A DNA stretch of 56,696 nt, the filler included, from Bipalium vagum (taxonomy: Eukaryota), in NCBI GenBank assembly GCA_037834085.1. It is 3 parts of 3 records of this genome, joined end to end, with 100 filler letters (N's around TTAATTAATTAA, not from the genome) between each part and the next. Parts side by side here need not be neighbours in the genome. Positions count along the whole stretch, not along the records: positions 21,602 to 41,019 come from JBBMKC010003543.1; 2 more parts are not named here. One strand, 5' to 3'. The notes beneath the pieces were generated by a model. It saw only the letters and a list, made by a program, of their open reading frames with translations, did no database searches and was not told the origin of the DNA. Shown in pieces: positions 1 to 56,696 of the stretch (its first letter is position 1; every line of letters begins with the position of its first letter). The position numbers and the translations under genes are program-made.

Positions 1-80
1 AGATATTTGCGCTGTATATGGAGATGGTGCCATAGCAGAAAGAACTGCTCGTGATTGGTATGTTAAATTCAAAAATGTAA
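1..80 (+). mobile_element. mariner transposase N-terminal (HTH) fragment, truncated by window start
   Basis: Translates as DICAVYGDGAIAERTARDWYVKFKN, typical of the mariner paired-like HTH. Confidence 0.7.
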
Positions 81-1149
81 ATTATATAAAATATCAATAA
101 ATTGATGATTATGGTTACATTTACATCTAATTCCATTTGATAAGATTTTCACTTTACTATATTTTCTAATAAAATATTGCTTTTATTACGTTCATAAATA
201 TAAAAAGCAGCATATCGAAACCACAGTGTGTTTGTGTGTGTCGTTAGCATTTGTCTTTGAATAGACAAAATTTAATACCAAAAAAAATATTTAAATGTTA
301 GAAAAATAAATATTTAAATCTTTGTCAAAAATATTAAAACTCCGTAAATGAATTAATCACCCTGGACTTGGTTAAAAGGGAAGTCAAAATACCCTGGGAA
401 TATTTGTATAAACTGTAAAATAACACCCAAAGATAAAAAAGTTTTCTAGAAAAAAATTCCTACTATTTGACTAAATTTGTTTGAATATTTAGATTTCTGA
501 TGTGAGAAAAATTATTATTAAAAAAACAGACTTTTGGAATATAAACTAATTAGTGTTAATACAGGTTTTACAAGAGACTCGTGTTGAAAATTTCAAAAAA
601 ATTGGTCCAACAAATCATATATCAAGAACCTTATTGAGACAAATGAGCAAAGAAATTGAAACCCAATAAAATGGAAAAAATTATAACGGACTAAAAATGA
701 CAAACCACATTTTAAGAGGCCGAGAATAACCATGGAAACTTTAAAAAAGAAATGAATACATAATAAACGACTTCAAAATTAGACCAATATATCAAGAATA
801 ATACCACTAAAGGACTATTGTTTCGGTGCTTCAATCCTTTTTGTTGAGTAAATTTCTTTGTTTACAAAGTATTTTGCTCTGCGCATTGTTTAAGCTTAGT
901 TTTATTCAATGACCGCAGATTAGCACTTTCTTCTGCAAGCGAGTCTTAAAATCTTTTTTCAACTAGAATCTTTCTGGTTGATTTAGACAAGACATATCCA
1001 TAAGAAAAATTACTCTCTGAAAACAGCAAAATCATCAATATGTCGAAGAATTATCGCAAGCTGCAGTACCTGGTTCCAGAGACGTGCAGCTGTTTATACT
1101 GATTTATAATTAATATAGTTTATTTTATTTTTAGAAATAATTTTGATTT

Positions 1150-1580
1150 CTTTTGATATGAAAAATATTTTAATGAAGTTCAAAAATTAAGGAAAAGATG
1201 TGGTGAAATCGGCACGATTTTAGGTATTTCTAGATATTCTGTTAGGAATTTAGTGATCTATAAATATGCAGTACACAAGAAAAAGCGAGGAAACAACAAA
1301 AATAAGTAAAGCAAATGCACTATCCATCAAAAGAGAAATTACTAAGTTAATGAATAAGCAGGAAAAAATGAATTCACCTAAGATCAAGAAATGTTGTGGG
1401 TTGGCTGTATCAGCAAGAACAGTACAGAGACATTTGAAATTGGCCAATATGAATTACAATCTTCTGGAATAAAAAAAGAACGAAATTGATTACAGAATGG
1501 ATTTCGTTCAACTATATTTGGGAGAATACTGTATTCACAGACGAATAGAGATTTACACTTGATGGATTATGATGGCCCCA
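1150..1580 (+). mobile_element. Degraded Tc3/Tc1-like transposase remnant
   Basis: ORF 1266-1472 has ...AVSARTVQRHLK (second HTH). It is followed by WENTVFTDE*RFTLDG, resembling Tc3 W..VIFSDEKKFNLDGPDG. Confidence 0.55.
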
Positions 1581-2794
1581 ACTTTTTTACAGAAATGAAT
1601 TTAGATGTTATATATCTTATCAACTGTACCAAAAGACAAAATACATCAATAAGATTGAGGCTATGCAAAGTAATCATGCTAAATTGTACAATTGTAGGAT
1701 TTGTGTGTATGAAGTGTGCCAAAAATGTTGTCGTTTTTAAAATTGAAAAAAATCTCAAAATTCAAATATTATTAAAACAACAATTAATATTTACAGAGGA
1801 GTGATAATTATTTAAAAAATATTACTATACTTGTCACAATTTCATCAATTTTAGTTCATTTTTTACAATAATCACGATTTTAAAGCGAATTTTTTTACTG
1901 TACTAAACATGTGTCGTTCAGTAAATTAAACTAACTGATAGCAGTATTAAGTCTCTTTGCTTTCTCTTTTTAAGCAAAATTATTTTTTTCCTAATTTATC
2001 AAGTTTGAATTTGAAAGTTTTTTAATTACTTGTTTTAAATATTTATAACTACCTTTAAATACGTCTTTAAAATATATATTGTGTGTCCCTTGAAGAGTTT
2101 AACAATATGTGGAGACCCAAGAGAAATTGAATTATTTAACATTTAAAAAACAATTCTGACTATTTTTGATCTTGAAACTTTTTATTTTTGATTTGATTTT
2201 AATAAAAGTATTTTTACCTTTGTTCACTTGTAAAAATGAGTATCCTTAAAAAATAAATAACATTAAGTCCTAACAATATTATTATTATTACTATTATTAA
2301 TTAATTATTAAACAAAGAAAATATATAAAAACAATTGTACATATTATTATTTCATTTATTATATCTGGTAAACTAATACGGTTTACACAGATTATTTAAA
2401 TTTATCTTAAAATCATCCATTCTTTGATTATAATCACTATTTCATAGGATTATCTTCATTTTGTTTACCCATTTTCCATTTTTCTCTTTTTGTTTGTGAT
2501 TAACACAATAGTTAGGGTTGGTAAATCATCTCAGGACCTTACCACAAGTTACAGGATAACTGTGTAAGGATTTAAGGATTCTCATTTAAAATCCCCTTGT
2601 AAACTCACATTTTTACAAATAAAAATATTTTTATTTGATTTCAATTGTTTTCATTTATCCTATTTTGTTCCGAATTACACTTCATAAATCCTTCTGATAC
2701 GTTATGTAAAGTAACATATAAGCCCATTATCAATTTTTGTAACTTAAATTTAGTCAATTTTAGGGAAACTTAACAAACAAAATATATACATTAA

Positions 2795-3085
2795 TCAAAT
2801 AATGACCATCGTTAGCAATGATTTGTGGCTATCTATCAGGAAGCTAAGGAATTCCGCGGTGAAAAAAATCTTCATCTTTGGTGGCTGCCCAGTGAGTAAC
2901 CCGTTATTCAATCTCTTCAAAGGATTGGAAGTGCTGCTAGACAAGTGAGTGTCCCATCGACCGAAACAGATGATAATCTGTAGGGTCACAGTCAGGAGAA
3001 TAAGCCGCATGGGATAGTACTTCCCATCAAATTATTTCTAAATGTCTAGAAACTCGTTAAGTAACATGTGACCGAGCATTTTCAT
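2795..3085 (-). mobile_element. mariner (Mos1/mauritiana-like) transposase C-terminal remnant
   Basis: Minus strand reads HAAYSPDCDPTDYHLFRSMGHSLV*QHFQSFEEIE..., then (after a frameshift) RGIP*LPDR*PQIIANDGHY; matches the YSPDLAP motif and mariner C-terminus, with stops. Confidence 0.85.
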
Positions 3086-6000
3086 TTAGCAAAATGAATT
3101 TATATATTTTTAGTCTATATTATAAGTATATAATTATTTAAAGGATTGTATAGTTTACAATTTCCAGGTAAAAGAATATTTCAAAACTGTCTCTAGACAA
3201 AAATCAGTTAGCTAAACAGTGATTTTTGTATCAATTTTTCTCTCATTGATAATATATGTTTAGTATCTATTATAATGATAATTTTGGTAATTTAAAAAAA
3301 AAATTTTTTTGTTTTATTTATTGTTTTGTTTATTATTTAACTAGCTGTATTATAAATTTAGCTGTAAAATTTTATTAGAATTCATTACATTTTCAAATAT
3401 TAAGTAAATTTATCTCACCCAATTTTTTTAATTTTTTACTTTAGGACACTTAATGATTGATTTCCATAAAAAGATTGTAAAATTACAAATTGCCGAAATG
3501 AAGGTTCTTTAATCATAATAATAGCAATATATGGATAACGATAATATAAAAAATATAATTTAAAATTTAATAATAATAATAATAGTATTATTAGTAATAA
3601 CAATAGACACTGTGAACAATCATATCTATATAAAGATAACGAACATCCATCATATATGTCAAATCATATAAATTTCCAAAAAAAAGTATATTTTTAATGT
3701 TTTATGAAATTATTTATTCTATGGTGTGATTTAATTATTATATAAATTATAAATAATTAAATTAAATAGAAAATGAACACCTTTTTAACTTGAAGACTTT
3801 TTTGTAAACGAAATAAAATTCTAATTATTCTCTATTATTTTTCTCTTTCTCTTTCTTCAGATATATATTACTATTTAAGATACTGATTAAAATCCTCTTA
3901 TTATAAATTTGTTCCTGTTTAATAGAATATTTTTTTATTAACTAGAGCTCTATAAAAAACATTGCTATTCATATTTTTTTACATACAATAGGAAAGTAAT
4001 TATCTTAAGCCGAAATGTGATGAGAAACCTCTCTCCTTTGAAGAGAAAACACATGATTCAAATCATTGAGAACCATTACGAATAGATCGGTTTGGTAACA
4101 GACAAATTAGCTAATATGTTATGTATGTTAGAAAATCACACTTAAAAAATCCGTCCTCAGAAATCAATGATCGTATGAGATACAACTACATCTACTTAAG
4201 TTTCTCAAAAAAGCCATCTATATCAATGAAACCATCCAAAATATTAAACCTCAGTCCAGGCAAACATGAGGATACCATTTGTGAGGACAACATACTATAC
4301 TGTATATGGAGATCTACCATAAGATTGAACAATAATAAAGATATCTGTGCGACTCATAAAATTCTACTCAGTTTCCTGGTCAATCATCAGCAGGTCCAGG
4401 CTAACATGTGGATACCATCAGGTTTTAGCATTAATTATAGTTCCTAATTAAACACATGGTCTCTCATGTAGATAATCAAGGTCTCTCTTGGAATGCGATT
4501 CAACTCCCTAGTCAACCATTAGCAGACTTTCGTGTCTTCCTGATGATAAGATGTAGAAGACGATCACTATAATCTATAATTTGATATACTTATTTATAAT
4601 TTATAAATACATATTTAATTTTAAAATTTTTTGAATTTCTTAAATGTATATTCTTAAAAATATTAAACTTATTTAATCTCATTAAAATGAAAACAAAATC
4701 ATAGAGTAAAAGAATATTTAACAAGAATTCTCTAAATTATTTTTAGTGGTTTATTATTGTTACGGATTTATTATATTAATAGACTATAAAAACAGCTCTC
4801 AGAACTGAGGAGTTTCAGAAAAAAAATTTTAAATTTAAAATTAAATAACTGTGTGAAGGGATGGGCCAATACTTTTTGGTGCAATGAACTACTGAGAACT
4901 TTTCATTCATCCAAAAATATCACAAGGTTATAATATTTTGCACGACATTTCTCTTCAATCCCCTTTGGAATTTTTTTTAGGGATTAAGACTTAATTAATT
5001 AATATAGTATGGAAGATGTTGATTATTTTTGATCGATTATGATATTTAAGAACCATATTGACATTTATTGTGTAATTTTGTGTGGTGGAGAACAAAAACA
5101 GTTTATTGTCTTCTTGTGTGCGTATTTACCCACAAGGTTATTGATGAACTTCACCGTTATAAAGCGAGAGAATCGGATATTACAACTTGGTTAATATAAA
5201 TATTAGCAGATAGCATAATTAATTATTTAAGACTTTTCAGGGGTTTACTCGATTGAGTTTACTTGCTTCTATCTTTTCTACGACAGTTTTTCTTTTTTTT
5301 TTGATTTTTGCGGATTTCTTGTATATTTTAGTCGGTTATGGGATCAATTCCATAAAATAGGACCAAATATTTATACCTATTCTTCTGCCCTTTAAAAATT
5401 AACACGAATACACCATTTTGCTGATGTTATCGATTCTATTCTTGAACTTTTTTCATTATCTGATCCCGCTAAAGCTTTTCCAGTTGTCTCCTAAATTTTT
5501 TCATGGTTTATTGGTAACTTTTTCAAAAAAATTACGACCTCTTATTTTGGTTATTTGGTAATTAAAAAGAAATATAACACTGAATAAAATTTATTAAATC
5601 TGATTAAATTCAATATTATAAATATATTGTATCCTAATATGGATAATGGTTTTTAGGTTGTGGATTGATCCCAATATGTAATCCGTAAAATAAATCCACA
5701 AATTAAAATTAAAAAATAATTAATTCATTAATAAATATAATGAAGTTATAAAATAAATGACTTCAATAAGGTCGTACAGGAATCAATAATTATTATATCA
5801 CATCTCTTAGGGCAACTATTATAAATTTTGATTTTCATTTACTAGTTTGTCAGAATAAAAGTTTTTAAAAAAATTTTATAAATTCAAAAGGTGAAATTCA
5901 AAAGAAAAATCTGTTAGTAAGAGAATATATAGGGTATTTCGATCAATTAAATAATTTTGTCAATCAATTAAATAAATTAGTCAATCAATGAAAATAAATT

Positions 6001-6099
6001 ATGAATTTCATAAAAAATCCTATAAATTAGTCTTCTTTAATGTATGTATTTTTATACCTCAAATATATCGAACTAACCTATTAAAAATATATTCAAACG

Positions 6100-6450
6100 C
6101 AGTAAGTTAAGGAAAAAGAACACCCAAGGCAGAAAAGACCAACATCATCAAATAATGACATGGAGAAAATTGTGGCCAAAACATTGGAAAGTTGTGACGT
6201 AAAGACCATTGCCCTTATGCTTGAGAGAAACTGTGAACACCATTGTAAAAAGGTTTTTAAAGACAGATATTGTATAACCAAATAAGTGCGGTAATTAAAC
6301 TTGAAAATAAAAAATGAGTTGTCATATGTGAATAAAAAATACACCTTCATGTTAAAAAAAACTTTTTAGTATTAATTGAAGAGAGGTTAGAAATCGTGAC
6401 ACAGTTCTTCGACAATTTCATTATACCCCTCAGAAAACCACATTGGTTCC
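6100..6450 (+). mobile_element. Possible highly decayed mariner mid-region
   Basis: KEKEHPRQKRPTSSNNDMEKIV... loosely resembles the GRP linker and second HTH; very degenerate. Confidence 0.25.
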
Positions 6451-9199
6451 AGTTAGAAAAAATGTAAATACAATAAACTTTAGAGTTATATGCTTCAAAA
6501 TTTGAGAACCTGGAAGTCAATATTGAAACTTTTTTTTAATGAAGTAAGATTTTATAATGTTGCAAGACCAACTAGAAATTATAATCACAATTAACAAAAT
6601 AAATTTCTATTGAACAAAATAAACTTACAAATATTCATATTAATTATACTTATACTTTATACTGACATTAAATCTCATTATTTTCAGTAATATTAAAATT
6701 GAAATTACTCATTTGTATAAAATTAAAATCAAAGGGTTCAAAAGTTAAGTTAATTAAATGTTAAATTTCAAAAAATCAAATAAACCTTACATTTTCCCAA
6801 TAAATCAATAAGTCACGTCATCATTCAATTATTTTATTAATCGTTTCGCATAGTTATCACCATCATGGACCTATAGTTTGAAGACAACTCATAATAAGTA
6901 TTAATAAATGTTGGATTTGATATAAAATTCAACTATTTTGAGTTAAAGTTATTTCATTTAACATTTTCCCAATTTATTTACGAACATAAATATCAATTTT
7001 GATTAATAAGAATTTAAATGTTTTTTGTAATGGCGGTATAAAGAAATCATTATAGATTAAAACAAACGAAAATAAATAATACATATAATTACGTAAAAAG
7101 AGGATTTAAAAAATAAAAATAAATCTCATTTTTTTAATTTTTTCATAAATTTTAAATAAATTGAGTTATTAAATTAACCAATTTACTTAAATACATATCG
7201 TGTTGATAATTTTCTTTAAATATGTTTCCCTAATTCCAAAAGTATTTTCCCACTCAAATTAATTTCGCATATTAAATTAATATATATTTATAATTTTAAA
7301 AATTAAAACTTTGTTAGACTTTAAATTATGTACAAAAAGGAACTTAAATTATTATTTTTTCCTTTTAGGCGGTTAAGACAAGATTTAAATAGAAATATTT
7401 ACTATTTTATTTATTTTAAAAATTAAAGTGTCTGATTGAAATTACACTTTTTAAGCAGCATTTGAAATAAAAATGAGATGAAAAAAATCACAAGTCTAAA
7501 AAGATTTCATTAATTAGTAGCAAAATATTTATAAAAATTTAATCTTTTAAAGAACTTTTATTAATAAAAAGTACATCTATACAAAAAACATTATACATTC
7601 GATTAAAGTTAATTGAAGGAAAACTGGTTGGGTAATTAAATTGCACATTTTGGATTCCGCTTTTTTGGTATATATCAGATTTTATTTTCATATTATACAA
7701 AGTTCACTTAAGGTACCAACTTGACTGTGTTGGTTAGACTTCCGATAATAGTTAATACCATATATTAGCCAAATCACGATCTTTTAGTTTTAATATTGCA
7801 TGGCAATGGTTTGAAATTCAGTCTATGATTGGTGTCAGCTTATTATTCCCATTTATATGCTAGGGTCAGAATCGTTGTCATGGAAAAATCATCTTCAGTC
7901 TCAATTTGCTTATAGTCAGATTGTGACTGGTAAATCCGTTACCTTCAGAAGGTTGGTTTTCCACTGGAAAATTTTGTGGATTTAATCTTTTATTAGATGA
8001 ATTATCAAGTCACAGATGCTCTATGCCGACAAAGCTTACTCATTACAATGAGCTTAATTCTATATATTTTTAAATGTTGCTATTATTATTCATTTGTGAA
8101 CAACCCAATAGTATCAATCTAAAAATCCACTCAACCCAACCCAATGCCCAAAGAATCATACCGATCTGTCAATTTCAATTTGGTTTGATTTTATTTTATC
8201 AGAAACTGACAATGTTGATAAATGATTTGATTTTATTTTATGAAAAACTAAAAAATGATTTTATGATCTTATGTTTTCGTGATTATTATTTTTTTTAAAA
8301 TAATAAATAACAAAATTAACTTAAGTTCCGTTACTTGAGAAAATAAGGACAATCTCCGGTTTCTAAAGAAAAATAAAAATATTATTAATAAAATCTTACC
8401 AGTAGTGATTGATCTGAAACGATAAACAAATGAATAAATTTTACTCTAAACATACCAAAATAAAGAAAATTGGGGTCTCATGACTCTTTAAAATTTAATA
8501 ATATAAAATAAAATAGAATGATTATATATATAATGAGTACATATGTATAAAAAAAAATAATAATAATAATGTTAAGTTTTGACGTTTAAGAGAACTTTCT
8601 TAAACCTTAAATATCTGTCTAAAACTTAACGTACCTCGTATAATATGAATTTTATCAGAAGGGTTTAGAGAGTGTAACTTTCGTTTTTTAAATTATGTAA
8701 GAGGTTGCGTTTGTTTATTTTTAAATCGACTGGGTTAAAGTAAATGCGTGCAGATGATCAATACTTATAAACCAAATATTAAATATGACTTTCAATAAAA
8801 ATTTGTGATCACTAAGACAAAATCAAAACAATTAAATATTATTAGTTTAAAAAAATTATTTTTATATCGATTCAAAAACCTCTACAATACTTTGTTGAAC
8901 AAATTTAAAAATTCAAAATTATTATTAATGATAAGTCCCGGAAATATCAGTTTATACTCTTTGCTAGCTTAGCTTAAAGAGTTCTCAAATTCAAAAAGCT
9001 CTTATCCGTCCTACTTGACGTCGAGGAAGCAAAAAGATTATAGGAGAAAAACAGATAAAAATATTTTGAAGCTGGAACAACAATTGGAAATCTATCCAAT
9101 TGTTTAATTCCGTTTTTTATTTTAAAAGTATTTACAATAGTCAACTTGTGATCAAATTGATATTGTTAAATATATTATAAATGTAAAAACTATTTACGT

Positions 9200-9650
9200 A
9201 AGAATATATGAACTGATATATTTCTGAATCGAAATAACCCTTTGATACGAATCGGTAGATAATTGTTTATTTCGGTTAGTGATTTGAATCCTTGGACGCT
9301 CCTTTCTCCTTTATCTCTGTTGATGATTGTTACTCCTTTCGTAATTTCCTTGTAGGTCGAAGATTCTGTACGCGTTAATTTTTCTCTTCGGCAAGTTGAT
9401 GAATGAATCCTCGTCAGTCGTTTGTTTCATTCTTTTCCTTCTTCTTTCTCTCTTTTTCCTTTTTTTAATATAAGTTTCGTCTGCCTTATATAATGTTTTT
9501 CGTTACTGACAGTTGACAAATATCTGATCTGCTGTCGTGATAGTTGATATCTGAATTCCGTGAATAATGATTGTAAAGGATTGATTACGATGTGGTTACT
9601 AATTCTAATTGAAGCTTGAGTTTGTTTTCTATATCTTATCACTGACAATA
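9200..9650 (-). mobile_element. Possible Penelope-like retroelement remnant (pre-RT region)
   Basis: Minus strand reads FINLPKRKLTRTE...VTIINRDKGERSV, resembling Penelope-like VVNLS..LT..E and I..ADKG..V motifs. Confidence 0.35.
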
Positions 9651-9929
9651 ATTTTTATTTTTTGGTCTCTTTTTGATTATGAACAACTTAATTTATATTA
9701 AAATTTTTATCTTTTAACTTTTTGTCTTTAATTTACTAATTTTAATATTGTTTTTCATTACTTATTTGTTTATAGATTATTTTTTATTTTTAGTAATTAT
9801 TTTTTACTAAGTTTTCTAAATTTAGAGTTATTTTTATTTATTTAATATTTTATAATTTCAGGACTTATCAATAATAATATTCATTTTACATATGCTCCAC
9901 ACAAATGCATAATAAAAAAGCTTTACAAT

Positions 9930-10687
9930 ATTTTTTTGTCCCATACAATGGATAATGAAAGATCACATAAAAGATGGTTGAGTAAAGAATGTTCAAATTC
10001 ACAAAAATGGTTAAAAGGTTTATATTTCTTCTCCTGGAATTGCTGGAGGTTTGCCTGGGATCCACTTTTTATCGCAAGTGACTATCCGGTCGAGAAAATG
10101 ATCATTTCGGTTTCTTTCGAGAAGTCTTGAACAAATTTCAATTTTTTCAGCTAATTCGTGGGGGACCCATTTATTGAGTTTACAAGTTAATCCTAACACT
10201 TTCAGTCGGTTTCTTATGGCTGTTTCGCTTATATTTAGAAGTGACTTGTTTAGCACTAATTGATCTGTTTTATTCAAGAAGGTCTATAATTTGACAATCC
10301 ACCAACTCTTTTGGCCTTCCAGACCTCTTTTTGTCTTCCAATGAAAAATCACCACTATTGAATTTCTAAACCAATTTTGCAATATTTCCAGTTGCATTGT
10401 TCATTCACCAAACACGTTAATTTTTGAAACAGTTTCATTTGTGCTTGTGTTATTTTTCAATTCGTAATAAATAATTGCTCGAATTTGTGATTTGTCCAGC
10501 GAACTTTTGGAGCACCTATTCCAGAGGATAATGGTTAATAATTTTAATTATATAGTAAATTTGAAACTGACATGCTTAAGCAGCAAACTAAAACAAAGAA
10601 GATTTAAATCGATAGATAAATGAGAATCCCAGGGATTTACAAATTTTAAAAATTGAAAAGACGAAAAAACTTAGTTCGTTACCTATT
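9930..10687 (-). mobile_element. mariner element 5' half (cecropia-like), pseudogenised
   Basis: DKSQIRAIIYYELK N-terminus; ORF 10020-10277 has KWVPHEL and FLDRIVTCDKKWI; TIR-like TAATAGGTAACGAACTAAG at about 10687 on minus strand. Confidence 0.85.
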
Positions 10688-10701
10688 ATATATTTAATTT
10701 A

Positions 10702-11720
10702 CAGTCGCATTCATAAGAAGTCTAATTGAATATCGACATTAATCAAAGTTTAATTAGTTTCAGTATTTCTAAATTTTAGAATGGAAACACGAAAATATCT
10801 TACGATAAAGCAAAAAGATATCATATCTGCTTGTCAAAGAATACCGAAATTATCTTTCAGTAAAATAGCAAAGCAATTTAAAATTCCCCGTCCACTGTAA
10901 GAAAAATTTTTTAAAACCACAAAACTAATCCTGTGCACATTATAACAAAAATACTAAAAACAAGCAAAGCAAAATATGTATGTATAGCTTTATAACAATG
11001 CTTTACGTTTCATTCAGTACAAATCTTCTAAAAGTTAATATTTTACGTACCAAAGCACACTTTTATGTAAAAGAACTAGAATTCCAATTTTTTGCTATCA
11101 TTTGTGGGCTTGGTTGATGGAAAACACGTTATAATATTGTCTATATAAAATGTTGGAGAAAAACTAGTTGTGGTACTTTATCTACAACGCACTGGTCTAA
11201 ATCTGTCTTTCCTTATCTCCTTGAAAATTTCAAATTATAAATCAAATGACATATAACGCGGGCGAAACAGGGCTATATTGGAGAGCTTTCCCCAATGGCC
11301 CACATGTCTTCAAAGAAAGCCAATTGACTGGATCAAAAATATCCAAAGATCGAATAGCAGTCTCAGTCTGTGTAAGTATAAAGGGTGATAAACTTGGTCA
11401 TTGGTAAACATAAGAAGCAGCTTTGTTTTCGATCAGTGAAACGTCAACTTGTTGGTTATTTTAGTAATAGTAACGCATGGATATCATCGTTTATTTAAGA
11501 AATCTGAGTTAGGAAATGGGATAAAGAACTCAATTTTAAAAATAAAAGCGCTTTCTTGATAATTGTTCTGCTCACCCTGAATTAAATTTAGAAAATATTA
11601 AACTATTCCAAATGCTACTTCTTTGTTTCAATCTTGTGATCAAAGTGTTATTCGTACACTGAAACATTATAGGGCGTAACAGCTCTACAGTTATTGAATC
11701 AACAGGAACAAAAATATGTA
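10702..11720 (+). mobile_element. pogo/Tigger-like DNA transposon remnant
   Basis: TA|CAGT start; RKYLTIKQK (CENP-B-like N-terminus); YNAGETGLYWRAFP, KISKDRIAVSVC, VIGKHKK, NSNAWI, LDNCSAHP, PNATSLFQSCDQSVI with frameshifts. Confidence 0.85.
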
Positions 11721-12049
11721 AATAATTTAGCTCAAAATATAAATTAACTAGCCCCAATTTCTTTATAAATCTTGGAAAATGATAAATATTAAAATAATAG
11801 TCAGTTGCTTCCAAAAAGCAAATTTCTCTGATTTTTTGGTAGAGGAGGATCAATTAATTGGATGCCATTTTGTATATCATATTTTAAAACGCTATTTTGT
11901 GGTTATGTACATTGGTTAATATCATTCATCATGTTCTGTGTATCATCATCATTTTTCCTGTAACGGAGGCAGTGATATCAACCGGGTTCGACTGTAGTTC
12001 TTAAAATTAACTATAAGCCAAAACTATTTCAACTAATACACAATTTGAG

Positions 12050-12410
12050 AAAATCAAGAATTCTTTTCAGAACCAACGTCTTAACGAGTCTAAAAAAAAC
12101 CAATACAGAACTGATCTTTGTAAATACTGAGTCACTTAAAAAATGGACTATGATACTCGATGTACCGACTCAAAATACAGAAATTCATTGGTATGATTAA
12201 TAAAACTTGATAGTCGATTTTTTAAAAAAGTTTGATCTAGGTCTCCTACCGTTCTTAATTTAACATCCATGATAAGCACACACATTTTAAAGTTGACATC
12301 AATTTCGTGGTTTAAAAATCAGCTCTTTCAATTGACAAACTGAACAGAATCCAAATTCTGGTTGGTTCACAATTTTGGAAAATCTTTAAATAAAGATGAC
12401 ATTGTCATTT
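12050..12410 (-). mobile_element. Possible decayed mariner N-terminal region
   Basis: ...SVHRVS*SIF..FTKISSV..RL resembles the second HTH and ISARWVPRLL; very degenerate. Confidence 0.3.
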
Positions 12411-13197
12411 AACAAAATATATGTATATTGATTCCTATTACGAAAAATTCCCAATCCCCAAAGATATGTAGTTCTTAAAATGTTTAAAGTTATACGTTTC
12501 CTATAATTATTTCTAAAATAAGTCTTTGTGAACTAATACTCATAGATTTTGAAAAAAAACAGGAAGATAATTGTAAATTATTGTTAAAGTATAAAAAATA
12601 TTTAAACAGATTTTTACAAAATGACGGATTGCACACGAAAAATTGCACAACAATATCAGTTCTCATCAATACAACGTTGCCAATTAAGCCAGGCACTGGT
12701 GAATAAAATTCGACTGAAAAATTCAACACATTCGTCTTAATCAAAAACAGAAAGTAAGGAGTGATTTTCAAAAGAAAGTAAAGTAATTGATGGGTGAAAT
12801 TTGCTGAGGTAAAGATTATAAAAAAAGATAAATTCGAATTTCAAATTAGCAATCTTTTTAATTTCAACGTGATAATGATAAGATGTTTTAACAGAAATGA
12901 GACTAGTTGGTTTATTCAAGGACTACTTTTGCAGTCCATTAATTTCGGGATGAAAACAATATGCGGAATATATAAGTGTCGTTTTGAAATCCAAGAAAGG
13001 CAAGACAATTGTAATTGCTAGTCCAGATGAAAATCAAAGTTTTTAAAAATATTAACAAAAAGGAGATGCTGTAGAGAATTTTCACGGAGTAATTCGTTTT
13101 TTAGGCGTTGAAAATATTGTTATCAAAATATATTATAAATATAATATAATACAAAGAAAGATCAAATTAATACTGATTTAGGCTGATTTTCAATGCT

Positions 13198-13734
13198 TCA
13201 AAACCGCTTTGGTTTCGGAGCCAAAGGTGGACCGAATCTTGTCGAAACAGCAGGTTTCGAAGAACTTTCGATATTCGACATGTTTTCAAAGGCAGAAATC
13301 ATACTCAAAATAGAAGCACCAGTTTCCGAGTAATTTTCCAACGAAATGTTATCGATAGTCGATGATGTTTCCATGAAATCTTCGTTGGCATTCAGCTCGT
13401 CTTCCAAAACTGGACATGGAACCTTTTTCTTGACCGTACTCATATCTTGTTCAGCAAATGTGTCTGCCGATGTCATTTTGAATTGTGTTGACATTGATTG
13501 TTCATTATCCACAGATATGAAGTCTAAGTTATCGTCATAGAGTCGAGGTGGTTTGTTGTCTTGGACGTTGGTTTTCTTGGAAACCAAATCTCGAACCAGA
13601 TCCGGAGTATGTTTCGACAACGGACTGACAAATTTCTTTTCCAAAGCAATTGATGGATCCTCGGTTCTGTATTTATTAGACGTTCTCAGTCGAATTGTGT
13701 TCTTTTGTTCAAGATCGACAAATCCTTGCATCAT
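13198..13734 (-). CDS. srGAP: srGAP-like (Slit-Robo GAP family) protein, terminal exon
   Basis: Acceptor ...aaacag|ATGATGCAA, phase 0, 179 codons to TGA. Encodes MMQGFVDLEQK...KHTPDLVRDL (cf. srGAP KHxPDVVLD) and a Pro-rich end PPLAPKPKRF*. Confidence 0.8.
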   Translation of the reverse strand: MMQGFVDLEQKNTIRLRTSNKYRTEDPSIALEKKFVSPLSKHTPDLVRDLVSKKTNVQDNKPPRLYDDNLDFISVDNEQSMSTQFKMTSADTFAEQDMSTVKKKVPCPVLEDELNANEDFMETSSTIDNISLENYSETGASILSMISAFENMSNIESSSKPAVSTRFGPPLAPKPKRF

Positions 13735-14689
13735 CTGTTTTCCAGAAAAAATCAATAATTTCTCCAAAAAAAATTAAAATAAAGTTTTTCCTTCGGTTTC
13801 GTAGAAAGAAATAAAAAATATCACAAAATAAATAATGGTGGAAGAGGTAATTCGATAACAATTTTTAACTTCCCAGGTAGCTCGATTTCTGAATAGCCTT
13901 AATAGAAGAGACAAAGATCTATCACATCTTGAACTCTGCTCATCGAAAACGTAATTCCATTAAAATAGAAAATCAATATAATTTAAACGAAAACTTATTT
14001 AATCACTTTTTCTTCAGAGAGTTCTATGAAGCTTTATATCCTTGGTAGATTTTTAAAAGGAATATAACATCTTTATTCAAAAATGACCAAGTGATTGTCG
14101 AAAATAATGTTGAAAAACAATTTTTTATTTAATAATCAGTGAATAAATATTTGAAAAACTAATCCCGATTTAAAATATTTTCAAACATTTATTAATAATT
14201 TTTCTGAAATAGAAGAGGTGTTTTCTATTGCCTTTATTTATCATAACTAAATATTAAATCAATGGAATGAAAACAATAGATGTAGCAAATTAAAAGATAT
14301 AAAATTCTATTTTTTCACTTAGTACCTTCGATCATGCATTGATCCAAAATATGTTATTTTAAAGACAATTCTTCAATCAATAAAATTTCTTCAACTATAT
14401 TAATTCTCATATCAGATTAAAATAAATTTTCAATATTTTATAATCTGAAGTTTTTCAAAGATTTTTAATGATTAAATTTTCAATTATCGTTATTTTTTCA
14501 TTATTTATTGTGTTTCATTGTAATATTTAATTTCCTTTTTATTATTTATAATATTTTAGTTTATTTTAAACTATTTATTTCTTTTTAATTAACTATAACA
14601 TCTATTAGTTTAAATAATTTTTTATTATTAAATAAATGATTATTTATATATTAAAAAAAAGGTACCAAAGATGAATCAACAATATAAGA

Positions 14690-15660
14690 CACATCATTGT
14701 TTTCCATCTTTCAGGTAATTGACGAATTCCAGGGCGATAGAAAGTTTAAGGTTTTGAGGCAAGGAAATTATCTAGAAATCCGCGTATTTAAGAAATATTT
14801 GTGAAATGACATCCGGATAAAAATTGTTACATTGAACGAAACAGATGATAATCTGTATGAACTAGGTCAGGAACTCCCCATCATAATTGTAAGATCATTA
14901 AGTTACCGTATCTTTAGTTACATGTAGCCTAATATTGTTAATCTTAAGCAACACTTTTCAGAAGTCTTTCTTCTTTATTTTCTAAGCCAGATGCGTTTTC
15001 TGTTTTCTGTTTAACGTTCGGCATTAAATTTCACCTACTTGAAGGAACTCATAATAAAAAGGACCTTTCATATCCAACCACATGCAAGGTAGCACCTTTT
15101 GTTATTTTGCCACTGAAGTATCTGGCATACTATGGTCCCTCCACAAATGTCTGCGCTTATGATTATTCTAAGTAATCCGTTTTTATCTCAGAGTGACAAT
15201 ATTACACAATAAGTTTTTTTTCTAGAGAGAAGCGACGCACATTTCGTTAACCAACATAAAATATTGCTTATGATTTTTTCCCATTTTAGGTAACCGTTTG
15301 CTAAATGTTTCTTGATTGACTTCAAGTTGTTTGATCAATTCTGCTCGCGTCTGAGCAGTATTCTCACTTAGTACATCTTCCAACCTTCGATGAGCATCTT
15401 GATCAGTGACATTAAAAAATTCCAAACCAAAATTTTCATGTCGTAAAAATTGCTTTATTCCAAGTATAAAACATATCAATTTAATTGCTTCAGCAGTATT
15501 TTTGCCTTACTAAAACTTATATCTTATGCAGTGTCAAATGTATGTGTTTTTTCATTGCTTTTCAACGATATTTTTTTAATATTATATAACAAACTAAATA
15601 ACAATAAGCGTTTTAAAAACTTTATTATCCAAATTACCAAAGTATAATTTGTCAAGAGTT
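14690..15660 (-). mobile_element. mariner (mauritiana-like) pseudogene inside the last srGAP-like intron
   Basis: LEDVLSENTAQTRAELIKQLEVNQETFSKRLPKMGK (ORF 15222-15479); PDLVHTDYHLFRSM...FYRPGIRQLPERWK at the 3' end. Confidence 0.8.
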
Positions 15661-16659
15661 GTTAGATTCTTATTTGGATTATTTAGACAATGTCCAAAAT
15701 ATGACTTTACACTGATATATTATTATACACTATTAAATATTTAAATTCAATATATTTTTAAAAAAATATTGATTTCTGTTATTAAAAATTATTAAATTTT
15801 ATAATACTTATTTTTAATAAAGTACTTATAATTTTAATTTTATTAAATTATACTACTATTTTACATTTTATAATTATAATAATTTAATAAATAATAAAAT
15901 ACATTTAATTTTATAAAAAATTTCATTCTCACTATCTAACTTAATATTTCAATGAAAACCAATCAATACCTTTTCTGTAAATAATGTTGATGGATTAACA
16001 ATATCTCGAAACAGTAATAAATGATTTTTTCCAATATAGCTTTAATTTATCCTCTATCTTCTGCAATCCTTTTAACAAAACAAACAGAACCAATTTTTAA
16101 AAGTTAAAAACTAATTTCCGGGAAATAACAAATTATTTGAAAAAACTTTACTATATTAAGTAGTCTTCAAAAATGACATTCATTATAAATGAAAAATGAG
16201 TACCAAGCTTAACTTCAAATATATCAAAGTTTTATACTTACAATATTTAGTGAAATTTATATATTTAAAAAGTTTTTATTTAATGCTGATTAAATTGGCT
16301 GTCAAAAATAAAGGAAATTCGTGATATTTTATCTTGAAAATAATCATAAAAATATTATCAATTAATAATCAATTTTCAATATTAATTTCTTTATTGATTT
16401 TTTAATAATTAATAAGAATCGATAATTATAAAAATTATTAATTTAATAATTTAATTAAATGAACAGATAATTTTTTTATCATCGCTAATATTGTAAAAGA
16501 TTAATTGATATATCGAACCATTTGTAAATGCCCCATATATTTCTATGAAGAAAAAATCTTTTTGTAATAGTTTTGAGAAAAAAAGAAAATTATCTCAAAT
16601 ATTATTTAAATAATAAATGTAATTATAAAAAAAATAATTATATGAAAATAAAAATTTAC

Positions 16660-16763
16660 TTCTGCTAACGCTTTATCCAGTGATAATTCATCATCCGTTT
16701 TCAAGTTCTTCTTGGAATTAGAATAATAGCTTTCGCTTTCTGAACAATCTGTATCATCTTTAC
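16660..16763 (-). CDS. srGAP: srGAP-like internal exon (acidic/Ser linker, start of C-terminal coiled coil)
   Basis: ttattag|GTAAAGAT...GCAGAA|gtaaat; 104 nt, phase 1 to 0. GKDDTDCSESESYYSNSKKNLKTDDELSLDKALAE joins in frame to MMQGF. Confidence 0.75.
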
Positions 16764-16822
16764 CTAATAAAATGACCGATGGATGAAGACTGTTCATTGA
16801 CTTAATAATATATGCGAATAAC

Positions 16823-17020
16823 CTTCGTGAATCAAATCCACGTAATTATCACTTATACTGTCTGTATCCTGGAGGTTATTATCCCAAGTGTCATCACCAA
16901 TTTGCTCGTTGGACTGAGTGATTGATTCAGATTTTTTCAATGTATTGCTTTCGTATTGTTCTTCATCATCATCATGGTTATTATTATTATTGAAATACGT
17001 TCTATTTACACGCAAAAGAT
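16823..17020 (-). CDS. srGAP: srGAP-like internal exon (low-complexity Asn/Asp-rich linker)
   Basis: ttcttag|ATCTTTTG...GAAG|gttatt; 198 nt, phase 1 to 1; flanked by GT-AG introns of 43 nt (17021-17063) and 59 nt (16764-16822). Confidence 0.75.
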
Positions 17021-17063
17021 CTAAGAAAAATATTGATGAAGCAAATAAAGCATGTGAGAAAAC

Positions 17064-17294
17064 CTGTTATGTCACAGTTGAACGCTAAATATGAATGTGG
17101 AATAAGACCAATCTTAAGAGGGGTGATATTTTTATCATTATCTATGGCAATGTTAACACATCCTTCCCACCAATGAGAGTTTAACTGACGATATAATTTG
17201 ACAATTTGACCTTTGCGGAAATCTAATTCCCGTGATGAAGAACCAGTGAAATCTGCTACTGTTGTGGCATAAGTAAAAGACCGCAACTCTGGAT
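17064..17294 (-). CDS. srGAP: srGAP-like SH3-domain exon
   Basis: aaatag|ATCCAG...ACAG|gttttc; ADFTGSSSRELDFRKGQIVKLYRQLNSHWWEG...GLIPHSY is an SH3 resembling srGAP (RELSFKKG..WWEG..GLVPHQY). Confidence 0.88.
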
Positions 17295-18680
17295 CTATTT
17301 AAATTTAGTAAAATTTATTATTTCGTAGTAATTGTTCATATTAATTTAAAGTATTTGTTTAAATAATGATTTTCGATAATACAAAGTTTTTAAAAGTAGT
17401 TTAGTCTTCTTCATTTAGTTATTAATTTAGAGGAAGAATCCATTCAACCTATCATGGCGACCACACCAGGAAACCAACCAGCGGACGAAGTCTCGAAAAT
17501 GAAAAAGAAAGGTTAAGAAAAAGGAAATAAAAGTAAGAAACTCGGGGCGGTTGGATATCAGCTTCAAAGGATGGGGATGTGAGATAAATTGAAAATTATA
17601 AATAATTTTAAAATAAATTAGTTCAGCCAAATCTCACGGAATAAAAATTGATATCGCAAATTTGTGGAATTGATCCAATCTTGTAACACTTGTAACACTG
17701 TGCGACTAACTGTTTTAACCTGCATCATAGGACTATCATCAATGTTTATAGAAATACACAACAGTTTCACTGAGATTGTGTTATGCGATCAATTTTACCG
17801 TTCATTACGCTCAATAAATACTTTCAATAAATTATTCATCATCACAATCACTACAGCTTTGATTACAATTTAATGGATCGTTTTTCAGCTTAAAATGATA
17901 GGCATATTTTTATTTTCGGACAAAAGTTTATTGAAGTCTACAGACTTCGTTATTTTAATCATAGTACTTTATGTTGAAAGTTTTATTTTTATGGTATATA
18001 TTAGAAAAGAAATTAAATAAAGGAAAACAGTAAAGAAAAATATTTGATAAGATTTCTAGTACCGTTGATGACTGACAAAAAATTGAATAAATTATCATCA
18101 ACTGATTAAGATAAAAATTTGCGAAAGAAAATGGAAGTTGTCTCCTATTGACTTTTTGGAGAGATGGGTATGACATCTTTATTTCTTATGTCCCAGTTCT
18201 AAATTCTAATTTCCAAAGTTGATACAAGTTTTTCTTTTATCCAAAGTCTAGCGTATAAAATTTCATTAATTTTTAAAAAAAATTATATCTGCGCTATCTG
18301 TCTTATCAGAAAAACTCTCGCTATTTGCCAATTCTACAATCTCCTTCCTCTTTTCATCCATTTTTAGTCTGGTATTGTAATTAAATTAATAATTCAATTT
18401 GACTAAAAATTATCAAAAAATTCTTTTTAAAATACGTAAATGAAAAGAATTTTAAATAAAAAGACACAGTTATAAAAATTAACAAATTATGTGAAAAGAG
18501 ACATAAAAAGTGAATATTTCATAAACGTTAATAATTATAATTTTATATTCATCTTTAAACAAAATCTATAAGAATTTAAAGTGAAATTAATTTCATACAA
18601 ATCCTCTGTAATTTTTAATTAATAATTTTCTGTCAATCAATTAAAATTAGCCCTATAATGAAAAACAAAACACCCTATAC

Positions 18681-18794
18681 CGGAGAGTTTTCTTGTCAAC
18701 TGGGGCTTTGTCCAAACATCATCTTGTGCATTTCCTTTGGCGAAGGGGGGCAATTTTGTGCTCTGACAACGACCAATTACATTATTGTGTGAAC
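18681..18794 (-). CDS. srGAP-like exon upstream of SH3
   Basis: ttatcag|GTTCAC...TCCG|gtatag; 114 nt open, phase 1 to 1, joins the SH3 exon in frame (SHNNVIGRCQSTKLPPFAKGNAQDDVWTKPQLTRKLS-DPELR). Confidence 0.6.
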
Positions 18795-18836
18795 CTGATA
18801 AAATGATAAAGATTTCTCAAAATATTAATTTCAAAC

Positions 18837-18874
18837 TTATAGACTTGAGTGACTTTGATTCCAAGCTTTCAGAT
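18837..18874 (-). CDS. Small putative exon of the srGAP-like gene
   Basis: ttttag|ATCTGAAAG...ATAA|gtttga; 38 nt (SESLESKSLKSI); a 42-nt intron (18795-18836) keeps the frame. Confidence 0.5.
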
Positions 18875-21031
18875 CTAAAATGGAAAGGTTGTGTCAATAT
18901 TTCACAAGAAACCACCTTGTTTAATAATAAAAATAACATTTTCCAATTATAGTCCTCGTTAAAATTAACTGATTCACAATTTTTAGTTGAAATATTCAGT
19001 TACACGTCTATCTCTAACTGTTTTCACTTCTGGACATCCTCTTTAATTCCAATAATTGACATACGATTTTTAATCAACATTCCTCTTCTTAGGTAACTGA
19101 ATATGGTTGCCACATTTAGAAAAAATCTGAATTCAATTTTTCTCATATGGTGTCTTGAAAAAAATCATATAAAAGTAAGAATATATCGATTTGACTCTCA
19201 AATATCCTTTCAACGATGGAATATATCCAATTATGTATATATATTACAATTATCATTAAACACCATTGTGTCCCATGAAAGAAAGGAATGGTCAGACAAA
19301 AACATTTTTACAATAATTTCAAAAACTAATATTAAAATCATTTTATGACCAAATATTCAAAATTATAAAAAATAATTGATTTTATCTTTACACTATTGAA
19401 ATTCAAATTAATTAATATTATTCTATATTATTATATTTACTAAATTTAACTATTATTAATAATATTATCATATCGATTTATAAAAATAAAATAAAATTCT
19501 TTAGGAAGATTTCCAAATAATTTTTATATTTTATACTTTTCTTTGTAAAAGAAAAAACAGGAAAAATCTACAAAAATAGCCCAGTTTTAATCATATGATA
19601 AAAAAATCAACGGAAATTCAAGTTTTTTAAATTAATTAATTAAACATTTTTATTTAAAACAAAATTATTTAAAGCATGTTAGAAGTCTTTTTGTTCGAAA
19701 GTGATTGTAGTAAAATTTAATGAAAATTTTTTCGTTAATTTTTTTTTCAAATTTGAAAAAAACTCTCTTCGTCGCTTATTTCCCAAACCCAGATAGATTT
19801 GCTCGTAATAATATACTATTAAATAACTTTTTGATGTAGCATATTGTAAGGGCCAAACTCCAAATAGCTTTGATACATGAATGTAATAGTGTTTGGAGTA
19901 TTGGTCATAGTTTGGTAATTTTGTTAATGGTAAAGTATTAGATGAACTATCGATAGACATTGAAAAATATGAAGATTGACAAGTAGCCAAAATAATAAAT
20001 AACATTTGATAACTATATTCAAAATATCAGAGGCACATCGATATTGTTATTAGCCCGGAAGTAGTTTGATTCACGGATGATTTCAGTAGACAACATAGAG
20101 AATAGACAAGACTGAATTTCAAAATTTACAATTTACTGATTTTTTTGGATCATCACATTCCAATCCCCTTGGTGAATTACGGAATCACTTAATACTATAT
20201 TGAATATAAAATAGACTAAAGAGCATCAAAACACGTTCTCTCAAACTCAGCTGATTAATTATTAAGAGTAGAAAATTGAGTATTAAAGAATGAATTGTCA
20301 TAATTTCAGATAATTTCAGATTAAACTTTTCTGATAGTCCCTAAATAAAATTTATTCAACTTTCATTACTTAAGAAGTGAAATTCTATTCAATAGATTGT
20401 ACTCAAAAGTATTAGAACATTGTGACTAATAAGTTAAAAGCTTTTATGCATTAAGAGAATAAGAAATCGAGAGAGAAAAAATTAAGAGATCTACTCAAGG
20501 ATTGATAATCTTTTTAAATATATTGATTAAAAGTTTGACGTTACATTTTATTATATATATTCTTTAAATATATGACACAACAGAAAATAATATATAAAGT
20601 AAAAATTAAAAAATTAGAAATAAAAAAGCCGATAATCACAATATGAGTCAAAATTTCCAAAGCATTAGAGACTAAAAAAAATTATCGATTGAAACAGATT
20701 TTTATTTTTGTTTGAATATAAAGAAATATATTTAGTTTTATCATAATTTATTAAAAAATTTCAATCGATTTTTAATAAATTTATGACTTAAAGTTTAACA
20801 AAAAAAATATTTATAATTTCAAATGCCTTCTTGAAAAAAAGAATTTTCATTGAACATAAAAATTATACGAATTCTATTAGTCGAAACCTCAATTTAATTA
20901 CCAATAAATTTAAAATATGAAAACATAAAAAACTATTAATCTGGAGAACTAAGTCGTGAAAATGCACAGATCACAAAAAAGTGAAATTTTTTACACATCA
21001 ATATTATCTAACTCTCATCACTTATCTTAAC

Positions 21032-21091
21032 TGTATTTTCATCTGTCGAAACAGTTTTTGTAAAAGACTGGCTGTTGAGAAGTGAGTCTTC
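21032..21091 (-). CDS. Candidate further upstream exon of the srGAP-like gene
   Basis: ttaaag|GAAGAC...ATACA|gttaag; 60 nt, open in two frames, phase-compatible; no family motif recognised. Confidence 0.25.
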
Positions 21092-21116
21092 CTTTAATTT
21101 TAAAAACAAAAAAATA

Positions 21117-21501
21117 CACTAGTAAACATTCGTTTAAGCGCACTTAAGGAAATGAGTACACTTTATTCTTTATAATAGTAATAATTATAAATTTTAGTTA
21201 TATTATTCTTGCCGCAAAAACTAACCTAGAAAAACTAATTTTAAATTGAATTACATAATATGAGCCAAAATAGATTAAAAATTGTAAAAAAATACAAAAT
21301 AAAAGAAACATTCGTTTAAGCGCACTAACGAAAAAACATCTATAGTAATCAGCATTTATTCAAATTTGCTTAAGCAATAAACATATTTTGTAATTTAAAT
21401 TAAGTACATTTACATTATTTAGATAATAATTTATTTAGTCATATATTTTTTTAGTTATTACCCATGTCAAAAGGAAAATATTTAACAATTGAAGAAAAGA
21501 C
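21117..21501 (+). mobile_element. 5' end of a Tc3/Tc1-like transposon with IR/DR-type terminus, runs into gap
   Basis: TA|CACT start; 21-nt direct repeat AAACATTCGTTTAAGCGCACT at 21124 and 21306; ATG at 21464 gives MSKGKYLTIEEK. Confidence 0.65.
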
Positions 21502-21601
21502 NNNNNNNNNNNNNNNNNNNNNNNNNNNNNNNNNNNNNNNNNNNNTTAATTAATTAANNNNNNNNNNNNNNNNNNNNNNNNNNNNNNNNNNNNNNNNNNN
21601 N
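21502..21601. other. Assembly gap (N run with TTAATTAATTAA linker)
   Basis: 100 nt of N containing a 12-nt six-frame-stop linker. Confidence 0.97.
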
Positions 21602-21676
21602 TAATAAAAAATAAAAAAGCTATACTTGTTTTTCTTCTTTCATTTTATTTCCGAAAATATCGCACGCACCCTGTAT
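21602..21676. mobile_element. Terminal inverted repeat of a rosa/maT-type element after the gap
   Basis: Ends CACCCTG|TA (reverse complement TA|CAGGGTG), the same terminus type as at 50658 and, with one mismatch, 27140. Confidence 0.4.
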
Positions 21677-21771
21677 ATTTCAATTTAATTATAAATACTT
21701 GTTTAAATATTAACTTTTTGTAATGATATTTAAATAATGTAATCAAATATAACATGTCTTAGATAAATAAA

Positions 21772-22200
21772 ATGTCTAGAAATTTAACAGAATTACAAAG
21801 ATGTTGCATTGTAGCATTACGGAATAATGGAAATTCTTGGGCTTAAATATGTCAACAAATCTTGGAAAAGTACAACAAGACTGTGAAAAAACGCGGCATG
21901 CAATATATTTGGAAGAAATATCTCGAAACAGGTTCGGTGAGTGATAGGATGAGATAAGGCAGACCAACTATTGTTTCACCACAAGCTTCACGAGCTATGC
22001 ATTTGCAAAGCATTCCTTATATCACCAATAGATACAATTCAAGTTATGTCCGAAATGTATACATAACATAACATATGATATAGTTTAGACTAGAATTGTA
22101 CCACACAATCATAAGGTCTTTAAAAAGGTATAATCAAAATATTATGAGGTCAAAAACATTGATAACCTGAAAATCAATACAAAAAAATCGTTTAGATTTT
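21772..22200 (+). mobile_element. Tc1-like transposase N-terminal remnant
   Basis: MSRNLTELQRCCIVALRNNGNSWA*ICQQ...IWKKYLETGSVSDRMR*GRPTIVS (HTH plus GRP AT-hook). Confidence 0.7.
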
Positions 22201-22321
22201 AGATAAATGAGCGTTACCATTCAAATTCTTTATTATAATTTTATTAAATTTATATATTTACAAAATTGTATTATTGATTTAACTAAAATTTGTTTCATAT
22301 TATAATTTACATTATTTAAAT

Positions 22322-22596
22322 CAGTGGCCTTCAACCTGTGCGATATCGCCCACTAGTGGGCATTTTGAAATATTGGGTGGGTGTTAGGAAGAAGTCCTTG
22401 GCATCGAAACATCAAGCACAGGGGTCTCATTAACTCTTTCAACTACTATACTAGTTGTAGATATTGCATTCTGTTTTGTCAATAAACATTATTTGGATGT
22501 TAACACGTTTTTCAAAGTTTGGATGGGCGATAGATTTTCTTATAGATGGGAATGTAGCAAAAGTAGGCGTTAGGCTAAAAAGGTTGAAGGCCATTG
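22322..22596. mobile_element. hAT (Charlie-like) MITE, 275 bp
   Basis: TIRs CAGTGGCCTTCAACCT / AGGTTGAAGGCCATTG (15/16 match); perfect 8-bp TSD ATTTAAAT at 22314-22321 and 22597-22604. Confidence 0.88.
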
Positions 22597-22872
22597 ATTT
22601 AAATTGTGTATATAAATACTTTCTAGGCATAATATACTTAAAATTGTTATAAATATTTTAATTTTAATTCAAAAATATATTGAATTATGCAAAATTATAT
22701 TTTAAAAGTAATATTTATAATTTTTCATATAATCTTAGTTATTATTTTGAATAACTTAAGCCTTGGGAATAGTTAAAAGTTTTAATTTGTATATGATGAT
22801 ACTTAGAAATCACTGATTATCAAAAATTGAGCCATGTGGGAAAAAAACTTATATAGCTCCTTTTTGGCTATT

Positions 22873-24269
22873 TATTAGGTGTACAACTATGACTTCGGCT
22901 TTTTTTTAAATGACAATAAAAATTTTAGTTTGCATATATATCTAAATTATATTGGGAAGAATTTCGGTAGATGTACCACCAAGGTCATCTTTTGTTTAAA
23001 TATTTAATTTAACATTTTATTTTTAATATTTATTGTTAGATGTCAGGGGTTATTTCAGCAGTTATTTCAGCTATAATTTATTTCAATTATAATGCATTAC
23101 TTGAGATATATATTAATAAAGCTGCTTTATTTGATTAATTAAAACAAGCGTCAAAAAGTGGTACATCTACCGACAGAGATTCTTACATTGAATTGATTTA
23201 TAAACAAAAATATCATATAATTAATAATATCACGAGACAGTTGTTTTAATATTCCTTGTTTAAATATTATAGCGATTCAAAATGTCGATATTCATCCCAA
23301 ATAAACGACATTTGCGGGAATTAATTCTAAATTACTTTATTGCCAAACACACTGCAGCGGAAACGTACCGCTTCCTTCGAGATGCCTTTGAAGACCATGT
23401 CACAAAAACAATGTGAAGATAGAGATTTGAGAAGGCTTTTGAACGAAGACCCATGCCAAACACAATCTGATCTGGTTATCGCATTAAATGTGACTCAGCA
23501 ATACATTTCAAAACGTCTAGAAGCTTTAAAAATTATTCTAAAATTAGGAATTTGAATCCCATATGAATTGACAGAAAGATGCATTGAACGGCGAAAAACA
23601 ATTTGTGATGTCCTTCTTCAGAGACAAAAAAGGAAAAGTTTTTTGCATCGAATTATCACATGAGACGAAAAATGGATTCGTTATGACAATCCAAAACGCA
23701 AAACAGCTTTGGTGATGCCAGGTGAACCCGGTCCATCAACACCGAAACAAAATGTCCACGGTTTGAAAGTTATGTTGTGTATCTGGTGGATCGGAGTGAT
23801 CTATTACGAATTTTTAAAATCTTCTCAAACACTAACTGGTGAACTTTATCCATCACAATTGAAGCAAGTTTTGAATGAAAAACGACCGGAATTGGTGACT
23901 AGACACGAAAAGATAATTTTACAACATGATAACGCAAGACCACATGTTAATTCAGTTGTAAATAATTACTTAGAAGGTACAAAGTTGGAAGTCTTACCTC
24001 ACCGGCCTATTCACCAGACATCACTACTTCGGATTACTATTTGTTCTGCTCTTAGCAATCAGCACTTTCCAGAGAGCGGTTCAGTTCCCTTGAAGACCTC
24101 CAAAATTGGATTGTCAGCTGAATTTCATCAAAAGACCCAGAGTTTTTCTTTCATGGAATTCATTCGTTACCTGAAAGGTGGACAAAGGTTGTAGTTTCCA
24201 ATGGAACATATTTTCAATCAATGTTTTAAAATAAAATTTGTAATAAATGTCTTTGTTTTATACCTAATA
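22873..24269 (+). mobile_element. Near full-length mariner (mauritiana/Mos1-like), pseudogenised
   Basis: Left TIR TATTAGGTGTACAAC, right GTTTTATACCTAATA; ATG 23282 MSIFIPNKRHLRE; *IPYELTER, RIIT*DEKWIRYDNPKRK, HDNARPH, YSPDITTSDY, PERWTKVVVSNG; internal deletion and stops. Confidence 0.92.
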
Positions 24270-24524
24270 AAAACAGAATATCCAATATTATCGAAACTAC
24301 TCATACTTTCTCTTCTTCATTTTACCTCTACTTATTTGTATCATCATTTTCGACACTGACTTAGTATTAAGACAAAATATCGATCGATTTTTAAATACCT
24401 GGAATTAGTACCGAGACCAGTCATCACCGAAATAGATCCAAGATTTGATTTTGATGCCAGAATATATGCAGAATCGTTGTTATTATTTAATTTTTTGGAG
24501 TTAAAAATTTTTTTATTTTAGTTC

Positions 24525-24590
24525 CTATGGGACGCGACTGTTAATAGGACTGTAAATTGGGTCGCAACATAAATATTTTGAAGACCATTG
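24525..24590. mobile_element. Solo end of a Charlie-like hAT element
   Basis: GGGACGCGA and GGGTCGCAA subterminal motifs, then TTGAAGACCATTG followed by ATTTAGAT, similar to the MITE end at 22596. Confidence 0.45.
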
Positions 24591-24699
24591 ATTTAGATTA
24601 CAATTTTTTCACAGATGCATAAATATTTTCAAAATAAATGTAGGAAAAAAATAAATTACTCTGAAATTAAAAATAGAATTTCTCAATTTTTAAGAATAT

Positions 24700-25090
24700 T
24701 CGTATAAACTAAAATAAACCTTATGAAGTAAAAACATTATTAGTATAATATTAGTTTGAAAGGAGCTGTTATCTTGTATTTTAAAATAAAAGATGGTGAT
24801 AATTATAAAGGTGATAATTTTATTAAAATTATTAACTACAAAAAACCCTAACTAGTGATCATACATGAAAAATAATACATCATAACGCGGTAAACTATAT
24901 ACTATTTACTATTCTATATCCTTCTCAGTTGAATACTATTAAAGAATATTTTAGTTCTTGTAAATCAAAATTATCAATATTTCGAAAAACCCAGCCAAGA
25001 ATATAAAAATTCAAATATCAAGGGTCTTGCATAAATTTTTCAATCTGATTTTCAGGATGATTTAGACATATATGTATGAGAAGACAGATT
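24700..25090 (+). mobile_element. Decayed IS630/Tc1-like DDE transposase C-terminal remnant
   Basis: VILYFKIKDGDNYKGDNFI and SQLNTIKEYFSSCKSK resemble YSPQLNPIEE.FSK.K. Confidence 0.4.
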
Positions 25091-26329
25091 GAAAAGGCTT
25101 TCATATAAATAAATAAAATTTAGTTTTTACTCTAGATTGAGTTATTTTAGAAAATATCCATTTATATATGACAATTTATTGTTCATTGATTATTAAATAC
25201 AACAATCGATTTAAATGACATATTGTCCATATGATCTTTTTTATTTTTCTGTACATAAAAATGAACTGGAATTCAGGTTCACAAACATTTCGAATTAATT
25301 ATTTAGTTTCTTAATACTGTTCTATAATTTTTCATTCTCTTTGTTCCTCCTATATGTGTAGTTTTCTACGATCTTGATAATTTTTTTTTAATTTAATACG
25401 ACCCTTTACCATTTAGATATTGTTGAAATTGAAAATCAATTTTTTGAAAAAATTTCTTTCGCTTATTTTTACTTCTAATTTATAATTTAATTATAATTTA
25501 AGACTTTATCAGATGTAACTATAATTAAAATAAGTTTCATTCTGTGAAATCAGAAACATCGATCGTATTTCTTGTATGACAGTGGTAAAAAGCTATCACC
25601 ATAATATGACAAAACACAAAACATTACGTGACGACTTGAAATAAAACGATTTGCTACATCTGGAATACTAATAATTTAGAAAGTGTGCAAAAGGAAAATA
25701 TGTTAATTAAACTAATTGAAGATTTAGTATAAATTATAAACTGCAAAATTTTCTGAATGTAATAGTGTAATGTAATAAATAGGTGTCTGTCGAATATATT
25801 AGGTTGTAACTTTTTTATGATTTTATTTTTTAATGGCTTTGCTTAACGATTTCATATTAATGTAATACCAAAAACATTTATTTGAAAAATCTCTTTCTGC
25901 TCTACAAAAGTACAGTAATGTTTCGTTGTCGAAGATGGAAAAAGTTGCTAAATAATAAAGGATATTATTTTATTGATTAATTTTTCATTATTATTTTTAA
26001 ATAAACATTTTATTTTTATTATTCAAAATCATGAAAAATATTACAAATATCGTTGAAATTCTTTTACAAATCCTTTATAAATTCATAATCTTTGTAAAAA
26101 CTTTTTTATTTTTATGCTCATTGAAAATGTTTGATAAGCTTTGCCTTAAACAACTTTTGAAAGTCCTTAACCTTTTTACGTATTTACTGAATTCTCTATT
26201 TTTTTCAATTGTTTCATCTTCAGACCACAAACAAATGTCATTGTACTCACGTTTCCATTTTTTATTAATCCTGTTGAAAACATTTCTCGCATTCAGCAAA
26301 TCATTGATACCAGTGAGATAAACAAATAT

Positions 26330-27140
26330 ATGCCTAAGTAAGATTCACAGATGGTAGCTAAATTATTGGACACATCTAAATTTTTTGCAAAGCTCTTTTT
26401 AGAAATGAACCTTGAGTTTTTCAAAGACATTAGTACGTAAATTGAAGGTTAAAATAAAGAAACAGCCTTCAAAGTCAAAACGAGTTAATAAGTGTGAACT
26501 GCATCACATCACTAACTAATCGTAAAATAATGAATATCTGCTTAACTAATATATCCCAAACTGGAGACAGGCTTATCACCATGGCGAATAATAAAAGAAT
26601 TCGCATTTTCAAATGAACCCAACAAATGTATAATTATTTTACATAAATATGATTTTTCCACGAATCATCATTTCATATATTGGATACTAAAAAGATTTTT
26701 GCATAAAGTCATTTTATAAAGTCACATCTGTTCCTGATGTTTACCGAAAAAAATCTTACCTAAAAGCTAAAGATGTAATAACAAATAAAGATCAATTTTT
26801 TCTAAGTTAGATCAAGTTTGAGATGATTTAAAGCAATTGAAAGAAAACATCAAATTGTGTATTACTATCATGCCGATCATATTTAGGGTCTATTGGACAC
26901 AAACTATGGTGTATTTTTTAAAGACTTTACATTTATTTTAAATTTTTGTTTTTAATATATTGTTTATTTTAAGCTTATTTAATAGCTTAATAAAAACCAG
27001 CAGATTTTACATAGTTTTAAATTTTACAAACATGCAAGCTCCATTGAACAAAGAAAAATTTTGAATCCAATTTGTGACGAAACAAAAAATTTTAACGATA
27101 TTTAAAATTGACCAAGTGTACTTATCGGGCACACCATGTA
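26330..27140 (+). mobile_element. Decayed rosa/maT-like element
   Basis: PD...SYLKAK and DDLKQLKENIK resemble SPDL..GYLKxKV..LEELKENI; ends in CACCATG|TA TIR-like terminus. Confidence 0.4.
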
Positions 27141-27498
27141 TCTATTCTTGATGAAGTGACGGAACCATGACTTAAAGATAAAAAAGGATACTTAGTCCAT
27201 ACATGTACCCAATAGAAAATCTATGTGGTATCACCGTTAGGTGTGTATTCACCTATGAGGGACAATTTGACAATTCCTTTAATTTAGAAAACGCTATCCG
27301 ACATTGTCTGAATTAAATCGACATTAAACTTGACTTGATCCATGAAAAAATACGCACTTTTAATGTGCTTAAGGAAAACGGCCAGTCAAAAATATTAAAA
27401 TTCAAAAATAAATTATTTTTATATAATGTTTGTAAATATAAATGTAATGGAAGTAATTTTATTTTGCTGTTATTAATATTAATAACAGAAATATCAAA

Positions 27499-29450
27499 TA
27501 ATAGGTGTACAATTAAGTTTTAAAGCGTTTTTATTAAATGTATTTCTTCAATGTAATCTTTTATAATAATTATTTCTTTGTAATCATTTTTATTGAAGAA
27601 TTTTATAGGTTTGTTTTAATGTTTTAGAAATAGAAACTATTAATGACAAAGTCTTTATTCGCCACGCATTTCCTGTGAATTTCAACCTGAAAATCCGCTG
27701 CAGATGCTTATGCATTGATTTGTTTCATATTTGGAGATGATTTTTTTTTCAAAAGTACTTGTGAATTTTTGTTTCGCAGATTTCAGAAAGGAGATTTCGA
27801 CGCCAACGATCATGAAAATATCGAGGCTTCCTCTAACGCCAAATATACCTATCTTCAAGTTTTGATAGATATAAATTCATCACAAACGTTAGAGGAACTT
27901 ACTGAAAATATTGAAATAATTTAACAAGTGATTTCCAGTCAATTGCGTGCCATGGGAAAAATATGAAAGTTGAAAAAAAGATTTACAAATCCGTCTGGAA
28001 TAGTCGGAATTTTTGCAGAGAAGCGACCTTGGCTTCCACTTGAATGCTCGCGCCACGTCAGAGATAATTGGGCTTTGCAAGCGATTGTTGTTGCACTTCC
28101 AGTAGCTGGTTGTGTAAGGACTGACGTAATTGGAGACCTTGATGTCAGTTTTGGACATCATTGAAGAAACTATATTGATACCTTGGCGTGTCAATCAAAA
28201 TGGGGACATTGGGATTGCCCTTAACATAATCTGACGACTTCAATACCTGTTGGCTGAAGTCACAGAAATATATCGCGAGATCACAATTACGGGAGACCAA
28301 AGTGTTCGGCACAGTTATCGAAGTCGTGGGTGCAAACTCCAAAATTGTTCAGGCGAATATACCGATACCAGTTGATGCGAACAACTTAGTAGAGCAAGCA
28401 GTGTATGGTCATGATAATGATCTTCGGCAGAGTGACCATCAAGATCTGGTCGCCAAGATGGCTTGCAGGCTCAACTGGATCGAAGTCGATCAAATTGTTA
28501 TTGCCCTCACAGTTAAGTTCAAGCTGCACGATGAGGAAGCACGCAACGTTAAGCGTTTAGGCTATCGTAATGCTACGACTCGAATTCTCGACTAAGGGGA
28601 AACTCTAAATTTTTTGCTCTAAAAATTTACCCTATTGGGAGCCCATTGCCAACAATTATGAAGACAGTGCTGCTCATGATATTAACAACGTACATAACCC
28701 GCAGAAATCATCTGTTACTCATTAACCCCCCAACAGGCGAGAACATCGGAGAACCGCCTTGTAGAATCGAAAACGTCACAAAAAATCAAGAGACGTTTAG
28801 AATTGCTGGTTGGGTCAGACGTCTAAGTTGGCACTCCAACATACGAATTGAATATCAGTGGGGGATATCGCTACAATTCCGTGATTTAACATGCAACATC
28901 TGCTGAAATGGCAGATTGGTTATTCAATCCGCGCATGAATGCGCGATCTAGGCTGTTGCCAAGGTCAACAGACAATTTATACCGGACGGGGCTTTTTGTC
29001 AGAGGAAGTCTTCGAGATCAAGGCTTCTTTGGTTTTCAGAAAAGGGACACGAAGGATCTCGGGGAGGCGAGACAATCTGGTTTATCTTTAGAAAAGATAG
29101 TGACAGACTGTGGGAGCTCTCAAGAGAGTTCGAGCAGTGATGGTCATCTAAAGGCCACACTTGGCGGGGCAGTGGGTTCGAAGATAACAGAGATGTTGAG
29201 TTCTTGAAGAAACTTAGTCAGAAAAATAAAGATGACCGTATCATCATGTGCTTCAATCTCCTTACTAGACCGCATAGGATTTTTTCTTTGTGGAAAATAA
29301 TCCCTGGTGATCAATTAGGAAAATCCTAAAAGATTAGAACATCTAGGTCAATCAACAAAACGTAGATCAAAACCTCCAGTTTATTGCAAAAACCTTTGTT
29401 GTGTATCTGATAGGATATCAAGGGAGTGTGATTTTATGTTGATTTTATAA
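27499..29450 (+). mobile_element. mariner pseudogene split by a 1.2-kb insertion (parts 27499-27982 and about 29198-29450)
   Basis: TIR TAATAGGTGTACAAT; STCEFLFRRFQKGDFD...SSQTLEELT...LRAMGKI*KL before the insertion; KLSQKNKDDRIIMC, LWKIIPGD, LCI**DIKGV after it. Confidence 0.85.
27983..29197 (+). mobile_element. GC-richer insert, probable decayed 3' half of an R2-superfamily (RLE) non-LTR retrotransposon
   Basis: Across frameshifts: Y*YLGVSI (RT domain 7-like), thumb-like ORF 28302-28595, then RYNSVI and IPDG/LFVRG resembling RHN and PD endonuclease motifs, in the expected order. Confidence 0.45.
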
Positions 29451-30929
29451 TTATTAAATACATAAAAAAAATATTTTTTTGTAAATCTGATCAACCTTTG
29501 TAACGATCATGAAAAGAATGTACTATTCAATGCTACTTGACCGATTGCAAAGCTTTCTTACAATTTGACTCAAATATCCCAATCCTTGGTAGTAAAGCCA
29601 ATCTCACGAAAATAGAAAAAATGAGACAGCAATTCACTTAGTTAAAATTTCCAAAAGAAAAGACCAAAACAAAGTTTGTGGTCTGAATATTTCAAGCCAG
29701 AAATAAAGATTACTTCTTAAACCGGGTCTACTACTCACGGTGATTGTCAATGATAAAGAAAAACTTCCTCTATAATAAACGTTCAGTGGTGAATATTTTT
29801 CAAAAACAAAAATCTTTTTTTATTCAAAGCAAATCGAAAGCAGAAAAAAATTAATAAAAAAATAAAATTTTCTTATTTAAAAAGTTTCCTTTTAGTTTTT
29901 TAAAGTTACGCTGTCCTTCTTTATAGCAGACAAGAAAAATATCAACGAATATTGGAGTTTTCAAATTTTTAAAACATTTCTAGATTATGAAAATGTTTTA
30001 ATTGATTAAACAAATAATTTTTAATACTCTAAATTTTTTAATAAACTAAAATTTGTGGAAAGCATAAAATAAAGTTTTAATATCTTAAAAAATGTTTTTT
30101 TCATTAAAATTTAAAAACTTTTCATTATTAATTTTTCCCCTATTGTTAAATATATTCTGTTAGGTTATTAAATATTTGAATTTTTTGAAATAAATAATTT
30201 TTCTATCCTTCATCTAAAATTAGTTTGGAGATTTACATATTTCTGTTTTAAAAAAAGTGCTTGCCAATAATCAAATAAATTCAATGTGTGGAAAGTTAGT
30301 CACGAGAAAATCTTTGATCGATAGCACTTTATTTATTCAAACTAAATATATATTTATGAAAAAATGATGTGATATGGTCATCATTTGATTTTTCATTTAC
30401 AAGGTTTTTTCCTTATTAAACGAATACTTTTCTTCTTTTCCATTACTCATTATTAATGATTTAACTTATTTTAACAAATAATTTGAAATACAATATTTTC
30501 CAATAATCACTCTTGCTCAATCTTTTGACTTCAAGTTTTAAAACATTAGAGTTCACTGCCATCAACGTCTATAGTTCTTTCTATATTAATTTTGTATAAT
30601 CACTTTATTTAAATTATTTACCCTTCATTGAAAATTTCTATTTATTATAGTATGTGGTGCAAAATTATAATCTCATGTTTCTTTCATTAATTCTATATAT
30701 TAAATATATAAAATATTTCTATCTCATTTTACTTTAAAGCAAATACAAATTCAATATTAACTCTTATTAAATAAAAGATATGTATATTTTGTAAACTAAT
30801 ATTTTGTTATGAAATTAATGGTGCAATATTATAACCTCACTTCAGAATAATAAACTTTGTTTGGAATAGATAATTATTTAATATTATTTTTGATAAAAGT
30901 AATCTATAGTATTAACCAACTTTTAGAAA

Positions 30930-31280
30930 ATGTCAAAAGGAAGTTTTGTCACAGGAAGAAATTAGGAGCATGAATGCGTATAAACAGAGTTGTGTCAAAT
31001 CGGAAAATTGCAAAATATCAAAAACGATCTCCACATGTTATCAACAATTACATCATCACAGACGGATTCAAGAAAATCGTAATTAAAGAAATTATTCAAG
31101 TACCAAACCAATCTCAGGTAATCAAATTATTTTGGATTTGTTGTTAACCTTTTCAAGATGGCTCGTTAATAGGCACATCAATAAATCAGACATACTTAAA
31201 TGTATGATAAAACAAACAACTCTTCAATTTAGAATGCATCACAAGATAAAAATAGTTACCTGGATGGCAAAATGTGGTAA
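30930..31280 (+). mobile_element. Tc3-like transposase, 5' part (interrupted; resumes at about 35647)
   Basis: MSKG(fs)LSQEEIRSMNAYK(fs)SNRKIAKYQKRSPHVINNYI...HHKIKIVTW; similar start to the copy at 21464. Confidence 0.7.
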
Positions 31281-32040
31281 GGTCCGAAGAGAAAGCCAAT
31301 AACAGCCAATAAACTGCCACCTATGAAATTTCAAGCTTTTCTATTGGCTCCCATAGAAGCCAGTGAAATTCGATTCACTAATGAAGAATGCAATATGATC
31401 AAATTTGAAATTTTGGTGAACTTTGCGGATCAATTCCGCCATGTTCCTGCTCAAATGCCTGGATTATTTTTGCTGCCCGACGATTGGGCTATGCCCCAGT
31501 ATATCTGGGATGACAAAATTTCCAAAATCTCCGAACGTGCCAAAATTTTGCACATGTGGATTTTAGCCCTTGAGGGCGTTTTGCCACGTTTTTTTATCAA
31601 TATTATTCTCTATATGAGGCTCACCGCCATAATTCTGCCCATCTTTGCTGTTCATCTATCTTTATCGCCCAATTTATGGATAATAACTCCTTTCTATCAT
31701 CCCAACCTCCTAAAAGATCATCATACAACTCTCTATCCTCTCTCTATAGTAACTACCAATTTTTAAAGGCTTTTTACCCGTTTAAAATCTTGCCACTGAT
31801 GGGGAGCCTCAATCTATGTATATATATGTATTTTAATTTTTTTTATTTAAATTTTTCGAAAATTAAAAATTCCCAAATCCTGACCAAAACACTCTTTTAA
31901 AAATTTTTAAATTTAATAATGAAAAAATTATCTAAATCCGTGGCCGAGATCAAAAGTTACGGGACTTTCAATTCCCATTTGTTTATTAATTATTGCTTAA
32001 ATAAAGTTTATACTTAAATATAAGTTTATACTTAGAGTTA
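31281..32040. other. Unclassified inserted segment (long 5' UTR of the retroelement or a separate non-autonomous element)
   Basis: Lies between the Tc3-like 5' part and the NeSL-like coding region; ORF 31323-31766 has no recognisable motif. Confidence 0.3.
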
Positions 32041-32049
32041 TTTCTTACG

Positions 32050-35000
32050 TTTTTAAACATTGTTCATCGTCTGTTTCACATTGAATTTCGGCCCTCTCAT
32101 TAGAGTTCGTCATCTGGCTCTTTCTCTTTTCGTCCCCTGGCCATCCTCTACTTCCGGTTGCCTTCCGGTTTTGTCCTCTTCCAATAATATTCTGTTGAAA
32201 ATCGACCATTTCCTTATGGAATTTTTTACCATCTTTGGTGCCTTCTATCATCTTTATGTTCACCTTATGCACCAACAGCTCCTCTTCGCTGCCTCGGTGA
32301 GTGCGGTAGAGTCCCAAATTCTTCGTCTGATGGCACCCAAACAGGTCAAAATCTAATATAATATGAGCTTCTGGAGGACGTTTCAGAACACCGAATATGC
32401 TCCTCCAGAAGCTGCTCCTTCTTCGATTGCTTCCTCTGAATCCCCTTCTACGGCTCAACGACATCGTCGGTGTAACTGACTCCGAGGTAAAGATCAAAAA
32501 CAAGACACTCAGTCAAAACCTCCTCCGCATCCGGCCCCGTCTAAGCTTGAATCTCTCCTTATTTCCTGCCCAAATGGCTCTTCCTCTGGCCGAACGGTGA
32601 CAATCAAAAGTAGTCTGAGTATACCTCCAGAGAGTGGAACCCGTGAATTTAATTTGTGGAATCAGTTTCCCACCATCCTGTAGTAGCTTCCTCGCCTGCT
32701 TCGCTCTCTCGCTGTGTCTGCATCACCTCGATCCCCAGTTCTCCTGAGGTTCTGGAGGTGAATGTTGAAGACCAGATTTCGGACTCCCTCTCCATGGACC
32801 AGACTATTAATCTTGGTGCTATCAATTTCTTTGGTGACACCGAGGACAATATCCCGGTCATTGCGGTCGCCCTCTCCCTGGATGTGCTCAAATGTGCGCA
32901 TTGTCGTAAGATATTTGGATAAACATCTGGCCCAGGTCCACCGGTTTGAGTTGAGTGGCTTGCAGGTGTACAAGTGCGTCTGTGGGCTGATCCTCAATCG
33001 GGAGGCCTTCTTCCCCCATGTGCTCACCCATAAGCGGGCATCTTCCTCACCTCCGATTTACTCACTGGACGATATCCCTGTGACGGAAGATGATAGATCC
33101 TCCAGTTGACTCAGAGGACATGCAATCGAGGCCTATTTGAGGGCCAACATTTTGGACCCCCTTGTCATCTTTGTTAGGCCCGGGCCTGCGATTGCCCTCA
33201 TGCAGAGGAATGCCCGCGACTTTTATTCACTCTTTCCTTTTCACCGCATGTCCCAGTGGTCCATCCTCCTTTGGCCCATCCTTTGGGAGAGGAAACACGG
33301 CTCCTCCTCATTGTTGACCACGCTCTTTCGTGTTCCTTCCTCCTCGATCCAGCCAAACCCTCCTTGTCTCGCGAGCAACTGGAGCTTCACCGTACCCTCA
33401 ATACGGTTATTACGAAGCTCTGTTGCACGCTTGAGACAAATACCATCACGGAGGGATCCATCCCTGGTCTTCCTCTCCAGGAATCCACGACAGATTGCGG
33501 CTTCTTCATCGTCCAATATGCTCTGGATTACGTGGGGGGCTGCCGGGACTCTTTTACCACCCCGGATATCGCCGCAATGAGAATTTCTTTGGCATCCATT
33601 TTCGACGACATCCTCAAAAACCGGGTGTGTAGACCTGATGTTGCTCCTGCCATGCAGATCCATCCGATCCTGAATGAAGGACTCTCCCTCCTTGATCCTG
33701 CTGACCCCTCCTGTGACCTTGACTTTATCCTGGATTTTGTCAAACGCGCTGCGGCTCTACTCTTTCCGGCCAGATTTGAGACCAAAACGGTCAAGGGCCC
33801 AGCCTCGGCTCACCAGGAGAAGGCCAGCTCCTCTGCCTATCGTCTCCGGCAATCCTATGAGCTCAATCCGAAATCTACCTTCCTTGATCTTCTTCCGAAC
33901 GCCTTCCTCGTTTCCGGCATGTGATGATATCTTATCTCACTTCTCCTCTATTGCTCCGCCTCCGGTTGACACCCGTTTACATCCTGCTCTCAAATCCTCT
34001 GCCTTTGCGGGGCTCAGGCTTCCTACGAATGCTGCGGAAGTCGTCAAGGTTTTCAAAACGACTTCCACATCCTCTCCGGGCACTGATGGCCTCACCTACT
34101 CTGATTGGCGAGCCATCGACCCGGAATGCGTCTTCCTTGTGGCCCTTTTTAACCACATTCTTCGTCATTGCCACACTCCTAAAACATGGAAGACATTCAA
34201 GACCCTCTTGAATTTGAAGCCGGGCAAAATCAAGTTCTCCCATCTTCCAGGGTCTTGGAGGCCTATTGCTATAATGACAACATCTTATCGCCTATTCGCC
34301 CTCCTTCTCAACAATCATCTTCTTGATTGGATAATCCCGGCAGGCCTTCTGCACCACAATCAGAAGGCCATCCACTCACAGAATGATTGTGGGGAACACA
34401 ACGAAACGATTGTTGGCCTGTATGAATATTGCCGCTCGATCCAGAAGGAGCTCCATGTGTGCTTTCTGGACGTTGCAGAGGCATTTCCCAGTCTGCCGCA
34501 TGAGCTCCTCTGGATCACCCTTCGGAAATCCGGTATGATTGATACTGATATCAGGCTCCTTCAAGACATTTACGCGGACAACTCTACCTTCTAAGTATGT
34601 CATCACCTCACTACGCCATCCATTGACATACATAGAGGGGTTAAACAGGGTTGTCCGTTATCCATGTCTCTTTTTGGCCTTTCCAATAACTTCCTCCTCG
34701 AGCACTTACAATCATATGCCAACCGCCTCCAAGTGTTCGGGGACACCTTTGATTGCTTAGCGTACGCCGATGACATCGCGGTCATAGCACCCTCACACGG
34801 TAAGCTACAGACCATGATTGAGGCCCTCTCTGGTCTTACCAAGGCAATTCACCTCTCCTTCAGACCGATCAAGTGTGGCTACCTTTGCCTTGGTACTCCT
34901 TATTCATGGCGAACTTGTCCCTCCTGTGGATCCTGCCCATGTGTACTCCTATCTAGGGGTTACACATGGCGCTGACCTCCGTACCTCCACGGATGTGATC

Positions 35001-35645
35001 CTTGAAAGGAACCTTGACGATTTCAGTCACATTATCCGCTCCGATTTGCATCTGGCAATATATATATCTGGCATTATCCACTTATATAAGACATTTCTGC
35101 ACTCGCGACATCCATTCCACTTCTCCAATCGTGTTGTGGACCACCTTACACTTGCGTCTAAGCAGGCCCGTCAAGCCCTCCATCGCAAACAGCAGACGGG
35201 TTACACGGTGGTTTTTTGTTTATTTGGTTGTGTAGTCCCAGTTTTTTATTTGTTTTCTTTTGTCTTTTACCTTTCGGTTTTATTTTATAGTAGTCTTACA
35301 GTATAATTGTGTAAAGTTTATCCTAACGATCCCCTTTTTATTATCCCCCTGTATAGCCACCTGGGTCCTACTGGCCCGCCTTTTATCCATAGTTTGTGTG
35401 ATTTGTTGGAATTTTTGTTGGTTTTTTTTCCTATCCCCACTGGCAGATGTCGACTGCATTGAGGATAGAGATCAAATTAATCTCATTAATGAGCCAATGT
35501 GCTTGGTCCCGACCCTTAAATTGCTTTTATGTTTATTTTCAGGTATCGCGGATGGAGCACATTGTCAACCATTAATGACTGAGAGAACAGTATATGGTTA
35601 AAATTTTGTTGTCATTTACACTGTACATATAACAGTCTGTAGTGT
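32050..35645 (+). mobile_element. NeSL/Utopia-type non-LTR retrotransposon (R2 superfamily): 2 C2H2 zinc fingers, Ulp1/C48 protease, RT; pseudogenised, endonuclease part missing
   Basis: GC-rich island. CAHC..HLAQVH and CVCG..HVLTH fingers (32890-33035); *LRGHAIEAYL, KH(W)LLLIVD, LLDP, LQESTTDCGFFI (Ulp1); SPGTDGLTYSDWRAIDP, WRPIA, FLDVAEAFPSLPH, RGVKQGCPLS, LAYADD (34763), YLG; T-rich 3' region 35200-35645. Confidence 0.9.
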
Positions 35646-35646
35646 T

Positions 35647-35930
35647 GATAATAAATAAATATTTCCATGAAAAAAAGTTTAGAGGTCCTGGTAGCTTTAA
35701 TTGCTACTGGCATGATCTTCTCAAAGATAATTATATCAATCAAAAGATCGATGGGTGGAAGCATTTTTATTATTTTGGGTGATATTTCGGAGGTGATATT
35801 AGTATCGTGATGCAACACTTAATACTGAAGGTTATCGAAAACATACTTAGTCAAATAATTAAAAGATTTGGCACCTCAGATTTGCAAGACAATTTTCAAA
35901 AGCTACTTATGCAATGACTTAAAATCATCT
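35647..35930 (+). mobile_element. Tc3-like transposase, catalytic part resuming after the insertion
   Basis: HEKKFRGPGSFNCYW(fs)HDL...RSMGGS...LQDN, matching Tc3 FSDEKKFNLDGPDG..YWHDL..GGGS..QQDN. Confidence 0.7.
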
Positions 35931-36499
35931 ATGGGAAAACATTTTAATTGAAAGAAAGGATAGCTTACCAAGCAAAATTTTATAAGTTATTTTAAACAAA
36001 GGAGTAAAAACGAAATATTAGTGTTAATATTGTTGATAGAAAATATGTATACCTGTTTTTAAAAGAAACTTTTAGTGAGGTTACAATTTTGCACTAATCA
36101 TTTTACCCAAATTTCGGAAATGTTGGAAAACTAGAATTGGAAAGTTAGAATTGATTTTAACAATATAAAATAAAAATATTTTTTAATATTTCCTAATATA
36201 TCTTAATAATAATTAAAGAAATGGGGTTATGTTATAATTTTGCATCAGTGTAAATACACTTTTATAAATAATAGGTAAAACGACCATAATTCAATAAATT
36301 CTAAATTGGCAAGTAAATTTAATATACCAAAATATATATGGGAGTGCAAGTGGAATTGACAAAATTTTCAAAATGTAAAAATGTTAATAAACAATTATTT
36401 TTATTCCATGAAATTAATTTATAGATTTCATTCATCAATAAACAATTAAAAAATTCCGACAGTAAATAAATTAAAATGGCCGAAGATTGGAAAAAATTA

Positions 36500-37120
36500 C
36501 AGTGAAACCTGTTAAATTGAACACCTTTTAAATTTAAACATTTTTATACGTACAAAGGATTATAAAATAATCTCTGTTTTTCGAACACTTGTCCAATTTT
36601 TAAATCGAAACTTTTTTAAAACTTTATTATTAAAACGATTAAAAAAATAATTATTGTAATTTTGGCAAATAATTGTCAATTTGTTTAACTAATAATTTAA
36701 TTTGAAATTTTAAAAATTAATTAATTTTAAAATATGCCAAAAAGGTAAACATTTAACTATTCTATATAGAATGAAATACATAGAATTCTTTTAAAAATAT
36801 ATTTCCGTACTATCAGCAGCTTAAAAAATATGTGATTTCAATTGGTACCGTATCTAGTCTAAGCAAGAAAGAGAGACAAATTGAAGTCAAACTTTTGAAT
36901 AATGAAGCACTTGGTTCCAGACTCACTGGAAAGCCTGCTATATTGGATGAAAAAACATATAACACGTTTACGGCAGTCAGATTCAATATTCCGAAATCTG
37001 GTCAAATTATTTTAGAAAAGGCCAAAAGAAAAGCAAGATTCATATTTATTGATGATTTTAAAGCATTCCGTAAGAAACATAGTTTGTATCATGTTCCTAA
37101 ATTCTGGGTCTAGTTATAAA
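36500..37120 (+). mobile_element. pogo/Tigger-like 5' remnant (CENP-B HTH)
   Basis: TA|CAGTGAAACCTG TIR; ORF 36832-37113 has IPKSGQIILEKA...FKAFRKKH (CENP-B HTH-like). Confidence 0.7.
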
Positions 37121-37229
37121 AATATGATTTGAAATTGATGAATTGATTATATTTGAAAACACAATTATATAGGTAATTAAAATGTAATTTTTATTTAACA
37201 TTTTTTTCTATTAAATAAACTAGTGGACT

Positions 37230-39990
37230 AAAGAAGCTGAATTCAATCGAATATAGAAGCGTCATCAAATTTCTCGTATTTTGTGTAGAATTGAATGACA
37301 ATATTGACATTCAACAATCCGATACTTGTGAGTTAAATGTCCTTCAAAAATGACTATTTATTATTGGATTGCCGAATTTCATCAGAAAACGTGTTTATAA
37401 TGTTGAGCGCCTTGGTGGTATGTACTATACAAATTGAACAGAAGAATATTTAAAGAAACGAAGCGAGTAACTGGAAAAAACGAACGTAGAATTACCATCA
37501 AGGGCTGACAAGTGGGGTTAACTTTTTGGTACTATTGTACAAAAAAATATATACATACTAAAAAATAGTGTGTATGCAGAGTTTTTTGACTAAATACACA
37601 CTAAAAATAGTGTGTATGCAGGGTTTTTTTGACTAAATACACACTAAAAATAGGCATTTGATGACATCAGACATGTCTAATCCCTTTTAGAAAAACATCA
37701 TTTTCTGCAGAATTTTGTGATTAATAAATTTAATTAATTTGTGATAATATATAAATGTTCTGTATTAATTTATGCAAATTAATTAAAGAAACAGACAACA
37801 TGACATTAATAATATACACACACTATATACACTTTGTTTTATTTATATACATTTTAATTTAATACACACTATTTTATTGCGTGTGTATATTTTATGTATA
37901 TATATATGACTATTTTTATTTAAATACATTTTATTTTAATATGGCTACTATTAATTCACTTGATGCATTGAAGAATATGACCATCACAGATATAAGTAAT
38001 ATTTATTTATTATTAATTAAAAATAATTTATTATTCAGCAACCAAAATAAATTTACCGGAAGATTTTGTAGATTGGCTATGAAAATTGGAATTAATCCAT
38101 CATATTCGAATATGGTATAACTGTGGAAATCCAATGACATTGTCAAGGAATGTGAACAAATGGATATGTCATCGCCGGAATTGCCGTGTTCAATGTTTAA
38201 GGACACATTCTTCGAAAATGCGCACATTCCAATAAAGAAAACAATACTTTTAATTTTCTTTGGTGCCATGAATTAGGAACGATAGCGGAGCAAGAATATC
38301 AAATTGGAATATCTCAAAAATCCATAGTGCAGTGGAATCAATATTTTCGAGACATATTCGTCACTGACAAAAAATTGGAGGAATTGGAAAAATAGTCGAA
38401 ATTGATGAGACATGTGTCTCCAAAAGAAAAAAAAGACATAGGGAGAATTATACGTCCTAATCAATGGGTGTTTGGTGGTAAAGAACGTGGATTCCCCAAT
38501 TCATTTTTAATGCTCGTGGAAAAGCGAGATGCCAGTACTCTCCTACCAATTATTTAGCAGTACATTCTTCCCGGTAATTATTATTCTAATTTTCGTAAAT
38601 ATTCATAACAATAAATTTGTCCCAGGTACCATAATAATGTCAGACCTGTGGGCCTCGTATGGCGGGATTAGAAATCTGCCGCAGGGGTATTCACACTTCA
38701 CGGTAAACCATTCACAACTGGAGCTCATACCCAAAATGTGGAGAACATGTGGATCTTCAAAAAAAAGATTATCTGCAGGAATTCTTGTGGAGGCAGAAAT
38801 TCGGCAATCGATCCGAAATATTCTACCAATTTTGGTCCCATGTACAGTTGACATATTGTTATAAATAAATTTTTAAAAAATAGTTGTTATTATTATTATT
38901 GTCATGTTGTCTGTTTCTTTAAAAAATATTTTTAAAAATCAACTTACCCAACATCAAGACTAATTTGCATAAATTAATACAGAACATTTATATATTATCA
39001 CAATATAAGAACCACGAGTATGAAAAAATTTTCGAAAAAATCAAGATTATTGTTTTTATTAATTTTTAAATCTACTATTACATCACAGGGGTTTTTTGTT
39101 GTCAACCTGTTTATAAATTCAAATGTCATCAAATGACTATTTTTAGTGTGTATTTAGTCAAAAAATCCCTGCATACACACACTATTTTTAGTGTGTATAT
39201 TTTAATGGAAATACACACTACACAGGGTTTTGTTTTGTACAATAGTACCAACTCTTTCTTGCACAAAACGTTAGAAACATTATCATCTCTCGGAATTAGC
39301 AAGTTGTCATTGAGATTTGTCCAACGTTTCCTCACTCCAGAGATGTTTGAAGATCGCCTACACAGTTATCAGAACAACATGGTTAATAGTTTCTTAAGAA
39401 TATTGATTGTGAATGAAAAGCCTCTTACATACCTCACAGCAAACGAGATTCTTGAAGGGATACTCAAATCAGAGAAATGGAAAATGAGATTAGGTTTTTC
39501 TCACCAGTGAGCATTGATGCTTACTATTATCTGTAAATGAAGTAGACCCATAAAAGTAAATTTTGTTGACAAGTACGTTAAGATAAACAGTGCTTTCTTC
39601 GTTGAGCTGATCGCTCAGAAATGCTTTCTACGACGAAAGCCTACAGGCCTATTCCTAGGGCTCTTGCAAGACAATGCACAAATCTGCAAGTCTTCTCTTC
39701 TCCACTGCCATCATTAATGCTGGTTTTACTGTTGTCTCATCCACCATAATTTGTAGCTTTTTTGATATTTGAAAAAGGAAATCCAAGGCAGACAATTCCA
39801 ATAATCTATTGTCTGATTTTAAAGCTGGCAGTGATGTAATTTTTATCAGAGCGTGAGAACAATATCTACCAAGGAGTGTTTTAAAAATTCGTGCATCGGT
39901 GGGAGAAGTGTATCTTGAACAACTGCAGTTATAATGAAAAACAAATGTATATTTTCTAATTATTCATTTTTATTAAAACTGATTGCTTGA
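37230..39990 (+). mobile_element. mariner pseudogene hosting the Merlin insertion (parts 37230-37527 and 39250-39990)
   Basis: IEYRSVIKFL and TIYYWIAEF before; LGISKLSLRFVQRFLT, LLQDNA, HRWEKCILNN after. Confidence 0.8.
37528..39249 (+). mobile_element. Merlin (IS1016/IS1595-like) DNA transposon, full-length, pseudogenised, with long TIRs and an intron
   Basis: TIR GGTACTATTGTACAAAA / TTTTGTACAATAGTACC; 8-bp TSD AACTTTTT / AACTCTTT; KIGGIGKIVEIDE, QWVFGGKERG, KRDASTLLPII, ILPG^TIIMSDLWASY, HFTVNHS, HTQNVENMW. Confidence 0.92.
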
Positions 39991-40881
39991 GTGTTGCCTA
40001 TTATACCTAACCCGGGTACTTAGGATACTTATCACGTATATCCTTTAGAGCAGTATCTGGTCCACGTGCTACACTTGGTAAAGGTATATTAGAAAACTGG
40101 ATAGATGCTTACCAACTGTTAAATCTGGACCTTGTAACAAATGGAACGTAGATGAAACAAATAAACAATAATAAAAAGTCTGTTAAATGAGCGCTTAACT
40201 ATTCGTCTTCTTTGTTATAGCACCAGAAAAGATTCAATCCATTTGTAATTAGAAAATCCACAATGCTCAGAGCTTTTAACAAAACGATTTCCAATTATAT
40301 TAAAGCTTAGATGATATCTAATTTCTTTAGTGATTATTTGAAATTGTAATAGTTAATATAATATATATCATATTAATTCTAACCCGTAAATTTATAAATA
40401 AAGCATTTATAGTAAAAGAAATTCAGTTTGTATGTTAATTCTGATTCTAAAAAGATTCATTTAAATTTCCAAGATAAAATTTTTATAATTTTATTTCAAT
40501 CAATAATTTCCTGGATAAAGTTTGGTTTTATATTTGTGGAAATATCATATTTTCATTTATTGTGCAATCGAATAATATGAATATCAATGATTTGAATACA
40601 GACAATAAAGAAAGTTGAGATAGGAATTCGTTTAACATGGCGAAACTTGAGCTTATTGATTCGTTGTATATATTCTTTAATATATTTTTTTACTTAGCTG
40701 CTTATAATTTATTAGACTTGGCGCAACTAATAAGAATTTTATGATTTTCAATTTATCAAATTAATTTTTTAGTGTACCTAAATTAAAAAGATTTTAACAA
40801 AATGAATAATTTTAGTATTTTAAATAAATTTATTACTTAATAAAAATATTATAAAGTGTAATATTAAATATTATATTTATA

Positions 40882-41019
40882 CAGTGAAACCTGGTTAGAT
40901 TGAACACCATCGGTCGGACAAAAAATGTTCAATGTAGACAGATGTTCATTCTGGGGAGGTGTGTCTAAAATTTCACTAAAATCGAAGGTATAAAACAAAT
41001 ATTTTATTAAATAAAATGT
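40882..41019. mobile_element. pogo/Tigger-type terminus running into gap
   Basis: TA|CAGTGAAACCTGGTTAGATTGAACACC, closely similar to the TIR at 36500. Confidence 0.7.
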
Positions 41020-41119
41020 NNNNNNNNNNNNNNNNNNNNNNNNNNNNNNNNNNNNNNNNNNNNTTAATTAATTAANNNNNNNNNNNNNNNNNNNNNNNNN
41101 NNNNNNNNNNNNNNNNNNN
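41020..41119. other. Assembly gap (N run with TTAATTAATTAA linker)
   Basis: Same artificial 100-nt linker as 21502-21601. Confidence 0.97.
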
Positions 41120-41754
41120 AATTTTTAATTAACTTCATTAAATTAAGCACAATCGAAAGTAATGTTTATTTCAGTACAAAATATACTTAATATTAACAAA
41201 AATTAATATTTTGATTTAAATATTTTGATTTAATATAAAGCGAATGTTATCCCTGAAATTTTATACATTTTTAAACTTTACCATTCTTTAAATTAAAATA
41301 TTTTTAATAACCTTTAAATTTATATTTCAATATATTACTTTGGAATTTATACGAAATTTTTATAATATTCTTTTTATTTTAAATTTTAAAATGAAGAAAA
41401 AAATGAAATGAAAATATAAAAATATAATTTTATTACAAATTTTCTACTTTAAAAATTAAATGTGAATTTTAAACGCTGTTTGAGATGAGTAAAAATTGAA
41501 AATAAAAATATTTTAAGCTCATTAATTTCATAATTCAGTTAGCTTTTATTGATTCAAAGTTTTTATTAAAATTTTTAATCTGTATAATCCAAATTTTAAA
41601 TTAAGAATAATTATAATTTCAATAAAACAAAAAATTCACATTATTATTTAAATTGATTTTTATTCAGTTTTTTCCAAATAAAACAATGATAGTACTTAAT
41701 TGAATAAGTTAATAATATTTAAAACAGAAAGTCAATTTGAAAAACAGATTACAG

Positions 41755-41935
41755 AAATAATATAATAATAAATAATATAATATTAAATTATATAATAATA
41801 AATATTCCAATAAATTATATAATAATACAATAATACAATAATAAATGATATAATAATAAATATTCTAATAAATAATGTAAAAAAATAATATAATAATAAA
41901 TTAAATAATAATAAATAATATATATATATATATAT
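41755..41935. repeat. AT-rich degenerate minisatellite (TAATAATAAAT..-type)
   Basis: Repeated ATATAATAATAAAT variants ending in (TA)n. Confidence 0.7.
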
Positions 41936-42303
41936 TGGAAATTAACAAAATGAACAAAAGAAAAAAATGCCAATTTTTATCAGATAATGAAAATTTAGAT
42001 TGAGATCTTCATAAAATAGTACTACCATTAATGAGCTGCCTTTGAAGTTTGAGTGGTGTTTGGATAATAATGGTACAATGGTGAACATTTTAAACCAACA
42101 TCATTCGAGAATTATTCAATTTATGGAATTAGTTGTTTAATTTATTAAATTACGCTGGAAAGCCCAAAGAAAAGTGAACAAAATATAATTATCAATGACT
42201 GAGCAGTGCATTTGTTTCACTCCTAAGTGTGGGTACGCGACGAATCTCAACTCTACAAATAAACGTTATAAATAATAAATTGTGAACAATGTGTCGGTAA
42301 TAG

Positions 42304-42620
42304 TATTAGGTGTACAAGTTGAAAATGACGATTTAATAAACGAATATTTCCACTGAATTAAATAAATTGTTTTAATATTCATATCTTTTTGTTTATATAA
42401 TATTTTCACGCGCTTTCATTCAAAATATATCACAAAATTGAGTGTAATAAAATACTTAATAATAATAATAAATTAAATTAATAAATAAATAAATACTTAA
42501 TAATAATAAATGTGTCTTAATTTCCACACGCTTTATTTTTCTGTATCTTCAAAAGAAAAAAGCAATTGAGAGTTTTTGAATTATAGTGGAAACTTATGGT
42601 GACAAACTCCTATCTCCTAA
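42304..42620 (+). mobile_element. mariner 5' end (Mos1-like TIR plus transposase start)
   Basis: TATTAGGTGTACAAGTTGAAAATGACG resembles the Mos1 TIR; FLYLQKKKAIESF*IIVETYGD. Confidence 0.7.
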
Positions 42621-42639
42621 AATAGATAGAAATTATGTA

Positions 42640-43420
42640 TTTATCAAAATTGGCACGGAAAATCGTACACAGAAGCATAAACTGAATCATGAGTAACGTT
42701 TCTGTCTGGTGTGAGGTTGTTAATTTAACAATTAAAAGCAGATAAAGCTTTAAGTAAATAGAGATTTCTGTCATTATAAGTGAGGATGTATTTTGTAAAT
42801 AATTTGATGGAAAATATATTTTCCATTGTATTTGCTCAAAGATACCCTCGTTGTTGTTCATCTCAAAAATGTGTCTGTAAGAAAGCTACAGTGATAGAAT
42901 AGTAAAGAAAATCCTAATCTTAATTTTTTTATTTATATTTTCAAGTAAAGAATAATTTTGAAATACCATAAGTCACGATATCACCATAAAATATGTGACC
43001 AATGTCTAAGGCTTTAGTCCTAGTTAAGACTATACATAAATAAATCTTAACATAACTCGTAGAGCACTCAACAAATAACGTTTTGCGGAAAGGGTAAAGT
43101 TAGCGCAGAAGAAATCAGAATACTTGTGAGTCATTTCGATAAAAATGATGAATGAAAGATATCTGAATCATTATTAATAAAAGAACGACAAACAGAGATT
43201 AATACTCAAATAGCAAAAATCAATAGATTGCCAATGTGTTCTCTGATTAATTAAAAATACTATTTAAAAATTTAAAACCGAATAATCATAATGATTTTAA
43301 CCAATCAGAATTTGAATTAACAGTTTGTGATTATCTAATAGATTAAAATTCTTATTAAAACATATTAATGACTGACGAAGAACTGAGATAAAGTTCGAAA
43401 CATGTTTCATAATAATAAAT
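42640..43420 (+). mobile_element. Penelope-like element 3' remnant (GIY-YIG endonuclease end plus terminal region)
   Basis: CDQC..VKTIHK..LVEH, then EEIRILVSHFDKNDE*KISESLLIKERQTEINTQ (PLE endonuclease C-terminus ESL.I....LN.Q), followed by a hammerhead motif. Confidence 0.7.
43368..43410 (+). ncRNA. Minimal type I hammerhead ribozyme (Penelope-associated)
   Basis: ATGA-CTGACGA-A-GAACT-gagataa-AGTTC-GAAA-CATGTT-TCAT: core CUGANGA/GAAA, 5-bp stem II, palindromic ACATGT stem III, GUU triplet, 4-bp stem I. Confidence 0.75.
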
Positions 43421-43591
43421 TTTGTAAAATATTTTGTTTTAAGCTGATGAGAAGCGTTTAATGGAAAAATAAGTTGATTATTTTCACAAGATTAAAATTA
43501 ATAAATATTTAAATCAATTTGTTATATATTTGGACATTTTCACATATTTACCAATAATTATACATCAATATATGAACTCTTTAACCTTTAG

Positions 43592-43684
43592 ATAAACCAG
43601 GTGAACCATGGATAGTAAATGAACATTCTATTACGATTTTAAAAGGAGATCCATTTCAGTTAAAATGTTCATTTAATGATAAAA
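43592..43684 (+). CDS. Immunoglobulin-superfamily protein exon (first half of an Ig domain)
   Basis: ctttag|ATAAAC...AAAA|gtaagt; 93 nt, phase 1 to 1; KPGEPWIVNEHSITILKGDPFQLKCSFNDK (B-strand Cys). Confidence 0.8.
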
Positions 43685-44149
43685 GTAAGTCTACATTTTC
43701 TTTTTATTGATAAAAATAAAAGAACCTTATCGTTGGTATTTTATGCCTTTGCAAAAGATGGGAAATGTTTCAATAAATGTCATAAAGTAAACTTATTCTA
43801 GTTTTATCAATAAAAAATGCTAAAAAGTCCGCCGTCAATATCATTAGGCCTCGTCTCTGGTTGTTTTTATGAGTATTAAAACATAATTAAAACCATGGAA
43901 ATGTCTTTGAAGGACATTAGTTTGTTGTGTAAAGAGAATATTTAGACATTTTCTTATAATTTCATTGATTATATTTTCATTTCTCCACGATTTCATTATG
44001 AAATTGTGATCTTTTTTCCGATCCACTGAAATATTTATTTTAACCAATCAATAAAATCCAAAATAAAAATTAAATCGGTTAATAATATTAATAAACAACG
44101 AAACTTATTCCATTTTAAAGATGATTATTTTATTGATTAATTAATTATT

Positions 44150-44420
44150 AATTAAACCAGTAAATATTAAGTGGTTATCTGGAAGGATAAATTACCAAAC
44201 CAGATTTCATCTTGGGTAATGCAATTTCATCACATTTTTTTATTTCTTTTTTCTTCACAAAGTGAAATTCATCAGAACGATTCCAAGCCAAGGGAAATTG
44301 TTGAATAATTAATCAGACTTGGGAAAGTCGTTTCACATCTCAAAAGTTTCAACAGGCCATGGATCATTATCACTATTATTATTATTGAAAACACTGCTTA
44401 ATTTCCATTATGAAATAGGA
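44150..44420 (-). mobile_element. Decayed mariner remnant
   Basis: DNDPWP...CITQDEIW resemble EDDPRSG and ITGDETW. Confidence 0.35.
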
Positions 44421-45269
44421 GACATCGATATGAATGAATTTAAGAATAATCTGAAGCCATCATTCATTGAATCAGAAGCCAGGATGGCCAGTGAATGAAT
44501 GAAGATACCGTTTCAGACGAACGGATGAAGTAAAAAGAGCTCTGAACAAAAAACAATTAACAAACTATTTCTCGTTGTAAAATTTACAAAAGGCAATTGT
44601 TGAAAATATAAAGCTGAAATAAAATATGTAGAAAGTGAACAGTGAATATTTTTATGACCATCAAACTCGCAGATGTCTTCTGTCAGTTGTATGAACAGTA
44701 CAATTTGTACTAAAAGTAGTTTCAAACATCATTTTATATTACTTTATTTAAATTCAAACAAATAATAATAAAAATTTTATTATATGTATTTATATAATAT
44801 TTATTACAATGTTAACTTTATTTATTTATATTTTAATTTCTGAAAAATTTTTATTTTAATTTTTAATATTGTAGAATTTTTGTTATAAATTTTAATATTT
44901 ATTTCTTATATTTTTTATTAAAAATTATTTCCATTATTAATTTTATTATTTTTATATATGTATTATTGTCCATTTTTTAATATTTAATATTATTATTTAT
45001 AGTTTTTACTATATAAATTTGTTTATATTTTTGTTATATTTTATTGAAAAAAAATTTAAAATTGTGAATCATTTAAAAAAATATTTTTATAAAATTTTAA
45101 ATATATAAAATTAGAATTAAAATCATTGATTTTCAGGGATTTTAAAACAAATCGATTAAAAAAAAATTATTTAGAATTTTATTAAACGTCTTTATTTGGA
45201 ATATTACTTGAATTTTATAAAATCACTTTAAAAATTCACATTTGGATATTATTAATTATTATATTAATA

Positions 45270-45562
45270 ATAATTATAATTAATTAATATTTGATTGATT
45301 AATTAAAATTTTTTAATTATTTAACTTTCTTTAATTTAAATTTATTTTATGGACAAGTTAAACATTTATTTTTGTAATTTAGAATTTAATTATTACACCC
45401 TTTTTATTAATAATAATGATAATTAATTAATATTCGATTGATTAATTAATAATTGATAATTAATTAAAATTATTTAATTGAGACTTTTTATAAATTAAAT
45501 TTATTTTAAGGACAATTAAAACAATAATTTTATTAATTTTGAAATTAATTATTACACCCTCA
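45270..45562. repeat. Imperfect tandem duplication, period about 160 bp
   Basis: Anchors TTATTTTA(T/A)GGACAA (about 45342 / 45501) and AATTATTACACCCT (about 45388 / 45548) recur. Confidence 0.65.
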
Positions 45563-46984
45563 TTTTATCATCACCATCCATATACTTTTTATAAAAATTT
45601 GTTTTAATAATTCAATCACATAATTTCCACATTGTAAATCGAAATAGAATTCTTTTTTTATAAATTGTCAATATAACTTGATAATATTATTGAGTTCATT
45701 TAAAGCAAAGAAAATCCACAATTATTTTAATCACTTAATTATATTTTTAAGTCGGATCACTAAACTCATTATAAATAGCATAGGAATTACATTATATATT
45801 GATCTTCTGCAAATTCTATCATTATATGACATTGCTGCCCTCTCCCGCTATATTCTTAATAAAAGACTAAGAGATCTCTTCAACAGAAGAGCTTTTAAAA
45901 ACAAAAAGACATTTCATCTACTGATTCAATTTCAATTCCGTTTAAGAAAGACAAATATAAGCCGATTTCGTTCGTAAAACAAATGCAATCCATTACAGTA
46001 CAAATTTGTCTTACTTATTTCATCGTTATGTATATGTTGAAAATTGATAGAATGAGCCCATCAAAGATCAGAAATCTGTGACAAATTCTCCTTCTAATTC
46101 ACAATTTCCTACAGTCGTAGAATCAGTTTACAAATTCTCCTTATCAAATAAATTATCAATTTAAAAATATTTCCATGTCCTAAAGTGATCGACTGTGTTT
46201 ATTTATTTCCTTTAATTCTTTCATGTTGAATTTTTTGAAATGTTTTACTCATTTAATTTATGTGGGTTATTTTGGACATTAATTCAATTTTTTATATATC
46301 TCATTTTGGGAAACATTTCTGAACAATTTTCGTACAAGAATATCAAATGATATTAAAGGACAGATCTAAAATTATAAAAATTAATATTATATAATGTTTT
46401 GTTTTACTGTTTCAAATTTTATAAATTTGGCATCATTTTAAAAATGTTTACAAAACCTCATGTGTGGAAAATTTAGACGAATAAAATTGAAATTTGGGAA
46501 TACTGAACAGAAAAGAACGAGAAATGTGAATAGGTCTGTCAATATCATTGGCTCTGTCAGACCCACAGATTACCGTACAGAAACTTTCAAATTAATTTAA
46601 AGTTTCAATTTCAATAATTTTCCAGCATTTGCGAAAATATAGCTCAGTGAAAACTTAAGAAATATCTCATTTATTTAGTGATCTTTAAAAGCAAGCACGA
46701 TATGATATCTGTTTGAAGTTAATTTAAAGCACTACAGTTTACTCATTATTCTACCGTATAATTTCCTGTGAGGAAAAATGGATTCTTTATGACAACAACT
46801 ATAACAACAAAGTTATCGTTTCTTACAAACAATTATTAAATTGGAATTATAAATGTACTGAAAACCTCTTAATGAATAAGTAACTTTAGGTTTAAAGTAT
46901 TGAATTTTCACTTTCGTTAATTAATTTCCGAATTGTGTTATACCGATAATATTTCAAATATTATAAGAATTGGTACTGTACAAG

Positions 46985-47470
46985 ACCAATAAACGGAAAA
47001 TAAAGTGACACTAGGTGAAAATCCGACTCCAACAGCACGAGATGAATTACATCAAGAGAAAGTCTCTCTATTTTTTGTGGGATTATATTTGAATAATCCA
47101 TTTTGAACTATTAGAATGTGGTCAGAGAAATAATGCTGCAATTTATTGTGATCAATTGAAACGGTTACATCAACAGCGATGTTTAAACGACCAGCATTGA
47201 TAAACCGGAAAGGGATAATTTTCTTGCGGAATTATGCAATACTTCATTCCGAAAGAATGACCCAAGAGAAAGTTAGAAACCTGTGATGGAATGTTTTATC
47301 ATTCTTCCTATTCAATTGGCATAGCTTCGTCAGATTAATATTTATTCTCTATCTGGAAAATGATTTGAGAAAAAAGTCATTCCAAGATATTGATGATGTC
47401 AATTATTGAATAACTGCTTTCTTCGAATACAATGGTAGTAAATTTTTATAAATGAAATCGATAAGCTTGA
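46985..47470 (+). mobile_element. mariner catalytic/C-terminal remnant
   Basis: GENPTPTARDELHQEKVSLFLWD, HFELLECGQ, YCDQLKRL, RPALINRKGIIFL, YSIGIASSD*YLF. Confidence 0.8.
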
Positions 47471-47479
47471 AGAACGTTG

Positions 47480-47835
47480 AAAAACCTTTATCTGCTAAGC
47501 TAGTATTAAAATCATTGGCTTTTTGTAAAAAACAACATCGTGTCGATGTTGCTAAAGAGATGCTGGAGCAAATAGAAAATGATCCAACATTCATCAAGCG
47601 TATTATTACTGTTGATGAGACATCTGTTTACCAGTTTGATATGCTGACAAAGCAACAGTCCAGTAAAAGACGAACTCCGAATGAACCAGGACCTAAAAGA
47701 ATTCGACAAATGCAATCAAAAATCAAGACTCTGTTAAACGTTTTTATGGATTATCGTGGTGTAGTTCATCTTAAATTTCTCGCAGAAGATTGTACCGTAA
47801 TTTCAGACTATTATTTACAAGTTATGCGTCATAGT
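47480..47835 (+). mobile_element. mariner (irritans-like) middle fragment
   Basis: ORF 47452-47910: SAKLVLKSL..QHRVDVAKEML..DPTFIKRIITVDETSVYQFD..TKQQSS..DYRGVVH. Confidence 0.85.
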
Positions 47836-48940
47836 ATAATAAAAAAAATTACTGCAAGAAGAACAATAAGATTTTATATGTCCTATAAATTGCTATACAT
47901 CTCCTTCTGAAGTCTAAATAGGTTCTCAAAAATAATTCCTGTTTAATAAAACTTTCTATCAAGGTTTCCATTATATTTTCCTCTTTTTTATTAAGAAAAG
48001 AAGGGGACGAGAGGGAAATTCTCCTAAGTTTTTTTTAATATTATTAGAAAATTCACAAAAAAATTGCCTTACGTGATAAATCTTCAAACTTTTATAATCA
48101 AACCCGAGAAGCACATTTTCATAATTAAAACTTTATAATATCAAAATAATATATATATTATTAGAGATTAAATTTATTAATTTAATTATTTAATAATTAA
48201 TTGAGTTAAATAAAACAAAATTGAGATTAATTATAAATAAATAAATGAAGAAATAATGAGGAAGTTATCGTAAATTAAAGGTAAACGTTCTATTGATTAA
48301 TATTAAATTTTATGATGATATTTCTAAAGAACTCAGTTTTTCAATTAACTAATTTAATTAAATGGGTTCATATGAAGAACGACGTCGTTTAAAGTTTCAC
48401 GTTTTCTTTGAGAAAAAAAAACTTTTTAATTGTATCAACCCTGTCTCGCGAATTAGAGACCATGAGATACTTAATTATCTTTCTATTTTGTTTTTGTCGG
48501 TCATAATACTGACAAACAATAAGATCTCCTGATTGTAATCAATGATAATGATATTATAATGAAAACAATGAATCTCATTAACATTTTTCGTTTATGATAA
48601 ATTGGCAGTTCTTCTTCTTACATCTGTCTTGCGTGCTTTCCTCTTTAGCGGTCGGTTATAAACAATGTGTGACAATGGAAGAGAGGTTGATTTTGAGAAC
48701 AATTTGCGAAATTTGTTCTTTGGTTTTGTTCGTCCTCATTTCTCCGTTTATTATCTTACTTGGATGTCAGCTATTATTCCAAGCATGACGATAATAATTA
48801 TTATTCATATGTATCAAATATTCCTGTACATTATGCATCTAGGACAAAATAATAGACAACTTAATTAACACGTTCTTCACAATAATATTAGAAACCGAAA
48901 AAATAAAGATTTCATTTCATTCTGATTGGATTATATTTTT

Positions 48941-48980
48941 ATTTCTTCTTATTTCTTCTTATTTCTTCTTATTTCTTCTT
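48941..48980. repeat. (ATTTCTTCTT)x4 tandem repeat
   Basis: Four exact 10-bp units. Confidence 0.9.
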
Positions 48981-49699
48981 GGATAATTGACTCGTCAGTG
49001 ACCGGTATTAAAGTTATCGAAGTTTTTTTTATTGAAAAGAAATCCAATAATTGTCCAAATCATCCATATCATCATCATCGTCCATGTAGAAATAATTAAC
49101 TGTTGAAGATTAGATAATAAAATAAAATGATAATTCATTTCCGATATATTACGTGTCTTGGTTCTTTGTTTTAATCTTGAGTTTGTTTATTCTCATTTTC
49201 ATTGTCCTGATAAATTATGCATTTATTATCTATTCAGGTCTTGTGCCTTGAAATTTCTTCTATCTTCATCTGCAATATCGTTATTGTGATATGAATTAAT
49301 TAAAATATATTCCTTTACATGTTCGTTTTCTTTGAATTAATTAATAAATAAAACTGTTGATATGAAATATTGTTCTGTTATTTCCCCTTTCTGGTGATGT
49401 ACGTTATCCGTGTACACAGAAAAGTTCTTAATTATCTTATTGTATTGATTAGGCTCATTTTATAGTTAAAATGAAAAATTATTTTTTAAATTAATAATAT
49501 TATTTTAAATTTTTCAATGATATTGAAAATTTTATTGTAATAATCAATATTTCACTACAATAATAACATACTTTTTGGCAATATTATGAATTAAATTATT
49601 TTTATTAATTAATTGAGTTGGATCTTGAGTTTCCAACGAAATTCCTTATTTTCATTTAAAGTCTTTTTTTCATTACTTGATCTTCCTTGTTCTCCATTG

Positions 49700-49900
49700 A
49701 ATATTTTCCCTCTTTTTTCCGACTTCAGAAATTTTTTTTGACTGATCACTAAACATTTAGCTTCACATGTGACTTGACAGGGATTATAGGCTGTTTTCTA
49801 TTTAAAGGTCTTTTTTAATTGAATTAATTGCGCTATATAATCAATTTCTAATCCCCAGTTATCACGAAATCCACGAAATCTTCATTTTATTTTCCTTGAA
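49700..49900 (-). mobile_element. mariner remnant
   Basis: DFVDFVITGD*KLII...PLNRKQP. Confidence 0.4.
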
Positions 49901-49959
49901 ATGAGTTTTTATAAATTGAAAAATATTAAATATTAGTAAAGCCTCTTCGTTTAGGCTTT

Positions 49960-50658
49960 GCTTTATATACTTTTTTTCCTTGAGATATTCGATCGGCATC
50001 CATTTGAATAATAACTTTTGGTTTCTTTTTATGCCCATGTCTTTAAATGTCCAAAAGGAATAGATCAGGTGGCGTTAGAAAAGATGTATTTTTGTTAATT
50101 TCATTAAATAGACTTCACAAATTACAATTCTTTCAGAATGTTCTTCGTCAGGTAACTTATAATAATTTTTTACCTTGCATGGATTAAGTTGAAAATTTTT
50201 ATTACTAGATTATGTACAGCAATAAAAGCTGCTCCAACTTCATTAGCAACAGTTCTTAGGGATATCTCAAGAGCTTTTCAAAAGCCTGACTTATTTTTCA
50301 TATTTTTCATCTTCAATTGATGGTCTTTCATATTTCTAGAGATCACAAATACTCAGTTTTTTTCAATTTTGCAAATATTTTCCTCATTGTCCTCGCTGTA
50401 AGAATTTTTTCAAAATTCCGTCTGACTATTTTGAATGATACATATTAAATATCAATAAAACAATTTTCAATTATCAACATTATTAAAATTTGAATTTTCT
50501 GCAATTAAAATCGATAACATCGATTTATTAAAACAAATAAAAAATTCAATGACATTTCGGAAATTTCAATTTTAGATAAACGTAATTGACCCTACTTAAT
50601 ATCAATATATATTTTGCTGAACTCCAAAATCGGATACTTACTTTATACACACCCTGTA
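49960..50658 (-). mobile_element. rosa/maT-like element 5' half
   Basis: TA|CAGGGTGTGTATAAAG TIR; ERPSIEDEKYEKISQAF, SLRTVANEVG, LNPCKVK..KLPDEEHSERIVICE. Confidence 0.6.
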
Positions 50659-51690
50659 CATATTAAGTGTCATTAGAAAATCTCAGAATATTGATACGAC
50701 TCCGATATTGATAAATAACATCTCAATAATAAAATATTAAAATGTTTATGACAGAAAAAACAAGCTATAATTTTCAGATGTTACTACGACTGATATTAAG
50801 AAATCAACGATTTTTTCTCTTCATAATTACTGTTATATATCATTGCTATTTTGCCAACCTGAAATAATAGCATAATAAAAAGAATATTTTTTCTTTCGTA
50901 TTACTATGATTTTTTCAAAAACCAATGAATAAAAATAATTATCTAATCATGTAGGCAGACAAAATAAGATCTTGGAGAAAATTATGTGGAGAAATGTAAA
51001 AAATATTTTATTTTGTAAAGTTAGGTTGATTTTTTAAAAAAACAGAATTTGTGTGCAGACAAATAATTATTAAAAATGCATTCTTAATTAACACAATTAC
51101 GCATGTCTAAACGTTTACAGATTAAAAATTAAATTAAATTAATAACAAGAGATATTTTAATATTTGCAATTTTCTTCATAATAATAATAATAATACATTC
51201 ATAAAAATTCTTTTCATTATTAATAGTTTCATGATTGTACAAATGAAGCTGGTGTATTTTATTTTGATCTTTAAAGAAATTCAAAATTAATAACAAAAAC
51301 GGTCTCTGTTTGAATGAAGTTGTCACTCAACACATCTTGTAATTCTCTATCTTCAAACTTTTTGACTGACTTTGTCTTTTCTTTTCATTCAAATCGAACC
51401 AGAATTTAAACTTTGACAATTCGGAGCCACGTCAACATACCTTTCTTTGATGCACTTCTACAACTGATATCTGTATATTGAATAAAAAAATTATTACATG
51501 TCTGAAATTTAATTTTGTTCTGTTCATTTATTGCGCCTATTAAGTGTTTATTTAAACAAATAGCATTTCTAAATCTAAACTTACATTAGATATTCAAATA
51601 TTTTTAAAAAATGTTTATTTTAACTTTATTGAAAATATAACTAATGTTATTGCTTATTTCAATTTTAAACAAGAATGAATGCAGTATAAC

Positions 51691-51767
<77 letters not shown>
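51691..51767. repeat. (AAT)n microsatellite, about 25 units
   Basis: Perfect trinucleotide run. Confidence 0.95.
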
Positions 51768-52671
51768 GTAAAATCAAATTAAATTAATGTTGCCTTTCTC
51801 AAATTATAATTTATTTATATTTTTATCAAATTAATTGCTTGAATAACCACAGAATGTTGAAATATTTCTTTAATCCACATTTGCTGGATATTTTTCCATT
51901 CGAGCTTATTTTCATCCTTTTTCTCTATTAATATACTACCAATTTTGTCCTGTTTGTTTGATGTGTTATTTTATTACACTGTTTACAAAGTTAACAATAT
52001 GAAACAGGCTTCAATGTAACTCCCGTACAATTAGTTTGTGTAGTAAATCAATCGGATCAACAACGATCTTCATTATCATTACAATACAATGTGTTCACAT
52101 ATCGGCACAATTTTTAATAATGTTTATCAAAAAAAACCTTAAAAAAACAACAAATCGACTAAAATGAACTAATCAAAATCATATGATTTTATTTAAATAG
52201 CTCACAATTGATGTTGAACTTTAATTAAACAATAAAGATGAAAACAGTAGTTACTGTAAAATTAATTAACCAATGAGATATCAGGAAAAGGTTAAATAAC
52301 ATTCAAGGATTTCAAAAAGACAATAACATTAAAATCCTCTTACCACTACGGAAAATCGACCGATTCCTACGTTATCAGCTAGACACCGCAGTTAGAGACA
52401 ACCAAGCACCACAGAATCATTTATCCAGAATAAAATAAAACATCATAGGGTTTCTGAAAAGATAAATTTTTCTCTTAATAAATATCAATAATAATTCACC
52501 ACTAAATCTTCCTCAACAATAATTTATCAATATATCAATATATATCTTCAACGTTACAATAGCTCACCGAAGGAATAATGAACGTCTGTTGTTGATTCAT
52601 AAAAATATTAATCAGAACTTATGATATTATTATATTAATTATTCATTGTTACTTTAGTTTACAATTCCAAC

Positions 52672-52672
<1 letters not shown>

Positions 52673-52715
<43 letters not shown>

Positions 52716-52743
52716 CATTATTATTATCATTATCATCATTATT
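52673..52743. repeat. (ATT)n/(ATC) microsatellite
   Basis: Trinucleotide run with ATC interruptions. Confidence 0.9.
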
Positions 52744-54320
52744 ACTGACCCTGTTGCGGACATTCTTCGCCTTATCACTATCTGGGTGGTGCATTTGGGG
52801 AACCAAGCATAATGTTCAATAGAAATTCAATTCATCAGCTTTAATCTTTGAGAAATAATCATTTTTCATCTCTAGTATATGACTCCCATTACCTTCCCTA
52901 CTAATGGACGTCGTATCCTTTGGATCTAATGAAATATCATAAGAGTCATAACGTATACCATCACCTCTTAAACTATTCCTTCATAATTATTTAAATAAGA
53001 AAACAAATTTTATCCTACGACCATCTTAACCAGCTGCAATGTTTCACAGATCACCATCGGTCATATGAACCAACTTTCTCTTTTCATAACTGAAAAACCC
53101 ACAAAATAATAACCAACTTAAATTAGTTATACTACTCACAAATTTATGAAACGAAGTTTGAGATACACTTCAGTTGGTTGCATCGACCCCATTAGTAAAA
53201 GAATATATACATGACAAGTGGATAATAGACGATACAAATAAAATAATAATCGCTTTAATTAGTAAATTTATAAAATAATTTTTAATTTAACCAATACTGT
53301 TGAAAATATTTAAAAAAATAAGAGTTTTTCTATCAGAACCCATTTGAAACTTAATCAATTATTTATTATTTATCATTAGATTTTAATAAAAAGATATATG
53401 AAAACTTCTCAAATTTAAAACTGCTGAGTGAAAATCGTCAATTATTCCTCATATGAATTTGCCACTGAAGAATATAAATAAAATAAATAATTATTATTTA
53501 TGCTGAATTAAAATTTAAAATAATCAATACAGCACAATCCATTGATTGTATTAACAACCATCTCGTGAAATTGTATTATGCAATTATGGAAAATATTTAC
53601 TTTTTTTTTGTTTTAATTTATCCGGATAAACTTGATGCAAAAGTGAAAATTGTTTCATTAAATGTTGATTTTGCATGTAACATTCATTTGGAGAACAACT
53701 TTTCATCTTTCTATTGGGAAAAAAAAAAGAGATTTACATTGAAATTAAAGTAGATTTTTCCCCCTAAATATATTCTTCTCAAATAATAATTTGTAAAATT
53801 TTTCCGATATCTCCTTCTTCGGGAAAAAATTATTTATCGATATTTTGATTTAATTTTTATTGAAAAGTGAAATTCATGTTTTGTGAGAAAAGGAATAAGC
53901 ATTTCTTTCAATTCATTCCATTTCTTCTTATTCATACATGGATTATTATACGATACATTTTCACTTTGTGTTTCTCCTTTGTTTTTGTTTATACAAGGTA
54001 CTTCTATTGTGAGATTTCACCTCATCTTTTACAGAATTTTCTTGATGGAGAAATATATGAAAAATATTTTCATTTTATTTTTATTTTTTCGCTTGATTTT
54101 TTTCTTATTCTCCTTCACGCTTATTTGTAATAGTTAGATTTTGAATATTGACAATAAAACAATTATCAATATATTCCCGTGTTGGTTATTAGGTTTAGGG
54201 TAAGGAGTTCTTCTTTTATTTTAAAATTCTTTTTCTGCAGTAATTAAAATAATAATTGCTTGAAGACTTGATGATATACTTGTTTTAATGTAGTGAAAAT
54301 ATAATGAAAAATATTTCTAG

Positions 54321-54503
54321 ATCCCGGGGAACCCTTGCCTAACTTGGAATGGATCGATACGGAAAGCAGAATTGTTATTTCAGAAACATATTTATATGAG
54401 GTGAAAAAATCCAATTCCAACCACAATGGAAGATATCAATGCATAGCGAAAAATGAAATGGGATCAACAGTTTCTTTAGAGACTGCATCAGTCACGGTTC
54501 ATG
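54321..54503 (+). CDS. Immunoglobulin-superfamily protein exon (second half of the Ig domain)
   Basis: ttctag|ATCCCGGG...CATG|gtgggt; 183 nt, phase 1 to 1; PGEPLPNLEW...HNGRYQCIAKNEMGS...ASVTVH (C-strand Trp, G-x-Y-x-C-x-A-x-N motif). Confidence 0.88.
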
Positions 54504-54779
54504 GTGGGTTATTTTGGCTTTATATGTAATTTATTTTGTAATTCAACATAATATTTCATTTGTTAATATAAGATTTAAAACTGAGCTTTTACAATATGAA
54601 TAACTTTTTGTATACGTCAACAGCAAAAGTGGTTGGCAATTGTTTAATCTTAACCAAGCACCGTTTTCCTCTGCAAAATCTGAGCATGGTCTATAAAATG
54701 TTATTATTTTGTGGGATGTTCGTGACAGCACTCTAAAGTCGAACTCTATTCTCAGCAATTAGAAACTGAGTCAAAATAA

Positions 54780-55152
54780 CAGGCCTAGTTAAGAAAAAGA
54801 AATTTTAATCGAAATTTTAGCGACAATGTGAAATTACATACTACTAAACTGATTTAGGAGAAGATGCAGATGTTTGGAGTGTAGATCTCTCCCCTTCCAT
54901 CATATTCTCCTGAAATCACCGCATCGGATTATTACTTATTTCCATCTCTTCAAAATTATTTAAATGGACAGAAGTTTCAAAAGTAAAAAGCTCAGACTTT
55001 TTTGACTCAAAATATTGAAGCACTCTCCCAGAGATGGTCACCAGTTATCCAATCCGATGGAGAATATATCATTGAATGACATTCAAAAACTCTTTATATA
55101 GTGATTTAAATAGATTACCGAAAAATAAAATTACTTATTCCTTTATCCAATA
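54780..55152 (+). mobile_element. mariner 3' end with right TIR
   Basis: SDNVKLH, SYSPEITASDYYLFPSLQNYL, QRWSPVIQSDGEYI; TIR TTACTTATTCCTTTATCCAATA. Confidence 0.85.
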
Positions 55153-55912
55153 AAAAACGATAAATTATGTTATGATTATTGAATATATTTGCTTTACATC
55201 TGGATTAACAGTTCTTATATTTCTTCCGCCGCTGCATTTTTGGTCTAATAAAATTTTAGCAGATCTTTTCTTTGATTTGATTTAATTTTCTTTTTTATTT
55301 ATTTCTTTTTACTTGTTTCCTTAAGAACAATTAGACCCGATAATTATCTCCTGGTCAAAATAATAGCTTTGAATTTAATAAATGTTACAATTACTGCCCA
55401 TTAAGGTAATAATAGTTACAGAAAATATTTATTTATTTTTGACTGAAGATTTCGAATACAAGATGAGATTGAAAAGTTATTGGTTATTTATATTTCCATG
55501 ACTTCTTTGATTTCATAATTACTTTATATTTTGTTCCAATGAGAGATACAAATGTGAACAATTTATGCTACTTTTTAAATTTTATAATATTATAATTTTC
55601 ATTTGTTGATATTTGTTGATATTTGTTAGGCGACAGTAAAAATGAAAATCAATTTTAAAAACATTATTTATTAGACAAAATAATGTAATTGTAATATTAT
55701 TTAAATTAATCTGGTTTGTTTCTGCTTTCAGTAAATTTATTTTTAATTTTTAAATAAAAAATTTATTGTTACACACAAATTATAAAATATTATTTTATTA
55801 TATTATGCTTAATGTGTGTAAATTATATTAATACTTTAATTGATTAAAAAACCTTAGGCTGACATAAATATAAATGATACTAAGATAAATTTTTTTATTA
55901 CAGCAAAAGAGA

Positions 55913-56696
55913 TATTAAGGCGAAGGAATAAGTAACTGCATATTTTATTAGGCTGTAAAGTTCAAAATCCAACTTATTATAAACTGATTTTTGAGACCAT
56001 ATTTCTCAACAATAAATAAAAAAAATTATAATTACTATTTATTTAATGTTAGTAACATGTTGTTTTACTGATTAGTTTGATTTAATAATTTTGCAACATT
56101 TTAAATAATTTGATAAACTTAATTTTAGATGAATACTGAAGAAATTCATATCAGGCATTGTTTGATATAAAAATTGAGAAAGGGACCAACCAGCCTAAAT
56201 GCATTTAAAAACATATCAACAACCTATCCTGAATGTAATCTGTCACTAGATAAATGTCAAAGATGATTTTGAAGATTTAAAGGCGGTAATTTTGATATTT
56301 CCGAAAAAAGAGGAGGAAGTTCATCAAATTTGGATAACAATATTCGTCTATCTCTTATCGAGGGAGATCCTATGTGTACAACGCATCATTTGGGAGATTA
56401 CCTTCAGGTCTCCCGCACTACCATTGCCACTCATCTTCTACGGAATAGGAAAGGTTTATGGATTCCTCATTGTTTAAGTGAAAACAACAAAAAGAGCAGA
56501 TTGTTAACTTGTTCTTCTCTTCTCCAAAGATTCAATAGCGATAGTTTTTTAAAAAGAATTGTAACAGGAGATGAGACGTAGGTGTGCTACGTTAACATGA
56601 AAAGAAAAAAGCAGTGGCCTACGCCTGGCCAGAAGCCAATACCCACTGCCAAACCAGACCTTCATCCTCGCCGAATTATGATGTCTGTTTGGTGGG
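55913..56696 (+). mobile_element. mariner 5' two-thirds, truncated by window end
   Basis: TIR TATTAAGGCGAAGGAATAAGTAA; ATG 56130 MNTEEIHIRHCL; WIPHCLSE, FLKRIVTGDET*V, KPDLHPRRIMMSVWW. Confidence 0.9.

Follow-up and report, generated by a model that had tools for sequence, protein, structure and literature searches.

A family of non-LTR retrotransposons with a genuine Ulp1/C48 protease domain, as sequence profiles and structural models concur in indicating, carries an in-frame TGA at the tryptophan of the protease WL motif, and we consider it likely that this conserved stop is read through now and then, probably with insertion of Trp. The copy analyzed lies in a window of 56,696 nt (the whole stretch of DNA under study) that joins three stretches; the element sits in the middle one, which matches contig C3543 of the genome searched (G000).

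Within the window, the element aligns to sister copies over positions 31460-35663 (blastn), its 5' limit being a homology limit without a fixed boundary, and its 3' end shows AATAAA followed by a 7-base A run (35670-35676). Its GC content is about 50%, as opposed to 20-30% in the surrounding background. In sister copies, ORF1 is long and of low complexity; it closes with two zinc fingers—with weak zf-BED matches in profile searches—and the opening ~16 residues of the protease fold. A preliminary description had placed the stop and the catalytic set at TGA 33107, CAC 33296, GAT 33346, CAG 33478 and TGC 33496, and all of these codons are in place, as are its peptides WPILWERKH, LLLIVDH, LLDP, PLQESTTDCGFFIVQY and FTTPDIAAMR in the frames assigned to them. 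The NeSL-like layout it proposed—zinc fingers upstream of a Ulp1-like protease, reverse transcriptase (RT; RVT_1) downstream—likewise holds. So does its repair of a 1-nt loss after the His codon, a break due to decay: the base is present in all nine sister copies found by motif. Further damage comprises a TAA at 34592 and frame changes near 33900 and 34900 in the RT; between 35204 and 35372-35420 the window copy is about 0.6-1.4 kb shorter than its sisters, which retain the CCHC/endonuclease region deleted here. With ORF1 partly deleted, the base after His lost, the RT broken and the endonuclease region gone, the window copy is a dead element.

Table 1. Features of the retrotransposon copy; positions count along the whole window.
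Feature	Position	Strand	Basis or remark
Non-LTR retrotransposon copy, RLE-type, decayed (NeSL-clade, Utopia-like)	31460..35676	+	homology, A-run, GC
ORF1 remains, with stops and frameshifts	32216..33106	+	about 1.1 kb missing relative to L047
Zinc finger 1, CxxC ... HxxxxH	32893..32941	+	broken by a deletion in the window copy; intact in L040, L047 and L050
Zinc finger 2, CxC-x10-H-x3-H	32975..33031	+	motif
Conserved in-frame TGA plus CTN at Trp of the protease WL motif; predicted readthrough site	33107..33112	+	
Long stem, predicted (33119-33134 with 33182-33202); candidate readthrough stimulator	33119..33202	+	
Ulp1/C48 protease domain: His 33296, Asp 33346, Gln 33478, Cys 33496	33059..33610	+	
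Reverse transcriptase and start of thumb, YADD at 34763	34070..35204	+	RVT_1 matches, tblastn
3' UTR and A tail	35372..35676	+	

The family was sampled with a genome search using the window's second protease piece, in which the best 150 matches were scored among 351 candidates; 117 loci were fetched, corresponding to 102 distinct element places. Several sister loci contain open frames of 1,018-1,144 aa, which in L031-L036 extend past the RT into a CCHC finger and an endonuclease motif of the form PD...D-x-K. The C48 assignment of the preliminary description stands for these unbroken relatives, of which eight of nine ORF2-type frames exceed the Pfam cut-off for Peptidase_C48 (PF02902) and five long ones also that for RVT_1; neither of the window's two pieces passes when taken alone (0/2). 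All 22 junction-spanning domains match C48 at E≤0.01, and the family profile matches the sequences of SENP2, SENP1, Ulp1 and SENP5 (13 matches). The His-Asp-Cys triad and the oxyanion Gln occur in C48 order and are retained across copies (His in 95/100, Asp in 94/101, Gln in 89/100, Cys in 94/99), with an ordinary TGT or TGC encoding the catalytic Cys.

AF2 models of the domain, built with W at the stop position, reached pLDDT values of 89.4 and 86.9, and Foldseek matched the predicted fold to Ulp1/SENP (E 1.5e-8). Model residues 15-196 align to Ulp1 429-615 (Z 19.2, rmsd 2.5, 177 residues); similarity to SENP1/2/3/5 and Ulp1 lies at Z 17-19 and that to the NEDD8 protease at 16-16.5. Profile, catalytic set and predicted fold thus agree on the Ulp1 identity. 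With cellular Ulp1/SENP (MEROPS C48, clan CE) the element domain has PF02902, the catalytic set and the fold in common; unlike them, it is embedded in a retrotransposon polyprotein, and it is about 20% identical to them. The structural match begins 16 residues before the stop, model residues 15-30 aligning to Ulp1/SENP, so the ORF1 tail encodes part of the protease domain.

The preliminary description had taken TGA 33107 for a decayed TGG, and here the family contradicts it. The junction was alignable in 79 of the 102 places, the remaining 23 lacking an aligned junction. Its codon is TGA in 70, TAA in three, CGA in two, TGG in one and something else in three, and never TAG, although the copies are kin and such counts overstate independence. 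TGA is present in 28 of 30 clusters (subfamilies) made at 78% identity, and median pairwise identity across copies is 47% over the 150 nt after the stop. Long ORF2 frames all begin at the same Leu, directly after the in-frame stop that closes the upstream ORF, and ORF1 and ORF2 keep one frame across divergent subfamilies. When the stop is translated as X, it occupies one shared column in 22/22 junction translations. Among 17 single-ORF relatives—hand-picked from 48 protease-bearing matches, the ones left out including P0025 (Tyr) and P0161 (Glu)—that column holds Trp in 15, Tyr in one and a gap in one. The Trp of the WL motif would help to clamp the substrate's Gly-Gly. The same W column opens the alignment of NeSL and cellular Ulp1 domains in S5 Fig of PMC4640811.

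Could the TGA nonetheless be damage, or an ordinary Trp codon in a host with a deviant code? TGG does turn into TGA at other Trp sites of dead copies, but at four other Trp columns of these copies, used as controls, this is seen in 22 of 388 cases, TGG accounting for 336; at 89% TGA for the junction and 6% for the controls, we reject decayed TGG as an explanation. TGA is also present in copies whose frames of 1,018-1,144 aa are otherwise open. Against a code change, eight ORF2 frames contain 111 TGG and no TGA, four actins use TGG at 16/16 Trp sites, the ORF2 of L034 terminates on TGA, and an anticodon-arm pattern matched two places, both with CCA. The host nuclear code is standard, and decay and a reassigned UGA are together scarcely conceivable. 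Given its conservation across subfamilies and its presence in contigs from elsewhere (see below), TGA 33107 is the normal state of the family.

A stop that is nearly always UGA, in a genome that has a tRNA-Sec(UCA), might also be decoded as selenocysteine via a SECIS element. Neither a SECIS element (E≤0.5) nor a ribozyme was found in ten loci, several of them with 3' UTRs, by Rfam, which can miss divergent examples; moreover, relatives carry Trp rather than Cys at this position, and the catalytic Cys has its own TGT/TGC codon. We regard selenocysteine as very improbable. Removal of the stop in the RNA fares no better. A single A-to-I edit would turn UGA into UGG, the expected Trp codon, and stems lie near the stop in some subfamilies; the stems observed, however, begin 3' of the UGA, which they leave outside. 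For splicing, no AG acceptor position is common to all copies, the best being found in 37/68 and lying inside a conserved Glu codon. Both routes are disfavored because the elements are copied from their RNA, which should fix TGG or intron-less insertions, and TGG occurs in 1/79. Editing or splicing is accordingly an extremely unlikely explanation.

The sequence context of the stop resembles known readthrough sites. TGA is followed by CTN in 67/70 copies, partly forced by the conserved Leu, and by CTA in 43/70; the other CTN codons make up 24/70 and include the CTC of the window copy. In 21 of the 28 TGA clusters most copies have CTA here, a triplet that accounts for only 14% of Leu codons in ORF2. 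Type II readthrough is marked by a UGA-CUA motif (PMC3159437) or a UGA-CGG context. The longer CTAGGC follows TGA in 24/70 copies; with contexts derived from CUAGGC, readthrough in OPRL1 assays exceeds 15%, and UGA readthrough inserts mostly Arg, Cys or Trp (PMC13517186, a 2026 review).

A predicted stem starts about 9 nt after the stop, at about +12, with z-scores of -4.9 and -3.8 for the window copy, whose duplex energy is -27.0 kcal/mol versus -10.0 kcal/mol after synonymous recoding. Relative to synonymous recoding, the stem reaches p≤0.05 in 23/49 copies, ten of them from the window's own subfamily; a control pairing is shifted as well, with a mean z of -0.7 versus -2.2 for the stem. It is strong in the window's subfamily and in L064 and L070, moderate in L033, L034 and L094, and absent in others; RNAalifold returned no common structure over the 49 junctions. 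With the tested structure drawn from one subfamily, its covariation score and its percentage of paired positions exceeded those of every one of 500 shuffles, while two of the five stem measures failed against them (397 and 498 of 500). The stem is therefore best described as a possible, subfamily-specific readthrough helper.

Under programmed readthrough, most ribosomes would stop at the UGA and release an ORF1 protein consisting of the low-complexity region, two zinc fingers and a 16-residue protease stub. The smaller remaining fraction would insert an amino acid at UGA-CUN by means of a near-cognate tRNA, in some subfamilies with the aid of the 3' stem, and produce a single ORF1-protease-RT-endonuclease fusion. 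The ORF1:RT ratio would then be determined by the stop, as in gag-pol readthrough. The stop would act as a gate for the protease too, since the enzyme would be whole in the readthrough product alone and best formed with an inserted Trp. Known systems offer close parallels. The alphavirus nsP3/nsP4 junction (UGA-CUA with an extended stem-loop; PMC3159437) is alike in context and in its in-frame downstream polymerase. As in type II readthrough, a long-loop stem from about +12 is predicted, here in some subfamilies, and a sense codon replaces the stop in some relatives. The gag-pol stop of MoMLV, the fifth residue of its protease (PMC13517186), likewise falls within a protease. Those are RNA viruses and retroviruses, however, whereas the codon that would be recoded here specifies a residue conserved in the structure of a cysteine protease.

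Alternatively, ORF2 could be made as a separate protein, by reinitiation or by internal, possibly non-AUG, initiation after the UGA stop, which would leave the protease lacking its first strand, helix and Trp. Termination-reinitiation has been described for other bicistronic non-LTR elements, SART1 and LINE-1 (PMC5972666), A-TGA overlaps occur in 14/68 copies and ORF1 is very variable. The overlapping ATG, however, is out of frame with ORF2 and not conserved, and there is no conserved in-frame AUG near the junction: the first Met of ORF2 frames wanders from residue 29 to 139, inside the domain. Reinitiation also needs neither a fixed frame, nor near-exclusive TGA, nor a fold split across the ORF1 tail, all three of which are seen. 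We judge separate synthesis of ORF2 unlikely, and programmed UGA readthrough remains our preferred reading.

Relatives beyond this genome carry comparable stops. Among 80 metagenome loci the protease was found in three (L122, L123 and L124), and the DNA from outside G000 consists of these three contigs. L122 and L123 have TGA-CT at the same site as the window's TGA; in L124, an in-frame TGA-CAA lies about 18 codons upstream, immediately behind the final zinc finger; 734 open codons precede this stop and 1,148 follow it. Scanned viral contigs yielded no relative, and a word-index homolog search with residues 1-300 of the L034 ORF2 returned nothing at E≤0.001. A quick RT tree of 69 rows, none of them dropped, placed the G000 elements together with L122 and L123 in a 20-row clade (SH-aLRT 99) and L124 in a sister clade. 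By its RT, the TGA clade stands apart from the clade to which the sole named nematode protein belongs, in a tree whose deep nodes are open and whose rows include no named NeSL, Utopia or R5 reference element.

Protease-matching database proteins of the TGA clade start inside the domain, nearly all at Met, as protein records would be expected to do with a stop further upstream. P0266, whose cluster representative P0161 belongs to the same RT clade, is one continuous ORF with Glu at the stop site, so an ORF1-ORF2 fusion occurs naturally; since P0161 and P0266 carry Glu and no stop, neither the stop nor the Trp is indispensable in the clade.

The preliminary description had suspected a host other than a nematode, and mitochondrial sequences point the same way. 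Mitochondrial table 9 is common to flatworms and echinoderms. Two COX1 sequences read best in this table (AAA at Asn sites, ATA as Ile, 46-49% T); a third resembles a different animal, the assembly is mixed, and some element copies could come from the second animal. The host is probably a flatworm, an assignment that depends in part on further sequence features. This would lie outside the published nematode range of the protease, which PMC4640811 reports solely from nematode elements, next to a table of Utopia hosts that contains no flatworm.

Target preference, on which the preliminary description was silent, was surveyed at the 3' ends of two subfamilies. The 3' end of L031 adjoins the 3' part of a U2 snRNA, which matches an intact variant U2 gene (L264), and six U2 fragments start at nt 41-42 of intact U2, four of them with a clear element 3' UTR upstream. 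U2-like junctions were seen in 6/7 copies of the L031 family besides the query, versus 15/179 control windows (8%), and in 7/26 copies of the window family, versus 29/717 (4%); junctions were either U2-like or unrelated to each other. The flank of the window copy itself is not U2-like, marking it as off-target. Judging from the junction sequences, U2 snRNA genes are the preferred target of the endonuclease, at the Utopia site, with a looser preference in the window's subfamily. That site is at nt 39 of U2 snRNA, and the specificity is weakened in crocodilians (PMC4640811). In ten loci Rfam found no rRNA match; one weak tRNA match follows L124, outside the TGA clade.

The closest known systems are Utopia-1_TSP (Trichinella) and NeSL-1 (Caenorhabditis), NeSL-clade RLE non-LTR elements with a Ulp1-like protease (PMC4640811). 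Common to them and the present family are zinc fingers, Ulp1-like protease, RT, CCHC finger and PD-(D/E)xK endonuclease in the same order, as well as the W...HW...D...Q...CG motifs; with Utopia, the family also has 3' junctions in U2 snRNA in common, within a base or two of the site. Whereas Utopia elements "generally encode one protein" (PMC4640811), a conserved UGA here splits the frame at the protease Trp, and whereas NeSL-1 in the strict sense has a nematode host, COX1 here reads in table 9, from a probable flatworm. R5 of Girardia and the LIN families of Schmidtea are NeSL-clade elements of flatworm hosts, as this family probably is, and differ in their published targets, 28S rRNA and tRNA genes as opposed to U2. 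R5 has two ORFs, a layout that may represent the same junction as the one described here.

As to what the protease cleaves, the preliminary description had suggested processing of the polyprotein or a countering of SUMO-dependent silencing. The TGA clade, however, has no conserved Gly-Gly before the RT, whereas in the sister clade GG(G) lies 14-35 residues after the first protease domain in 9/11 protease-bearing proteins. This contrast makes self-cleavage plausible in the sister clade and less so in the TGA clade; lacking a conserved Gly-Gly site there, action on the element's own polyprotein seems to us somewhat doubtful. Fold similarity and the missing motif hint instead at host ubiquitin-like conjugates, SUMO first, a proposal for which we see the chances as evenly balanced. 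Put together, and as a tentative picture, clade-wide UGA readthrough on the Trp of a SUMO-type protease might set the ORF1:RT ratio and switch the protease on, the inserted amino acid might decide protease activity, and the protease might strip SUMO from host silencing factors, in an element that targets flatworm U2 genes.

That NeSL-clade elements carry Ulp1 is already known. In the literature searched we did not find the conserved UGA on the protease Trp—above all else the new feature here—nor the probable flatworm host or the U2 preference there. No report of readthrough in non-LTR elements was found in the literature covered, to which the R5 and NeSL-1 papers and the Repbase reports do not belong; the passages covered from PMC13188248 do not mention "stop codon".

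The protease-bearing layout and U2 targeting appear to extend to flatworms, and gene callers truncate these proteins, the nearest database relatives starting at Met inside the protease. Comparing the TGA clade with its Gly-Gly-bearing sister clade offers a natural way to set self-processing against action on host SUMO. With the stop on a conserved enzyme residue, the identity of the inserted amino acid could be read from the activity of the protease. The expression of ORF2 is known for few non-LTR elements, StopGo in trypanosome elements being one case; if true, stop-codon readthrough would add a retrovirus-like route by which such elements express ORF2.

Relative to the conserved in-frame TGA at the protease Trp, the metagenome contig L124 has an in-frame TGA-CAA ~18 codons further upstream, and Arg occupies the usual Trp position. 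Judged from sequence, this TGA would represent a stop that was either relocated or gained independently.

The locus L035 (L035:3-3431) encodes a 1,143-aa ORF1 that resembles the window subfamily at its start and the LGSHQ subfamily at its end, suggesting either a recombinant or an assembly chimera. At L039, the copy is followed by a second ORF1-like frame, and three 3' ends of the group formed by L039, L213, L215 and L048 run into ~19 U2-like bases and then a similar common sequence; this group possibly reflects stacked insertions with target duplication. Element flanks match an intact variant U2 snRNA gene (L264), whose branch-site recognition region is altered (GTGTAAGAA, as opposed to GTGTAGTAT in the U2 genes of L262 and L263). 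Given that the assembly contains three distinct COX1 sequences (L118, L119, L120)—two in table 9 and a third unlike those two—it likely represents mixed DNA.

Locations of additional features in the window and in other loci.
Feature	Location	Remark
161-codon open frame	window 31281-31766	upstream of ORF1
Mariner-type transposase fragment	window 23664-24194	Pfam Transposase_1
Mariner-type transposase fragment	window 47452-47910	Pfam Transposase_1
Broken frame with IDET...KRK...QWVFGG motifs	window about 38250-38500	
In-frame TGA-CAA	L124:2283-2288	between zinc fingers and protease
Variant U2 snRNA gene, intact	L264:420-610 (assembly G000, contig C245753)	
U1 snRNA, 5' half	L034:6519-6615	~490 nt downstream of ORF2

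Pfam returned no match for the 161-codon frame, whose core (31460-31587) is common to L040 and L035; the frame could represent 5' UTR or a carried-along fragment. The motifs of the broken frame point to a Merlin/IS1016-type transposase. An island of higher GC (43-47%; window 27889-29207) holds several frames of 100-120 codons, for which Pfam gave nothing above cut-off.

Among related polyproteins, 9 of the 11 protease-bearing ones from the sister clade of the RT tree (P0008, P0010, P0014, P0017, P0020, P0023, P0099, P0126 and P0165) carry GG(G) 14-35 residues C-terminal of the first protease domain, a candidate self-cleavage site; several elements of this clade contain two protease-like domains. 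In the clade of the named nematode protein, LRGG, MRGG, LRAGG or LKAGG occurs near the N-terminus (P0028, P0041, P0049, P0074 and P0025). These motifs resemble ubiquitin-like tails and, on sequence grounds, could possibly serve as sites for the elements' own protease.
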